Source of the DNA: Myxococcota bacterium
GTDB lineage: Bacteria > Myxococcota_A > UBA9160 > UBA4427
Direction: 5' to 3'
NCBI GenBank assembly: GCA_965250285.1
Contig: OZ252299.1
Coordinates: 3,424,001-3,488,000, forward strand
Length of the DNA: 64,000 nt
Part shown: piece after piece, positions 1 through 64,000 of the stretch
Layout: every line of letters begins with the position of its first letter
How positions within the stretch are numbered: position 1 is the first letter of the stretch
Made by a program: the position numbers and the translations under genes
Notes under the pieces: generated by a model
Seen by the model: only the letters and a program-made list of their open reading frames with translations
The model's database searches: none
What the model was told of the DNA's origin: nothing

Positions 1-1492
1 TGTTGTCGATGACCTTGTCGATCAGCGCACGACACGCCGCGGCGTTGTCGGCTCCGCCGTCTGCGCTCTGAGAGGTCGAGAGCGCCGACTCGTGGATCGG
101 CAGGTCGGGCGTGAGATACTTGCGGAAGATCTCTCGCGCCGAGTCCGCGTCGGGTCGCTGCACCTTGACCTTCAGGTCGAGTCGACCGGGGCGCAGCACC
201 GCCGGGTCGATCAGATCCTGGCGATTCGATGCACCGATCACGATGACGTTCTCGAGCGATTCGACGCCGTCGATCTCCGAGAGGAACTGAGCGACGACGG
301 TGGCCTCCATGTCGCTCGAGATGCCGCTGCCGCGCATGCGGAAGAGCGAATCCATCTCGTCGAAGAACACGACCACCGGGATGTCCTGACTCGCCTTCTC
401 GCGCGCCTTCTTGAACACCTCGCGAATCTTGCTCTCGGTCTCGCCGACGTACTTGTTGAGCAGCTCGGGACCCTTGACGTTCAAGAAGTACGCCGTCGTC
501 GTCTTGCCCGTGCGTTCCTCGAACTTCTTGGCCAGAGCGTTCGCCACCGCCTTCGCGATCAGCGTCTTGCCGCAGCCGGGCGGGCCGTAGAGCAGGATGC
601 CCTTCGGCGGCTTCAGCTGGTGCTCGGCGAACACGTCGGGGTGCAGGTAGGGCAGCTCGACCGAGTCGCGCAGGATCTCGATCTGGTCGCCCAGGCCGCC
701 GATGTCCTCGTACGTGACGTCCGGCACCTCCTCGAGCATCACCTCTTCGACCGCCGACTTCGGCATCTTCTCGAGGGCGTAGAGCGTTCGCGTGTCGATC
801 ATCAGGTGATCGCCCACGCGGATCTTCTCGCTCCGCAGCGGCTCGGAGAGGGTCACGACCCGCTCGTCGTCGGCATGGCCCATCACCAGCACCCGATTCT
901 CGCTGACGAAGTCGGAGACGGTGACGACCTCGCCGCGCTGGGTGTAGCCCGAGGCCTCGACGACGTTGAACGCCTCGTTGAGAACCACGAGCTGGCCCTC
1001 TTCGAGCTGGAACGGATCGAGGTTGGGATGTGTGTTGACGCGCATCGGCCGACCGTCGACGACGATCTCGCTGGTGCCGTCCTTGTTCGCCCGCGTGAAG
1101 ATCCCGTAGGTGTTCGGCGGCGCGCAGAGCTTGTCGACCTCTTCCTTCAAGAGCTCGATCTGCTGCTTGGCCTCCTGGAGCATCGCGACCAGCTTCTCGT
1201 TCTGTCGCTCGGCATCGCGCACCTGGGTGCGACTCTGCTCGTAGCGGCGTCGAAGCGTTTCGAAGTCGGCGAGCACGCGATCGAGGCGATGCCGGAACTC
1301 GGACGAATCACTCCCGAAGAAGCGCATCGCGTCTTCGAGGTGCTCGAGCTCACTTTGCGCACGGGGCTCAGAGGGACCGGGACCCTCGGGTCCGTCCTCC
1401 GCCGAGGGCGGTGTGGCGGGGTTGATCCGCCGCATCACGTCTCGGACGAAGCCCTTCCGACCGTTGCCCGAACCGGAATCGTTCTCGCTCAT
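1..1492 (-). CDS. arc: Proteasome-associated AAA+ ATPase ARC/Mpa (3' end runs off the window)
   Basis: Manual translation from ATG at 1492 (GAGGAG RBS upstream): MSENDSGS..., coiled coil ...[18 protein letters not shown]-fold region, [14 protein letters not shown], Walker [27 protein letters not shown], Walker [28 protein letters not shown]. Absent from the ORF track because its stop lies outside the window. Confidence 0.93.
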
Positions 1493-1556
1493 TGCGCCGT
1501 CTCCTCGTAGGGGTCCCTTCGATCACCGATGGGGCCGCTCTCTCTCCCCTGGTCTA

Positions 1557-1572
1557 TGCGAGGGCCGTGCCA
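1557..1572 (-). promoter_or_regulatory. Sigma54 (-24/-12) promoter upstream of arc
   Basis: Minus strand TGGCACG-GCCC-TCGCA, one mismatch to TGGCACG-N4-TTGCW with correct GG/GC spacing, about 65 bp upstream of the arc start. Confidence 0.7.
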
Positions 1573-2402
1573 AACTCGACTGCGGGCCCGGAATTCCAAC
1601 CAAGGCGGAGCGCTTGCACCTTGGCGGTCCGGGGGGGGAGCCGCGCAGTCGCCTTGCGACCCAGCAGCAGCGTCGAGCCAGCGGGAACGCCTCGAGGCTG
1701 CGTACGCGCCGCTCAGGGCCCGTGCAGCCATGCTCTCGAGCTCTCTCGCACACGAGCCCGAGCCATTTTTCAGCGGGGGGATCAGGTCTTCGGCCGTCCT
1801 GCAAGTCCCTGTCGGTGCGCTGAAAAGCAGCATCCCGTGAGATGCGCGGACGGCGCGCTCGTCGTTTCTGAACGCTTGCGCGAGGGGCAGCGGCCCTCTC
1901 GGTGGCCTCAGCGGCCAGGAGCACAACGACATCTTCGGACGACAGCTGGATCGGCGGCTTGAAACGTCGAACCTCTCGGAATCTCGCGTCTTTTGAGCTG
2001 ACTTAAGGGTACTGGCGATCGCCATCGTGTCAACCACACTACACACGCACGTGACTCGCTAAGCCACCGTTTCAAAACCGCTTTATGCTGGCGCGACGGC
2101 CTGCCGGAAGTCGCCGTGCCAGCCTCCTATAAGTGAGTTGCCGAAACCACGGTCGAGGTGCCGCACAACGCGCACCTTCCGCCGAAAAACGTCGCCACGG
2201 AACGAAGTGCTGCGCGGCGCCGCATCGGGCGGCGGGCGCGCCCAGCACCGATTTCGACGGATTTCGAACGGGTGGCGTCGGGTTCCGAACGTTCCCCGGG
2301 GCCGCCCGAGGCCGCAAAGCCTTGCAGGCGACGGCCCGCGACCGCAGCGTTTGGGGTCAAATGAGCAAGGCGACGGCGCCGTGAGGGCGGCCGAGCGGCG
2401 CT

Positions 2403-3188
2403 CTAGGGGCCCGAAGCGTCGCCCCCGGCGATGCCCGGCTCGAGATCGACGACCCGGACACCCTCGACGGCCTGCCACTCGAATCGACTGGCGGGCGGCT
2501 TCTGGTCGAAGCGCACGTCGGCGAAGCGCAGCTCGGTCACGTTGCCGAAGAGATCGAAGATCGTCGTGCCGACGACGACCGAGTTCGCGTCGACCGCGAT
2601 CTCCAGCTTCTCGTACGAAGCGTCCTGTCTCGGCAGAAGCGCGAGCCGCACCCGGTCGGCCTCACAGCCCGCGAGATCGACCTCGAACGCGTCGGCGATC
2701 GCGCCTTCGCCGAGCAGAAACTGGAGCGCCGCCCCGGCGAGGTACCCCGAGGTCACCTGCGCGCGCGTCACCTCTCGGGCCGGCACGTCGTAGATCCAGA
2801 GCGTCTGGCCGTTCGAGAGCACCAGACTCTCGCGCGGCGCCGCGTAGTGCCAACGCATGCGGCCGGGCTTCGAGATCTGAACCCGCCCCGTCGTGGCCTC
2901 GTCGTCGCCGAGCCCGGCCCCGCCCATCATCACCGAGCGCGTGGTCTGGCTGAATCGGGCCTCGAGGTCGCTGATCGCGTCGTACCGCGCCTGCACGCCG
3001 GCCACGACGGCCTCGACGTCGACCTCCGCACAGGCCGACGCCTCGTCGGCGCGCGCCGCGCCGGGCCACGCAACGAATGTGAGCAGGACGAGCCACAGCA
3101 GGCCGATCGATGCGCGCCGGCCCGACGGCGTCGCTGCGCGTCGGTCGCGCCAGCCCGTCTCGGGCATCGCGGTGGGGGCGTCTCGCAT
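2403..3188 (-). CDS. lolA: Outer-membrane lipoprotein carrier protein LolA
   Basis: Signal peptide (AxA), ARFSQT, KPGRMRWHY, LSNGQTLWIYD, DLFGNVTELRF; conserved position downstream of ftsK. Start codon uncertain. Confidence 0.88.
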   Translation of the reverse strand: MRDAPTAMPETGWRDRRAATPSGRRASIGLLWLVLLTFVAWPGAARADEASACAEVDVEAVVAGVQARYDAISDLEARFSQTTRSVMMGGAGLGDDEATTGRVQISKPGRMRWHYAAPRESLVLSNGQTLWIYDVPAREVTRAQVTSGYLAGAALQFLLGEGAIADAFEVDLAGCEADRVRLALLPRQDASYEKLEIAVDANSVVVGTTIFDLFGNVTELRFADVRFDQKPPASRFEWQAVEGVRVVDLEPGIAGGDASGP

Positions 3189-3282
3189 GGCGACGCAGAT
3201 CCTCACAGGCGCTCGGGTCATGGAGCGGTGGGACACCGCCGGGCCTCCCCCGGATCACCCGGCCTCGGCACCGGAGAGTGGC

Positions 3283-5787
3283 CTATTCGTCGGCCGCCAG
3301 CTCGCCGCCCTCGCCCTCTTCGGGGTTGGGCAGGAAGATCTCACGCGGCCGCGTACCGACCTGCGGGCCGATCATCCCACTGTGCTCCATCTGCTCGATG
3401 ATGCGAGCTGCGCGGTTGTAGCCGATCTTCAGGCGGCGCTGGATGTACGAGATCGAGGGCTTGCGCGACTCGGCCACGATGGCGACGGCCTGATCGAACA
3501 TCTCGTCGACCTCCTCGTCGTCGACCTCACCGCCAGCGGTCTCGGGCCCCTGCTCGGTGAATCGGACGAGCTCTTCATCGAAGACCGGCTTGCCCTGCTC
3601 CTTCAGGCAGTCCACCAGCTGCACGACCTCCTTCTCGCTCACGAACGAGCCGTGCACGCGTTGCAGGGTCGAAGTTCCCGGCGGCAGGAACAGCATGTCG
3701 CCCATGCCGAGCAGATTCTCGGCCCCCTTCTGATCGAGGATCGTGCGCGAGTCGGTCGACGACGAGACCTGGAACGAGACGCGCGAAGGGAAGTTCGCCT
3801 TGATGACGCCGGTCAGAACGTCGACGCTCGGGCGCTGGGTCGCGAGCACGAGATGGATGCCGGCCGCGCGCGCCATCTGCGCCAGACGCTGCAGCGACTC
3901 CTCGACCTCCTTGGCCACCATCACCATGAGATCGGCGAGCTCGTCGATCACGACGACGATGTACGGCATCTCGGCCCAGGGCACCTCTTCGGGCTCGCCC
4001 TCGGCGTGCCCCTGCTTGGCCTTCAGCGTGAACGTCTCTTCGCCCTCGGCGATCTTCTCACGCGCCTTCTCGTTGAACTGTTTGATGTTGCGAACCTGCA
4101 CCGAGCTCATCATCTGATATCGCTCTTCCATCTTGCGCACGACGCCCTGCAGCGCAGCCGCGGCCCGCTTCGGGTTGGTCACCACGTCGGCGATGAGATG
4201 GGGCACACCCTCGTAGATCGAGAGTTCGAGCAGCTTCGGGTCGACCAGCAGCAGCTTGAGCTGATCGGGCGTCGCGCGACAGAGCAGCGACGTGAGCAGG
4301 GAATTGAGGAAGACGCTCTTGCCCGTGCCGGTCGAGCCCGCGACGAGCACGTGGGGCATCTTCGCGAGATCGGCCACCACCGGCGCGCCGAAGATGTCCA
4401 TGCCCATCGCGACGGTGAGCGGTGAGTCGTTCTTGCGAAACACATCGGCCTCGAGAACGGTGCGCAGGTACACGATGTCGCGGCTCGCGTTCGGCACCTC
4501 GATACCGACCACGCTCTTGCCCGGCAGCGGCGCGATGATGCGAATCGAGATCGCGCGCAGCGCCATCGTCAGGTCATCCGTCAGGTTGACGATGCGGTTG
4601 ACTTTGATGCCGGCCGCCGGCTCGAACTCGTACATCGTGATCACGGGACCAGGGTGCACGCGCACGACCCGCCCCTCGACGCCGAAGTCGGCGAGCTTCT
4701 TCTCGAGGATCTTCGAGTTCATGAGCAGGCTCTCGCGGTCGTACGACCGCTCACCGCTCTCGGGCTTCGCGAAGATCGAGACGTCGGGCAGCTGGAAGGG
4801 GCCGACCGGGCCTTCCTCACGGAACTCGAACGTCTCCTGCTCGGGCTTGCGCTGCTTCGAGCGTTCTTCCTCGTGATCGACGATGTCGGGCTCGCCCCCG
4901 CGTGCCGTGCGCGGCGCCGGCGCCGGCGCGGCGTCGACCTCGATCGGGCGCGCCTTCTTCGGCGCAGTTTCGGCGGGCTTCGGCGGCTCGGCCTCGGCGA
5001 TGGGGTCTTCGATCTCGGGTCCGCGGCGATCGAGGACTCGCTCGCGGCGGGCCTGCTGCTCTCGCCAGACGCGGAAGCGCGCGGGCCACTCGCGCAGCCA
5101 GTCGACGCTCTGCTCGACACCAGTCGCCACGAAAGCGAGCGCCTGGCGCAGCCCCTGACCGATCCAGAGGGCGCCGGCCGCAGTGACGCGCCCGGTCGCG
5201 GCCGCCGCGCTACCCACGGCCGCCAGCGCTTGGCCGCTCGAGATGCCGACGGCGCCCAGGCCCGCGACCAGGAGCAGAGCACCGTTCACGACGAGCGCGC
5301 CCCAGCTCGACAGCAACAGCGACTCGGCACCACCGAGCTTCGCTCCGAGCCAGCCACCCGAGGCGGCGACGGGGGGCAGCGCGCCGGGAGCGACCCGGCT
5401 GACCAGCTCGGGGAGCGTCGCGCCGACCACCAGGAGCAACCCGCTGGCGATCCAGAAGCGGGAGAGCAGGGGCGGCATGCCGCGGCCGAGCACGAGACGG
5501 CCGCCGACGACGGCGCACGACGCGACGAGCACATAGGCCGCCACGCCGAACGCGCGAACCAGACCGGCCGACAGCGTGGCGCCGATCGCGCCGAGCAGGT
5601 TCTCGACTTCGACCAGCTCGAGCACCGGGTCGTAGGGTGAGTAGGTCGCGAGGGCGAGCGTTGCGATCAGGGCGAAGAAGAGCAGTGCGAGCCCGGCGGC
5701 CTCGGCCCCGACGCTGGCGAGCAGGCCGGGGCCATCGCTGGGCGCTGCGCTCTTGGATCTCGCTCGCTTCGCCGCTGCTCTAGCCAC
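3283..5787 (-). CDS. ftsK: DNA translocase FtsK
   Basis: N-terminal TM region, GPVITMYEFEPAAGIKV, MPHVLVAGSTGTGKS, VVVIDELADLM, ATQRPSVDV, gamma domain SISYIQRRLKIGYNRAARIIEQME. GTG start at 5787 inferred. Confidence 0.96.
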   Translation of the reverse strand: MARAAAKRARSKSAAPSDGPGLLASVGAEAAGLALLFFALIATLALATYSPYDPVLELVEVENLLGAIGATLSAGLVRAFGVAAYVLVASCAVVGGRLVLGRGMPPLLSRFWIASGLLLVVGATLPELVSRVAPGALPPVAASGGWLGAKLGGAESLLLSSWGALVVNGALLLVAGLGAVGISSGQALAAVGSAAAATGRVTAAGALWIGQGLRQALAFVATGVEQSVDWLREWPARFRVWREQQARRERVLDRRGPEIEDPIAEAEPPKPAETAPKKARPIEVDAAPAPAPRTARGGEPDIVDHEEERSKQRKPEQETFEFREEGPVGPFQLPDVSIFAKPESGERSYDRESLLMNSKILEKKLADFGVEGRVVRVHPGPVITMYEFEPAAGIKVNRIVNLTDDLTMALRAISIRIIAPLPGKSVVGIEVPNASRDIVYLRTVLEADVFRKNDSPLTVAMGMDIFGAPVVADLAKMPHVLVAGSTGTGKSVFLNSLLTSLLCRATPDQLKLLLVDPKLLELSIYEGVPHLIADVVTNPKRAAAALQGVVRKMEERYQMMSSVQVRNIKQFNEKAREKIAEGEETFTLKAKQGHAEGEPEEVPWAEMPYIVVVIDELADLMVMVAKEVEESLQRLAQMARAAGIHLVLATQRPSVDVLTGVIKANFPSRVSFQVSSSTDSRTILDQKGAENLLGMGDMLFLPPGTSTLQRVHGSFVSEKEVVQLVDCLKEQGKPVFDEELVRFTEQGPETAGGEVDDEEVDEMFDQAVAIVAESRKPSISYIQRRLKIGYNRAARIIEQMEHSGMIGPQVGTRPREIFLPNPEEGEGGELAADE

Positions 5788-6151
5788 GTCGTCCACCCCG
5801 TCCGGACCCGAAAGCGGGTCTGCGGGGGGTGTCTTGGTTCTGAACGTGTGGTCGGTCGAGCGCGCTGTCTGCGTCGGCCCATGCGCGCGACTCGGCCGGG
5901 TGGCCGGGATCGACGCTCGGATCATGGAGCCTCTGCGGGCGCGGCCCGCGCGGGCCTGCCGCACCGTTCACGATGAAACGCTGTTCGACCAGACGGTGCT
6001 CGCGCAGAACACTCGACATCTTCCCTCACCCCCCGGAAAGGGAACCACCCGGCGAGCATACCGGTGGCGCCCCGGACGCGCCATCGACGCGTCGGGGCGC
6101 GCGCGAACCGCGATCGGTCGGGTGCGGGCGCGACCGCGGCCGGATCGAGCC

Positions 6152-6180
6152 TTGACTGCCCCGAGAGTGGCTGGGATCAT
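6152..6180 (+). promoter_or_regulatory. Putative sigma70 promoter of ssb
   Basis: TTGACT-N17-GATCAT about 40 bp upstream of the ssb start. Confidence 0.4.
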
Positions 6181-6222
6181 CGTTTCTTCATTCCCCCTTT
6201 CGAAGTCCCGATGGAGCCCCCC

Positions 6223-6675
6223 ATGGCCGGAGTAAACAAGGTCATTCTCGTTGGCAATCTCGGTCGCGATCCGGAGCTGCGGTACACGCAGAACGGGCAA
6301 GCGGTCGCGAACTTCACGCTCGCGACGACCGAGAACTGGAACGACAAGAACGGCGAGCGGACCGAACGCACCGAATGGCACCGCATCGTCACGTGGGGGA
6401 AGCTCGCCGAGCTGTGCGCGCAGTACCTCAACAAGGGACGCACGGTGTACGTCGAGGGACGACTGCAGACGCGCGAGTGGGAAGACCGCGAAGGCAACAA
6501 GCGGCAGACCACCGAGATCAATGCTCAGACGGTCAACTTCCTGGGCGGGGGTCGCGGTGAGGGTGGCGGCGGCGGCGCACCGCGCGGGGGCGGCGACGGA
6601 CCGGGCGGAGCCGGTGGCCCGGCAGGAGGTCCGCCCGGCGGCCCGCCCTCGGCCGACGACGACATCCCCTTCTAG
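6223..6675 (+). CDS. ssb: Single-stranded DNA-binding protein
   Basis: [38 protein letters not shown], Gly/Pro linker, C-terminal DDDIPF. Confidence 0.98.
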
Positions 6676-6746
6676 AGCGGCCTCGCACGCGACGGCGAAC
6701 CCGTCCATGTGGCCGAGTCGCGATCGGCAATCGCGGAGCGGTGCGA

Positions 6747-6809
6747 CGCGTGCGCGCGGTGGTCACACGCGAGCGCGCGATGGTCATACGCGTGCACCCG
6801 GTGATCGAC
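6747..6809. repeat. Imperfect 21-bp tandem repeat, about 3 copies
   Basis: CGCGTGCGCGCGGTGGTCACA / CGCGAGCGCGCGATGGTCATA / CGCGTGCACCCGGTGATCGAC between convergent genes. Confidence 0.55.
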
Positions 6810-6862
6810 TGTGCGTGAAGCGGGTCTGCGCGGGATGCGGCGGCGCCACGCGCCGCGCGCTC

Positions 6863-7243
6863 TCAGCTCTGGGGCTGGCCGATCCGAAGCGAACGAATCA
6901 GGACGTCGATGCGCGCCCGATCTTCGGGCGAGAGCTCTTCGAACTCGATGCCCATCCCGGGCGGGTTCAGCGCATCACCCGGCGTCACGTGGACGACCCG
7001 GCCAATGGTGCGCACGGTCTCGTCGCTGCCGGGTAGGTTGAAGTGCATCGTGACCTCGGTGCCCTGCAATTGCGGCTTCTCGGTCTCGATGAACAGGCCG
7101 CCCTCGTTGATGTCCCGGGTGAACTCCGAGAACATCTCATCGACCGTCGAGTAGTCGACGCGAACGATGAGCTCCGTGCGCAGGCTGCGCCGTCGCTCCT
7201 CGGCCTCCGAGGCCTCTGCGCTCTCGAAACTGACTCGCGCCAT
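6863..7243 (-). CDS. Stand-alone PilZ-domain protein (TIGR02266-like)
   Basis: RRRSLR (RxxxR), DINEGG (D/NxxxxG), GRVVHV, PPGMGIEF. Confidence 0.88.
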   Translation of the reverse strand: MARVSFESAEASEAEERRRSLRTELIVRVDYSTVDEMFSEFTRDINEGGLFIETEKPQLQGTEVTMHFNLPGSDETVRTIGRVVHVTPGDALNPPGMGIEFEELSPEDRARIDVLIRSLRIGQPQS

Positions 7244-7602
7244 CGTCTGGCTCCGACCGGCGTGCGCCCCGCGCCCCTTGCCGCGTGACAAGGGACCCGG
7301 TCGCGTCCCATCGCACATCGCATCGGCCTCGCGGCCGAAGAACCTGAGCCGGACACCCCCTCGTCGAGGAGGAGCCGCCTGAACGACCTGGGCGACTGAA
7401 ATTCAACGTGGCTGAAAGATTGCGCTCAAGGAGCCCGCACGCCGGCCGATGAACAAGAAGCTTCCGCGGCGCGACGGCGACCCCGCGCGCACCCTGTCGG
7501 GAGCACATTCGAAACGGCGACGTCCAGTGAGGCGCGCCGTTTCGTCGTTTCTGGGCGCCGACGGACGCGGCGGCGGACGTGCAAGTGTGGCCCGAACGCG
7601 CC

Positions 7603-8322
7603 TCATGACAGCGCGCCGGCATCCTCGAGTTGCCCGGCCTCTCGAAAGCTGTAGTAGCCGTCGCCCGCCACGATCACGTGGTCGACGACACGAATGCCCA
7701 CGAGACGACCCGCCGCAGCCAACCGTTCGGTGACGGCGGCGTCTTCAGCACTCGGCGAGGGGTCGCCGCTCGGATGGTTGTGCGCGATCAGGATCGCCGC
7801 CGCGCTCTCGCGGACCGCGAAGCGAAAGACCTCGCGCGGGTGGACCAGGCTCGCCGTCAGGGTTCCGACCGAGACGACATGCTCGGCCCGCATGCGGTGC
7901 CGCGCATCGAGGCCGAACACACGGAACTGCTCGATCTCGAGATCGCGGACGAGCGGACGCAGATACCGATCGACGTCGGACGGTGCTCGAAAGGCAACGC
8001 CGCGCCGCGCGCGCCGCGTCGCGACCCACCGACCGAGCGCGACGGCCGCGACCAGCCGATCGGCGCCGGCCCGGCCGACGCCGGGCAATCGCGAGAGCTC
8101 TTCGGCCGTGGCCCTCGCCAACCCGTCGAGGCCACCCACGCGATCGAGGAGCGCCTCGGCCAGACCGAGCCCACCCGCGCGCCGACGGCGAGGACGCAGC
8201 ACCCGGTGCACGAGCGCGGCGGGTGCGAGGTCGCCGGCGTCGAACTCGCCGGATTCGTCTTCGTGGCTCGCGCCGGCCCGCGCGATCGGCGCGCTGGCGG
8301 TGCGCTCGGACAACGCCTTCAT
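7603..8322 (-). CDS. radC: RadC family JAB-domain protein
   Basis: HhH-like LPGVG, SVGTLTASLVHPREVFR, HNHPSGDPSPSAED, VDHVIV. Confidence 0.93.
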   Translation of the reverse strand: MKALSERTASAPIARAGASHEDESGEFDAGDLAPAALVHRVLRPRRRRAGGLGLAEALLDRVGGLDGLARATAEELSRLPGVGRAGADRLVAAVALGRWVATRRARRGVAFRAPSDVDRYLRPLVRDLEIEQFRVFGLDARHRMRAEHVVSVGTLTASLVHPREVFRFAVRESAAAILIAHNHPSGDPSPSAEDAAVTERLAAAGRLVGIRVVDHVIVAGDGYYSFREAGQLEDAGALS

Positions 8323-8357
8323 GAGGAGTCCCGGGGACCGGGGTTGCGCAGCCTATC

Positions 8358-8671
8358 TCGACGCGGCGCGAGCGCCGCCGCAAACGGTCAGACTTCGGTC
8401 AAACCCGCCGCGCGGGCGCGCAGGTCGCCTCTGATTTCGACGCGGCGCGAGCGCCGCCGCGAACGGTCAGACTTCGGTCAAACCCGCTGCGCGGGCGCGC
8501 AGGTCGCCTCTGATTTCGACGCGGCGCGAGCGCCGCCGCGAACGGTCAGACTTCGGTCAAACCCGCTGCGCGGGCGCGCAGGTCGCCTCTGATTTCGACG
8601 CGGCGCGAGCGCCGCCGCGAACGGTCAGACTAGGGTCAAACCCGCCGCGATGGCGCGCAGGTCGCCTCTGA
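8358..8671. repeat. Intergenic tandem array, 4 x 79 bp, hairpin-rich
   Basis: Unit starts TCGACGCGGCGCGAGCGCCGC at 8358, 8437, 8516 and 8595; copies are near-identical with no unique spacers. Confidence 0.96.
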
Positions 8672-8672
8672 C

Positions 8673-9971
8673 TCACGCCCCCGAACGGCAGCTCGCCTCG
8701 CTCGTTCGGGCGGCTTCGACTGCGGCTCGGAACGCCGCGGGCGGCAGCTCGGGCCCGAGCAGGCCCCTCAGCGCGTCCTCTCGAGACGCTTCGGGCTCGA
8801 GCGCAGCGACGAAACCGTCGAGCAGCGCGAGGAACCCCCGGGCCGCGCCCGGCTGCGTCAGCGCCATCTCGAGCTCGATGTCGACGCCCGGCCGGTACCG
8901 CGTGCCGTCTTCGAAATCGACGACACCATCGGCCGACAGGTCGCCCAGGCGTCGCATCGAAGCGCGCACGTAGGGGTCGACGAACGAGCCGCGCGGGACC
9001 AGCGCACGAGCCAGCTCACCGGCGTCGAGCTCACGACGAAGCGCGTCGTCGAACGCGAGGCGACAGCCCTCGATGACCGAGGCATCGAGGCCCGCGAGCG
9101 CCGCCTGCGCGCGGCGGACGACGTCGGCGCCGCCGTCGGTCGGAGCCAGCTCGAGCACGAACGCATAGAGCTCGCGCGGCGCGTCGTAGTCCTGACGCGA
9201 ACGCAGCTCGGATCGCTCGCTGCCCTCGGGCGTGAGCACCATCTTCACCAGCAGGTCCTCACCGAGCTGCTGTGCGTAGCTCTCACCGATGAGCGGGCTG
9301 TGGATCTCTTCGACGCTCGCGCGGGCCCGCTTCGTCATTGCCGTCTCATTGAGGATCAGCGAGAGGCCGTCATCGCTCTCCTGGACGCGAAATGCAAGCG
9401 CCTCCTTCGTCATGAACGACAGCGACGACCGGCCCGCGAAGTATCGGTGGCCGACTGCCTCGAGCCGATTCGGGAGCGGCGAGAGATCGATCATGACCTT
9501 CTCGACGCCGGACCGCACCTTGATGCGGCGCGTGCGCTGCTGATAGCCCTCGGCGAACGCGCGGATCGTGAGCGTGTCGCGGGGTCCGGCATCGAGCCGC
9601 GACGGCAGGATCACGCGCACCGGCGCTTCGGCCTGCTCGAAGCGTTTCTGGAAGCCCGCGCGGACGTAGAAGAGATCGACGTAGCCCCCAGGTGGCGTCG
9701 TATCGATCTCGATCTCGCGGGCCGCGTAGAAGTGCGAGCGCCCCCGAAACAGAGCACCGATGGGCGCGACGACGTAGCGAAAGCTCCATTCGTCGGGTTC
9801 GGGCGGCGTGAGATCGAGGATCTCGGGCTCGGGTGCCGGTGGCGATTCGTCGGCATGGACCGACCGCGGCACGAGGCCGCTCGAGAGCGCGAGGCACACG
9901 AGGACACCGGCGCAGAGGGCGCGGGCGAAGTCGGGTCGATGCGGCGGGTGGGTTCGGCGGTTCGGCGACAT
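8673..9971 (-). CDS. Hypothetical exported protein
   Basis: Long ORF with typical codon usage, signal-peptide-like N-terminus (ALCAGVLVCLALSSG..VHA) and a PEGA-like segment (IEIDTTPPGG..AEGYQ). Start inferred. Confidence 0.7.
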   Translation of the reverse strand: MSPNRRTHPPHRPDFARALCAGVLVCLALSSGLVPRSVHADESPPAPEPEILDLTPPEPDEWSFRYVVAPIGALFRGRSHFYAAREIEIDTTPPGGYVDLFYVRAGFQKRFEQAEAPVRVILPSRLDAGPRDTLTIRAFAEGYQQRTRRIKVRSGVEKVMIDLSPLPNRLEAVGHRYFAGRSSLSFMTKEALAFRVQESDDGLSLILNETAMTKRARASVEEIHSPLIGESYAQQLGEDLLVKMVLTPEGSERSELRSRQDYDAPRELYAFVLELAPTDGGADVVRRAQAALAGLDASVIEGCRLAFDDALRRELDAGELARALVPRGSFVDPYVRASMRRLGDLSADGVVDFEDGTRYRPGVDIELEMALTQPGAARGFLALLDGFVAALEPEASREDALRGLLGPELPPAAFRAAVEAARTSEASCRSGA

Positions 9972-10091
9972 GGGGCGGCTGAAGACGGGCGTTTGCGGTC
10001 GTGGGCGGAGTTCGATGCGCCCAGGCAGCAACTCGATCGAACCTGCGCCGCGCGCGCCCGGAGAGTACATGGGCCGTGCGTCGGTGCACGA

Positions 10092-10178
10092 CGCGGCGGC
10101 GTTCCCGACCCGATGAAGACGAGCCCTCGCCGCGGCGGCGTTCCCGACCCGATGAAGACCAGCCCTCGCCGCGGCGGC
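10092..10178. repeat. 39-bp tandem duplication (about 2.2 copies)
   Basis: CGCGGCGGCGTTCCCGACCCGATGAAGAC(G/C)AGCCCTCGC at 10092 and 10131, partial copy at 10170. Confidence 0.9.
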
Positions 10179-10213
10179 CGCGAGTTCGGGCTCGGGGCCG
10201 GCGGTCGGCGGTC

Positions 10214-10268
10214 GGCTCAGGGCTGCTCTTGGCTCAGGGCTGCTCTTGGCTCAGGGCTCAGGGCTGCT
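10214..10268. repeat. 17-bp tandem repeat duplicating the stop-codon region of the anti-sigma gene
   Basis: GGCTCAGGGCTGCTCTT x2 plus partial copies running into the gene end (CAGCCCTGA on the minus strand). Confidence 0.8.
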
Positions 10269-11343
10269 GCTGCGCCGTACCGACGGCGGCGAAGTCGTCG
10301 GCGAGCACGGCGCCGAAGTCGCCGCCGGCGTTGCGCAGGCGCTCGACGATGCGGTCGAGCGAACCCTGCTCGGCGGCGTGCCGCGCGAGTCGGTCGACCC
10401 ACAGCTCCTGCTCCGCGAGGGTCAGCTGCGAGAGCTGCTGGGCGAACTGTTGCGGGTTGCCCTCCAAGATCGCGAGCCAGTCGTCGCGTGAACGCGGCTG
10501 CGCGCGCGCCTCGTCGCTGCCGACCCCGTAGCGCGCGGTCGGCGCGACCGCCGGGCGGCGCAACGTGGCATCGAGCGAGCTCGCATCACCGAGACCGGCC
10601 GGATTGCGACCGGCGACGGCGATCGACTGCGGCGGCGCATGGCCCGCACCCCACTCGGATCGGAAGGGGACGGGGGCCGGTACCGGCGCCGCATGGTTCT
10701 GGTCGATCTGATACGGCGGCGGTGTCGTGTCGAGCGCAATGTGCAGTCGGACGATCGGCGCCGGGCCGGCCGCGGGGCCGGAGGATGCGTCGCGCTCCGA
10801 CGCGGCGGGCACAGAATCGGCCGGCGCGAGGCTGGCGAGCTGCGAGCCCGCCGTGGTCGTTCTTTCGCGCGCTCGCAGCGCCCCGGTGTCGTTGGCGCCG
10901 TTCGCGGCCTGCACAGACACCGGTACCTCTTCGCGCGCGACCTCGACCGCGTCGCCGACGACCGGACGCATCCAGTCTCCGCCGGGCTCGAAGAGACCCA
11001 CCTGCTGGCCCCAGAGCACGAAGCCCGCCGAAAGCAGCGCGGCCGACGCGGGGGCGAGGACGCGCGGTGAGAACGCGTCTTCGAAGAACGCGTTGACCCG
11101 ATCCATGAAGGAGGGCTTCGCGTCGCCATTGCGGATGCGCCGCATCACGTTGGCGCTGAAATCGCCGGGTACCTCGGGCTCGGGAAGGCTGCGGAGCAGA
11201 CCGATCGTGGCACGCATCTGGGCCACCTCGGCTGAGCACACTGGGCAACCGTCGAGGTGGGCATCGAGCAGAGCGCGGTCGGTCAGACCGAGCTGGCCCT
11301 CGAGGTAGTCGCCCATCTTGGCGCGAACTTCAGCACAGTTCAC
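10258..11343 (-). CDS. Zinc-finger (ZAS) transmembrane anti-sigma factor
   Basis: N-terminal C...HLDGCPVC (HxxxCxxC) and one TM segment; directly downstream of an ECF sigma gene. Confidence 0.85.
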   Translation of the reverse strand: MNCAEVRAKMGDYLEGQLGLTDRALLDAHLDGCPVCSAEVAQMRATIGLLRSLPEPEVPGDFSANVMRRIRNGDAKPSFMDRVNAFFEDAFSPRVLAPASAALLSAGFVLWGQQVGLFEPGGDWMRPVVGDAVEVAREEVPVSVQAANGANDTGALRARERTTTAGSQLASLAPADSVPAASERDASSGPAAGPAPIVRLHIALDTTPPPYQIDQNHAAPVPAPVPFRSEWGAGHAPPQSIAVAGRNPAGLGDASSLDATLRRPAVAPTARYGVGSDEARAQPRSRDDWLAILEGNPQQFAQQLSQLTLAEQELWVDRLARHAAEQGSLDRIVERLRNAGGDFGAVLADDFAAVGTAQQQP

Positions 11344-11479
11344 GGGTTCTCGGCCCTCTCCGGCGATGCGCTCCGGTCGGAGGCCTCGCGCGTTGCAGCG
11401 GATTCGAAACGGAAGGTCGACGTCGCACGCCGTTGGGCGGTGCGCGTCGCGTCGACGCCACGCGGGTCGAGCGCAGGGC

Positions 11480-12148
11480 TCACAGCACGGCGTCCTGATC
11501 GGCGCGGGGCAGCAGGCTCTTCAGCTCGTCGCGTAAGGCCTTGCGTGCTCGGTGGATGCGACTCTTCACGGTGCCTTCGGCGATGCCGAGCACCTTGGCG
11601 ATCTCGCCGTAGGAGAGCCCCTCGATGTCGTACAGGATCACCGGCATGCGCAGCGAAGGCGAGAGCTCTTGCAGCGCCTCGCGCACGCGCGCGGTGAGCT
11701 CGGCCCCCGCGGTGGCGTCCTCGGGGTTGCGCGGCGCGGTCGGCAGATCGTCGCCCGCCTCGTTGCGCACCTTGAGCTTCTCGATGCGCGCGCGGCTTCG
11801 GCCGAGCGAGCGCCGGCGATTGAGCGCGGCGTTCGCGGCCACGCGATAGACGAAGGTCGAAAAACGCGACTCGGCGCGAAAGCGGCGACCGTGCCGGTGG
11901 AGACTGAGGAAGGTCTCCTGGGCGACGTCCTCGGCCTCTTCGCGGGTCCCCATCATGCGCATGAGCAGGCGGAAGACCCGCTGCTCGTGCCGCTTGACGA
12001 GCTCCTCGAAAGCCGACTCGTCGCCATCCTTCCAGCGATTCACCAACTCGATGTCGGGGTCATCCACGATGACGCGACCGCGGCCAGCTGCGGCGGCGGT
12101 GTGGGTGACCATGGGGGCCTGACTGCTCTCGACGTACGGGTATGCCAT
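11480..12148 (-). CDS. ECF RNA polymerase sigma factor (RpoE/SigW-like)
   Basis: GDESAFEELV, AEDVAQETFL, FSTFVYRVAAN, EGLSYGEIAKVLGIAEGTVKSRIHRAR. Start 12148 chosen (GAGAGG RBS); ORF is open to 12337. Confidence 0.92.
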   Translation of the reverse strand: MAYPYVESSQAPMVTHTAAAAGRGRVIVDDPDIELVNRWKDGDESAFEELVKRHEQRVFRLLMRMMGTREEAEDVAQETFLSLHRHGRRFRAESRFSTFVYRVAANAALNRRRSLGRSRARIEKLKVRNEAGDDLPTAPRNPEDATAGAELTARVREALQELSPSLRMPVILYDIEGLSYGEIAKVLGIAEGTVKSRIHRARKALRDELKSLLPRADQDAVL

Positions 12149-12333
12149 GAATCGCCTCTCGTGGTCGGAGGGATCCCGTCCGGACGTCTCCGGTTCCCGT
12201 TCGGGGGTCACATTTTCGCTCGAATCCTCACGGGGGGCGGCCTGGGGGCCTTCCGACGCACGTGTCTCGTCGGCCTCTTGCCCCTCGGGGCGCGGGGCCG
12301 CATCGGGCTCGTGGGCGTCCGGGCCGGAGGCGA

Positions 12334-12867
12334 TCAATCCTCTCCCGCGAGGGGACGCTCGCCTTCACCGGGTCGCACCCAGGTGCCACTCTTACCGCCG
12401 CTCTTCGACGCCAACCGGACCGCGTCGATCGTCATGCCCCGGTCGATCGCCTTGCACATGTCGTAGAGCGTGAGCCCGGCGGCCGAGGCAGCGACCAGCG
12501 CCTCCATCTCGACACCCGTCTTCCAATGGGCCTCCACCCGCGCCTCCACCCGCACCAGGCTCTCGGCCGGGTCGGCCTCGAAGAACACCTCGACCGAGTC
12601 GATGGGCATGGGATGGCAGAGCGGGATCCACTCTCCGGTACGCTTGGCCGCCTGGATCCCGGCGATGCGGGCCGTCGCGAGGACGTCGCCCTTCGGCATC
12701 TCACCCGCACTGATGCGGGCGAGGGTCTCGGGCGCCATGTGCACCTCGCACCGCGCGATGCAGACGCGGTGCGTGACGGCCTTCTCGCCGACGTTGACCA
12801 TGCGCGCACGGCCTTCGGCGTCGAGGTGGGTGAGCCCGCCGGGATCGTCCGCCTGCGAGCGGCTCAT
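12334..12867 (-). CDS. moaC: Cyclic pyranopterin monophosphate synthase MoaC
   Basis: [49 protein letters not shown]. Confidence 0.97.
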
Positions 12868-13784
12868 GCCGAAGCGCCCTCCAGGGCTGCATCAGGTGTG
12901 GCGGGCCGCGAGGCCTCGGTCTCGGCGAGCTGCGCGTCGATCCAGTCGAGCAGGTCGGTGAAGACCTGCTCCTGCTCGGGCTCGTTGAAGATCTCGTGTC
13001 GCAGCTCGGGATAGACTTGGAGCGCGCTGCCCGCGACGCTCGCATGCGGCAGGGCTTCGAAGAACCGCCGGCTGCCCTCGGGCTCGCAGAGCGGATCGTC
13101 TTCGCCGTGCAGCAGCAGCATCGGCTGCCGCACGTTCGGTGCGGCCTCGAGCGCCTGCACCGTGATCTCGTTCATCGAGGCGCCGAACGCCACCGACGCC
13201 TTGCCGTGCACCAGCGGGTCGGCTTCGTAGGCGCGAATCACCTCGGGGTCGCGCGAGAGGCCCTGCACGTCGAGGCCGGCCTCGATCGCGAGGGTCGGCC
13301 AGATGCGTCGCAGCACGCGGGCGAGCCACAGCTTGAACGAAGAGACGCCCTTCCCCACCGCGAGCGCGGCCCCCGACGTCGCGACGAGATCGGCATCGGG
13401 CGTCCGCAGGCCGGCCAGGCTCGCCACGATCAGGCCGCCCATGCTGTGCCCGAGCAGCACCAGCGGCAGGCCCGGGTGCGCGGTTCGCACCTGCTCGACG
13501 AAGCGCTCGAGGTCATCGTGGAACCAGTGGAAACCGTCGACGTGGCCGCGGCGTCCACTCGACTGCCCGTGCCCCACGTGGTCATACGCGTGAACGGCGA
13601 AATCCCGTTGAGCGAAGAAGCGAGCGAGGGTCTCGTATCGGCCCGAGTGCTCGCCGAAGCCGTGGACGACCACGAGGACGGCCCGCGGGTCGGGGGGCAG
13701 CCACGCGCGGCGGAACAGCGAGCGGCCTTCCGCCCCCTCGAAGCGCGTCTCCACCCGCCGAAGATCCTGTAACGAGGCGCTCAT
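12864..13784 (-). CDS. Alpha/beta hydrolase, lysophospholipase/monoglyceride lipase family
   Basis: [21 protein letters not shown] nucleophile, HGEDD, HEIFNE. Confidence 0.92.
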
Positions 13785-13975
13785 CGCCCGCTCCGACTCA
13801 CGCGCCGCTCCTTCGCGTCCGCATCGGCGTCGCCCTGCAACGCGCAGCGCGACGGATCGACGTGCATGGTACGCGATCGATGGCGCTTGCCACGAAACGG
13901 CGCGGGCTGAAGGCGCGACGCCTCGAACGGAGTCGTCCGGCCGACTGGGTCAGATGGGCCAGCGGGGACGCTGGA

Positions 13976-14587
13976 TCAGGAAGCAGCGAGCTCGCGGACG
14001 CGGTCGCGGGCGGCGAGCACCTTGGCGAGGTAGCGGCCATCCCGCACGTCCGTCCCCCAGAAATACGCGGAGATCCCGCGCTCGAAGCCCCACCGGCGGA
14101 TGTTGTCCGAGAGGATGAAGCAGCCCGCCTCGATGTTGCTCTCGACGGTCATCGCGTTCCCCGCGAGCGCCATGGGGCGCATCATGTGCGGCATCACCTG
14201 CATGAGACCCAGCGCCCCCTTCGGCGAGGACGCCTCGGGCCGGGCATCGCTCTCGACGATGATCACGGCGAGCACGAGATCGGGCGGCAGCTCGTAGCGG
14301 TGGGCCGAGCGGAGCACGGCCGACACGATGCGATGGCGCTCGTACGCAGCGAGGCCGGGGTTCGCGAGGGCCAGCACCTCGTCGATCTGCTCCGCGGTGG
14401 TCGGCACGGCGGCCGCGCTCGGCGCCGAGACCGACGAGGTGTCGCGCAGGGTCGGCGCGCTGAGTAACCCGAGGGACAGGGCCACCAGGGTCAGCACGAG
14501 CATCCGACGCGGCGCGATGTCGCGCGCGCGACCGACTGCGTCGCCCTGGGGATCGAGCTGAGGCTGGGTCTCGCTCTGGGGGGCCAC
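13976..14587 (-). CDS. Lytic transglycosylase (SLT domain)
   Basis: LVLAVIIVES, SPKGALGLMQVMP, NIEAG, AY; N-terminal TM anchor; GTG start with AGGAG RBS. Confidence 0.88.
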   Translation of the reverse strand: MAPQSETQPQLDPQGDAVGRARDIAPRRMLVLTLVALSLGLLSAPTLRDTSSVSAPSAAAVPTTAEQIDEVLALANPGLAAYERHRIVSAVLRSAHRYELPPDLVLAVIIVESDARPEASSPKGALGLMQVMPHMMRPMALAGNAMTVESNIEAGCFILSDNIRRWGFERGISAYFWGTDVRDGRYLAKVLAARDRVRELAAS

Positions 14588-14899
14588 CGTCTTCTCCTGG
14601 ACCGCTCGCCCCGGAGACTGCGCTGGCCGAGCGCCGCATGCAGCGGCACCGACCAAGCCGTGTCGGGGGGCGGCTTGGTGAGGAACGACACCAAGGATAC
14701 CGGTGGCCCACCTCGAGAGCCACGAAATCCGGCCCCTGGCCCCCGCCGGTGCACACCTCCGCTCCGCCGTGGGGCAATCGACCGGCAGGACCCGATGAAA
14801 TTTCAGGTGGAATCGGGGGTATCTTTTTCGAACGCCATTTTGAAGTCGGCCCCTGACCGCCAGTCTGGTAGCTTGACGGGGCGAAGCCGCAGACCCCCC

Positions 14900-15763
14900 A
14901 TGACCCACCGCGACCCTACGATGGATGCGCCGCCTCGAGTACCCGATGCAGCCCCGCTGCCTCGCGATGCAAAGGGCGTCTCGTGCGCGCGACCGGGCGA
15001 AGGATCGCCCGGTGGCTTCCACGACGAGTCGCGAGACGAGCTCGAGGCCCGCTGCGCGCGACAGGCCGAGCGCATCGCGTCACTCGAACGCGACCTGCAC
15101 GCGCTGTCGCATACGATCCGTTCACCGCTCGTTGCATTGAAGGGTTTCGCAGGCCTGCTCGAAGAAGACGTCGCCGAGCGCCTCGGCGACAACGGCCGGC
15201 ACTTTCTCGGCCGCATCGTCGAGGCGGGCCGACGCATCGAGCTCCGGCTCAACGACCTCTCACAGCTGATGAACCTCGCCGAGCAGCCCCCCAACCCCGG
15301 CTGGATCGACCCGATCGGCATCGTCGAAGCACTGGCCGCCGACTTCAAACCGGCCCTCGACGACACGGGCATGCGCATCCTCGTGTCGCAGGATCCGCCG
15401 CTCGTCTACTGCGATGCGGTCCAGCTCGAGCTCGCGCTGCGCCATCTCATCGGCAACGCCCTGCAGCACGGCGCACCGTCAGAGCCGCGCCACGTCGAAG
15501 TGCAGTTCGTTCGCGACGACGACGGCACGCACGTGCGCGTCGCCGACGCCGGCCCCGGGATGGATCCGAGCGTGGAGGGACGCGCCTTCGAGCCCTTCGA
15601 CACGGCGGGCGGCCGCCAGCGTCGCTTCGACGAAGGGCGCGAATCGAGCGGCGTCGGCCTCGCCCTCGTCGAGCGCATTGCCATCGCCCACGGCGGCCGC
15701 GTGCGGCTCGACACGTCAGCCGGTCATGGCACGGCCGTCGTCATCACTTTCCCCCACGAATAG
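14900..15763 (+). CDS. Small cytoplasmic histidine kinase (HisKA + HATPase, no sensor domain)
   Basis: SHTIRSPL, LIGNALQH, DAGPGM, AFEPF, GVGLALV. Start 14900 or 14921. Confidence 0.85.
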   Translation: MTHRDPTMDAPPRVPDAAPLPRDAKGVSCARPGEGSPGGFHDESRDELEARCARQAERIASLERDLHALSHTIRSPLVALKGFAGLLEEDVAERLGDNGRHFLGRIVEAGRRIELRLNDLSQLMNLAEQPPNPGWIDPIGIVEALAADFKPALDDTGMRILVSQDPPLVYCDAVQLELALRHLIGNALQHGAPSEPRHVEVQFVRDDDGTHVRVADAGPGMDPSVEGRAFEPFDTAGGRQRRFDEGRESSGVGLALVERIAIAHGGRVRLDTSAGHGTAVVITFPHE

Positions 15764-15886
15764 CCCCACGCGGCGACGCGCCCGTTCGACGCCGCGCCGG
15801 CGCAGAAGGCGCCCGCTGCCCCGTGCACCCGCCGACGTCATCGGATCGATTGCCGCCCCCGTCCCCATCCCGTAGGCTGCGCCGCC

Positions 15887-16657
15887 ATGTACCCGATCGT
15901 CTTCTCCATCCCGCATCCCTGGGGCGAGCTGACCGTCACCACCTTCGGGCTGATGATGGCGCTCGGCTTCCTCGCCGCGTACTACATCACGGCGAAGGCG
16001 ATGGCCGAAGATGGCCTCGATGTCGAGCAGGCACCCAACCTGCTGATCTGGATCATGCTCGGCGGCGTCTTCGGCTCGAAGCTCTACTACGCGGTCGATG
16101 TGTCGATCCGCGAGGGTCTGCCCTTCACACAGTTGCTCTTCGACCGTGCGGGCATGACGTGGTACGGCGGGCTGATGGGCGGGGCGCTGATGGCGATCAT
16201 CGGCGCGCGCGTCCACAAGATCCCGGTCGGGACGTTCGCGAAGAACGTGGCGCCCGGTCTCGCCGTGGGTCAGGCCTTCGGACGCATCGGGTGTTTTCTC
16301 GTCGGCGACGACTACGGCAAGGTGACCAACGTGCCGTGGGGCGTCTCGTTCCCGCAAGGCGCCCCGCCCACGCTCGATACGGTGCACCCCACGCAGCTCT
16401 ACGAAGTCTTCTGGCTGCTCCCGATCGCCGGCCTGCTCTGGTCGCGACGGCACACCAGCCCGTGGCTGATCGGCGAGTACCTGATGGCCAACGGCGCCGG
16501 CCGCATCGTGATCGAGCACTGGCGGGTCAACGACCGCGTGGCGCTCGGCATGACCGAGCCGCAGTGGATCGGCGTCGCGCTCGTGGTGATCGGCTTGAGC
16601 GGCTGGCTGTATCAGTTCCAGAAGCAGCGCACCGCCGCGACCGCCGCGAAGGCGTAG
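15887..16657 (+). CDS. lgt: Prolipoprotein diacylglyceryl transferase
   Basis: WYGG, GQAFGRIGCFLVGDDYG, HPTQLYE; multiple TM segments. Confidence 0.95.
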   Translation: MYPIVFSIPHPWGELTVTTFGLMMALGFLAAYYITAKAMAEDGLDVEQAPNLLIWIMLGGVFGSKLYYAVDVSIREGLPFTQLLFDRAGMTWYGGLMGGALMAIIGARVHKIPVGTFAKNVAPGLAVGQAFGRIGCFLVGDDYGKVTNVPWGVSFPQGAPPTLDTVHPTQLYEVFWLLPIAGLLWSRRHTSPWLIGEYLMANGAGRIVIEHWRVNDRVALGMTEPQWIGVALVVIGLSGWLYQFQKQRTAATAAKA

Positions 16658-16706
16658 ACGCAAGCGAAGGCAACATCGTCGACGCTCCTTGCCATCGCGG
16701 CGAACG

Positions 16707-17675
16707 TCAGGTCTCGTCGGCCCCGGCCTGCTCTGACAATCGATCGCAGAGCGTCTTGGCCCGGGCGACCAGCTCGGCGGCGTCATCGCCTTCGACGAGC
16801 TTGTCGAGCCGGGCCATGGCCGCCGCGGCGTAGCGCGCCTTGATCGGCGCCTCGTGCGCGCCTCCGGCCTCGCACCAGGCCCCGAGCGCATCGACGCTCT
16901 CCGCGTAGGCGCCTCGCAGGAAAGCGCGCATGCCCTCGGCATATCGAATCATGTTGCGCGTCAGCGCCGGATCGGCCCCACGCTCGGTCGCGAGCCCGAG
17001 GGCCTCGAGCGCCTCTTCGAAGTAGGCGCTCTCGAGGTAGGAGCGTGCGACGACGAGCGCCGCCGCCGGGGCCCCGCCGTAGAGCTCATCGAGCAGATCC
17101 TCCCCCGGTCCATCGTACGCCGGCGCGACGAAGACCCGGTCGACCTGCACCGCCCGCTCGTGCAGGCAGCGCGCGAGCAGGCCACTCGTCGCATGCTCGG
17201 CGAGCAACGCACGCACGTGTCGCCGCGCCAGCTCCATGAGCGATCTTGCCTCGTAGAACGCCTCGTGCAGGTGTCGCCCCGAGAGCTCGAGCAGATGCTC
17301 GAGCTCTCGGATCGACTCGGCGTGGGAGGGCTTCGCCCGGGCGCGCAGCCGTTCGAACCGGCCCGCGTAGGCCTCGATCTGGTAGAGGTTCTCGCGGAGC
17401 TTCATCGCCTCGTGAAAGAGCGAGCCCGCGACCAGATCGAGCAGCTCGGCTGGACCGATCTCGCCGGCGTCGGGCGGGCCGGATGCGCGCAGCAACGCGT
17501 GGCAATGCTCCTTCAGGCGGTAGAGCACGCTCGAGGCGTCGTCGCCCGCCCACGCCGCGACGTCTTCGAACGAGAGACGATCCTCGTCGTGGGCTTCGAC
17601 CAGCCGCGCGAGGGCCTGATGGGCGTCGAGGAAGTCGCGCAGCAGATCGACGACGATGGACTCGGTGCGCTTCAT
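16707..17675 (-). CDS. Hypothetical alpha-helical protein with TPR-like C-terminal part
   Basis: 322-aa ORF filling the gap between lgt and the MFS gene, with normal composition (LYRLKEHCH, GSLFHEAMKLRENLYQ). Confidence 0.7.
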   Translation of the reverse strand: MKRTESIVVDLLRDFLDAHQALARLVEAHDEDRLSFEDVAAWAGDDASSVLYRLKEHCHALLRASGPPDAGEIGPAELLDLVAGSLFHEAMKLRENLYQIEAYAGRFERLRARAKPSHAESIRELEHLLELSGRHLHEAFYEARSLMELARRHVRALLAEHATSGLLARCLHERAVQVDRVFVAPAYDGPGEDLLDELYGGAPAAALVVARSYLESAYFEEALEALGLATERGADPALTRNMIRYAEGMRAFLRGAYAESVDALGAWCEAGGAHEAPIKARYAAAAMARLDKLVEGDDAAELVARAKTLCDRLSEQAGADET

Positions 17676-17805
17676 CGCGTCAGTATACCCACCGGTGAAG
17701 GGCGCTCGCGCCCGTGATGAGCGCTGCGCGCGCGTCCGAGGCGATGCACACCCAGCCCTTCAGCGGCTCGCGGCCCTGACACGACGGTGCGAGAATCGCG
17801 CACCG

Positions 17806-19050
17806 ATGCCCCCCCAGACACCCCACCCTGCGCCACCGCTCTCGGGCTCGGGCCGCCGTCCGGCGATCATCGTCGTCGCGACGACGATCCTCGTCGACTT
17901 CGTCGGTTTCGGCGTGCTCGTCCCCGTGCTGCCCGAAATGGCACACCGATTCGGCGCCGACGCACTCGGCATCAGCCTGCTGCTCGCGGCCTACGCCGGC
18001 GCCCAGCTCGTCTTCCTCCCGGCATGGGGCTGGTGCTCCGATCGCTTCGGACGGCGTCCGGTCGTGCTCGTGTCGCTCGCCGGCACCGTGGCGTCGTTCG
18101 TCCTGCTCGCCTTGGCCGACGGGCTCGCGCTCGTGTACGTCAGCCGGATCCTCGGCGGATTCTTCGCGGCGAGCGTCGGCACGGCGCAGGCGGTCATCAC
18201 CGACATCACGCCGCCGAGCGAACGCGCGAGCGGGATGGGCAAGATCGGCGCCGCCGCGGGCGTCGGCATGGTGCTCGGGCCCGCCCTCGGTGGTCTGCTC
18301 GACGACGTCGGTCCCGGCTGGCCCTTCTACGCCGTGAGCGCGATCGCGGCGGTCAATTTCGTCGGCGCCCTCTTCTTTCTGCCCGAGACGCGACCCGCGG
18401 GCCTCGCGCGACCCGACTGGCGCGAGCTCGCCCCCACCTTCGTGCCGACACCGCTGCGTGTGATCGGGCAGGCACACGACCGCCCAATCGGCATCTTCCT
18501 GTACCTCTGGCTCCACCTCTACCTGGGCTTTGCGGTCGTCGAGGCGAGCCTGCCGATCTACCTGCTGCAGCGCTTCGAGATGCCGCCATTCGACATCGGC
18601 CTCCTCTTTGCCGCGCTCGGCGTCGTCGTCGTCTTCACCCAGGGATGGCTCGTCGGACGTGTCACCACGCGGCGCAACGAGGGCGCTCTGATGATCGCGG
18701 GCTGCATGGTCATGGCGGTCGGCCTCGGACTCGTCCCGCTGATGGGCAACCAGGCCGGTCTGTACGCCGTGGGCATGTTGATCGCGCTCGGCAACGGCTT
18801 CACATTTCCGATCTTCACGAGCATCTACTCACGGGCGTGCGCCGCGGGCGAGGCGGGTGAGTTGCTCGGCGAGGCGAACGCCATGGGCATCACCGGCCGC
18901 GTCCTCGGCGCGATCGGAGCCGGCATCTTGATGGACGAGGTCGAGCTCGGCGCGCCGTTCTGGGCCGCTGCGATGGTGCTCGGCACCGGCACCGTGTTGC
19001 TGCTGGCGCTGCGCGGCGTGCTGGCGCCGAGCGACGAAGCGCGGGATTGA
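17806..19050 (+). CDS. MFS transporter, TetA/DHA1-like
   Basis: DFVGFGVLVPVLP, motif A GWCSDRFGRRP, GMVLGPALGG; about 12 TM segments. Confidence 0.92.
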   Translation: MPPQTPHPAPPLSGSGRRPAIIVVATTILVDFVGFGVLVPVLPEMAHRFGADALGISLLLAAYAGAQLVFLPAWGWCSDRFGRRPVVLVSLAGTVASFVLLALADGLALVYVSRILGGFFAASVGTAQAVITDITPPSERASGMGKIGAAAGVGMVLGPALGGLLDDVGPGWPFYAVSAIAAVNFVGALFFLPETRPAGLARPDWRELAPTFVPTPLRVIGQAHDRPIGIFLYLWLHLYLGFAVVEASLPIYLLQRFEMPPFDIGLLFAALGVVVVFTQGWLVGRVTTRRNEGALMIAGCMVMAVGLGLVPLMGNQAGLYAVGMLIALGNGFTFPIFTSIYSRACAAGEAGELLGEANAMGITGRVLGAIGAGILMDEVELGAPFWAAAMVLGTGTVLLLALRGVLAPSDEARD

Positions 19051-19076
19051 GCGCGCGCGCTTCAGCGAGTGCGCGC

Positions 19077-19376
19077 TCAGCGACGACGAAAGCGCGAAGT
19101 CGCAGGCCCGAGCTCGAGCGTGGCCGCGCGCTCGGGGTGCAGCTTCTTCGCACGCTCGAAGAGGTCGGTTTCGTACTCGACGCGCCCGGGGTCGGGCACG
19201 CAGACCGCGACCGGACACACCGCAGCGCACTGCTCGACCGCATGGAAGCCGACGCACTCGGTGCATCGCGAGGGATCGATCACGTAGATCGCGCCCGCTT
19301 CGTGGATCGCCTCGTTCGGACACTCCGGCTCGCAGAGGCCGCACGAGATGCACTGATCGGTGATGCGGGTGGCCAC
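19077..19376 (-). CDS. YfhL-family 2[4Fe-4S] ferredoxin
   Basis: CISCGLCEPECP and CTECVGFHAVEQCAAVCP. Confidence 0.92.
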   Translation of the reverse strand: MATRITDQCISCGLCEPECPNEAIHEAGAIYVIDPSRCTECVGFHAVEQCAAVCPVAVCVPDPGRVEYETDLFERAKKLHPERAATLELGPATSRFRRR

Positions 19377-19757
19377 GCCTCGAACCCCTGTCTCGCGGGC
19401 CTGCCACCGAGCAGCCAATTGCTGCGTCGATGGCGGCGCCCATCAGCCGGCCCCTTCGCGGGCTCGGCTCCTTGCGTCATCGGACCGGCTGAGCGGCGTC
19501 TGAAGCCATCGCGGGGTTGGACAAACCGGCACGCCGCGAAGGCCGGCCCCTTGGGGTGTGCCCGGAATGACTCCAGGTTTCCTTGTTTGGCCATGCCCCC
19601 TCGCCTACTTTCGAGCGGTCATCCGCGCCCACTCGGAGTGCCCCGGAGCGCCTGAGACAGCCCCTGAAAGCCACGGCTCCCAGCAGCCGCCACCGGAGGT
19701 CCGGTCCAGCGACCGGCCGCCGGGGTGGACCCCGGGGAGCCCAGCGAGGAGAGCACA

Positions 19758-21461
19758 GTGAGCGAGATCGAACGCGAAAGCATGGAGGTCGACGTCCTCT
19801 ACGTCGGTGCCGGCCCGGCCAACCTCGCCTCGGCCTACCACCTGATGAAGCAGGTCGAAGCCCACAACGAATCGGCCGAGGCCAACGGCGTCGATCCGAT
19901 CGAGCCGCCGGTGATCCTGGTGATCGAGAAGGCAGCGGGCGTCGGCGAGCACCAGCTCTCGGGCGCGGTCATGAACCCCAAGGCGATCCAGGAGCTGATC
20001 CCCGACTTCGTCGAGCAGGGCTTCCCGACCGAGCACGTCGCGACCGACTCTCAGTTCCTCGCGTTCTTCAGGGGCGGCACGGTCAAGTCGCCGGTGACGC
20101 CCCCGCAGTTCCAGAAGAACGGCTACCACGTCATCTCGCTCTCGAACGTCGTCAAGTGGCTGGCCGAGAAGTGCGAGGAGATGGGGATCGAGATCTACCC
20201 CGGCTTCGCCGCCAGCGAGGTGCTCTGGGATGGCGACAAGGTCATCGGCATCCGCACCGGTGACATGGGCCTCGACGAGTCGGGCAAGCCGAAGAGCACC
20301 TTCCAGCCCGGCATGGACATCCTCGCGCCGGTCACGGTGTTCGGTGAGGGCGTCCGCGGCAGCTGCTCGAAGACGATCATCGAGAAGCTCGGCCTGCACG
20401 GTCAGAACCCGCAGACCTACGAGACGGGCATCAAGGAGATCTGGCGCGTCAAGCCCGAGAAGCACAAGCCCGGCCGCGTGATCCACGGTTCCCTCTGGCC
20501 CGACCTGTTCGGCCAGATGGAGGGCATGTGGCTCTACGACATGCAGGACAACCTCGTGTCGTTCGGATACGTGACCCCCCTCAACAGTGAGAACCCGCGC
20601 AACGACCCCCATATGAACGCCCAGCGCTTCAAGCAGGTGCCGTTCATGCAGGATCTGCTCGAGGGCGCCGAGCTCGTGCGCTACGGCGCGAAGTGCGTGC
20701 CTTCGGGCGGCCTCTATTCGATTCCGAAGCTCTACTGCGACGGTGCGATGCTGGTCGGCGACTCGGCCGGCATGCTCAACATCATGAAGCTCGCTGGAGT
20801 CCACACGGCGATCAAGAGCGGCATGCTCGCCGCCGAGACGATCGTCGAAGCCATGGCGAAGAAGGATTTCACGACCACGACGCTGGGCGGCTACACCGAG
20901 CGCTTCAAGGACAGCTGGCTCTACGAGGAGCACTACGAGGCGCGCAACTTCCAGGGCTCGATCGAGGTGTCGCCGTTCTTCCTGATGGCGGTGAACACCC
21001 CGGCGATGCTCGTGACCGGCGGCCGCGGCGTGAAGGACGGGCTCAAGACCCACGCGCCGCACGACCAGGTCAAGAAGGTCTGGGAGCTGCCGCCCGGGTA
21101 CTTCGATCGCAAGTCGCACGCGCCGATCGAGTTCGACGGCAAGACGACGTTCTCGAAGGAGCACCTCGTCGGCTACTCGGGCACCCAGCACGAGATCGAC
21201 GAGCCGAAGCACCTGAAGGTGGCCAAGCCGGACGTCTGCGAGACCGACTGCGTGCGCGACTACGGCAACCCGTGCCAGCACTTCTGCCCGGCCGCGGTGT
21301 ACGAGATGGTGCCGAAGAAGGACGATCCCGAGCGGAAGGAGCTCTTCATCCACCACGAGAACTGCGTGCACTGCAAGACCTGCGACATCGCCGATCCGTA
21401 CCAGATCATCACCTGGACGACGCCGCAGGGCGGCGAAGGCCCCGACTACCAGCAGATGTAG
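19758..21461 (+). CDS. Electron transfer flavoprotein:quinone oxidoreductase
   Basis: ERESMEVDVLYVGAGPA, LSGAV, GIRTGDMG, AIKSGMLAAE, C-terminal CPAAVYE..NCVHCKTCDIADP..PQGGEGP. Confidence 0.95.
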   Translation: MSEIERESMEVDVLYVGAGPANLASAYHLMKQVEAHNESAEANGVDPIEPPVILVIEKAAGVGEHQLSGAVMNPKAIQELIPDFVEQGFPTEHVATDSQFLAFFRGGTVKSPVTPPQFQKNGYHVISLSNVVKWLAEKCEEMGIEIYPGFAASEVLWDGDKVIGIRTGDMGLDESGKPKSTFQPGMDILAPVTVFGEGVRGSCSKTIIEKLGLHGQNPQTYETGIKEIWRVKPEKHKPGRVIHGSLWPDLFGQMEGMWLYDMQDNLVSFGYVTPLNSENPRNDPHMNAQRFKQVPFMQDLLEGAELVRYGAKCVPSGGLYSIPKLYCDGAMLVGDSAGMLNIMKLAGVHTAIKSGMLAAETIVEAMAKKDFTTTTLGGYTERFKDSWLYEEHYEARNFQGSIEVSPFFLMAVNTPAMLVTGGRGVKDGLKTHAPHDQVKKVWELPPGYFDRKSHAPIEFDGKTTFSKEHLVGYSGTQHEIDEPKHLKVAKPDVCETDCVRDYGNPCQHFCPAAVYEMVPKKDDPERKELFIHHENCVHCKTCDIADPYQIITWTTPQGGEGPDYQQM

Positions 21462-21485
21462 TCGCTTCGCACGCGCGCGAGCCAC

Positions 21486-21522
21486 GAGGGCGGGGCCCGG
21501 TCATCGACCGGACCCCGCCCTT
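21486..21522. terminator. Hairpin between convergent genes
   Basis: GAGGGCGGGG-C-CCGGTC-ATC-GACCGG-A-CCCCGCCCTT. Confidence 0.65.
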
Positions 21523-21567
21523 CTCGTTCGAGCCCACCGCCTTGTCGACGAACGCGGGCAGCGAACG

Positions 21568-21948
21568 TCAGACGTGGACGCGCACCGGGAACTTCGGGCC
21601 GGTCATGCGGTAGGTCGTGTACGACACCGCGACGAGCAGCGTGCAGAAGAGCGCGGGCGCCGTCTGCTCGAACGTGTCGCGCACGATCACGTGCGCGGCG
21701 ACGGCTCCGACGAAGTCGATCGTGAAGCCCGCGTAGACCCACTCCTTGAGCCGCGGAAAGCGGGGCACCAGCAACAAGGGTGCCCCGGCCAGCTTGGCGA
21801 ATCCGATGAGCGAGAGGTGATAGTGGGGATAGCCGAGGCGATCGACGGCTTCGATCAGCTCGGGCGCGTGGCGGATGTCTTGAATCCCCGCAGCGAGCAT
21901 GGCCACGGCCAGCAACACCGTCGAAACCCAGTAGATGCGTCGAACCAC
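21568..21948 (-). CDS. DoxX-family membrane protein
   Basis: IYWVST, LGYP, LKEWVYAGF; 4 TM segments; GGGGAG RBS. Confidence 0.88.
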   Translation of the reverse strand: MVRRIYWVSTVLLAVAMLAAGIQDIRHAPELIEAVDRLGYPHYHLSLIGFAKLAGAPLLLVPRFPRLKEWVYAGFTIDFVGAVAAHVIVRDTFEQTAPALFCTLLVAVSYTTYRMTGPKFPVRVHV

Positions 21949-22020
21949 GCGCGCTCCCCCGTCATGAGCGCCGGCGGGTCGGCGCCTCGCGCCCAAGCAT
22001 CCACCGTCCGCGGCAGCGAA

Positions 22021-22578
22021 TCAACGCACGCCAGGCGACGACGACGCGGCCTTGCGGCCGCGCGTTCGGCGGCGCGGCGCCCACACGATGGCCGCGACGA
22101 GGGGGCCGATCCACACGGCCTCGCTGGCGAGGATCTCGAGGCCCCGCCCCGAGAAGAACGCGCGCAGCGAGAGCGGCGACGTCGCAATCGGTCGAAAGGG
22201 CGCAAAGACGCGCGCGTCGTCGAATGGGATCCACAGCCCGACGCCGTGCCCCGCGTCGGTGAACGCGTCGAGCAGACCGTGCGAGGCGATGGCGAAGAAC
22301 AGCAGCACCGCGGCGATGCCTGCCTGCCGGGCGCCGGCCGAGCGCCACAGTGGCCAGGATCCGAGGCCGACGATCGCCGCGAAGGCGAGCGAGTGGGTCC
22401 ATCCACGGTGGCCCCAGACATCCTCATAGGGCACACCGAGACGAAACCCGATCACATCGAGGTCAGGCGCTGCCGCGGCCAGAGCGAGCACCAGGCCGAC
22501 CCAGAGTCGCTGCCTCGACGGCGGCAACCGGGTCGCGAGGGCGGCTCCGACCGCGGCATGTGCGAAGGCGCTGGGCAC
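22021..22578 (-). CDS. Metal-dependent membrane hydrolase (YdjM/YbcI family)
   Basis: N-terminal His, PDLD, GHRGWTHS, SHGLLDAFT. Confidence 0.9.
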   Translation of the reverse strand: MPSAFAHAAVGAALATRLPPSRQRLWVGLVLALAAAAPDLDVIGFRLGVPYEDVWGHRGWTHSLAFAAIVGLGSWPLWRSAGARQAGIAAVLLFFAIASHGLLDAFTDAGHGVGLWIPFDDARVFAPFRPIATSPLSLRAFFSGRGLEILASEAVWIGPLVAAIVWAPRRRTRGRKAASSSPGVR

Positions 22579-22825
22579 CGAGCTGACTCCGGACCGGTTC
22601 GGGGGCGAAGCGAGTCGCCGAGCGAACCATGCCGCCGTGCAACCCGCGTGCAACGCGGCGGGCAAGCCCGAGGCAACATGGCGGCCCGGCGAGGCGTCCG
22701 ACCGAGAGCTACGCGCGCAGCGTGCGAGCGCAGCCGGTGCCGCCGAACGAGACGCCCCCCGCTCTCAGCGCGCAGAGATCGGCCGCGCGAACGAAGCGGG
22801 GGCCAGCGGCCCTTTCAGCCGAGCC

Positions 22826-23845
22826 TCACCGACCCGCGGGCCACCAGAGATAGTGAAAGCCCGGGCGCGAGAGACCCGCTTCTTCGAGCAGGGCCCCCCA
22901 GTCGCTCTGCGCGCCCACCACCGCAGGGGCGGGCAGCGGCGGCCGGGTGTAGAGGTTGTTCCGATACTCGGCCCCGCGGTGATACGTCACCACGCGGTAG
23001 TCGCCGACGATGCCCGCGCGCTGCGCGGTGAGATCGGCGGTCTCCTCGAGCGAGGAGACGACGTCGACCAGACCGTTGTCGACCGCCTGGCTCGCACTGA
23101 AGACGCGACCGTCGGCGAGTCGGTCGATCGCCTCGGTGTCGAGGTTCGGCCGACCGATCGCGACGACATCCTTGAATCGATCGTGCAGATCGTCGACGAC
23201 CGACTGCAGGTGAGCCCGCTCTTCGGGCGTCATGTCGCGCAGGAACGAGCCGGCGTCCTTCTGCGCGCCGCCCGTGATCGTCTGATCGCGCACGCCGAGT
23301 TTGTCCATCAGCCCTTCGAAACTGACCCCCATGAAGAGCACGCCGATCGAGCCGGTCACCGTCGTCGGCACGGCGTGGATCTCGTCCGCCGCCATCGCGA
23401 CGTAGTACCCGCCCGATGCGGCGACGCCCATGAACTGCGCGACGACCGGCACGCCTGTCTCACGCTTGAATCGGTCGATCGCCCGGTAGACGTCGTCGCT
23501 CGCCGACGCGCTCCCGCCCGGCGAGTCGACCCGCAGGAGGATCGCGCTGATGTCGCCTGCGCGGCGCGCCCGATCGAGCTGTTCGACGACGCGAGCAACC
23601 GTGCTCTCGCGGCTGCCTTCGAGGAGCGTCATCCGCTCGTGCTCTGTGATCGGGCCGTCGATGTCGAGCAACAGCAGCTTCGGGCCGCTTCGACCGAGCA
23701 CCGTCGTCTCTTCGAGCTCTCCGCGACCCGCGCCGCCGATGTTGACCGAGATGCAGCCACTCGTGAGGGCGATCAGGGCGACCCCGAGCCACACCACGCT
23801 GCAGCGCCACCCGAAACGGTCTCGCGGCTTCCGCAACCCGCTCAT
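22826..23845 (-). CDS. sppA: Signal peptide peptidase SppA (short, lipoprotein type)
   Basis: Lipobox LTSGC, VDSPGGS, AASGGYYVA, TVTGSIGV, DGRVFS; AAGGAGG RBS. Confidence 0.93.
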   Translation of the reverse strand: MSGLRKPRDRFGWRCSVVWLGVALIALTSGCISVNIGGAGRGELEETTVLGRSGPKLLLLDIDGPITEHERMTLLEGSRESTVARVVEQLDRARRAGDISAILLRVDSPGGSASASDDVYRAIDRFKRETGVPVVAQFMGVAASGGYYVAMAADEIHAVPTTVTGSIGVLFMGVSFEGLMDKLGVRDQTITGGAQKDAGSFLRDMTPEERAHLQSVVDDLHDRFKDVVAIGRPNLDTEAIDRLADGRVFSASQAVDNGLVDVVSSLEETADLTAQRAGIVGDYRVVTYHRGAEYRNNLYTRPPLPAPAVVGAQSDWGALLEEAGLSRPGFHYLWWPAGR

Positions 23846-24071
23846 GGACGAATCCTCCTTGACCATCGCGGTCATCGCGCGCCGACGTGCCCCGGGCTGC
23901 CCGGTCTCACCGTCGTTCGCGGCGACGCACAGCGTAGCGAGCCCCGAAAAGGGCAGGAGCGCGGAAGCCTGGTCGACCGCCCCCCAACGGTCTCCCCGCT
24001 TCCGCGCTCCTTTGAGACGCCGCCGCCGCATCAGCGAGGTGCGTCCAGGCGCAGAGCGCCTTCCCCCAATC

Positions 24072-26870
24072 CTAGCTGCAGCCGCTCGTGCTCCCGCAGT
24101 TCGGGCACTTGTAGCAAGCGCCGTTGCGGATCATGATCGTGCCGCAGTCCATGCACGAAGGTGCGTCGGCCTGATTCACGAAGGACGACGTCGCCGACTG
24201 CGCTGCGTCGCTCGTCGCCGATCCGCCAGCCATCGCGCCGCCCGCGGCCGGAGCGACCCGGACGGGCGCCGGTGCCACATCGCCCGAGCCGTCATCCGCC
24301 GGCGCATCTTCGACCGGCAGCTCCGACTCGAGGTAGCGGCCACCGAGATACCGGAACACGTAGTCGGTGATCGACTTTGCGATCGGAATCTCGCGGTTGC
24401 CGGTGAAGCCCGAGGGCTCGAATCGCGTGTGGCTGAACTTGTCGACCAGCGCCTTGAGCGGCACGCCGTACTGCAGCGACATGGACGTCATCGTGGCGAT
24501 GGTGTCCATGAGACCCGAGATCGTGCTGCCCTCCTTCGCCATCTTGAGGAAGATCTCGCCCGGCTGGCCGTCTTCGTAGAGGCCGACCGTGAGATAGCCC
24601 TCGTGACCCGCGATCGAGAACTTGTGCGTGAAGGCCTGGCGCTCGTCGGGGAGCTTGCGCCGGTACGGCCGCATCTCGTCGAGCTTGACCAGCTCGCCGC
24701 CGCTCTCCTCTCCGGCTTCGTCCTTGCCCGCGTTCAGCGGCTGGGTGCGCTTGCTGCCGTCTCGGTAGATCGCGAGCGCCTTGAGGCCGAGCCGCCACCC
24801 TTCGGTGTACGCCTCCATCACATCCTCGACGCTCGCGTCTTCGGGCAGATTCACCGTCTTGCTGATCGCGCCCGACAGGAAGGGCTGAACCGCACCCATC
24901 ATCCGCACGTGCCCCATCCAGTGGATCGACCGCTGGCCGTTGTGCGGCCGGAAGGCGCAATCGAAGACCGAGAGGTGCTCGTCCTGCAGGCCCGGCGCCC
25001 CCTCGATGGTCTCCTTGTCGTCGATGTAGGCGATGATCGCGGCGATCTCGTCTTCGCCATAGCCGAGCCGGCGCAGCGCCATCGGGACCGTGTTGTTCAC
25101 GATCTTCAGGAACCCGCCGCCGACCAGCTTCTTGTACTTGACGAGCGCGATGTCGGGCTCGACGCCCGTGGTGTCGCAATCCATCATGAACGCGATCGTG
25201 CCGGTGGGCGCGAGCACGGTCACCTGACCGTTCTTGTAACCGAACTGCTCACCCAGCTCGAGCGCCTCATCCCACGCCTCGCGGGACGCCTCGGCGAGAT
25301 CGCTCTGCACGCCTTCGGACGGCACGGCGTAGGCCGCGTCGCGGTGCATGCCCATCACCTCGAGGAAGGGCTTGCGGTTCATGCGATACCGCGGGAACGG
25401 CCCCATCGCCTCGGCGATCTCGGCGCTCATCCGGTACGCCTGGCCACACATCAGCGACGTGATCGCGGCCGACAGGTTTCGACCGCCCTCGCTGTCGTAG
25501 GGCAGCCCCTCGGCCATCAGCAGCGCACCGAGATTCGCGTACCCGAGCCCGAGCGGGCGGTACAGGTGGCTGTTCTTGGTGATCGCCGGCGTCGGGTAGT
25601 CGGCGGGATCGACCACGATTTCTTGCGCGAGGATCGTGATGTCGACCGAGTGCTTGAAGTCGTCGACCTGGAACTCACCCGCCCCGTCGACGAAGGTCAT
25701 GAGGTTCAGGCTGGCCAGGTTGCACGCCGTGTCATCGAGGAACATGTACTCGGAGCAGGGGTTGCTCGAGTTGATGCGCCCCGACGTCTTCACCGGGTTC
25801 CACTTGTTGATCGTGCTGTCGTACTGGATGCCCGGATCACCGCACACGTGGGCGGCGTCGGCCATCTCGCGGAGCACATCCTTCGCCTTGAGCGTCTCGA
25901 CGACCTCACCGGTGGTGACGGCCTTGAGATCCCACGAGCCGTTCGCTTCGGCCGAGCGCATGAACGCGTCGGAGACGCGCACCGAGTGGTTGGCGTTCTG
26001 GAAGAAGATCGAATCGTAGGCGCCGCCAGGGACGTTGAAGCCCCCGTCGTAACCGGCGTCGATCAGCGACCAGGCCTTCTTCTCTTCATCGGCCTTGCAG
26101 TGGATGAACTCGTCGACGTCGGGGTGATCGACGTTCAGGATCACCATCTTCGCCGCGCGGCGCGTCTTGCCGCCGCTCTTGATCACGCCCGCGAAGGCGT
26201 CGAAGCCCTTCATGAACGAGACCGGCCCCGAGGCCTCGCCCCCGCCCGCGAGCTTCTCCTTCGACGAGCGGATCGACGAGAGGTTGCTGCCCGTGCCAGA
26301 GCCGCCCTTGAAGAGCATGGCCTCGGTCTTAGCGAGCTCCATGATCTCCTGCATGCTGTCATCGACCGAGTTGATGAAGCACGCGCTCGCCTGCTGGGGC
26401 GTGTTCTCGACGCCGAGGTTGAACCAGACCGGCGAGTTGAACGCGACCTTCTGATTGACGAGCAGGTAGGTCAGCTCGTCGGCGAACGTCTGGGCGTCGT
26501 CGTCGGTGCGGAAGTAGCCGTACTCCTCGCCCCACTCACGCATTCGGCCGACCACGCGGCCGATCAGCTGCCTGACGCTGCGCTCGCGCTCGGGCGTACC
26601 GACGTGCCCCCGGAAGTACTTCGAAACGACGACGTTGGTCGCGAGCTGCGACCAGGTCTTCGGGATCTCGACGTCGGTCTGCTCGAAGACCGTCTCGCCC
26701 TTCTCGTTCGTGATGATGGCGCTGCGCAGCTCCCACTCGACGCTGTCGAACGGGTCTTCGCCGGCCGTGGTGAAGTAGCGGGCGATGTCGAGGCCACGAG
26801 GCTTCGACTTCTTCTTGCCCTTCGCCTTGACGTCCTGCTCCGTGCTGTCGTTGATGTCTCGAACGCTCAC
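24072..26870 (-). CDS. nrdJ: Adenosylcobalamin-dependent (class II) ribonucleotide reductase
   Basis: FNSPVWFN, SACFI, GGKTRRAAKM, NPCSE, LGLGYANLG, APTGTI, SGAISKTVN, YRDGSK, C-terminal CxxC/CxxC. Confidence 0.96.
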   Translation of the reverse strand: MSVRDINDSTEQDVKAKGKKKSKPRGLDIARYFTTAGEDPFDSVEWELRSAIITNEKGETVFEQTDVEIPKTWSQLATNVVVSKYFRGHVGTPERERSVRQLIGRVVGRMREWGEEYGYFRTDDDAQTFADELTYLLVNQKVAFNSPVWFNLGVENTPQQASACFINSVDDSMQEIMELAKTEAMLFKGGSGTGSNLSSIRSSKEKLAGGGEASGPVSFMKGFDAFAGVIKSGGKTRRAAKMVILNVDHPDVDEFIHCKADEEKKAWSLIDAGYDGGFNVPGGAYDSIFFQNANHSVRVSDAFMRSAEANGSWDLKAVTTGEVVETLKAKDVLREMADAAHVCGDPGIQYDSTINKWNPVKTSGRINSSNPCSEYMFLDDTACNLASLNLMTFVDGAGEFQVDDFKHSVDITILAQEIVVDPADYPTPAITKNSHLYRPLGLGYANLGALLMAEGLPYDSEGGRNLSAAITSLMCGQAYRMSAEIAEAMGPFPRYRMNRKPFLEVMGMHRDAAYAVPSEGVQSDLAEASREAWDEALELGEQFGYKNGQVTVLAPTGTIAFMMDCDTTGVEPDIALVKYKKLVGGGFLKIVNNTVPMALRRLGYGEDEIAAIIAYIDDKETIEGAPGLQDEHLSVFDCAFRPHNGQRSIHWMGHVRMMGAVQPFLSGAISKTVNLPEDASVEDVMEAYTEGWRLGLKALAIYRDGSKRTQPLNAGKDEAGEESGGELVKLDEMRPYRRKLPDERQAFTHKFSIAGHEGYLTVGLYEDGQPGEIFLKMAKEGSTISGLMDTIATMTSMSLQYGVPLKALVDKFSHTRFEPSGFTGNREIPIAKSITDYVFRYLGGRYLESELPVEDAPADDGSGDVAPAPVRVAPAAGGAMAGGSATSDAAQSATSSFVNQADAPSCMDCGTIMIRNGACYKCPNCGSTSGCS

Positions 26871-28052
26871 TTCGTCCTATCCCCCAAGATGGACTGGCGA
26901 GCGGGAATGGTAGGGCTGCGTCTCTGAGGGTGTCGACCGTCCCGTGCGTTGCCGTGTTGCTCTCGATGCCGCGCGCCGCTCTCGGTCGGCTGCGTCGGCT
27001 CGCTGGTGCGCGCTCTCGGTCGTGGGATGGAAGCGTCCGGTGTCTTCGCGCGGCCTCGCTTGGTCTCGCGGGGCTGCGCTGGGCTGTGTGGGCGGTACGG
27101 CTCGGGCGGTCTCGATGGCGCCTGGGCTCGGTCTCGTGCTCCGAACCTCTCGGCCCGGGGCGCGCCTCACATGCTCACCTGCTTCGCATCGCCAGTCTCA
27201 AGAGGGGCACCGGATGGGCGGTCGGCCCCAGCTGCGGCTTGGTCTCGATCCGCGGCCCTCGATCCCCGAACTGGCCAATCCCTTTCTGCGGTGGCGAGTC
27301 GTCCCTCGGCCCAGCCCTCCCGGGCCCGTTGGAGATCTCGCATCTCTGATTCGTGGTTGGTTCGCGGTTGGTTCGTGTTGGTGTGATGGCCGATCCGTCC
27401 GGCGACGGAGTCGGGTTCTGGGTTGGCTCGACCCGGTGAAGGGGTCGCTTGCCGCGACGGGTACGTCTTGGTTCGGGCTCGGATCGGTCGCCGCGGGTGC
27501 TCGCCCCTCGGTGACCTGGCTTCGATCATCTGGCCCTGACCTGGCCTCGCGGACCGCCGGCTCGGCTCAGCCGGTGCGATGGGGGCGTCTCTCGTGGACG
27601 ACCCCGCACGCGCGTGACGTTGTCGGACTCGCTTCCCCTCTTGGCTCTTGTTGCCTCTCGTTATCTCTCGTTGCTCTCGTTGCTCTTGTCGTTCTCCGAC
27701 CGGCACCCCCGCGCCGAGCCCGAGGGCACGACACCGCGCCCGAAGGCACGAACGCCTGACCGCCTGCACTTGATTCCCGCTGGTGTTCGGGAGTCGCTGG
27801 CTCGGGCCCCGCGTTCAGAGGGGAAGCCGAGATGAGAGGGGCGCCGGTGACAGCTCTCCATTGTTCGCCACCACTGGCGCCCCCGAACTGAGCAGGGCAT
27901 TGAATCCGGCAGGTCCCGGGAACGCGGGCCCAAGGCCCCAGATCCCCGTTCACGCTCGACTTCACCCTGACTCGAGCTCGCGTTCCTCCCCGCAACCGCC
28001 AAGTTGCGACCCCCCCAGGCTACAGGAGGAACATCACATCCCCGTGCGACTC

Positions 28053-28081
28053 AAAGTGCCCTCGCGCACTCGTCCCGTCAA
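28053..28081 (-). promoter_or_regulatory. Putative sigma70 promoter for the nrdJ transcript
   Basis: Minus strand TTGACG-N17-CACTTT, directly adjacent to the NrdR boxes. Confidence 0.4.
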
Positions 28082-28090
28082 GCGTGAATC

Positions 28091-28138
28091 TCACAAAATG
28101 TGGGGGTCAACGGCGAGTGGGACCACAACCCCTCGTAG
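28091..28138. promoter_or_regulatory. Tandem NrdR boxes
   Basis: TCACAAAATGTGGGGG (28091) and weaker CCACAACCCCTCGTAG (28123), 32 bp apart, resembling acaCwAtATaTwGtgt; upstream of nrdJ. Confidence 0.65.
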
Positions 28139-28416
28139 TGCACGACCGACTTCGCACAACCGTCGTTCGGATCTGGACGAACCGATCTGGGGACCGAGTT
28201 GCGCACCCCATACACACGCGTTGCGTGTCCATGATGGCGCGAGCCCAACTGCACACAGCGCGGCACAGACTCGGTGGAGAACGCCTCAGTGCACGGCCGG
28301 ACCACGCCCGCCGCGGCGCTGCAGCACGTCACTCATGGGCGCCGCGCATCTCCGGAAGCTGCGGTGCGTCCGCCGGACGCCGCAGCGGCGCGCTCGCTGG
28401 GCGGCGCATCGATGTG

Positions 28417-29100
28417 TCAGTCGGGCAGGCCGGTCAGGCGAATGCCAAAGCCTTCGGGCGCCTTGTAGCGGATGTTCAGACCGATGAGCAGCGCGGTGAT
28501 CTCTTCGACGATCTTGGCGTTCGCGAGCGGTCCGCCATTCACCGCGCGCAGGCCGGGGACCAGCTCGCACAGGGGCTCGATGCGCTCGCGTGCGGCCTTC
28601 TTGCCCGAGACGATCACGTCGCACTCGACCTCTTCGTCGAGCTCGCGCAGGCGATGCGCCGACACGTTCTGGAACGCCGACACCACGTCGACACCGGTCG
28701 GCACGAGCGACTGCACCATCTCGGCGGCCGACCCCTGCCAGATGCCGATCGTGCGCATCGGCCCATCGCCGATGGCCGTTGCGAGCGGAACGGCCATCGA
28801 GACGACGACGTCGCCGGGCTCGAGCACCTCCTTGATCGACTTCACGGTTCCCGCCGTGTGCTCGAACGGCACAGACAGGATGATGAGAGCGGTCTTCGTC
28901 GTGGCTTCGGCGTTCTCGTAGCCCTCGACGTCGGCGCCCGGCACGGCCGCCTTCACCTCTTCGACGGCTGCCAGGGCCTTGTCGGCCTTGCGCGAGCCGA
29001 TCACGACCTTGCGGCCAGCCTTCGCAAAACGGAGCGCGAGGCCGAGCCCCTGGTCTCCGGTCCCACCCAAAATTGCAATCGCGTCGTCGGTCTTCGTCAT
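28417..29100 (-). CDS. npdG: NADPH-dependent F420 reductase (F420H2:NADP+ oxidoreductase)
   Basis: ILGGTGDQGLGLA, IGSR, LSVP, GSAAE, SAFQNVSA, GPLANA..VE.IT.LL..LN. Confidence 0.9.
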   Translation of the reverse strand: MTKTDDAIAILGGTGDQGLGLALRFAKAGRKVVIGSRKADKALAAVEEVKAAVPGADVEGYENAEATTKTALIILSVPFEHTAGTVKSIKEVLEPGDVVVSMAVPLATAIGDGPMRTIGIWQGSAAEMVQSLVPTGVDVVSAFQNVSAHRLRELDEEVECDVIVSGKKAARERIEPLCELVPGLRAVNGGPLANAKIVEEITALLIGLNIRYKAPEGFGIRLTGLPD

Positions 29101-29227
29101 GGCGCCGGACGGTAGCAGGGCACCCGGCCAGCGGGGCGTCCTGCCCCCGGGCCAGCGACTGCGCCATGCGTGCGAACGCCCGGACGCCGGCGCCGGCCCG
29201 GCGGTCGCGACCCGGTATGCTGTGGCG

Positions 29228-29578
29228 ATGGATCACGCGAAGGGCGGCACACCCGCGACCACCCCCACCCGGTTCGAGCAGGCGGGGCCGCAGGCGCTCC
29301 GGATCGACTGGGCGGACGGCGCCGCTTTCGAGTACCCGGTGCGCGCGCTGCGGATCGCATGCGCCTGCGCCCATTGCGTCGACGAGTGGACCGGTGCGAA
29401 CCTGCTCGACCCCGACAGCGTCCCCGAGGACATCCACCCCGTGCAGGTTCACCCCGTCGGGCGCTATGCGATTCAGATCGACTGGAGTGACGGCCACGCG
29501 ACGGGCATCTACAGCTTCGAGCGACTCCGCGAGCTGGCCGACCGAGGGGTCGCCGCCGCGATCGCACCGGCGCCCTGA
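29228..29578 (+). CDS. DUF971 / GBBH-like N-terminal domain protein
   Basis: LRIACACAHC, PVGRYAIQIDWSDGHATGIYSF. Confidence 0.9.
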   Translation: MDHAKGGTPATTPTRFEQAGPQALRIDWADGAAFEYPVRALRIACACAHCVDEWTGANLLDPDSVPEDIHPVQVHPVGRYAIQIDWSDGHATGIYSFERLRELADRGVAAAIAPAP

Positions 29579-29648
29579 GCCCACCCTGCGCGGTCACGTA
29601 CGCCCGCGCGCCCCGCGAGCCCCGATCGAGAAGCCACAGAGAGCCCCG

Positions 29649-30446
29649 ATGTCGAAGACGCCCCCTGAGCCCGTCCCCTCTGCCACGATCCTGCTGCTGC
29701 GCGAAGCCGACCCCGCGATGGAGGTCTTCATGGTGCAGCGCCACCACCAGATCGACTTCGCGACCGGGGCGCTGGTCTTCCCGGGCGGCAAGGCCGACCC
29801 CGCCGACGCCTCGAAGGGGCTGCGCGATCACTGCGACGGGGCCGACGACCTGGGTGACGTCGAGCTCTCGATTCGGGCCTGCGGCATTCGAGAGACCTTC
29901 GAAGAGGCGGGCGTCCTGCTCGCGCGGGCCGAGGGCGAGACCGAGCTCGTCGGCGGCGATCGCCTGCGCGGGCTCGAGGCGGGTTGGCGCGAGGCGCTGC
30001 ACTCGGGGGATCGCACGCTGCTCGAGTTCGTGCGCGACGAGCAGCTTCGCCTGGCGTGCGACGCGCTCGTGCATTTCGCCCACTGGATCACGCCGGTCTT
30101 CATGCCGAAGCGCTTCGACACGCACTTCTACCTGGCGAAGGCGCCCGCCGACCAGCTCGCGCTGCACGACGGCCACGAGTCGGTCGATTCGGTCTGGACG
30201 ACCGTCGACGACGCCGTCGATGCCGAGGCGAAGGGTGAACGCACGATCATCTTCCCGACGCTCGTGAACCTGAAGAAGCTCGGCCGCAATCACCGGGTCG
30301 ACGACGCCTTCGCGGCCGCCCGGGCGAAGCCGATCGTCACGGTGCTGCCCGAGGTGCACAAGAACGACGCCGGCGAGGCGATGCTCACGCTGCCGGCCGA
30401 GGCCGACTACGACATCGTCGAAGCACCGCTGGACGCGCTGCGATGA
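29649..30446 (+). CDS. NUDIX hydrolase (Nudt19-like)
   Basis: VFPGG, RETFEEAG, HWITP..KRFDTHFY, IFPT. Confidence 0.9.
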   Translation: MSKTPPEPVPSATILLLREADPAMEVFMVQRHHQIDFATGALVFPGGKADPADASKGLRDHCDGADDLGDVELSIRACGIRETFEEAGVLLARAEGETELVGGDRLRGLEAGWREALHSGDRTLLEFVRDEQLRLACDALVHFAHWITPVFMPKRFDTHFYLAKAPADQLALHDGHESVDSVWTTVDDAVDAEAKGERTIIFPTLVNLKKLGRNHRVDDAFAAARAKPIVTVLPEVHKNDAGEAMLTLPAEADYDIVEAPLDALR

Positions 30447-31216
30447 GCGCCGCCCTCGAAGACGCCGAGCTCGATGCCGCCCTCCACTCGGCTTGTGCGG
30501 CCAGCGACGCCGCCCGGGAAGAGATCCTCCCCCGATTTCGCGATGTCGCGGTCGAGTGGAAGCAGGACGGCTCGCCGGTCACCGAGGCCGACCGGGCGGC
30601 CGAACGCACGATCCGCCGGATTCTGCAGGCGGCACACCCGGGCTTCGGGCTGCTCGGCGAGGAGTACGGCGGCGACGACGCCAAGGCCGACGCGCCCAAT
30701 TGGATCATCGATCCGATCGACGGCACGATCAGCTTCGCGCGCGGCATTCCGCTCTTCGGTACGTTGATCGCGCTCGTCGAAGACGGCCGATCGACCGTGG
30801 GTTTGATCGACCTCCCGGCCCTCGGCGAACGCTTCGCCGGTCGCCAGGGCGGCGGCACCACCCGGAACGGACAGACCGTGCGCTGCTCGGAGCAGACCGA
30901 CCTCTCGCGCTCGATCGTGTCGCTGGGCGATCCGATCTGCTTCGAGTGGGCCGGAACGCGCGAGATCTACGAGCGCATCGGTCGCGAGGCGCCCCTGGTG
31001 CGCGGCTACACCGACGCGTTCGGCCACGCGCAGGTGCTCGCGGGCGGCGTCGACCTGATGGTCGACTGCGATCTGAACCCGTGGGACGCAGCAGCGACCG
31101 AAGTGCTCGTCGCCGAAGCCGGCGGTCGGTGCTTCCGCCGCGACCGGGAGAAGGGCAAGATCGACTTGATCTTCGGCGCGCCCGCGCTCGTCGAGCAGGT
31201 CGCCGCCTGGCTCTGA
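30443..31216 (+). CDS. Inositol monophosphatase family (HisN-like histidinol-phosphate phosphatase)
   Basis: KQDGSPVTEAD, GEE, WIIDPIDGT, WDAAA; ATGA overlap with the upstream gene. Confidence 0.9.
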   Translation: MSAALEDAELDAALHSACAASDAAREEILPRFRDVAVEWKQDGSPVTEADRAAERTIRRILQAAHPGFGLLGEEYGGDDAKADAPNWIIDPIDGTISFARGIPLFGTLIALVEDGRSTVGLIDLPALGERFAGRQGGGTTRNGQTVRCSEQTDLSRSIVSLGDPICFEWAGTREIYERIGREAPLVRGYTDAFGHAQVLAGGVDLMVDCDLNPWDAAATEVLVAEAGGRCFRRDREKGKIDLIFGAPALVEQVAAWL

Positions 31217-31467
31217 CGGCCGAGCCAGGGCGCTGACTCCAGGTCCCCTTCGACGGCCGCAGCAGATCTGTACACCCGCGAATTCGCAGGCGAATCGGGG
31301 ATCGCGACGCTAGACTCGGTACCTCGGCGCGCCCCCCGTTCACCAGGCCCGACGCGACCTCGGCCTCGCCAAGGACGCCACCGCAGCCCGGTCCGAAACA
31401 CAGCGACGAACCATTCGCCGAGCGCGCGACCCGAGGGTCCGCCGCCCGCCTCACTCAGGAAGACGAC

Positions 31468-33117
31468 ATGTCCGATCACCCCTCCCTCCAAGACGCCCAG
31501 ACCCTGGTCGCCGCCGCCACCACGCTGCTCGAGGATTCGCTCGCCGCCGCGAAGAAGCTGACCGACGGCGGCAAGAAGATCGACTCGCACCAGGTCGCGA
31601 CCGAGCGGGTCGCGTACGCCGCCACCGAGGTGGCCGCCGCGCACGAGGTGATCGCCCAGTACCAGGAGGTGGTGAACGAGGGCCGCGGCACGCCCCACTT
31701 CGAGCGCGTGGCCGTCGCCGGCGTCGGCGAGCTGGTCTGGAGCCTGCGCGATCGCCTGTCGGCCATCGCCGACGATCTCGTGATCGGCGACGCCGCGGTC
31801 GAGAAGGCGTTCCCGGCCGAGGTGCGCGACCTGCTGCGTCGCGCGACGAGCGAAGCCCTGATGCGCGAGATCGGCGTGACGGTGCTCGAGCAGCGCGGCG
31901 TGAACGACACGCCGCTCGATGAGATGCACGAACAGGTGCGCGCCCAGGTTCGCGAGTACGCGCTCAACGAGGTGAGCCCGCACGCCGAGCACATTCATCG
32001 GACCGACGACCTCGTCCCCGAGTCGTTCATCAGCGGCATGGCCGAGCTCGGGTTCTTCGGCCTCTCGATCCCCGAGGAATACGGCGGCGTCGAGATGGGC
32101 AACCTCGCGATGATCCTCACCACCGAAGAGCTCTCACGGGCGTCGCTCGCCGCAGCCGGCTCGCTGATCACGCGCCCCGAGATCCTCACGAAGGCGCTCA
32201 TGGGTGGCGGAACCGAGGAGCAGAAGCAGCACTGGCTGCCGAAGCTCGCCTCGGGCGAAGTCATGGCGGCCGTGTCGGTGACCGAGCCCGACATCGGCAG
32301 CGACGTGGCGGGCGTGAAGTGCCGCGCCGAGCGCGCGACCGTCGACGGACAGGAAGGCTGGGTCATCAATGGCCCGAAGGCCTGGTGCACGTTCGCGGGC
32401 CGCGCCAACGTGCTCGCCCTGCTCGCACGCACCGACCCCGACTTGAGCAAGGGCGCCAAGGGCCTGTCGCTCTTCATCGTCCCGAAGGAGTCGTTCACCG
32501 GCCATGCGTTCCAGTGCGAGTCGCCTGGCGGCGGCAAGATGGAAGGCAAGGCCGATGCGACGCCCGGCTACCGCGGCATGCACTCGTTCACGCTGCAGCT
32601 CGAGAACTACTTCGTCCCGGCCGAGAATCTGGTAGGCGGCGACGGCGGCGAGGGGCGCGGCTTCTACCTGCAGATGGCGGGCTTCGCGGCGGGTCGGCTG
32701 CAGACCGGCGGACGCGGCTGCGGCCTGGCTCAGGCGGCCATCGAAGAGACGGCCAAGTACTGCGTCGACCGCAACCAGTTCGCGCAGCCCATCAGCGAGT
32801 TCCAGCTCACCCAGTACACGCTGGGGCGCATGGTCGCCAAGACCGCAGGCGCCCGAGCCATCACCTACGCGGCCGCCCGGGCCTTCGACGAGGACGAGCG
32901 CGCCGCAGCGCCGCTGGCCGCCCAGGCCAAGCTGCTCGCCTGCGACGTGGCGGTCGACGTCACCCAGCAGGGTCAGCTGATGCACGGTGGCTGGGGCTAC
33001 GCCGAGGAGTACCCGATCAGCCGCTACGTGGTCGACGCGACGGTGCTGCCGATCTTCGAGGGCGTGAAGCCGGTGCTCGAGCTCAAGGTGATCGGGCGGG
33101 CGCTGCTCGCGGCGTAG
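31468..33117 (+). CDS. Acyl-CoA dehydrogenase with N-terminal extension, methylsuccinyl-CoA dehydrogenase-like
   Basis: IPEEYGG, TEPDIGSDV, GYRGM, RLQT, HGGWGYAEEYPISR, IFEG; 549 aa. Confidence 0.9.
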   Translation: MSDHPSLQDAQTLVAAATTLLEDSLAAAKKLTDGGKKIDSHQVATERVAYAATEVAAAHEVIAQYQEVVNEGRGTPHFERVAVAGVGELVWSLRDRLSAIADDLVIGDAAVEKAFPAEVRDLLRRATSEALMREIGVTVLEQRGVNDTPLDEMHEQVRAQVREYALNEVSPHAEHIHRTDDLVPESFISGMAELGFFGLSIPEEYGGVEMGNLAMILTTEELSRASLAAAGSLITRPEILTKALMGGGTEEQKQHWLPKLASGEVMAAVSVTEPDIGSDVAGVKCRAERATVDGQEGWVINGPKAWCTFAGRANVLALLARTDPDLSKGAKGLSLFIVPKESFTGHAFQCESPGGGKMEGKADATPGYRGMHSFTLQLENYFVPAENLVGGDGGEGRGFYLQMAGFAAGRLQTGGRGCGLAQAAIEETAKYCVDRNQFAQPISEFQLTQYTLGRMVAKTAGARAITYAAARAFDEDERAAAPLAAQAKLLACDVAVDVTQQGQLMHGGWGYAEEYPISRYVVDATVLPIFEGVKPVLELKVIGRALLAA

Positions 33118-33118
33118 G

Positions 33119-33359
33119 GTTTCGGGACAGGGCGGGAGGGGGTGCCGGGGTCGGAGGACGTGTTCCGACTTCGAATCCCTCCTTTGTGGGCTTCGCGGTC
33201 GGTGGCCGCTCTTGCTCGTCCCTGATCGCTTGCGCATCCAACAGACCTGCGCGGCCCGCGGTGGGCTCACTTCGGGGCCAGCGGCGGCGTGCGGGGCGGC
33301 GGCGGTCGCTTCGCTGGAACACGTCCCCCGACCTCGCGGCTGCCTCTCGATCCCGAGAC
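33119..33359. repeat. Long inverted-repeat element (MITE/REP-like)
   Basis: 33147-33166 pairs with 33316-33335 (18/20); outer stem GTTTCGGGA/TCCCGAGAC. Confidence 0.65.
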
Positions 33360-33410
33360 AGAGACGGGCGCGAACAGATGTCCTGCTGGGGCGGCGGGCG
33401 GCGGTGCCTC

Positions 33411-34712
33411 TCAGCTCGAGTAGAAGGCGGTCAGGACGTCGATCATCGGTGCGACGTCCTCGGTGCCGGCCATCTCGCGGCAGCTGTGCATGCTGAGCAT
33501 CGGGTTGCCGACGTCGACCGTGCGCACGCCGACCCGCGCGGCACTGATCGGGCCGATCGTCGAGCCACACCCGAGGTCGCTTCGCGTCACGAAGTGCTGG
33601 GGCTCGACGCCGACGCCCCGGCAGAGTGCGGCAAACTCGCCGGCGGTCTCCGCATCCGAGGCGTAGGACTGGTTGGCGTTCACCTTGATGACCGGGCCCC
33701 GGCCGATCATGGGTCGGTGGGCGGGCTCGTGGCGATCGGCGTAGTTCGGGTGGACGGCGTGCGCCATGTCGGCCGACACCAGGCGGGATTGCGAGACGGC
33801 TCGGGCGAGGCCCTGCGCCTCGCCCCCCTTGTACGCCTGCACGCAGCGTTCGAGCACGTCGGGGAGCAGACTGCCGGCGGCGCCCTGGGCGCTCCGACTG
33901 CCGACCTCTTCATGGTCGTACAGCACGAGCATCCGGGTCGCGGCGCTCTCGCCCCGAGCCGACGCTGCCAGCAGCGCCGTCAGCCCAGCATGGCTCGACG
34001 CGAGATTGTCGAGGCGCGGCGCGTTGATGAACTCGCCACGCGCGCCGAGCAGACCCGAGGGCTGCGTGTCGTACGCCATCAGATCGAACGAGAGCACGGC
34101 GGGCGGCCGAACGTCCGCGAGCTCGCGCGCACGCAGCTCGGTCGCCAGCAGCTCGCGCACGCCCGGGCCCCCTTCGAGGCCCATGATCGGCACCATGTGC
34201 TGCTGAGCGTTCAGCTTGAGCCCGTCGGTGCGTAGCTCCCGGTAGAGGTGAATCGCGAGGTTCGGCACGCGCAGCAGCGGCCGGCCGAAGTCGATGAGAT
34301 GCGTCTCGACCCCGCTCGACCCCTCGACGGTCACGCGCCCGGCGAGCGAGAGGTCGCGGTCGAGCCAGGTATGCAGCAGGACGCCACCGTACGGCTCGAC
34401 GGCGAGCTGGCGATAGCCCTGGGCATCGCGATCGGCGATGGGCTTGAGTCGCAGATTCGGCGAGTCGGTGTGCGCGCCGATGATGCGGAAGCCCGCCGCG
34501 CTCGGCGCCGCGCGTCCGACCTCGAAGGCCACGATGCTGCCGCCGGCCCGCACGACGTAGTGCTTCGCGCCGGGCTCGTGGGCCCAGAGATCCGCCTCGT
34601 CGATGGCGGTGAAGCCCGCGGCTTCGAGTCGGGCGGCGGTCTCGGCGACGGCGTGATAGGGCGTCGGGGAGCGGTCGATGTAGGTGAGCAGATCGGCGAC
34701 GGGTTCGGCCAT
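33411..34712 (-). CDS. M18 family (aspartyl) aminopeptidase
   Basis: SPTPYHA, GAHTDSP, YGG..WLDRDL, RLDNL, DHEEVGS, SADMAHAVHPNY, CGSTIGP, LSMHS. Confidence 0.95.
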   Translation of the reverse strand: MAEPVADLLTYIDRSPTPYHAVAETAARLEAAGFTAIDEADLWAHEPGAKHYVVRAGGSIVAFEVGRAAPSAAGFRIIGAHTDSPNLRLKPIADRDAQGYRQLAVEPYGGVLLHTWLDRDLSLAGRVTVEGSSGVETHLIDFGRPLLRVPNLAIHLYRELRTDGLKLNAQQHMVPIMGLEGGPGVRELLATELRARELADVRPPAVLSFDLMAYDTQPSGLLGARGEFINAPRLDNLASSHAGLTALLAASARGESAATRMLVLYDHEEVGSRSAQGAAGSLLPDVLERCVQAYKGGEAQGLARAVSQSRLVSADMAHAVHPNYADRHEPAHRPMIGRGPVIKVNANQSYASDAETAGEFAALCRGVGVEPQHFVTRSDLGCGSTIGPISAARVGVRTVDVGNPMLSMHSCREMAGTEDVAPMIDVLTAFYSS

Positions 34713-34849
34713 GGCGGAACCATAGCGGCGAAGCGACTCGAAGGGCGGCCCGCCCGGATTCGAAACAGCGCGCGGTGCCTTCCCGCGCACCCGGGCGCAG
34801 TGCTGAATGCGGGCCTGCCGCGTGCAACCGTGCAGCACCGAATGCGCGT

Positions 34850-35632
34850 CTACTGCGCGCGCCCGCGCTCCATCACCTTCTGTCTCACCTCGCGGATGCC
34901 CTCGGCGGTCACACCCGCGGCGCGGTTCGCGTCGCGCTCGATCTCGCGTCCCCGGCCGAAGGTCTCGGCGAAACCCTGATCGATCACACCCTTGTACGCC
35001 CGCACCATGTGCGATTGGCATGAGAGCATGTCGGCGGCCAGGCTGCGGCACGTGTCGAGCAGCGCCTCCGGCTCGACCACGCGGTTGAGCAAACCCCATC
35101 GCTCGGCCGTTTCGGCATCGAGGAAGTTGCCCGTGAGCGAGAGCTCCTTGGCGCGGTAGATGCCCACGAGCCGCGAGAGCTTCTGCGACAGCCCCCAACC
35201 CGGCATGATGCCGACCCGCGCGTGTGTGTCGGCGAAGCGGGCCCGGGTCGAACCGATCAGGACGTCGCAGGCCAGGGCGACCTCGAAGCCTCCGGTGATC
35301 GCCACGCCGTTGATCGCTCCGATGATCGGCTTCGAGCAGTCCTCCATTGCGCGAATCAGATCGTTGCCCGAAGTGACCGCCGCGGCCGAGTCGGTGGCGC
35401 CGGCCGGGGCTTCGCCCGAGAGCTCCTTCAGGTCGAGGCCGGCCGTGAAGGCGCGCTCCCCGGCGCCGGTCAGGATCACGACGCCGATCTCGTCGTCCGC
35501 GTCTGCGTCGAGAAAGGCCCGGGTCAACCGTGCCCGCACCTCGTTCGAGAGCGCGTTCATGGCCTTCGGACGGTTCAACGTGACGAGGGCGATGCCCTCC
35601 TTCTTCTCGATCAGCACGACGGGTTCGGGCAC
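34850..35632 (-). CDS. Enoyl-CoA hydratase/isomerase family protein
   Basis: TLNRPKAMNAL, AFTAGLDLKE, AINGVAITGGFE, FADTHARVGIMPGWG. Confidence 0.93.
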   Translation of the reverse strand: MPEPVVLIEKKEGIALVTLNRPKAMNALSNEVRARLTRAFLDADADDEIGVVILTGAGERAFTAGLDLKELSGEAPAGATDSAAAVTSGNDLIRAMEDCSKPIIGAINGVAITGGFEVALACDVLIGSTRARFADTHARVGIMPGWGLSQKLSRLVGIYRAKELSLTGNFLDAETAERWGLLNRVVEPEALLDTCRSLAADMLSCQSHMVRAYKGVIDQGFAETFGRGREIERDANRAAGVTAEGIREVRQKVMERGRAQ

Positions 35633-35734
35633 GACGGGGCTCCTCGACGATTCGGGCGCGGGAGTGCGCGGATCGAGGAGTATGGCGCACGGGGTGCGCG
35701 GGCAAGCCGGCGGGTGCTGGCTGCTTGGCCGGTG

Positions 35735-36247
35735 CTAGAAGGTGACTTCGAGCGTCGCGAAGGAGCGGCGGCGTCCGGGTGCGCGCACCTTGACGACCAC
35801 GTCGTTCTCGGCGACGCGCATCGGCTGCTCCACCACCAGCGGCCCGAGCTTCGGGCGCTCGAGCATCACGATGGGCTGCGCCGCCGGGCGCTCCGGACCG
35901 AGCTCTTCGTCGCCGTACAGCGTCCGGTCGACCGAGGAGAGCGCGCGCGGGATCGTGTCGAAGCGCGTGTCGTCGAGCGCGCTGACGGGCGCCGGCCGCG
36001 TGACGGTCGCGGCCGCATAGGCCGATTGCAGCGCGGCGAACTCGGCGACCATCGCCGACGTCGCAGTGACGCCGTGGGCCGAGGTCACCGCGATGGCCGC
36101 GGTATCGGCCTCGCTGGCCTGAACCGCGCCAGCGAGCGAGCAGATCCACGCCGTCACGCCCGCCAGCACGAGCGCACGGATCTCGATCCGTCCGTCCGAC
36201 CGGCTCATCGCGCGCTCGACCGCGCTCTGGTGACTGCGACCCCGCAT
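35735..36247 (-). CDS. Hypothetical exported protein
   Basis: Signal-peptide-like segment (ALVLAGVTAWICSLAGAVQA), ends ..FATLEVTF; preceded by a sigma54-like motif. Start uncertain. Confidence 0.5.
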   Translation of the reverse strand: MRGRSHQSAVERAMSRSDGRIEIRALVLAGVTAWICSLAGAVQASEADTAAIAVTSAHGVTATSAMVAEFAALQSAYAAATVTRPAPVSALDDTRFDTIPRALSSVDRTLYGDEELGPERPAAQPIVMLERPKLGPLVVEQPMRVAENDVVVKVRAPGRRRSFATLEVTF

Positions 36248-36378
36248 CGGCTCGCCTCCGAATCCCTCGAGCTCGTGGCTCACCCGTTGAGGGCGGTCTC
36301 GATCTCGCGGGTTCCGCAGATCCTCCTCCGATCGCTGGGCGAGCGGGGGAGGCTCGACGCCCCTCGCGACGAGAAGAT

Positions 36379-36394
36379 TGCAAGGCGTGTGCCG
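36379..36394 (-). promoter_or_regulatory. Sigma54 (-24/-12) promoter
   Basis: Minus strand CGGCACA-CGCC-TTGCA with correct spacing; palindrome GTGCA-N10-TGCAC further upstream at 36467-36486. Confidence 0.6.
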
Positions 36395-36600
36395 TTGCCG
36401 CTCGCCGAAGGGATGCGACTCAGACTACTGCCATGGGCCCGTGGGGCCGTGCGGGGCATCACACGTGTGCAACTTGGGTAGTGCACTACCGATGGGTGCC
36501 GATCGACCACCGCCGCCCGTCACGGACTCGACACCCCGAGGTGCCTGCCCCCCACCCGGGGCTGCCGCTGGGGCGCTCCCCAGCCGAGCGCGTCCCCCGC

Positions 36601-37170
36601 TCAGCGCGAAGCGAGCACCGTCGGCACCTTGCGCGCCATGCGCAGCAGGCTCTCTTCATCGGTCATCGCCGCGAAGCGCTCTGGGCTGAACCACTGCAGA
36701 TCGATCGACTCTTCGCTCGTGACGAGGGGTTGATCGGGATGGGCCCGCAGCAGGAACCGAACGTCGTGGTGCTCGTGCGCCGGCTCGTCGCCGCGCGCCG
36801 GGATCAGGTGCACGTCGACGTCGAGGGGAATCGGCACGCCGCCTTCGTCGAGGGAGAGCACGTCGAACTGCGCCATCCCCGACTCTTCCTGCGCCTCGCG
36901 CAGCGCGACCGCGAGCGGGTCGGGGTCGCCGTCGGCGTGTCCGCCGAGCTGCAGCCAGCGCTCGAGCTTGCGGTGATGCGTGAGCAGGCAGGCCTGCTCG
37001 TCAGGCGAGAGGATCCAAGCCGAGGCGGTCACGTGCCCCGGCAGGCAAGTGCGTTCGAAGCAGTCGGCGTGTCCCTCGACGAGAGCGCGAATGCGACCCA
37101 CGCACGCGTGCTCGTCGGGATGACGAACGAGATAGCGGTCGAGCATCTCGAGGAGCGGGCGGCGATGCAC
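36601..37170 (-). CDS. NUDIX hydrolase
   Basis: GHVTASAW, HRKLERWLQLGGHAD, ALREAQEESG, HHDVRF. Confidence 0.92.
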   Translation of the reverse strand: MHRRPLLEMLDRYLVRHPDEHACVGRIRALVEGHADCFERTCLPGHVTASAWILSPDEQACLLTHHRKLERWLQLGGHADGDPDPLAVALREAQEESGMAQFDVLSLDEGGVPIPLDVDVHLIPARGDEPAHEHHDVRFLLRAHPDQPLVTSEESIDLQWFSPERFAAMTDEESLLRMARKVPTVLASR

Positions 37171-37177
37171 CGTTTCG

Positions 37178-38551
37178 TCAGTCCGGCGCGCCGACGGGCT
37201 CGCGCATCGTCACGAACTCTTCGGCCGCCGTCGGATGGATGCCGATCGTCGCGTCGAACTGCGCCTTCGTCGCGCCCGCCTTGATCGCCACCGCGAAGCC
37301 TTGAACGATCTCGCCGGCATCGGGCCCGACCATGTGCAGCCCGACCACGCGATCGGTCTTGCGATCGACGATCAGCTTCATGAGCGTGCGCTCCTCGCCC
37401 CCTGTGAGCGTGTGTTTGAGCGCGCGGAACTCACTGCGATAGATGTCGACCTTGTCGCACATCACATCGGCCTGCTCTTCGGTGAGGCCCACGCACGCCA
37501 CCGGCGGCTGACTGAAGACGGCGTGGGGCACCTCGTGATGATCCGGCTTCGTCGGGCCCGAGTCGGCGGCGAAGAGCAGTCGGGAGACGCACGCGCCTTC
37601 GTGGATCGCCACGGGCGTCAGGTTGATGCGGTTCGTGACGTCACCCACGGCGAAGATGTTCGGGACGCTCGTACGAGACTCGTCGTCGACCACGATCGCG
37701 CCGTCTCGGTCGAGCTCGACGCCGACCTGCTCGAGGCCCAGATCCTTCGACAGCGGATGGCGTCCCGTGGCGCACAGCAGCTGGTCGGCCTCGACGACGC
37801 TGCCGTCGTCGAGACGGGCGCGGATCCCAGTGTCGGTCTTCTCGATCCGCGTCGGCACGGCGTCGAAGCGAAGATCGATGCCCTTCGAGCGCATCTCGTG
37901 CGCGAGATGGGCGCGGACGTCGGCGTCGAACCCGCGCAAGAACAGCGGCCCTCGGTAGAGCTGCACCACCTCGCAGCCGAGATTGTGGAGAACGCAGGCG
38001 AACTCGACGGCGATGTAGCCGCCGCCGACGATGACGATCCGCCGCGGCATCTCATCGAGATGGAACATCTCGTTCGAGCTGATCGCGTGCTCGACCCCTT
38101 CGATGCGCCTCGGGAGGGTCGGCCACCCGCCGACGGCGACGAGGATCGACTCGGTCGTGTAGTGCCGATCCCCGACGGCCACGGTGTGCGCATCGACGAT
38201 GCGGGCGCGGCCCTGGATCAGCTCGCAACCCGCCCCTTCGAGCAGCTGGCCATAGATGCCGTTCAGGCGAGCGATCTCACGATCCTTGTTCGCGATCAGC
38301 GTCTTCCAGTCGAAGCTCGGCTCGTCGACCGTCCAGCCATAACCGGCCCGCGCGTCGTGCAGCTCCTCTCGAAAGTGAGAGGCGTAGACGAGCAGCTTCT
38401 TGGGAATGCAGCCGACGTTCACGCACGTGCCGCCGAGGTCGCGTTCTTCGGCGACGGCGACCCGCGCGCCGAAGCCCGCCGAGAAGCGAGCAGCGCGCAC
38501 GCCCCCCGAGCCGGCGCCGATGACGAAGAGGTCGTAGTCGTAAGAGGACAT
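37178..38551 (-). CDS. gor: Glutathione-disulfide reductase
   Basis: GAGSGG, GGTCVNVGCIPKK, GGGYIAVEFA, NLTPVA, IHPTAAEEFVTMR. Confidence 0.95.
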   Translation of the reverse strand: MSSYDYDLFVIGAGSGGVRAARFSAGFGARVAVAEERDLGGTCVNVGCIPKKLLVYASHFREELHDARAGYGWTVDEPSFDWKTLIANKDREIARLNGIYGQLLEGAGCELIQGRARIVDAHTVAVGDRHYTTESILVAVGGWPTLPRRIEGVEHAISSNEMFHLDEMPRRIVIVGGGYIAVEFACVLHNLGCEVVQLYRGPLFLRGFDADVRAHLAHEMRSKGIDLRFDAVPTRIEKTDTGIRARLDDGSVVEADQLLCATGRHPLSKDLGLEQVGVELDRDGAIVVDDESRTSVPNIFAVGDVTNRINLTPVAIHEGACVSRLLFAADSGPTKPDHHEVPHAVFSQPPVACVGLTEEQADVMCDKVDIYRSEFRALKHTLTGGEERTLMKLIVDRKTDRVVGLHMVGPDAGEIVQGFAVAIKAGATKAQFDATIGIHPTAAEEFVTMREPVGAPD

Positions 38552-38651
38552 GAGGGTCGGGTGCGCTCCAGGGGTTCGTGAGATCGGGGGCGCCAGGATA
38601 GCCCTGGTCGGTCGCGGCCGACGTGGCCTGCCCGTTATCTTCCGGGCTTCG

Positions 38652-39608
38652 ATGCCGACCTCGACCGAACGAAACACGGACGCCGCCGACCCGGCGGGCC
38701 CCGCCGCTGCAAGCGAGCGCGTGCCTGCGCTCGTCGTCTCGGGCTTCCTCGGCTCGGGCAAGACGACGCTGGTGCGGCAGCTCCTCGATCAGGCTCAGGC
38801 CGAGGGTCGCCGTGTGGCTTTCGTCTCGAACGAGCTCGGCGAGCTCGGCGTCGACCGCGCGCTGCTCGGCAGCGGCGGCGAGGCCTACGTCGAGCTCGAG
38901 GGTGGATGCGTCTGCTGCGAGCTCTCCGACGACCTCGTGAACACGCTGCAGATGCTCTACGAAGAGGTGCGCCCCGACCGCATCGTCGTCGAGACCAGCG
39001 GAGTCGCCCTGCCCTGGGACACGCAGCTCAACTTCTGGCGCGATCCGGTGCGCGACTGGGTCGGCGACGACATGGCGGTCGTCGTCGTGAACGCCGAGCA
39101 GGTGGCCGAAGGCCGCGATCTCGAGGGCACGTTCGAAGACCAGGTGTCGAGCGCCGATCTGCTCGTCCTGCACAAGGTCGATCTCGTGAGCGAAGCCCAG
39201 CTCGAAGCGGTCCGCGCGCACCTCCGGTCGATCGAAGACGAGGCACCGATCGTCGAGGCGGTCCACGGCGATGTCGACCCCGAGCTGCTCTTTCCACCGA
39301 GCGCGACCGAGGTCGATCGCCGCGGTGACGCGCCCGCGTCGCGACCGCACCACCACGAGCAGTTCGAGACCGAGCTCTGGGAGCCGGGCGATGCGCTGTC
39401 GCTCGACGCCATCGAAGCCCGGCTCGAGGCCGAGCCCGAGCTGCTGAGGGCCAAGGGGTTCGTCCGCCGCGACGGCGCGGTGTACGTCGTGCAGGTGGTC
39501 GGGCGCCGGGTCGAGATCACGCCGCTCGAGGGCGAGTTGCCCGAAGATGCGCCCGGGCGAATCGTGCTGATTCGACGCAGCGACGCCCCCCCGGTGGCGC
39601 ACGGCTGA
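38652..39608 (+). CDS. CobW/COG0523 metallochaperone GTPase
   Basis: SGFLGSGKTT, NELGE, GCVCC, VETSG, short His run, LLRAKG. Confidence 0.92.
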   Translation: MPTSTERNTDAADPAGPAAASERVPALVVSGFLGSGKTTLVRQLLDQAQAEGRRVAFVSNELGELGVDRALLGSGGEAYVELEGGCVCCELSDDLVNTLQMLYEEVRPDRIVVETSGVALPWDTQLNFWRDPVRDWVGDDMAVVVVNAEQVAEGRDLEGTFEDQVSSADLLVLHKVDLVSEAQLEAVRAHLRSIEDEAPIVEAVHGDVDPELLFPPSATEVDRRGDAPASRPHHHEQFETELWEPGDALSLDAIEARLEAEPELLRAKGFVRRDGAVYVVQVVGRRVEITPLEGELPEDAPGRIVLIRRSDAPPVAHG

Positions 39609-39650
39609 TCCACCACTGCGGCGGCGACGTGGTGGCGCTCGGCGGCCGAG

Positions 39651-40499
39651 TCAGCGCGCCGACGACCTGCGCGTCGCCTTCTTCTTGCCCGGGGCAGACT
39701 TGCGCGGCGAGCGCTGCTTCTCGGCGCTCTTCTTCTTGGCAGCTGTCCTCTCCTTGGCAGCGCCCTTCTTCGTCGAACGCGCCCGCTTCGCAGCCGCCTT
39801 CTTCGTCGCCCCCGCCTTGAGCTTCGAGCGCGAGCCCGGTCCGCCGCCGCCGGCTTTCGCTTCTTCGCGCATGCGGCGCTTCGTCGCGGCCCAGCCACAG
39901 ATCGCGCACGACGCCAGATCGTGCCCGCGCGCCGGGCAGTGTTCGCGACCGAAGAAGATGATGGCGAGGTGCAGCCAGCCCCAATCCGACGGTTCGAAGA
40001 GCGCCTTCAGATCACGCTCGGTCTTCTCGACCGAGGTCTCGTCCGACAGCCCCCAACGCGCCGCGAGCCGGTGGATGTGCGTGTCGACCGGGAACGCATC
40101 GCGGCCGAATGCCTGCGCCATGACGACGCTGGCCGTCTTGTGCCCGACACCGGGCAGTGCTTCGAGTGCCTCGAAATCAGCCGGCACCTCACCGCCGTGC
40201 TGCTCGAGCAGCATCTCGCTGAGCCGCTGGATGTTGCGGGCCTTCTGCGGCGCGAGGCCGCAGCTGCGAATGTGAGAGAGGATCCGATCCGAGCCCAGGC
40301 GAGCCATCGAGGCCGGCTCGGGCGCCTCGGCGAAGAGCGACGGCGTCACCTGGTTCACCCGCTCATCGGTCGTTTGCGCCGAGAGCAGCACCGCGACCAA
40401 CAGCGTGAACGCGTCGCGATGGTCGAGCGGAATCGGGGGCTCGGGATACAGATCGCGCAGGATCCGGGTGATCTCGCGAGCCTTCTCGGCGCGGGTCAT
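39651..40499 (-). CDS. nth: Endonuclease III with Lys/Ala-rich C-terminal tail
   Basis: LLVAVLLSAQTTDERVN, LPGVGHKTA, FPVDTHIHR, FGREHC. Confidence 0.93.
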   Translation of the reverse strand: MTRAEKAREITRILRDLYPEPPIPLDHRDAFTLLVAVLLSAQTTDERVNQVTPSLFAEAPEPASMARLGSDRILSHIRSCGLAPQKARNIQRLSEMLLEQHGGEVPADFEALEALPGVGHKTASVVMAQAFGRDAFPVDTHIHRLAARWGLSDETSVEKTERDLKALFEPSDWGWLHLAIIFFGREHCPARGHDLASCAICGWAATKRRMREEAKAGGGGPGSRSKLKAGATKKAAAKRARSTKKGAAKERTAAKKKSAEKQRSPRKSAPGKKKATRRSSAR

Positions 40500-40845
40500 G
40501 GGCCCTCTGTTCGACTTCGCCGGAGTGTGGCCGCGGCCCTCGTTTCGGCTCGACCGAGAACGTGGCCGCCGCCCTCGATGCGTCGGCAATGGCGCGCACG
40601 CGACGCGCGGACGGCGCACGATAGCGAACGGTCGGCACCGGGTGGGCCCGTGTCGTCGCTTCCCCTCTGCGAGGAGACCTCCTACCATCCGGGCGGTCCG
40701 ACGACGCGCCCTTCACGTCACCGCCCGGTCGCCCGCAATCGCGAGCGACCCCGCGATGTGCGTGAACCGGCGCCGTGCGCATGGGGGACGGATTGCTCCG
40801 CACCGAGACGACGACGCCCACGATCGCGACGAGGGTGCAACCGCG

Positions 40846-41763
40846 ATGAGTGACGCGACGCATCGATCGGGCTCACCGCTCGACGCGCTCGAGACCGCGG
40901 GCGCGACCGACGTCGGTCAGGTGCGCATGGCCAACCAGGACGCGTTCGGAGAGTTCCGCGACGCCGAACGCCATCGTCACATGTTGCTCGTCGCCGACGG
41001 GATGGGCGGGCACCGGGGCGGCGAAGTCGCGAGTAGCATGACGGTCGATACGGTGCGCGACTTCTTCGCGAGCGAAACAGGGCCCGCGGGCGAGTTTGTC
41101 ATGTCGGCGCTTCAGCTCGCCAACACGCACGTCTACGACCGGGCCTCGACCGATGGCCAGCTCGCGGGGATGGGCACGACCGCGGTGGCGCTGCTCTTCG
41201 ACGAGAGTCGTGAGGCCTGGGTCGGCCACGTCGGCGACAGCCGCTGCTATCGACTCCGCGATGGCGTGATGACCCAGCTCACCGACGATCACTCGGTCGT
41301 GGGTGAGCTCGTGCGACGCGGGCAGCTCACACCCGACGAGGCCCGCGTTCACCCTCAGAGCAACGAGATCCTGCGCGCGATCGGCACCCAACCGGATGTC
41401 GTCGTCGACGTGCAGTCGGTGGACGTGCAGCCCGGCGACCGATACCTGCTCTGCTCCGATGGCCTCTCGGGCATGATCACCGACGACGAAATCGCCGAAG
41501 TGCTCGCGAGCCAGGCACCGCAAGAGGCGGTGCGTACGCTGATCGACCGCGCGAACGAGGCGGGCGGCACCGACAACATCACCGTGCAGATCGGCGTCGT
41601 CGGCCCCTTCGGCGAGGGAGCGGCGACGGCAACGTCGGCCCCGAGCCCGGGACCGCCTGCGCGCCCGAGCGAGACGCCCGTGCAAACCGACTTCGGCCTG
41701 CTGCCGTGGCTCGTGCTCGCCGCCATCGTCGCCCTCGGCCTCGTGTGGTGGCTCACCAGCTGA
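40846..41763 (+). CDS. PP2C-type Ser/Thr phosphatase (Stp1/PrpC-like) with C-terminal TM anchor
   Basis: TDVGQVRMANQD, VADGMGG, GMGTT, HVGDSR, LCSDGL, GGTDNIT. Confidence 0.94.
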   Translation: MSDATHRSGSPLDALETAGATDVGQVRMANQDAFGEFRDAERHRHMLLVADGMGGHRGGEVASSMTVDTVRDFFASETGPAGEFVMSALQLANTHVYDRASTDGQLAGMGTTAVALLFDESREAWVGHVGDSRCYRLRDGVMTQLTDDHSVVGELVRRGQLTPDEARVHPQSNEILRAIGTQPDVVVDVQSVDVQPGDRYLLCSDGLSGMITDDEIAEVLASQAPQEAVRTLIDRANEAGGTDNITVQIGVVGPFGEGAATATSAPSPGPPARPSETPVQTDFGLLPWLVLAAIVALGLVWWLTS

Positions 41764-41779
41764 GGGGCGGCCGGGCCCC

Positions 41780-44371
41780 GTGACAGACGCATCCTCGCAG
41801 AACGACGAAGCGACCGAAGCCTCGACGCCGGGGCCGCCCGACGATCGCCCGCGGCTCGGCGAGTACGTGCCCGAGGGCGAACTCGTCGACGGTTCGGCGA
41901 TCCTCGATCGATTCATGCGCTGGGTCGCCGACACCGGGCTCACCCTCTACGAAGCACAGGAGGAAGCGCTGCTCGAGTTGATGGCGGGGCAGCACGTCAT
42001 CCTGTCGACGCCGACCGGAAGCGGCAAGAGTCTCGTCGCGCTCGGCATGCACTACATGGCGATGTGCCAGGGCAAGCGCTCGTTCTACACCGCGCCCATC
42101 AAGGCGCTCGTGAGCGAGAAGTTCTTCGATCTCTGTGAAGCCTTCGGCGCCGAGCACGTCGGCATGCTCACGGGCGACGCGACCATCAACTGGAGCGCGC
42201 CGATCGTGTGCTGCACGGCCGAGGTCCTCGCGAACATGGCGATCTCGAGCGGCGCACGCACCGATGCGCCCTGTGTCGTGATGGACGAATTTCACTACTA
42301 CGGCGACCGCGACCGCGGCGTGGCCTGGCAGCAACCCCTGCTCGAGCTCGCGCGCACCCAGTTCCTGCTCATGTCGGCCACGCTGGGCGATACGTCCGAG
42401 ATCGAGCGGCACGTCGAAGACGTGACGGGACGAGCCGTTTCACGCGTTCACTCCGACGAACGCCCGGTCCCGCTCGACTTCAGCTACGTCGAGACCGCCG
42501 TCCATGAGACGGTCGAGTCGCTGCTCCACGGTCACAAGGCGCCCATCTACATCGTCCACTTCACGCAGCGCGAAGCCGCCGAGCAGGCCCAGGCGCTGAC
42601 CAGTGCACAGATCACCGACAAAGAAGAGAAGAAGGCCGTCCAGAAGGCAATTGCGGGGTTTCGCTTCGACTCGCCCTACGGAAAGGACGTGAAGCGCATC
42701 CTGGGCCACGGGATCGGGCTCCACCACGCGGGTCTGCTGCCCAAGTATCGGCTGCTGGTCGAGCGGCTCGCCCAGCAGGGCCTTCTCAAGGTCATCTGCG
42801 GCACCGACACTCTGGGCGTCGGCGTGAACGTGCCGATTCGCTCCGTGCTCTTCTCGAAGCTCTGCAAGTTCGACGGCGAGAAGACCGCGATCCTGTCGGT
42901 GCGCGACTTCAAGCAGATCGCCGGGCGAGCCGGGCGCCGGGGCTTCGACGACGCCGGCAGCGTCATCGTCCAGGCACCCGAGCACGTCATCGAGAACAAG
43001 AAGCTCGAAGCGAAGGCCGCGCAGAAGCCCGGCCGCAAGAAGGTCGTCAAGAAGAAGCCGCCGACGCGCGGCTACGTGGCATGGAGCGATGAGACGCTCG
43101 AGCGACTGATCGAGAGCCCACCCGAGACCCTGAGCTCGCGCTTTCGCATCGACCACGGTCTGCTGATCGGCTGCCTCAAGGCCGAGGCCGCGGGCGGCGC
43201 CGCGGGCTATCGGCGTGTACTCGAGCTGATCGATCGCTGCCACGAACCCGCCGCAGCGAAGCCAGGGCTTCGTCGGGACGCCGCCGCACTCTTCCGCTCG
43301 CTGCGTGTCGCGGGCGTCGTCGAAGTCGATCGCGGATCGCACGGCGGCGAGATCCGGGTCAGCGAAGATCTCGACGCCGACTTCTCACTGCACCACGCCC
43401 TTTCGCTCTATCTCGTCGAGGCCGCGTCCGCGCTCGACCCGTCCGCTGACTCGACCCCGGTCGACGTGCTCGCCTTCACGGAGGCCATCCTCGAACAGCC
43501 GCGGCCGATCCTCATCGCCATGGAGAAGAAGGCCCGCGGCGACGCGATCGCAGCGATGAAGGCCGAGGGGATCGAGTACGACGAGCGCATGGAGAGACTC
43601 GAGAAGATCACGTACCCGAAGCCCAACGAAGACCTCATCTACGAGACGTTCGCGCTGTTTCGCGACGCGCATCCCTGGGTGGGGGCCGAGGCGATTCGGC
43701 CGAAGGGCGTCGCACGCGAGATGTTCGATGGGCTCGCCGCGTTCGACGACCACGTGAAGCGCATGGGCGTCGCGCGCGTCGAGGGCGTGCTGCTTCGCTA
43801 TCTCGGCCAGGTGCACGACACGCTGGCGCGCTCCCTGCCCGCTCCGCTCCGCACGCCCGCCGTGCAAGAGATGATCGGCTACTTCCGCTCGCTGATCGCT
43901 CGCGTCGACACGAGCCTGCTCCAGGAGTGGGAGAAGCTCGTGCACCCCGACGAGGACGACGCGGCGGCCGAGACGGCGGCCCGCGCGTACGACCTCGCGC
44001 AAGACGAGGCCGCGCTGCGCGCACGCATCCGGAGCGAAGTCGGCGGGCTGCTGCGTGCGATCGCGCACGGCGAGCTCGTCGAAGCCGCCGAGCGGCTCCG
44101 CCCCCGCGACGGGGGTGCCTGGTCGTCGAGCGCGCTCGAGCGCGAGCTCGCGAGCTTCTACGACGAGTTCGAGCGGGTTCGCTTCGACCCGACCGCGCGC
44201 CAGGGCCACTACACGGTGATCGAAGATGCGGGGCCGCGTCGCTGGCGGGTCCGCCAGGTGCTGCTCGACGAGCGCGACGAGGGCGTGTTCTACCTCGATC
44301 TCGAGGTCGACCTGACGGACGAAGTCAATCCCGAAGGCCCATTGCTCGACCTGCGCGCCGTCGCCAGCTAG
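41780..44371 (+). CDS. Ski2-like DExH helicase (DUF3516 type)
   Basis: TPTGSGKS, APIKALVSEKF, MDEFH, MSAT, HHAG, TDTLGVGVN, QIAGRAGR. Confidence 0.93.
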   Translation: MTDASSQNDEATEASTPGPPDDRPRLGEYVPEGELVDGSAILDRFMRWVADTGLTLYEAQEEALLELMAGQHVILSTPTGSGKSLVALGMHYMAMCQGKRSFYTAPIKALVSEKFFDLCEAFGAEHVGMLTGDATINWSAPIVCCTAEVLANMAISSGARTDAPCVVMDEFHYYGDRDRGVAWQQPLLELARTQFLLMSATLGDTSEIERHVEDVTGRAVSRVHSDERPVPLDFSYVETAVHETVESLLHGHKAPIYIVHFTQREAAEQAQALTSAQITDKEEKKAVQKAIAGFRFDSPYGKDVKRILGHGIGLHHAGLLPKYRLLVERLAQQGLLKVICGTDTLGVGVNVPIRSVLFSKLCKFDGEKTAILSVRDFKQIAGRAGRRGFDDAGSVIVQAPEHVIENKKLEAKAAQKPGRKKVVKKKPPTRGYVAWSDETLERLIESPPETLSSRFRIDHGLLIGCLKAEAAGGAAGYRRVLELIDRCHEPAAAKPGLRRDAAALFRSLRVAGVVEVDRGSHGGEIRVSEDLDADFSLHHALSLYLVEAASALDPSADSTPVDVLAFTEAILEQPRPILIAMEKKARGDAIAAMKAEGIEYDERMERLEKITYPKPNEDLIYETFALFRDAHPWVGAEAIRPKGVAREMFDGLAAFDDHVKRMGVARVEGVLLRYLGQVHDTLARSLPAPLRTPAVQEMIGYFRSLIARVDTSLLQEWEKLVHPDEDDAAAETAARAYDLAQDEAALRARIRSEVGGLLRAIAHGELVEAAERLRPRDGGAWSSSALERELASFYDEFERVRFDPTARQGHYTVIEDAGPRRWRVRQVLLDERDEGVFYLDLEVDLTDEVNPEGPLLDLRAVAS

Positions 44372-44538
44372 CGATGCTCTGCAGAACTCGCTCCCCGCAC
44401 GCGAGAACAGCTCTGGGGGGTGAACTCGATGGCTGATCAGCAGGCGTTCGCGGGCGAGGCTTGGAAGCGGAAAGGCAATTCGACGCGCCGCGAGCGCTCC
44501 CTCGCCGAGAGTTCTGCGCTGCGACCGAAGCGCCCCGA

Positions 44539-44656
44539 GGCCGGGGCAGGCGGGGGTACCGCGCGCAGTTCGCAGGCGCGACGGGCGCAGCAAACGAGCT
44601 TCCCAGACAGGTCGCGCCGAGAATGTCTGAGCACGGTGCCCCCGCCTGCGCCGGCC
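44539..44656. repeat. Long inverted repeat / stem-loop (REP-like)
   Basis: 44539-44564 is complementary to 44631-44656 (23/26); inner stem GGCGCGAC/GTCGCGCC. Confidence 0.7.
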
Positions 44657-44724
44657 CTGCGACGGCGGACCGTGCGGAGGTTCCCTAGGCGCCGGGGCCA
44701 CCAGCCACGGGCTGGGGCCGCCCC

Positions 44725-45654
44725 CTAGGCATCGGAGTCTTCCGCCGGCGCGCGGCCGGCCGACGGCGCTTCGAGATCGGCGTAGCCCGCGAGCTCACGC
44801 TCATATGCATCGAAGCCGACACGCTCGCGCAGCGCGGCGAACGAGAGCATGTCTTCGGGCGTGCGACCGGCACGCAGCTCGTCCAGCGCACGCTCCATCG
44901 CCGCGATGGCCGCGGACAGGAGCGTGAGGGGGTAGGCGGCGAGCTGATAGCCCATCGACTCGAGGCGCTCGGGCGAGAGCAGCGGGGTGCCACCCCCCTC
45001 GAGCATGTTCGCCATCTTGGGCCCCGGAATCGCCCGACAGAGCCGCTCCATTTCGAGCTCGGTCTGCGGGGCCTCGAAGAAGACGAGGTCGGCGCCGAGA
45101 TCGTGGAACGCGAGGCAGCGCTCGAGGGCTTCGTCGAACCCGTCGGTGGCCCGCGCGTCGGTGCGCGCCATGACGAGCACGTCGGCGCCCGCGTCGCGTG
45201 CGTCGACGGCGGCGCGCACGCGCTGCATCGCCTCGGCGCGCGGCACGACCGCTTTCCCACTCGTATGACCACACCGTTTCGGCGCCACTTGATCTTCGAT
45301 CATCGCGCAGGCGAACCCGGCGCGTGCGTACGTCTCGACCGTGCGCTTCACGTTCATCGGATTGCCGTAGCCGGTGTCCGCATCGCCCAGCACGGGAATG
45401 TCGACCGCTCCGCAGATCTGTCGGCCCTGATCGACCATCTCGCCGAACGAGATCAGACCGGTGTCGGGCAGCGCAAGACGAGCCGCCGAGACCGCGAAGC
45501 CGCTCATGAACGTGAGATCGAAGCCCGCGCGCTCGATGAGACGTGCCGACATCGCGTCGAAGCAGCACGGCATCACGTGGAGCCCACCCGATTCGAGGAG
45601 GCGCGCGAGCCGCGCGCGAGGCGTCGATCGTTCGGCATCGGATTCGAAGGTCAT
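44725..45654 (-). CDS. Isocitrate lyase/PEP mutase family protein
   Basis: DAMSA, LPD, DADTGYG, IEDQVAPKRCGH, ARTD. Confidence 0.93.
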   Translation of the reverse strand: MTFESDAERSTPRARLARLLESGGLHVMPCCFDAMSARLIERAGFDLTFMSGFAVSAARLALPDTGLISFGEMVDQGRQICGAVDIPVLGDADTGYGNPMNVKRTVETYARAGFACAMIEDQVAPKRCGHTSGKAVVPRAEAMQRVRAAVDARDAGADVLVMARTDARATDGFDEALERCLAFHDLGADLVFFEAPQTELEMERLCRAIPGPKMANMLEGGGTPLLSPERLESMGYQLAAYPLTLLSAAIAAMERALDELRAGRTPEDMLSFAALRERVGFDAYERELAGYADLEAPSAGRAPAEDSDA

Positions 45655-45755
45655 CGTGCGGTCGCCCCGAGTCGCCCGGCCAGCGCGCGCGGCCGAGATC
45701 GCTCCGCAGGCTAGCACCGCGCCGGCTGCGGCCGGCGCCCGTGGCACAACCCGGG

Positions 45756-47537
45756 CTAGCGCTCGTAAGCGCCGACCTCATCGTCGGCCGACATCAGGCC
45801 AGGCAGATCGATCGTGAAGGTCGTCCCGGCCTGGGGGGTCGACTCGACGTTGATCGTGCCGCCGTGGTTGCGAACGATGTGATAGCAGATGGCGAGACCG
45901 AGCCCCGTGCCTTCGCCCACCGGTTTCGTGGTGAAGAACGGGTCGAAGATGCGATCGCGGAGTGCGGCCGGGATGCCGCAGCCGTCGTCGTGTACGCGCA
46001 GGATCGCACCGCCCGTACGCGCCTCGGACGAGACGACGACGCGCCCTTCTTCGCCGACCGCATGGATCGCATTCACGACGAGGTTCACGATCACCTGCTC
46101 GAGCTCGCCCCGGCGGCAAGCGACATCGGGCAGCGCGCGATCGAGTCGAAGATCGAGCTCGACGCCTGCCGCCGCGCCCGAAAGCGCCACCCGCACGGCG
46201 CGTTCGACGAGCTCGTTCGGGTCGACCACCGTCCGCTCTCCCTGCGCTGGCTCGGAGAAGCCCTGGACGTTGCGGACGAGCGCGGTGACACGGTCGACGC
46301 CCTCGAGCGACTCGCCGATCAGGTCGTCGCCCTCTTCGACGATGTCCTGGGCGCGTTCGCCCAGGCCGGCCTTGTCGACGTCGAGGGTCAGCACCTGCCA
46401 ATGCAACTTGAGATCGGTGAGGCTGCCTCGAACTTCGAGCATCGGGCGCATGATCTCGCGCGCGATCCCAGCGCTCAGATCGCCGACTGCAGCCAGTCGG
46501 GCCGAGTTGACCAGACGATGGCGGAGCGCGGCGACGTCTCGGCGATCCCGCACGATGAGCGCGTAGCCCACCGGGCCGCGCCGCTCGTGCACGACGGCCA
46601 CGGGCGAGGCGACCACCGGCAGATCCCGCCCATCGCCCCGCCGCAGCACCAGCTCGGTCCCGGGCGCGACGTCGTCGAGCGAGCGTGTCATGCGCGGAAT
46701 CAGGTCGTGCACGCTGCGCCGCGCGGCTTCAGCCGGCGCCAGGTCGGCCAGCTCGGCCAGATGCGGATTCAGATAGCGGATCGAGCCGTCGCGTCGAACC
46801 AAGGCGACACCGTCGGGCAGTGAGCCGATGATCTCCTCGGCGAAGGCGTCAGCCGAGAGGAGCGAGAACCCGTAGCGCTGGAGATGGACCGCGATGACGC
46901 CGCAGGCGACCGCGAGCGCGGTGCTGCCCATGAGCGGGGGATAGATGTCCATCAGGGGCAGCAGCGCATCGCACACAACGGCGAGCACCAGGGCCGCGCC
47001 CAGGCTGGCGACGACGACCGTCGTGGTTCGACGCTCACCCCCCGATCCGTTCTGCGGCGCGGACGCGCGCCAAGCGACGAGCACGAGGATCGCCGGTACG
47101 ACCGCGATCGCGAGCGCCGGAGCGAAGAGCCAGCCGTACTCGAGCCGCCAGCCCGTGGGCGGCGTCGCCTCGAGCGAGATCAGGCCCCACGGCGTGAAGG
47201 CATAGGTCACGGCGAAGAGCGCGCTCAGCCCGTAGAGCCATGGGGTCAGCCGATGAATCGAAGACCGACTGTTGCCGCGCAGCTCGGCGAACGTGTGAAA
47301 GAAGAAGGCCGAAACGGGGATCCAGCCGAGCCCGGTCAGCCGCATGATCGCGGCCGCGCTCTCGTTCGACGGCGCCATCGCGCAGAGCGACTCGCAGAGC
47401 GCCCACCAACCCACGCAGCCGATGACGGCGCCCATCAGGCGATTCGGTCGGAAGCCGGGGTCGCGCACGATGATCGCGGTTGCGAGCGCAATGCACGCCA
47501 TCGCCGTGAGCATCTTGAAGAGGATGAGCGTGCTCAC
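45756..47537 (-). CDS. Membrane (7TM-like) PAS histidine kinase with intact ATPase domain but no phospho-acceptor His
   Basis: TM region, PAS (LPDGVALV), H-box reads AGIAREIMRP, N box NLVVNA, G1 DDGCGI, F FDPFFTTK, G2 GTGLGL. Confidence 0.9.
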   Translation of the reverse strand: MSTLILFKMLTAMACIALATAIIVRDPGFRPNRLMGAVIGCVGWWALCESLCAMAPSNESAAAIMRLTGLGWIPVSAFFFHTFAELRGNSRSSIHRLTPWLYGLSALFAVTYAFTPWGLISLEATPPTGWRLEYGWLFAPALAIAVVPAILVLVAWRASAPQNGSGGERRTTTVVVASLGAALVLAVVCDALLPLMDIYPPLMGSTALAVACGVIAVHLQRYGFSLLSADAFAEEIIGSLPDGVALVRRDGSIRYLNPHLAELADLAPAEAARRSVHDLIPRMTRSLDDVAPGTELVLRRGDGRDLPVVASPVAVVHERRGPVGYALIVRDRRDVAALRHRLVNSARLAAVGDLSAGIAREIMRPMLEVRGSLTDLKLHWQVLTLDVDKAGLGERAQDIVEEGDDLIGESLEGVDRVTALVRNVQGFSEPAQGERTVVDPNELVERAVRVALSGAAAGVELDLRLDRALPDVACRRGELEQVIVNLVVNAIHAVGEEGRVVVSSEARTGGAILRVHDDGCGIPAALRDRIFDPFFTTKPVGEGTGLGLAICYHIVRNHGGTINVESTPQAGTTFTIDLPGLMSADDEVGAYER

Positions 47538-49306
47538 GCAACGCCCTCCCCGGGTCGGACCGCGTCCGTCTCGTGGGGCAACGCATCGTCTTCGACGGGA
47601 AAGAGCAGGCGCACGCGGGTGAAGCCGTCGTCGAACTCCTCGACCTCGAAGTCGCCGCCTTCTTCTTCGACGATCTCACGCGCGATCACGAGCTGGATGC
47701 CGCCCGACGCCACGCGACCTGCCGGCTCCGACATGCGCGCGGCCCGGTCGGTGCGGAGCTCGAAGACGATCTGAACGTGGTCTGCGTCGAGCGACGTGCC
47801 GACCTCGACGCCCTGGCCGTCGGCGACGTGCGCGAACGCCCACTGCGCCACTCCGAACAGCGCCTGCTTGAGCTCCTGCCCGCCGATCTCGATGCGCGGC
47901 AGGTCGGCCATGCTGCGCTCGACGCGCTCGCTCGATCCGCGATGCAGCGAGGCGAGCTGCAGTGCGCTCTCGAGCAGCTCGTTCACATCGGCGAGCTGTC
48001 GTCGGCCCTGACCAGCATGGGCGAACGCGCGCACCTCGCGCACGATCGACGAGATGCGGGCGAGACCCGTCAACGCTTCTTCGACGCGGTCCGAGCCCGA
48101 GTCGACGAACTCGGGCGTGCACGCCGGATCCACACCGTCTTCGGCCAGCAGGGCCGCGAGCTCGGCGTAGTGTCGGCGCATCAGATTGAGATTCGCCTGG
48201 ATGTAGGCGACCGGGTTGTTGACCTCGTGCGCGATGCCGGCGGCCATTTCGCCGACGGTCGCCATCTGATTCGCGGTTCGCAGGTGACTGCGCAGGAACG
48301 CCTGCTCTCGCAGGTCGCGGAGCGATACGACGTGGCCGACCGGGCCGCCCTGCCGATCGTGGATCGGCGAGATGCTCACGGCCACCGGGATCGGATCGCG
48401 CTCGAACGGCAGCAGCTCTGACTCGCGCTCGTCGTCGAGCGCCAGCAGCTCGGGCAGCGGCATCAGGATGAGGCTCGAGGCCGAGCGACCGATCAGCTCT
48501 TCTCGCGGCTCACCCATCCACGTCGCCAGCGTCTGGTTCACGCTGCGCAAGCGGCCGTCGGTCTCGATCAGCGCGACACCGCTCGGCAAGCGCTCGAGGA
48601 TGCGCCGGGCGAGACCCGCCTCCGAGATGGCTCCGTCGAAGCCGCTGAAGTAGTGCAGCCAGGCGGCGCCACCGAGCACCGAGATCGCGAGGACGCCCAC
48701 GCGCGGGAAGTCGATGCCCATCATCGGCAGAACGCCCTCGGTCACGAACGCGGCCAGCAGCGGAATCGCGATGAGCACCGCGAGCAGCAGATCGGAGCTG
48801 CGCAGCGGCGCCCGCGCGCTCTTGTCGGTGGTCGCGGCCAGCGCCACGATCGTGATGAGCGGCGGCACGAGCCCCTGCACGAGGATCAGCGGAAAGAGCG
48901 GCCCGGCTTTCAGTCGCCAGATCGTCATGAGCGAAGGGACGACCCCCTCGACCACCCACGGCGTCGCGAGCGCGAGCACGGCGATCGGCAACCCCGTACA
49001 GACGGCGCCCAGCGAGATGATGCGCAGTGCACGCGCGTGGCCGGGACGGAGCGTGCCGAGCGCGAGCGGCAGCAGCGGACCGAGCGCGATCGCCAGGACC
49101 GCGATGATGCGCACCCAGATCACCGCGCTCTCGGCGTCCGGACTGGTCGCCGTCATCAGCTCCATCAGGGCCCAGAGCGACGCGAACGAGAGGATCACGG
49201 CCGAGACCCGGGTCGCAGCGTGCTGAGGCGCACGGGCGACGCTCGCCGCCGCGATGGCGGTTCCGAGGACGCAAGCCGTGAGCGGCACGAAGACGTACGG
49301 ATGCAT
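47534..49306 (-). CDS. Membrane (7TM-like) PAS histidine kinase with intact H-box but degenerate ATPase domain
   Basis: TM region, PAS (LPSGVALI), AGIAHEVNNP; C-terminal domain lacks the N/G1/F/G2 motifs. Start 49306 or 49333. Confidence 0.88.
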   Translation of the reverse strand: MHPYVFVPLTACVLGTAIAAASVARAPQHAATRVSAVILSFASLWALMELMTATSPDAESAVIWVRIIAVLAIALGPLLPLALGTLRPGHARALRIISLGAVCTGLPIAVLALATPWVVEGVVPSLMTIWRLKAGPLFPLILVQGLVPPLITIVALAATTDKSARAPLRSSDLLLAVLIAIPLLAAFVTEGVLPMMGIDFPRVGVLAISVLGGAAWLHYFSGFDGAISEAGLARRILERLPSGVALIETDGRLRSVNQTLATWMGEPREELIGRSASSLILMPLPELLALDDERESELLPFERDPIPVAVSISPIHDRQGGPVGHVVSLRDLREQAFLRSHLRTANQMATVGEMAAGIAHEVNNPVAYIQANLNLMRRHYAELAALLAEDGVDPACTPEFVDSGSDRVEEALTGLARISSIVREVRAFAHAGQGRRQLADVNELLESALQLASLHRGSSERVERSMADLPRIEIGGQELKQALFGVAQWAFAHVADGQGVEVGTSLDADHVQIVFELRTDRAARMSEPAGRVASGGIQLVIAREIVEEEGGDFEVEEFDDGFTRVRLLFPVEDDALPHETDAVRPGEGVA

Positions 49307-49559
49307 GAATCCGGGGCTCCCCGGACGATTCATCGACGCGCCGACACGGCGGCTTGACTTGACGGCACAGGGCTGTCGGCGCCACACTTGCGGCATGCCG
49401 AAGCGTTCCAAAGTCACGGGCAACCGAGACGCAGGCCCCATGCAGGTCATGCGCAGCTCGTTTGCAGCAAGCGTCGAGCGACCTCGCTCGAGCGCCGTGT
49501 CGACCCGCGCCGCGCGCCGCTTCGGCCCCCTGCTCACGACGATCCTGACGCCGACGAAC

Positions 49560-49646
49560 ACGTCCACTCTGACGTCCACTCTGACGTCCACCCCGACGTC
49601 CACCCCGACGTCCACCCCGACGTCCACCCCGACGTCCACCCCGACG
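49560..49646. repeat. 12-bp tandem repeat x7
   Basis: ACGTCCACTCTG x2 then ACGTCCACCCCG x5. Confidence 0.95.
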
Positions 49647-49839
49647 CCCTAGTCGGAAGAACGGATCGCACGACGCGGTGAAGCCGCGACCCGATGACCG
49701 CTCTTCCGACGGACGGAAGGGTGTCTTCGCGAGGTCGCGAACGCCGTGCGTGCAAACGCAGCTCCACGACCTCGCTTCACCGTGTGATCCAGGCCGGCCA
49801 CGCTGGCGGACCACACGACCCAGACGAGGAGGCAAGACC

Positions 49840-50880
49840 GTGGAACGCACGACAACTCGAGAACGAGACGGCGCGAGCCGCCAACCCCAGGGCGTCGACG
49901 TCGGCGTCGTCGGTGCGACGGGCGCCGTCGGCGAGGTGCTGATCCGCCTGCTCTTCGAGCGCGGCTTTCCGGTGCGCGAGCTTCGACCGCTCGCGAGTGA
50001 GCGCTCGGTCGGCCGACGCGTGCTCGCCGGTGGACGCGAATTCGAGGTCCACCAGGCCGATGCGGGGGCCTTCGACGGGCTCGACGTCGTCTTCTTCGCA
50101 GCGACGGGCGGGCTCTCGGGCGAGCTCGCCCCCGCGGTGGTCGAAGCCGGCGCCGTCGCCATCGACAAGTCGAGCACGTTTCGCATGAAAGCGGGCGTCC
50201 CGCTCGTCGTGCCCGAAGTGAACGCACATGCGCTGCGCGACCACGACGGCATCATCGCGTGTCCGAACTGTACGACCATCGGGCTGGTGATGGCGCTCGC
50301 GCCCCTCGAGACCGAGGCACACCTCGACCGGGTCATCGCTACGACGCTGCAGTCGGTTTCGGGCTCCGGGCGGCCGGGCGTCGATGAGCTACATCGGCAG
50401 CTCGCCGACGACGAGGCGGCGCCCGACGTGTTCGCCGCGCCGATCGCCCGCAACGTCGTGCCGCTGTGCGATCAGGCCTTGCCCGACGGCGCGTCGAGCG
50501 AGGAGCACAAGCTGGTCGACGAGACGCGCAAGATCCTCGGCCGCCCCGATCTGCCGGTGCACGCGACGTGTGTCCGCGTCCCGGTCGAGGTCGGGCACTC
50601 GGCGTCGGTGATCGTCGAGACCCGGCGTGACCTCGACGCGGTGGGCGCACGCGCGGCCTGGCGCGCCTTCCCCGGCGTCGAGGTCGTCGACGACTGGCCG
50701 GCCGGCGTGTTCCCGACGCCCCGCGACGTCGAAGGCCGCGACGAGGTGCTCGTCGGGCGCGCGCGCCCCGACGCTGCGACGGGCGGCCTCGCCTTCTTCG
50801 AGGTTTCGGACAACCTGCGCAAGGGCGCCGCGACCAACGCGATCCAGATCGCCGAGACCCTCTTCACGCCCGGTCGCTGA
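49840..50880 (+). CDS. asd: Aspartate-semialdehyde dehydrogenase
   Basis: VGATGAVG, PLVVPEVN, PNCTT, QSVSGSG, CVRVPV..GHS, DNLRKGAATNA; GAGGAGG RBS. Confidence 0.95.
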   Translation: MERTTTRERDGASRQPQGVDVGVVGATGAVGEVLIRLLFERGFPVRELRPLASERSVGRRVLAGGREFEVHQADAGAFDGLDVVFFAATGGLSGELAPAVVEAGAVAIDKSSTFRMKAGVPLVVPEVNAHALRDHDGIIACPNCTTIGLVMALAPLETEAHLDRVIATTLQSVSGSGRPGVDELHRQLADDEAAPDVFAAPIARNVVPLCDQALPDGASSEEHKLVDETRKILGRPDLPVHATCVRVPVEVGHSASVIVETRRDLDAVGARAAWRAFPGVEVVDDWPAGVFPTPRDVEGRDEVLVGRARPDAATGGLAFFEVSDNLRKGAATNAIQIAETLFTPGR

Positions 50881-50990
50881 CCCGCGCCTTCGAGGGGACG
50901 GGGAACCGGGGCTCGCCTATTCTCGCGCGCCCCGCCCGGCCGAGAGGCCGCGTTCCCCGCCCCTCCCAGGCGCATACCCAGGAGCCCCCC

Positions 50991-51848
50991 ATGGAGCAGG
51001 CCGCGCTCGACGAGCTGATCGACATCCTCGATCTCGAGGAGCTCGAGCTGAACCTGTTTCGCGGACGCAGTCCGCAGGAGGAACGGCAGCGTGTGTTCGG
51101 GGGCCAGGTCGCCGGGCAGGCGCTCGTGGCCGCGTATCGCACGGTCGACGATCGCGCGGTGCACTCGCTGCACTCGTACTTTCTGCGCCCCGGCGATCCG
51201 AACGTGCCCATCATCTACCAGGTCGATCGCCTCCGCGACGGCCGCAGCTTCTGCGCGCGCCGCGTCACGGCGATTCAGCACGGCCAGGCGATCTTCGCGC
51301 TCGCGGCCTCTTTTCAGGCGCCCGAAGACAGCTTCGAGCACCAGGCGCCCATGCCCGACACGACGCCTCCCGAAGAGCTGCCCACGTTCGCGGAGCGCAT
51401 CGCGCAGCGAATCGCCGCCGGAGAGAAAGAAGAGCCGTGGATGCGGCGCCCCCGGCCCATCGACACGCGCATGGTCGAGCCGGTCATGGACTACACCGGC
51501 AAGGCCATGCAGGCGCCGGTCGGACAGGTGTGGATCCGAGCGAACGGCAAGCTGCCCGACGATCCCGTGCTGCACACCTGCGTGGTCGCCTATGCGTCGG
51601 ACATGACGCTCGTCGATACCGCGGCGCGGCCGCATCCGATCGCGTTCGATGAGACGCTCCAGCTCGCGAGCCTCGACCACGCCATGTGGTTCCACCGCCC
51701 GTTCCGCGCCGACGAGTGGCTGCTCTACGCGCAGGAGAGTCCGAACATGTCGAATGCCCGCGGCTTCACGACCGCGCGGTTCTTCACCGCCGACGGTCGA
51801 CTCGCCGTCTCGGTCGCGCAGGAAGGGCTCTTTCGGGTTCGCGACTGA
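50991..51848 (+). CDS. tesB: Acyl-CoA thioesterase II
   Basis: VFGGQVAGQAL, HSLHSYFLRPG, RDGRSF, YASD, SLDHAMWFH, QEG. Confidence 0.95.
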   Translation: MEQAALDELIDILDLEELELNLFRGRSPQEERQRVFGGQVAGQALVAAYRTVDDRAVHSLHSYFLRPGDPNVPIIYQVDRLRDGRSFCARRVTAIQHGQAIFALAASFQAPEDSFEHQAPMPDTTPPEELPTFAERIAQRIAAGEKEEPWMRRPRPIDTRMVEPVMDYTGKAMQAPVGQVWIRANGKLPDDPVLHTCVVAYASDMTLVDTAARPHPIAFDETLQLASLDHAMWFHRPFRADEWLLYAQESPNMSNARGFTTARFFTADGRLAVSVAQEGLFRVRD

Positions 51849-52281
51849 GGGCGGGCGCGCTCGATTCCGCCGAAATGTCGAACCGTGGGACGGTTCTGAA
51901 CGGCCGCTGGGCGCGCGTGCGCGATCGATGGGCACGGATCGAACGTTCTGCACGCAGGCCCATCGCTCGAATGGGCCGATTTCGGCTCATTTCGATCACG
52001 GGATGAGCCGGCTCGAGCGCACACCAGCAACCCCGGTGCAGCTTCGATCCCCCCTCGACCGGCCTGAGTGGGCCGATCGCTCCCCCGATCGAGCGGCCGG
52101 GGCCGGCACGAACGACTCGATCGAGTCCTGTGTGGGCGGTGTGCCGCCCATCCCATCAGCACGTGCTCGCTCGATGTGCAGGCCCCAGCCCGCTCGCCGA
52201 CGAAGCGGGCCCGATCAGGGCCGCGGCTGACTCAGAGCGCACTCAGCCCCACGTGACCGCCTTCACATCGTCACAGCGAGT

Positions 52282-52297
52282 TGGCACGGCCGTTGCT
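52282..52297 (+). promoter_or_regulatory. Sigma54 (-24/-12) promoter of the amtB/P-II operon
   Basis: TGGCACG-GCCG-TTGCT, a perfect consensus match upstream of nitrogen genes. Confidence 0.9.
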
Positions 52298-52461
52298 TTA
52301 TGAGAACGCGATTCGAGACATCCGGCCTTTGGTTCGCCACGGGGAAGGGTTCCCGGCCGGTTCGAAAGTGAAAGAAAGCACCCAACCAGGATTCGACAGC
52401 GAAAAGGTCGGCCGGCCGCAGAAGCGGCGCCAACCCGAATCACCCCCACATGGAGATGAAA

Positions 52462-53841
52462 ATGACTCGCAAGCTCGCCCTCATGGCCTTGACCGGTGCA
52501 CTCGTCGTGCCCGGGCTGGCGCTGGCCGACGACGGGATCAGCCCCGGCACGTTCGTGGCCAACAACGTGTGGATGATGCTGGCCGCCGCGCTGGTGTTCA
52601 TCATGCACCTTGGCTTCTCGATGGTCGAGACCGGCCTCACACGCGCCAAGAACACGGTGAACATCCTCTTCAAGAACGTGTTCATCATCTGCGCCGGCAT
52701 CCTCACCTACTACATCATGGGCTTCAACCTGATGTACCCCGGTGACTTCAACGGCTTCGTCGGCTTCGCAGGCTTCGGCCTCGGCGCGGGCTTCGACCCC
52801 GAGTCGGTCACCACGGCCTACGCCGACGGTGGCTACACGTACTGGACCGACTTCCTCTTCCAGGCGATGTTCGCTGCGACCGCGGCGACGATCGTCTCCG
52901 GTGCCGTGGCCGAGCGCATCAAGCTCACCTCGTTCATGGTCTTCGTGATCCCGTTCGTCATGGTCGTCTACACGATCGCGGGCAGCTGGAAGTGGGGCGG
53001 TGGCTTCCTCGACGGCATGGGCTTCTACGACTTCGCGGGTTCGACGCTCGTGCACTCGGTCGGTGGTTGGGGCGCGCTCGTCGGCATCCTCTTCCTCGGA
53101 CCGCGCCTCGGCAAGTACGCCAAGGATGGCCGCATGACGCCGATTCCCGGCTCGAGCATGCCTTCGGCCACGATCGGCGTGTTCCTGCTCTGGCTCGGAT
53201 GGTTCGGCTTCAACGGCGGCTCGGTGCTGTCGGCTGACCCGGCCCTGACCTCGTTCGTGCTCGTCACGACCTGCCTCGCTGCGGCCGCCGGCGGCCTGGG
53301 CGCGATGCTCGCCTACTCGTTCGTGAGCTCGAAGCCCGACCTCTCGATGTCGCTGAACGGCATCCTGGCCGGCCTCGTGGGCATCACGGCCGGTGCGGAC
53401 GTGATCAACCCGCTCGCCGCGATCTTCGTCGGTGCCGTCGCCGGTGCCCTCGTCGTGGCTTCGGTCATCACCTTCGACAAGCTCAAGATCGACGATCCGG
53501 TCGGTGCGACCTCGGTCCACCTCACGTGCGGCATCTGGGGCACGCTGGCCGTCGGCATCTTCTCGACGAACCCCGATCACAGCTTCATGACCCAGCTCAT
53601 CGGCGTGGGGGCCTACGCGATCTTCACGGTGATCTGCTCGGCGATCATCTTCGGTGCGATCAAGGCCACGATCGGCCTGCGCGTCAGCGAAGAAGAGGAG
53701 ATCGAGGGTCTCGACCTGGGCGAGCACGGCATGCACGCCTACGACATCGCTCCCAGCACGGGCCCGTTCGACGACGCCCACCTCCGAGGGGCCGGCAGCG
53801 CTGCCGCCGTCGCCTCGACCAAGCTGGCGACCGAGAGTTAA
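52462..53841 (+). CDS. amtB: Ammonium transporter
   Basis: FQAMFAATAATIVSGAVAER, DFAGSTLVH, LWLGWFGFNGGS, NGILAGLVGIT, IDDPV..VH. Start 52450-52462. Confidence 0.97.
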   Translation: MTRKLALMALTGALVVPGLALADDGISPGTFVANNVWMMLAAALVFIMHLGFSMVETGLTRAKNTVNILFKNVFIICAGILTYYIMGFNLMYPGDFNGFVGFAGFGLGAGFDPESVTTAYADGGYTYWTDFLFQAMFAATAATIVSGAVAERIKLTSFMVFVIPFVMVVYTIAGSWKWGGGFLDGMGFYDFAGSTLVHSVGGWGALVGILFLGPRLGKYAKDGRMTPIPGSSMPSATIGVFLLWLGWFGFNGGSVLSADPALTSFVLVTTCLAAAAGGLGAMLAYSFVSSKPDLSMSLNGILAGLVGITAGADVINPLAAIFVGAVAGALVVASVITFDKLKIDDPVGATSVHLTCGIWGTLAVGIFSTNPDHSFMTQLIGVGAYAIFTVICSAIIFGAIKATIGLRVSEEEEIEGLDLGEHGMHAYDIAPSTGPFDDAHLRGAGSAAAVASTKLATES

Positions 53842-53874
53842 CGCGGGGGCAACAAGAGCCGGGGGGCTCGGTGA

Positions 53875-54282
<408 letters not shown>

Positions 54283-54309
54283 TCGCGACGGTCGACCAGG
54301 GACGACCAA

Positions 54310-54342
54310 GAGGGCCGGCGATGCGTTGCATCGTCGGCCCTC
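54310..54342. terminator. Hairpin terminator after the P-II gene
   Basis: GAGGGCCGGCGATGC-GTT-GCATCGTCGGCCCTC followed by ACTCTTTCT. Confidence 0.7.
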
Positions 54343-54368
54343 ACTCTTTCTGGACGCCGCCCCCGGCG

Positions 54369-55343
54369 TCAGGGCTCGACGACGAGCTTGCCGACGGTGC
54401 GGCGCTCGTCGAGCGCGATCAGCGCCTCGCTGACGCCCTCGAGCGGCACACGCATCTGGATCAGCGGCCGGATCGCGCCCGTCGAGTACAGCTCGGCACA
54501 GCCGCGGAAGGCCTCGGCCATCTTCTCGGGGGCATGGTCACGGTAGGCGGGCCAGTGAAGCCCCGTGACCGCGATGTTCTTGAGCATGATCCGGTTGGCC
54601 CGGATCTCGGGAATCGTCCCCGACGCGAAGCCGACCACGACGAGGCGGCCATCCCACGCGATGCACTTGAGCGAGCGCTCGAAGACGTCGCCGCCGACCG
54701 GATCGAAGATCACATCGGCGCCGCGTCCATCCGTCTCACGCTTCACCGCCTCGACGAGATCGTCGGCCCCTGAGTCGAGCCCGACGTCGGCGCCCGCATC
54801 GCGCGCGACATCGAGCTTGTCGGCGCCGCTGGCCGTCGCGATGACCCGCGCACCGAGCGCGCAGCCGATCTGAACCGCGGCCAGGCCGGTGGCACCGGCC
54901 GCAGCATGTACGAGCAACGTCTCGCCGGGTTGGAGCGCCCCGCGAAAGACGAGACCTGCGTACGCGGTCGGGTACACGATCGGCAGGGCGGCGCCTTCAT
55001 CGAAGGGCATGCCTTCGGGCATCACGGTCGCAAGGGCATCCGCGACGACGACCTGCTCGGCAAAGGCGCCCGTCCCCGTCAGCGCGAAGACCCGTTGCCC
55101 GACGCGATCGCTCGGCACGCCCGGCCCGACCGCGACCACCTCGCCCGCGGCCTCGCGACCGAGAATGAAGGGGAGCGGTGGCTTCTCCTGATACTTGCCC
55201 CGCATCAGGAGTAGATCCGAGAAGTTGCACGCGGCCGCGCGCACGCGAATCGCGAGCTCGCCGTCTCCGGGCTCGGGGGGGTCGATCTCGCTCACCCGAA
55301 GATCTCCGGGCTCCATCAATCGATCGATCACGATCGCGCGCAC
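54369..55343 (-). CDS. NADPH:quinone oxidoreductase (zeta-crystallin/MDR family)
   Basis: GKYQEKPPLPF.LG.E, VHAAAGATG, DPVGG, VVGFASG; GGAGGAG RBS. Confidence 0.93.
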   Translation of the reverse strand: MRAIVIDRLMEPGDLRVSEIDPPEPGDGELAIRVRAAACNFSDLLLMRGKYQEKPPLPFILGREAAGEVVAVGPGVPSDRVGQRVFALTGTGAFAEQVVVADALATVMPEGMPFDEGAALPIVYPTAYAGLVFRGALQPGETLLVHAAAGATGLAAVQIGCALGARVIATASGADKLDVARDAGADVGLDSGADDLVEAVKRETDGRGADVIFDPVGGDVFERSLKCIAWDGRLVVVGFASGTIPEIRANRIMLKNIAVTGLHWPAYRDHAPEKMAEAFRGCAELYSTGAIRPLIQMRVPLEGVSEALIALDERRTVGKLVVEP

Positions 55344-55555
55344 GGTCTGCTCCTCCATGGCCCGAGACGGTCGCGGGGCGCCGATTCTACCGGGGCCGCT
55401 CGCGGTCGAGCCACTCTCGACGCCGGCGACGCAGACGACACGGGCAGCGACACCGCCCGGGCCGGGGGCGAGAAGCGTGCCGCGCTGGCTCGCCGACCGA
55501 ACCCGTTACACTCGACGTCCGTCTCACACCTCGACCGCTCTCCAAGCGAGGCCCC

Positions 55556-56614
55556 ATGCCGAAGATGTGCTCGTCCCTGCGCTCGATTCGTACCCAGGCG
55601 AGGGGCCTCGCGCTCGTCGCGCTGGTTGCCCTCATGGCGGCCGCGCCGCTCGGTTGCGCGAGCGACGGCAAGGCGAAGTCGCCGCCCGCCGGGCCGGGCC
55701 CGGACGCGCTGGCGCTCAAGGAGGCGCTCGGTGCCGGGCCGGTGCCCGCCGACCCGCTCTTCTGGCGCGTGACGCCGGACGGCGGCGCGACGCTCTACCT
55801 GCTCGGATCGATCCACTTCGGCCCGCCCGCTGGCTGGCAGCTCTCAGGCCCGGTCGTCGACGCATTCAATGGCAGCGGCACGCTCGTGGTCGAGGCCGAT
55901 GATCGCGGCATCGACCAGAATCAGATGCAGTCGATCATCATCCGGCACGCGCTGAACCCACCCGGCTCGACGCTGCGAGACATGGTGTCGGTGGAGACAT
56001 ACGGCAAGCTCGAAGCGTACTTGAGGGCACGCGGCGAGAGCGTCGACACGATGCAGCCCTTTCGACCCTGGATGGTCGCGACGGTGCTGACGATGAGCAC
56101 CGTCAACGAGCTCGGCTTCTCAGCCGAGACCGGCGTCGACCGCACCCTCCTCGGCAACGCAGGCGAGCGCGAGGTGATCCCGCTCGAAACGATCGAGTCT
56201 CAGCTCGAGATCTTCAGTCGGCTGTCGCCGCAGCTCGACGCACTCTTCCTGAAGGACACCCTCGACCAGCTCGGTGAGGCCGGCACGATGCTGCTCGACA
56301 TGGCCCAGGATTGGCGCGTCGGCGACGAGCCGGGGCTCGCCGAGCTGCTGAGCGAATCGCTGGACAGCGGAGGCGAACTCGCCGAGCTGCACGATTCGCT
56401 GATCGTCGAACGCAACAAGGCGATGACCCGCGCCCTGGCGGCGCTCGCACGCGACCCGAACCGAGCGGGGCAGGACGTCTTCGTGGTCGTCGGGGCCGCG
56501 CACTTCGTCGGCGAAGCGAACATTCGACAGATGCTCGAGCGCGACTACGACCTGACGTCGACCGCGCTGCCCTCGGCGGTGGCTGCGACCGACGGGTCCC
56601 GCCGTGGCCACTGA
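55556..56614 (+). CDS. TraB/GumN family lipoprotein
   Basis: Lipobox LGC, YLLGSIH, GVD, LET..Q, RN..M, VVGAAHF. Confidence 0.9.
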   Translation: MPKMCSSLRSIRTQARGLALVALVALMAAAPLGCASDGKAKSPPAGPGPDALALKEALGAGPVPADPLFWRVTPDGGATLYLLGSIHFGPPAGWQLSGPVVDAFNGSGTLVVEADDRGIDQNQMQSIIIRHALNPPGSTLRDMVSVETYGKLEAYLRARGESVDTMQPFRPWMVATVLTMSTVNELGFSAETGVDRTLLGNAGEREVIPLETIESQLEIFSRLSPQLDALFLKDTLDQLGEAGTMLLDMAQDWRVGDEPGLAELLSESLDSGGELAELHDSLIVERNKAMTRALAALARDPNRAGQDVFVVVGAAHFVGEANIRQMLERDYDLTSTALPSAVAATDGSRRGH

Positions 56615-57197
56615 CGCTGACACCGAAGCCCTCGTCTCCATCCACCCGACGGCCTGGTGCGCGCCGGGCGTGCAGATCTACGGCAAGGTGACGATCGACG
56701 AAGAGGTGTCGATCTGGCCGAATGCCGTGATTCGCGCCGAGTGCCACGAGGTCCAGATTGGGCGCTACACGAACCTGCAGGATTTCGTGATGGTGCACGT
56801 CGGGTACGACGCGGGCACGCGCGTCGGTGCGTTCTGTTCGATCACCCACCACGCGACGATCCACGGCTGCACGATCGAGGACGAGTGCCTGATCGGCATC
56901 AACGCGTGCATCATGGACGGCGCCGTCATCGGTCGCGGCTCGATCGTCGCCGGCAACGCGATGGTGCGCGAGGGCAGCGTCTTTCCGCCCGGCTCCGTGG
57001 TCGCGGGTGTGCCCGCCAAGCAGATCGCCGAACGCGACAACGCCCGCGCGAACCGACTCAATGCGTGGCTCTACCACTTCAACAAGCAGGGCTACGAGCG
57101 CGGCGATCACCGCGTCTGGACGGGCGACGAGTACCGCGCCTGGCTCGCGGAGAAGAAGAAGCAGATCGAAGCGGACCGGGATCTGCTCGGGCTCTAG
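56604..57197 (+). CDS. Gamma carbonic anhydrase family (hexapeptide repeat) protein
   Basis: WPNAVIR, TNLQD..MVH, THHATIHGC, GVPAK. Confidence 0.92.
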   Translation: MATDADTEALVSIHPTAWCAPGVQIYGKVTIDEEVSIWPNAVIRAECHEVQIGRYTNLQDFVMVHVGYDAGTRVGAFCSITHHATIHGCTIEDECLIGINACIMDGAVIGRGSIVAGNAMVREGSVFPPGSVVAGVPAKQIAERDNARANRLNAWLYHFNKQGYERGDHRVWTGDEYRAWLAEKKKQIEADRDLLGL

Positions 57198-57212
57198 CCC
57201 GACGCGTCGTCG

Positions 57213-58781
57213 CTACACGACGCCCGTCGCGTGCCCGGCCCAGTACGGTGCGCGCAGGTCGCGTTTCATGATCTTGCCCGAGCCGTTGCGCGGGATCTCG
57301 CTCGTGAACGAGACCGAGCGAGGCAGCTTGTAACCGGCCAGGTGCGCCCGCGCCCATTCGACGAGCCCCGCTTCGTCGAGGCCGCTGCCGTCACGCGCGA
57401 CGAGCACGGCATGCACGCTCTCGCCCCACTCCTCGCTCGGGATACCGAACACGGCGACGTCCATCACATCGGGGTGCTGGTCGAGCGTCGCCTCGATCTC
57501 GGCGGGATAGATGTTGACCCCGCCCGAGATGATCATGTCCTTCTTTCGATCACAGATGAAGTAGAAGCCCTCATCGTCGAAGTACGCCACATCGCCCACG
57601 GTGTGGTAGTCACCGCGCCGGTCCGCTTCGTACTTGTCTCTGGCCTTGTGGTACTCGCTGAACACGCTGCCGCTGCGCGCGAACAGCTCGCCGCGCTCTC
57701 CCGGCCGGGTCACCTGCCGGCCGTCGTCGTCGAAGAGCGCGAGCTCGACACCGGGGGCCGCGCGACCACACGATCCCTTCTTCGAGCGCTGATGCTCCGG
57801 CCGCAGGATCGTGTTGACGCCCAGCTCGGTCGAGCCGTAGACCTCGAAGAGCGATTCTTCGGGAAAGTCGCTCAGGTAGGCCTCCTTGAGCGCCCAGGAC
57901 CACGGCGCCGCATTGGCGACGAAGACCCGCATGCTCGATCGGTCGTAGCGGCGCTTCACCTCGTCGGGCAGCTGGGTGACGAGCCGAATCGGCGTGGGGG
58001 CGCCGAAGGTGCTCGTCACGCCCCAGCGATCGACCAGGCGCAGCCAATCCTCGGCGTCGAACTTGCGCTGCACGACGACGGTCTGCCCGAGCAGCTGTGC
58101 GATCGACATGAATCCGCCCGGGCCCGAGTGGTAAAGCGGGCCGGTCGTCAGGTAGACGTCGTCGGCGCCGTAGCCGAACTCGGCGATCAGAGCCTGGGTG
58201 ATCTTCGGGTCGCCGAGCCCGCGCCGGACCGCGCCCTTCGGTTTGCCGGTGGTGCCCGACGTGTAGATCATCGTCGCCGCTTCTTCGGCGGCGGCGTCGC
58301 CGCGCCACTCGTCACTCGACGCCACCGCGAGCTTCGCGTCGGCCGACACCATGCCCTCGCCCGGCTCGCCGTCGAAGACCAGTACGTCTCGCAGCTTCGG
58401 CGCCAGCGGTCGCACGTCGGCGAAGAGCGATACGAAGTCGGCGTCGATGTACGCGAGCTCGGCATCGCAGTTGTCCACCACGTAGCCGGCCTCGTCGGCC
58501 GCCAACCGGTAGTTGAGCGGTACGGCGGTGGCGCCGAGCTTGCGCGCCGCGTTCATCATGCGGACGATGCCGGGCGAGTTGAGTCCGCACCAGACGATGC
58601 GCGTCCCTCGGCGGGCGCCGTGATCGGCGAGGACGTGCACCAGCCGATTCGCCTCGGCCTCGAGCTCGGCGAAGGTCCACTGGGTGCAGACGCCGTCGCC
58701 CGGCCGATCGTCGACCACGGCGATCTTCTCGGGCTGCGTTTCGGCCAGGCTGGAGAGCGGATCGCGGCGCGCTTCGGTCAT
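57213..58781 (-). CDS. Acyl-CoA synthetase (AMP-binding)
   Basis: YTSGTTGKPKG, PLYH, YGSTE, GD, DRKKDMIISGGVNIYPAEIE, SGKI. Confidence 0.94.
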   Translation of the reverse strand: MTEARRDPLSSLAETQPEKIAVVDDRPGDGVCTQWTFAELEAEANRLVHVLADHGARRGTRIVWCGLNSPGIVRMMNAARKLGATAVPLNYRLAADEAGYVVDNCDAELAYIDADFVSLFADVRPLAPKLRDVLVFDGEPGEGMVSADAKLAVASSDEWRGDAAAEEAATMIYTSGTTGKPKGAVRRGLGDPKITQALIAEFGYGADDVYLTTGPLYHSGPGGFMSIAQLLGQTVVVQRKFDAEDWLRLVDRWGVTSTFGAPTPIRLVTQLPDEVKRRYDRSSMRVFVANAAPWSWALKEAYLSDFPEESLFEVYGSTELGVNTILRPEHQRSKKGSCGRAAPGVELALFDDDGRQVTRPGERGELFARSGSVFSEYHKARDKYEADRRGDYHTVGDVAYFDDEGFYFICDRKKDMIISGGVNIYPAEIEATLDQHPDVMDVAVFGIPSEEWGESVHAVLVARDGSGLDEAGLVEWARAHLAGYKLPRSVSFTSEIPRNGSGKIMKRDLRAPYWAGHATGVV

Positions 58782-58898
58782 CGCGGTCTCCCGTTCGCGG
58801 CGCGCCCACGGGCGCGCCGTCGCACGGCGAACGTAGCGATGCGTGGGGGGCCGTGACCGCCTCGAGGGACGGGTCTGCTCGTGGGTCCTTCGCCGGCG

Positions 58899-59756
58899 TC
58901 AGCGAGAGGGGGGCGTGCGCTCCGACGAGGGCGTGGGCGAGGGCGAGGGCGAGCCTGCCGGGGCCTGCCCCAGCGAGGCCGGCCGCGTGGCGCGCTCGGG
59001 TGCGGACGCGCGCGCAGGCGCCGCGATGCCCCCGAAGACGAGGTCGACCCCGCGTCGAATCGCATCGAGACAGGCGTCGTCGCCGAGCAGACCGTGCGCC
59101 CACGGCACCCGGGCGCCTTCGGTCACATGGAAGATCACTCGCGCCGCCTCCATGACGTCGACGCCCTTCGCGAGATCCTTGTTGCGCATGCGACCCATCT
59201 GCAGAATCTCCATCACGAGACCCACCGTGCGGTCGTGCAGCTTGAGCACGTCGCGGGCGACACGCTGATCGGGCTTCGTGATTGCGCGCATCGCGATCGT
59301 CGTAAAGTCACGATCGGCGACGAAGAGCTCGTGCTGCGTCACGAGAAAGGCGTAGAGGCGCTCGCGGGTCGGCGCGTTGCGGTCGTCGCGCTTGCGGAAG
59401 CTGAGCCACGCGTCCTCTTGGAGCCGCGCCAGCTCGTCGACGAGCAGCTCTTCTTTGCTGCGCACATGGCGGTAGATCGAACTCGCACCCATGCCGGCGC
59501 GCCGCGCGATCTCGCGCAGCGTGGCGCCGTCGAAGCCCCGCTCTCGAAAGAGCTCGATGGCGGCCGCGCGAATGCGATCGCGACTCTTGCGGCCGCGCAC
59601 CAGCCGCCCGTCGTCGGCGCGCAGCTGCGTGCTGCGCGCGCCCGGGTCGCGCGGCCGGGCCTCGGTGGCCGGTCTGGATTGCTGGAAGGCGTCGCTACGG
59701 GCCTCGCCCGCCGCCGGCACCCCCCCAAGTGCACCGGTGTTGCGATTCACGTCCAT
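58899..59756 (-). CDS. TetR/AcrR family transcriptional regulator
   Basis: IRAAAIELFRERGFDGATLREIARRAGMGASSIYRHVRSKEEL. Start uncertain. Confidence 0.9.
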   Translation of the reverse strand: MDVNRNTGALGGVPAAGEARSDAFQQSRPATEARPRDPGARSTQLRADDGRLVRGRKSRDRIRAAAIELFRERGFDGATLREIARRAGMGASSIYRHVRSKEELLVDELARLQEDAWLSFRKRDDRNAPTRERLYAFLVTQHELFVADRDFTTIAMRAITKPDQRVARDVLKLHDRTVGLVMEILQMGRMRNKDLAKGVDVMEAARVIFHVTEGARVPWAHGLLGDDACLDAIRRGVDLVFGGIAAPARASAPERATRPASLGQAPAGSPSPSPTPSSERTPPSR

Positions 59757-59880
59757 CTGGCGAAGAAGGATCGCATAGCTGCGGCGATCCGTCAGGTCGC
59801 CGGGCGTCGCACGCACCCGACGCCCTCGGCAGCCGCCGACCGGGGCGCCTACCCTCGCCCGCCGCGGACCCGACGGCACG

Positions 59881-59952
59881 CCCGATACGCCTGATACGCC
59901 TGATACGCCTGATACGCCCGATACGCCCGATACGCCCGATACGCCCGATACG
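59881..59952. repeat. 9-bp tandem repeat x8
   Basis: CC(C/T)GATACG x8, ending directly at the AGAGGAG RBS of the MaoC-like gene. Confidence 0.95.
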
Positions 59953-59962
59953 AGAGGAGCCC

Positions 59963-60424
59963 ATGCGGACGATCTACTTCGAAGACTACGGGCCTGGCTG
60001 GTCGTCGACGGGGGGCGCCTATCGCGTCACCGAAGCCGAGGTGCTCGAGTTCGGCGCTCGCTTCGACCACCGCCCCTTCCACACCGATCGTGCGGCCGCC
60101 GAAGCGACGCACTTCGGTGGGCTGATCGCGCCCGGCTGCCTGGTCTTCTGCATCCGCACGCGGCTCGGCCTCGAGCAGGACAGCGTGCCCGACCTCATCG
60201 CCGGCCTCGGCACGGACGAGATGTCGCTGCTCGAACCGGTGCGACCCGGGGACGTGTTGAGCCTGCGGCAGGATTTCGTCGACGCGCGCCCATCGCGGTC
60301 GAAGACCGACCGCGGTCTCGTCCGAGTGCGCAGCACCGTGACGAACCAGCGCGGCGAACCGGTGATGACGATGGTGGCGAAGCTCCTCGTGCGCAGACGG
60401 AGCGCGGTCGCCAGCGGCGACTGA
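59963..60424 (+). CDS. MaoC-like (hotdog fold) dehydratase
   Basis: YFED, FD..PFHTD..AA..THFGGLIAPG, PVRPGD, NQRGE. Confidence 0.9.
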   Translation: MRTIYFEDYGPGWSSTGGAYRVTEAEVLEFGARFDHRPFHTDRAAAEATHFGGLIAPGCLVFCIRTRLGLEQDSVPDLIAGLGTDEMSLLEPVRPGDVLSLRQDFVDARPSRSKTDRGLVRVRSTVTNQRGEPVMTMVAKLLVRRRSAVASGD

Positions 60425-60434
60425 AGGCAATCCA

Positions 60435-60610
60435 GGGCCGTGAGCCGGACGGTGCGACACGCTCCACGCGCGTTGCGCCTCGCCACCCTGCCATCCAGCA
60501 CGCACGCAGGTCCTGGATGCAAGAAGGCCGAGCCTGGCGGCCCGGCCTTCGCGCGCCGGATCGACCCTTCCCAGAAGGATCCGGCACAGGCGGCTCCGCT
60601 CACGGGGCCG
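60435..60610 (-). ncRNA. Candidate structured small RNA (unassigned)
   Basis: Closing stem CCGTGAGC/GCTCACGG around four hairpins; TATAGT at 60618-60623 on the minus strand just upstream. Confidence 0.45.
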
Positions 60611-60690
60611 CGACTCCACTATACGCCCACGCCCCGGGCGCGACGCAAGCGAAATCGCGCGACCGGCGCTCGCTGATCCCTTCGGGCTCC

Positions 60691-61344
60691 TCAGGGCGCC
60701 GGGCGCCGAAGTCCGACCACCTCGACCCCGAGGATCTCGCGATGGGCCGCGGGCTCGAAGCCAAAGCGCCGGTAGAACGGCACGAGCTCGCTGCGGTCGG
60801 TCTCGACCCAGGCGGGCCCGGGATCGGCCGCGATGCCCTCGAGCCAGCGGCCGACGAGCTCGCCCCCCAGGCCGCCCCCCTGGGCTTCGGGCTCGACGCC
60901 GACCATCGCGAGCGTCCAGTGCGGATCGTCCGGCCGAATCGCGGCCAGCTCGCCCTGCACCCGGCTCCAGCGCAGGGTCGCGCCGAGTCCCTGCCGCAGG
61001 AGCAGACCGAGCTGGCGCAGGCTCGGTCGCTCGGGCGGGGGCCGGACCGGCTCGAAGCCGATCAAGGCCCCTTTGGGGGCGTGACTCGAGGCGTCGCCCG
61101 CGCCGCCCACGAGGACGTGCCCGGCGACCCGAGCACGATCGAGCAGCAGCTGCGCGCCGAGGCGGTTCGCGCGCACCCGGGCGCTCGGCCCACGGCGGAG
61201 CACCGCGCGGTTCATCGGATTGTCGCGAAAAGCGCGCGCCAGCAGCTCGGCGACGACGCGTCCCCCCTCGATGAACGCGCCCGCGTCCGATGCGCGGCGC
61301 GCCGGCGCCGGGGTGTCCGCATCGGGAGAGCCCGGTGCCTGCAT
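60691..61344 (-). CDS. GNAT family N-acetyltransferase
   Basis: LARAFRDNP, HWTLAMVGVEPEAQGGGLG, VET, FYRRFGF. Confidence 0.85.
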   Translation of the reverse strand: MQAPGSPDADTPAPARRASDAGAFIEGGRVVAELLARAFRDNPMNRAVLRRGPSARVRANRLGAQLLLDRARVAGHVLVGGAGDASSHAPKGALIGFEPVRPPPERPSLRQLGLLLRQGLGATLRWSRVQGELAAIRPDDPHWTLAMVGVEPEAQGGGLGGELVGRWLEGIAADPGPAWVETDRSELVPFYRRFGFEPAAHREILGVEVVGLRRPAP

Positions 61345-61508
61345 CTATCCGCCTCCCTGGTCGGGCTGCAGTGTGGCGCGAATCGCAGGGTTCCGGGGCA
61401 TCTCCCCCTCAATCTTCTGGCGCGCCACCCGATGAGTGTGATGTGGCACCCATGTTGGCTCTGCCGCTTGCGTAACCGGGGCACCGCCCCCCCACCCGGG
61501 TATGCGAA

Positions 61509-61754
61509 TTGAGGACGACTGCGTTTCTGACCCTCACCGGCACTGGCACGGTGATCCGAGAATGGCTCAATCAGCTCGCTGCAGGCAGCGCAGCCGCGCC
61601 CGAACTGCTGTTGCTGGGCGCCGCGATCGTCGGTCTCGGCCTTCAGACGCTTCGTTCTCACCGCGCCGAAGCGCCGGCGAGCGGAGCCGCGCCGACGACG
61701 GAGGTGCCGAACGCGACGCTCCCCGTCGTCTCGTCGGCCCCGAGTGGCGCTTGA
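61509..61754 (+). CDS. Possible small membrane protein
   Basis: 81-aa ORF (TTG start) with one hydrophobic segment PELLLLGAAIVGLGL; weak support. Confidence 0.3.
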   Translation: MRTTAFLTLTGTGTVIREWLNQLAAGSAAAPELLLLGAAIVGLGLQTLRSHRAEAPASGAAPTTEVPNATLPVVSSAPSGA

Positions 61755-61926
61755 TCGCGAGCGGCCCCGCCCACATCGGGCACCAGACGTTCCGGCTCTC
61801 TTCGATCCCCGAACACGTTCTGTCTGCCGCCGCCGCGAGCGACCCGCCGCGACGGGGTAGACTCGCGCTCACTCCCCGCACACCGCGCCCGCGCTCTCTC
61901 GGCGCGCGGGGCTGACGGAGGGCTTC

Positions 61927-63633
61927 GTGGCGACTGCGCGCGCAGCCTGCATCCTGCGACTCGACGGCGACGACGGCGCGCGCGACCAGGTCTTCATCGT
62001 GGGCGACCGCACGGTGATCCTCGGACGCTCGGCCGACTGCGACATCGTCGTGCCCGAAGAGAGCGTGTCGCGCCGTCATGCGCGCTTCGGTCGCTCGGGC
62101 GACGGCTGGAAGATCACCGATCTCGGCAGCAAGAACGGGATCCGGGTCAACACCTTCAAGGTCGACGAACAGCGCCTGCGCGACGGCGATCGCATCGATC
62201 TGGGGACCGTCCGCATTCACGTCGAGATCGGAACGCCACCCGCTTCGCGGCGCGCCGACGTCGTCTTCAGCACCAGCGAAGAGCCGAGACTGCACACCGA
62301 GGTGCTCGACATCTCGGGCCTGACCTCGCTGCTCGGCAACGCGCCCGAGGCTTCCGTCGCGGCCGCGCCCAGCGTCATGGATCAGCAGGCGCCGGCCTCA
62401 CAGGCCGCCGCCGTGAGCGGCTCGCTCGTCGGGCTGGTCAGCGACGCGGCGCAGGCGCTGCTCACCTGCAACTCACTCGAAGAGACGCTCGATCGCATCC
62501 TCGCGCTCGTCTTCGACCATCTCCCCGCAGAGCGTGGCGTCATCTGCCTCTACGACGAGGCCAATGACCTCACGACACCGGCGGTGATGCGCACGCGCGA
62601 CGGGGTCCCCGACGCACCGATCTCGATCAGCTCGAACATCGCGAACGACGTCGTCCACCACCGGCAGGCCCTGCTGGTGCGCGATGCGCACCTCGACGAC
62701 CGCTTCGGCCAAGCCGAGAGCGTGATCGCAATGGACATCCACTCCGCCATGTGTGCCCCGCTGTACACCGGCGCCGCCGAAGGTGAAGGCGACACCGTGA
62801 GCGGCTACATCTACATCGATCGCCAGAGCGGTACTCAGCCCTTCGACACGCCCCACCTGCATGCGCTCTCGACGCTCGCGCTGCTCTCCGCCCTCGCCGT
62901 CGAGCAGGCGGGACTGCGCGACCGCGTGCGCGAGGAGCAGGCGCTGCGCTCGCGCCTCGCACGGTACAGCTCGCCGGCCGTGGTCGATCGCATCGTGAAC
63001 GCGCCCGGTGCGACCGAGCGCACCATGAACGCGGACGAATGCGACGTCAGCATCCTCTTCGCCGATCTCTCGGGCTTCACGGCCATGGCCGAAAAGCTGC
63101 GCTCGGCCGAGACCATCCAGGTGCTCAACCGCGTCTTCGAAGAGCTCACCCAGGCGATCTTCGAGCTCGAAGGCACGCTCGACAAGTATCGCGGCGATGG
63201 TCTGATGGCCTTCTTCGGTGCGCCCCTCGCCATGGCGGATCACGCTGAGCGCGCGTGCGAAGCCGCACTGCGCATGCAGGAAGCGCTCACCCGGCTGAAC
63301 CACACGACCGGGGCCGAGCTGGCGATCCGCATCGGGGTCAACTCGGGCAACGTCGTCGTCGGCGACATCGGATCACCCCAGCGCAAGGACTACACCGTCA
63401 TCGGCGATGCGGTGAACATCGCGAGCCGCCTCGAGAGCGAGGTCGCGAAGCCGGGGCAGGTGGTGATCGGCCCGGGCACACGCGAGCTCGTCGCTGCGCG
63501 CTTCATGGCCGAACCGCTCGCCGAAGTACAGGTCAAGGGCCGGAGCCGAAGCGTCTCGCCGTGGCTGCTGACGGGGCGCATCGACGAGCCCGGGCAGACG
63601 CCGACGACCTTCGCGGTGCGCGAGGTCGACTGA
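61927..63633 (+). CDS. FHA-GAF class III adenylate cyclase
   Basis: FHA (LGRS, VSRRHA, DLGSKNG), GAF (SAMCAPL), cyclase FADLSGFT, DKYRGD, DYTVIGDAVNIASRLE (Lys/Asp ATP-specifying residues). Confidence 0.93.
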   Translation: MATARAACILRLDGDDGARDQVFIVGDRTVILGRSADCDIVVPEESVSRRHARFGRSGDGWKITDLGSKNGIRVNTFKVDEQRLRDGDRIDLGTVRIHVEIGTPPASRRADVVFSTSEEPRLHTEVLDISGLTSLLGNAPEASVAAAPSVMDQQAPASQAAAVSGSLVGLVSDAAQALLTCNSLEETLDRILALVFDHLPAERGVICLYDEANDLTTPAVMRTRDGVPDAPISISSNIANDVVHHRQALLVRDAHLDDRFGQAESVIAMDIHSAMCAPLYTGAAEGEGDTVSGYIYIDRQSGTQPFDTPHLHALSTLALLSALAVEQAGLRDRVREEQALRSRLARYSSPAVVDRIVNAPGATERTMNADECDVSILFADLSGFTAMAEKLRSAETIQVLNRVFEELTQAIFELEGTLDKYRGDGLMAFFGAPLAMADHAERACEAALRMQEALTRLNHTTGAELAIRIGVNSGNVVVGDIGSPQRKDYTVIGDAVNIASRLESEVAKPGQVVIGPGTRELVAARFMAEPLAEVQVKGRSRSVSPWLLTGRIDEPGQTPTTFAVREVD

Positions 63634-63687
63634 GGCGGGGATCGAGTAGACTCTCGGGCTTCCAGCGCCCGAAGGATCCCCATCGTC

Positions 63688-64000
63688 ATGACCGAGCAAG
63701 GCAAGGAGCCGGGCAACGCCGCGCTCCTCGAGCAGTTCCAGAGCGTCCTCGTCGGCAACTACGCCCCCGCACCGATCGCGCTCGTGCGCGGCGAGGGCTG
63801 CCGTCTGTTCGACGCCGACGGCCGCTCGTATCTCGATCTGATGGGCGGGATCGCCACGGCCGCGCTCGGCCATTGCCATCCGCGGGTGGTCGCCGCGCTC
63901 GAAGCGCAGGCGAAGAAGCTGTGGCACGTGTCGAACCTGTTCGTCACCGAGCCCCAGACGCGACTGGCGCAGCGCATCGTCGACCACTCCTTCGCCGACC
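63688..64000 (+). CDS. argD: Acetylornithine aminotransferase (5' part)
   Basis: Manual translation: NYAPAPIALVRGEGCRLFDADGRSYLDLMGGIATAALGHCHP..KLWHVSNLF; runs off the window. Confidence 0.88.
   Translation, partial: MTEQGKEPGNAALLEQFQSVLVGNYAPAPIALVRGEGCRLFDADGRSYLDLMGGIATAALGHCHPRVVAALEAQAKKLWHVSNLFVTEPQTRLAQRIVDHSFAD

Follow-up and report, generated by a model that had tools for sequence, protein, structure and literature searches.

Two adjacent genes of a Myxococcota bacterium, here called A and B, likely encode the halves of a membrane histidine kinase heterodimer (probability about 0.8, judged from sequence comparison), in which the ATP-binding domain of B would phosphorylate His360 of A in trans. 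Each protein probably functions only together with the other, because the division of kinase motifs recurs in relatives and the intact ancestral pair survives in some of them. An earlier note on this DNA had proposed duplication with complementary loss, yielding a heterodimeric trans kinase; comparative evidence argues strongly for such a history, through the complementary split in 29 of 35 adjacent pairs, selection on both genes, crossed helix erosion and surviving intact pairs. The arrangement is real and represents a rare design already known from streptococci; what is new is the form it takes in this family.

A tandem pair with divided kinase motifs

The genes lie in a window of 64,000 nucleotides (the whole stretch of DNA analysed), with A upstream of B, directly adjacent and on the same strand (Table 1). 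The two neighbouring genes of ~590 residues and the GTGA overlap reported in the earlier note were recovered with the same coordinates and motifs. The start of A (MHPY) agrees with the starts of its relatives, and the stop/start overlap suggests translational coupling. The proteins are clear paralogues, as had been claimed, with 29% identity over 582 columns (E 7e-46) and a shared 7TM and PAS architecture. Approximately the whole HisKA_7TM profile (PF16927) is covered by both, at 28.6 bits in B (equal to the cut-off of 28.6) and 25.4 bits in A (below it). Beyond this, A matches PAS_4, HisKA at 26 bits (cut-off 26.9) and HATPase_c at only 14.5 bits, with none of the five CA motifs present, while B matches PAS and HATPase_c at 96.5 bits and gave no Pfam match to the HisKA profile at E<=0.1. 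No Hpt or CheW domain was matched by Pfam in either protein; both are full-length HisKA-type proteins with 7TM and PAS.

Table 1. Features of the gene pair and its downstream neighbour, in window coordinates.
Feature	Position	Strand	Length or basis
Gene A (putative His donor): 7TM - PAS - DHp with intact H box - degenerate CA	47534..49306	(-)	590 aa
A: HisKA_7TM-like membrane sensor, residues 9-219	48650..49282	(-)	Pfam; seven helices in AlphaFold model
A: PAS domain, residues 237-335	48302..48598	(-)	Pfam
A: His360 codon CAC within HEVNNP	48227..48229	(-)	sequence
A: second DHp helix (residues ~402-426); outer acidic face eroded, core still hydrophobic	48029..48103	(-)	
A: CA domain, degenerate; no N, G1, F or G2 box left, shortened lid	47591..47998	(-)	Pfam, alignment, model
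GTGA stop/start overlap of A and B	47534..47537	(-)	sequence
Gene B (putative ATP donor): 7TM - PAS - His-less DHp - intact CA	45756..47537	(-)	593 aa
B: HisKA_7TM-like membrane sensor, residues 11-219	46881..47507	(-)	Pfam
B: PAS domain, residues 234-333	46539..46838	(-)	Pfam
B: Arg360 codon CGC replacing phospho-His, within REIMRP	46458..46460	(-)	sequence, contigs
B: second DHp helix (residues ~401-425); acidic face as in intact paralogues	46263..46337	(-)	
B: intact CA domain with N, G1, F and G2 boxes, residues 478-579	45801..46106	(-)	Pfam, alignment
PEP-mutase / isocitrate-lyase family gene, directly downstream of B	44725..45654	(-)	Pfam

The two defects are reciprocal. A keeps the phospho-accepting histidine, and beside it both Glu+1, a kinase-specific residue, and Asn+4, the residue of HisKA kinases needed for phosphatase activity (PMC3510030); B combines a textbook CA domain with arginine at the histidine position, so that both observations of the earlier note stand. 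Its description of the CA domain of A holds for the lost boxes; the domain itself is degenerate but still present, since the AlphaFold model retains the CA order of strands and helices, with a short, low-confidence lid region (residues 518-531, pLDDT <50). Foldseek searches with this model matched PAS/LOV-kinase and other kinase chains, and the nearest solved cores of the intact 7TM-PAS kinase class are ZraS (9jfj), ThkA (3a0r) and CckA (5idj). As a self-sufficient HisKA kinase, A would have the necessary H box and lack an intact CA domain, and B the reverse.

A read or assembly error is excluded as the origin of the arginine, as the earlier note had argued, because contigs of separate runs, all from one study, agree over the codon: those of X2 (46042-46547) and X3 (46283-48167) cross it with 0 differences. 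A contig of run X1 covers the entire 3.7 kb, also with 0 differences, and may be the source of the assembly.

Conservation and history of the split

Within the 7TM-PAS-kinase family, 35 directly adjacent pairs were compared, including the window pair. In 29 of these (9 genera, 2 families; counting the window pair and one pair split over two contig ends) the upstream copy is His+/CA-dead and the downstream copy H-box-dead/CA-intact. Three pairs (G070, G089, G091) are intact in both copies and occupy the same locus as complementary pairs; the remaining three, from family f11 (G034, G045, G048), deviate, with His and a full CA domain upstream and His and an eroded F box downstream. Two further cases in which other genes lie between two family members, both His+, were excluded from the count (G037 L032, G029 L033). 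The stop/start overlap (-4 or -1) occurs in 33/35 pairs, and A and B are adjacent wherever contigs permitted the check, with the exception of a lone His+/CA-dead gene in G181, for which no His-less partner was found; a half-dead copy can therefore persist unpaired. In five genomes (G005, G007, G018, G021, G023; 92-97% complete, 32 candidates scored per genome) the pair comprises the only full-length family members found, leaving no intact paralogue there to rescue either half.

Motifs were scored in 27 pairs from 9 genera against 98 single-copy paralogues as controls. A copies have HExxN in 27/27, an F box in 0/27 and all five CA motifs in 0/27, whereas B copies have HExxN in 0/27, N1, N2, G1 and F in 27/27 and all five CA motifs in 24/27, counts that do not represent 27 independent events because the genera are related. 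Single-copy paralogues, with an H box of the HEINNP type, carry His in 98/98 and all five CA motifs in 97/98. Where B copies lack the histidine, any of eight residues takes its place (R, Q, E, D, A, T, N, G). Rather than normally carrying His, which would have pointed to decay in this strain, B orthologues retain it in 2/27 (G005, G123), both with the remainder of the H box lost. The three B copies short of the full CA set belong to genus g34 of family f9 and have an altered G2 box, AAGLGL. Partial CA motifs persist in some A copies (N2, G1 and G2 in G009; N2 and G2 in G005), and the A gene of G074 contains a frame break. The CA domain of A is highly variable between genera. Locus L183, the sole locus analysed of 80 from a protein-B search dominated by a generic F-box pattern, is an intact single copy.

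Both genes are under purifying selection. Whole-gene dN/dS was 0.09-0.45 (5 genome pairs x 2 genes), with 0.09-0.39 for the dead CA domain of A and 0.07-0.26 for the His-less DHp of B, compared with 0.26-0.32 for three intact paralogues. Pattern, adjacency and dN/dS below 1, which the earlier note had named as a check on its proposal, are thus conserved together. Strain-specific decay, or a 'pseudogene' reading, is ruled out by these ratios, the agreeing contigs and the conserved complementary motifs.

The probable source of the duplication is the class of intact, single-copy orphan kinases with the HisKA_7TM-PAS-HisKA-HATPase_c architecture, which resemble A and B in layout but are complete in one chain. 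Such a kinase would have been duplicated in tandem, with two intact copies side by side as the next stage, and complementary decay would then have made A and B mutually dependent. In a sensor-region tree, upstream copies cluster together, as do downstream copies, and the intact/intact pairs fall inside these groups. With 21 of the pairs used, the best tree groups g34 with f9 pairs that are intact (89/84, not starred), as independent origins in family f1 and genus g34 would have it, but an AU test did not reject a single origin of the split (p-AU 0.069). A fuller reading, which is possible though doubtful, would be an orphan obligate HisKA heterodimer. The half-of-sites asymmetry seen in ordinary kinase dimers would here be hard-wired into a pair of genes that each bring a 7TM-PAS sensor, making output depend on two distinct membrane sensors, and the split would have arisen two or more times from a tandem pair that is still found intact at this locus. 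If true, this history would provide a natural stepwise series from homodimer to obligate heterodimer.

Crossed helix erosion and alternative functions

A trans-phosphorylating heterodimer with one live face predicts crossed erosion of the DHp helices. Erosion was scored against a profile of intact paralogues, with helix 1 scored without the His column and the 'surface' positions picked after viewing the alignment; the helix 1 score was higher in A than in B in 27/27 pairs, and the helix 2 score higher in B than in A in 27/27. Hydrophobic core positions are retained in the helices of both (0.91-1.00), and the net charge of helix 2 is -4.7 in B, -4.9 in single-copy paralogues and +0.5 in A. Erosion of the dimerisation helices therefore runs crosswise, with helix 1 kept in A and the acidic face of helix 2 lost there, and the reverse in B. 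From this pattern we infer that the A/B DHp would have trans handedness. Because an A homodimer would be without the helix 2 face and a B homodimer without the helix 1 face, neither would possess a complete face.

The proposed four-helix bundle would have one live face, formed by A helix 1, B helix 2 and the B CA domain, which would also bind and dephosphorylate a response regulator through Glu+1 and Asn+4 of A. The dead face would comprise B helix 1, A helix 2 and the CA domain of A, the last probably retained as a docked structural brace. The two sensors may be combined by AND logic, as the earlier note suggested, by OR logic or as one composite site; in FasB/FasC, one of the two sensors is reported as dispensable. 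Cis and trans kinases are described as sharing one active CA-DHp geometry, and kinase dimers as asymmetric, with one CA domain held inactive (PMC3904827).

It is unlikely, although it deserves most weight among the alternatives, that the halves instead modulate other kinases, with A a phospho-sink or phosphatase-only protein and B a pseudokinase serving intact paralogues as heterodimer partner or scaffold, in the manner of RetS/GacS or DivL. Three intact paralogues in the window's own genome have the same helix 1 surface and could partner either half, and both the retained Asn+4 of A (described as the phosphatase residue; PMC3510030) and the unpaired G181 gene fit this role; the near-universal adjacency and stop/start overlap, the five genomes with the pair only and the incomplete face of either homodimer speak against it. 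More improbable still is a heterodimer that forms but yields little net kinase activity, serving chiefly as a phosphatase under signal control, or as a brake, for a regulator that many orphan kinases with this type of H box have in common. The phosphatase states of some kinases require ATP/ADP binding. The predicted retention of ATP/ADP binding in B, the HExxN motif of every scored A copy and the AAGLGL box of the g34 copies would suit this activity, yet Glu+1 in 27/27 A copies and the N, G1 and F motifs in 27/27 B copies are as expected of a kinase-competent face. Neutral decay of redundant duplicates, or an artefact, towards which the variable CA domain of A and the broken G074 frame would point, is refuted by agreeing independent contigs, open frames with dN/dS well below 1 in A and B, the same polarity in 9 genera and motif and surface losses limited to complementary positions.

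Precedents and the partner regulator

The closest precedent for the preferred trans heterodimer is FasB/FasC of group A Streptococcus, which acts with FasA, and not CheA3/CheA4, which the earlier note had cited. Because FasB/FasC has already been described, the A/B pair is less unprecedented than first thought. FasC H246 is reported as required and the FasC kinase domain as dispensable, and two-hybrid assays are described as giving the heterodimer and no homodimers, so that genetic and two-hybrid data support a division of labour modelled as trans phosphorylation; the same report, the single one found that characterises such a pair, terms activating sensor-kinase heterodimers rare (PMC12675982). 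A and B are likewise neighbouring paralogues, each a full-length gene for a kinase-like membrane protein, and, by their motifs, would draw His from one partner and the kinase domain from the other. As described, Fas differs in its co-transcribed ComE-like regulator, six TM helices, lack of PAS and kinase donor first, whereas A/B is an orphan with a HisKA/ZraS-NtrB-like core, 7TM and PAS, His donor first and the H box of B destroyed. FasB is reported to retain candidate histidines, H284 not being excluded, and its TM region to be dispensable (PMC12675982); in A/B selection acts on both sensors, and some relatives still have the ancestral pair intact at this locus.

Other systems share single aspects. 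The split kinase CheA3/CheA4 of Rhodobacter sphaeroides similarly places ATP binding and His on separate proteins, neither reported to autophosphorylate alone, but these are cytoplasmic Class II (CheA, P1/Hpt) proteins split through whole-domain loss, and the accompanying census counted HisKA proteins without a HATPase domain (PMC3591291). Full-length paralogues with reciprocal point decay in one DHp bundle fall outside that census type as described. A laboratory assay in which a His mutant is complemented by an N-box mutant of one kinase, described for MtrB, restores activity in trans-acting kinases only (PMC5956149); A/B combines the same two defects, yet naturally, fixed in two genes and with the unused surfaces eroded. 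RetS/GacS of Pseudomonas aeruginosa is also a membrane sensor-kinase heterodimer, but there GacS is described as complete and working alone, and pairing blocks activity instead of generating it (PMC12189002). A search largely without subscription journals found no published description of this Myxococcota kinase-pair family. Rv0600c/Rv0601c of M. tuberculosis is a further split kinase, and complementation between a His and an N-box mutant has reportedly been positive for EnvZ and for NtrB.

Sensor kinases are taught as homodimers, and the A/B family presents a candidate for an activating heterodimer. To Fas it adds a partner that has lost His completely, natural variants by the dozen, single-copy outgroups and ancestral pairs still intact at the locus. 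It lends itself to tests of how complementary decay turns homomers into obligate heteromers, and of which DHp surfaces are required for phosphorylation in trans and for binding a regulator. Crossed helix 1/helix 2 erosion provides a sequence-only readout of cis versus trans. Genes of this type should be annotated neither as pseudogenes nor as two independent kinases.

The family is orphan. The earlier note's report of no response regulator nearby extends to 0 receiver domains in the window; the genome has 57 PF00072 matches, the two closest to the pair at distances of about 128 kb and 157 kb. Among relatives, 0/29 pair loci contain a receiver domain, and hence none a co-transcribed ComE-like regulator, compared with 3/84 single-copy loci that have a receiver; a search of the neighbourhood for a cognate regulator returned metabolic genes only among 44 neighbour proteins by Pfam. 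The receiver is probably encoded elsewhere and common to the intact paralogues, because the helix 1 surface is identical. A speculative first candidate is the single-domain receiver at C1:1957078-1957446, which neighbours a PAS kinase with a similar H box. Scanning 44000-50200 for promoters and terminators gave 0 and 2 candidate sites, respectively, the level expected by chance. The PEP-mutase / isocitrate-lyase gene marks the orthologous locus in 20/28 pair loci.

Reciprocal lesions in two overlapping kinase genes

The source genome (one contig, 6.25 Mb, 68.6% G+C) encodes within the window (C1:3424001-3488000), as the earlier note had recognized, two overlapping paralogues of the same architecture, with genes A and B sharing a GTGA overlap and 29% identity. 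The motifs confirm the reciprocal defects described there: the upstream gene A retains its H box (AHEVNNP) and lacks the N, G1, F and G2 boxes of the ATP-binding (CA) domain, and the downstream gene B reads AREIMRP ahead of a complete CA domain. Sequencing error does not account for the arginine, since three sequencing runs, all belonging to a single study, gave contigs that agree letter for letter across the codon. In the AlphaFold model of A (11-row alignment; mean pLDDT 79), seven helices of membrane type are followed by PAS, a long helix that carries His360, helix 2, and a CA-like alpha/beta domain whose lid is short and disordered. Upstream, a tandem 12-bp repeat (GGGGTGGACGTC type, ~8 copies) occupies the gap between gene A and a divergent aspartate-semialdehyde dehydrogenase family gene, and prolongs the gene A open frame.

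Coordinates of the pair and related features (window positions unless a genome or locus is named)
Feature	Position	Strand	Description
Gene A	47534-49306	-	590 aa, 7TM - PAS - DHp - CA
Gene B	45756-47537	-	593 aa, 7TM - PAS - DHp - CA
His360 codon, gene A	48227-48229		CAC
Arg360 codon, gene B	46458-46460		CGC
FAHAG motif, gene A	about 48017-48028	-	second His (H+69)
12-bp repeat	49545-49645
Putative amtB, glnK	52450-54282	+	also L021, L022, L031 and others
c9 protein gene (example)	L031:4675-5298
f11 pairs	L029:5580-9082; L265:5033-8480; L283:4271-7992
Frame breaks	L098:2627-4662 (G074); L265:5033-7785 (G045)
Lone family member, G181	L162:4978-6882	-	His+, dead CA
Kinases with similar helix-1 pattern	G000:C1:682068, 1957527, 2273072, 2920007, 3996419, 4795632, 5109336, 5676451		eight kinases

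Conservation, selection and history of the split

Searches took in 41 relatives together with 193 genomes from the order and 225 from the class, and ~150 stretches were retrieved around the best-ranked matches, so that pair counts are lower bounds. At least 35 directly adjacent pairs were found, and 29 of the 35 (including the source genome and one pair lying across two contig ends) are complementary with the same polarity, so that both pattern and adjacency are conserved, as the earlier note had proposed to check. Motifs were scored in 27 of the 29 (24 from family f1 and three from genus g34 of family f9; nine genera), which are not independent samples since the genera are related. All 27 A copies have the HExxN H box, and their CA motifs survive sporadically (N1 in 3, N2 in 4, G1 in 7, F in 0, G2 in 2; all five in none). 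B copies retain N1, N2, G1 and F in 27/27 and G2 in 24/27, with HExxN in none and R, Q, E, D, A, T, N, G or H at the His position; the concern that orthologues of B might normally carry His is not borne out, as just 2/27 do. Among 98 single-copy intact paralogues of the family (singles), His and HExxN are universal and all five CA motifs occur in 97. The complementary split is real and conserved. When the nearest in-frame start is taken mechanically, 33/35 pairs show a stop/start overlap (-4 or -1) between the two genes.

The remaining pairs are of two kinds. Three f9 pairs (G070, G089, G091) have both copies intact, and three f11 pairs (G034, G045, G048) have His in both copies and an eroded downstream F box. 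At these f11 loci the upstream copy combines an eroded helix 2 with a retained His and a complete CA. In the downstream copy His and helix 2 survive, but the TTK of the F box is gone and the H box has drifted (HEISGP, HEISNP); these pairs may have specialized by a different route. The f11 pairs fall outside the simple split scheme, as does the lone G181 gene, for which no His-less partner was found in that genome (94% complete; the other family members detected there are intact). Frame breaks in one pair member, in G074 and G045, are either assembly errors or real losses. The full-length family (E<=1e-90) was found in 36 of 401 genomes sampled across the phylum with few candidates scored per genome, all 36 within the source genome's class, UBA9160; NCBI labels close relatives of A 'Myxococcota bacterium' (P0017, P0032) or 'Proteobacteria bacterium' (P0016, P0024), and the record of L183, which holds a full-length family member, bears a Myxococcota title.

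In a tree of the sensor region (TM, PAS and S-helix only; 145 sequences), upstream copies of all adjacent pairs group together (0.986), as do downstream copies, joined by five other sequences (0.99). Intact f9 pairs and split pairs have flanking genes in common, with a PEP-mutase/ICL family gene directly downstream at 20/28 pair loci and, on the upstream side, a TesB-type thioesterase at 13/28. Tree and neighbourhood thus point to one old tandem duplication that persists in both forms. The lower upstream helix 2 scores of intact pairs (0.95-1.78 vs 2.17-2.24) suggest that asymmetry of the copies preceded motif loss. The g34 split may have arisen independently of that in f1, as in the best tree (89/84); a single origin was not rejected (AU p=0.069). 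A conserved ~205-aa protein (cluster c9; no Pfam match at E<=1e-5) is encoded convergently just downstream of the pair in eight genomes of genus g14.

Nei-Gojobori dN/dS across five genome pairs, with several dS near saturation and some segments yielding no value, was 0.09-0.45 for whole genes, below the value of 1 named in the earlier note. The defective domains gave 0.09-0.39 (dead CA of A) and 0.07-0.26 (His-less DHp, the dimerization/His domain, of B), compared with 0.26-0.32 for three intact paralogues; the TM regions of both sensors gave 0.10-0.66. Both sensors are under selection, which fits two inputs but is no proof of AND logic.

Crossed erosion of the DHp helices and a predicted trans kinase

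Helices were scored against a profile built from intact paralogues (averages from 24 pairs and 87 singles). Mean helix 1 scores were 3.63 for singles, 2.76 for A and -1.08 for B, and those for helix 2 were 2.57, 0.02 and 1.67; A exceeds B on helix 1 minus the His column, and B exceeds A on helix 2, in 27/27 pairs each. Because all four helices retain their hydrophobic core positions (0.91-1.00), and 27/27 copies of both A and B retain Pro+5, each still looks able to build the bundle. The loss concerns the outer face: at four helix 2 positions, selected after viewing the alignment, acidic residues occur at 1.00 in B, 0.96 in singles and 0.29 in A.

Structures described in PMC3904827 show the active CA-DHp contact to be alike in cis and trans kinases, the handedness of the helix 1-2 loop to determine which chain supplies the CA, and active dimers to be asymmetric, with one CA kept docked. 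From these structures we infer that one face of a trans heterodimer would combine A helix 1 with B helix 2 and B CA, leaving B helix 1, A helix 2 and A CA to form the second face. The first set is fully conserved and the second fully eroded. In a homodimer of either protein both faces would be half eroded, and a cis mechanism would be impossible. The acidic +1 residue and Asn +4 are likewise retained in A; HisKA kinases depend on the former for kinase activity and on the latter for phosphatase activity (PMC3510030). A or B could instead be partnered by intact paralogues, three of which are present in this genome; however, the pair are the only family members seen in G005, G007, G018, G021 and G023. 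Judging from sequence, we favour A/B as a predicted heterodimeric trans kinase, with a probability of roughly 0.8. The FAHAG motif follows A helix 2; its H+69, present in 92% of A copies, 92% of singles and 4% of B copies, is perhaps part of a docking site for the inactive CA.

Known systems, partner regulator and signal

As a predicted heterodimer, A/B would be a variant of a rare, already known kind of kinase. In FasB/FasC of group A Streptococcus, FasC His246 is required, the FasC kinase domain and the FasB TM region are dispensable, and two-hybrid assays gave the heterodimer only (PMC12675982). A/B would work in the same way, but its lack of an adjacent ComE-like regulator and its different type of sensor and core set it outside the Fas system. 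The earlier parallel with CheA3/CheA4 holds for the split logic and for nothing further in the accessible part of PMC3591291. Literature searches returned no account of this 7TM-PAS kinase pair family, which is of interest chiefly for its evolutionary series, along with its crossed-helix signature. The excerpted PMC5847659 gives no ligand for HisKA_7TM.

No receiver domain lies within ~128 kb of the pair, in keeping with the earlier remark that no response regulator is nearby; receivers occur at 0/29 pair and 3/84 single-copy loci, marking the family as orphan. The helix-1 pattern HE[IL]NNPxx[FY]VxxN is common to several other orphan kinases of the source genome. Eight further kinases carry a similar pattern: for seven of them no receiver is listed within 6 kb, and the eighth adjoins a sigma-54 activator as well as a single-domain receiver. 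The common pattern suggests, as a lead, convergence on one shared regulator, possibly in a many-to-one network. Upstream of the pair, at a distance of a few kb, genes that we take from sequence to be amtB and glnK are present at 14 and 9 of the compared loci, respectively (clusters c3 and c8); this proximity may reflect synteny alone or hint at signalling linked to nitrogen.
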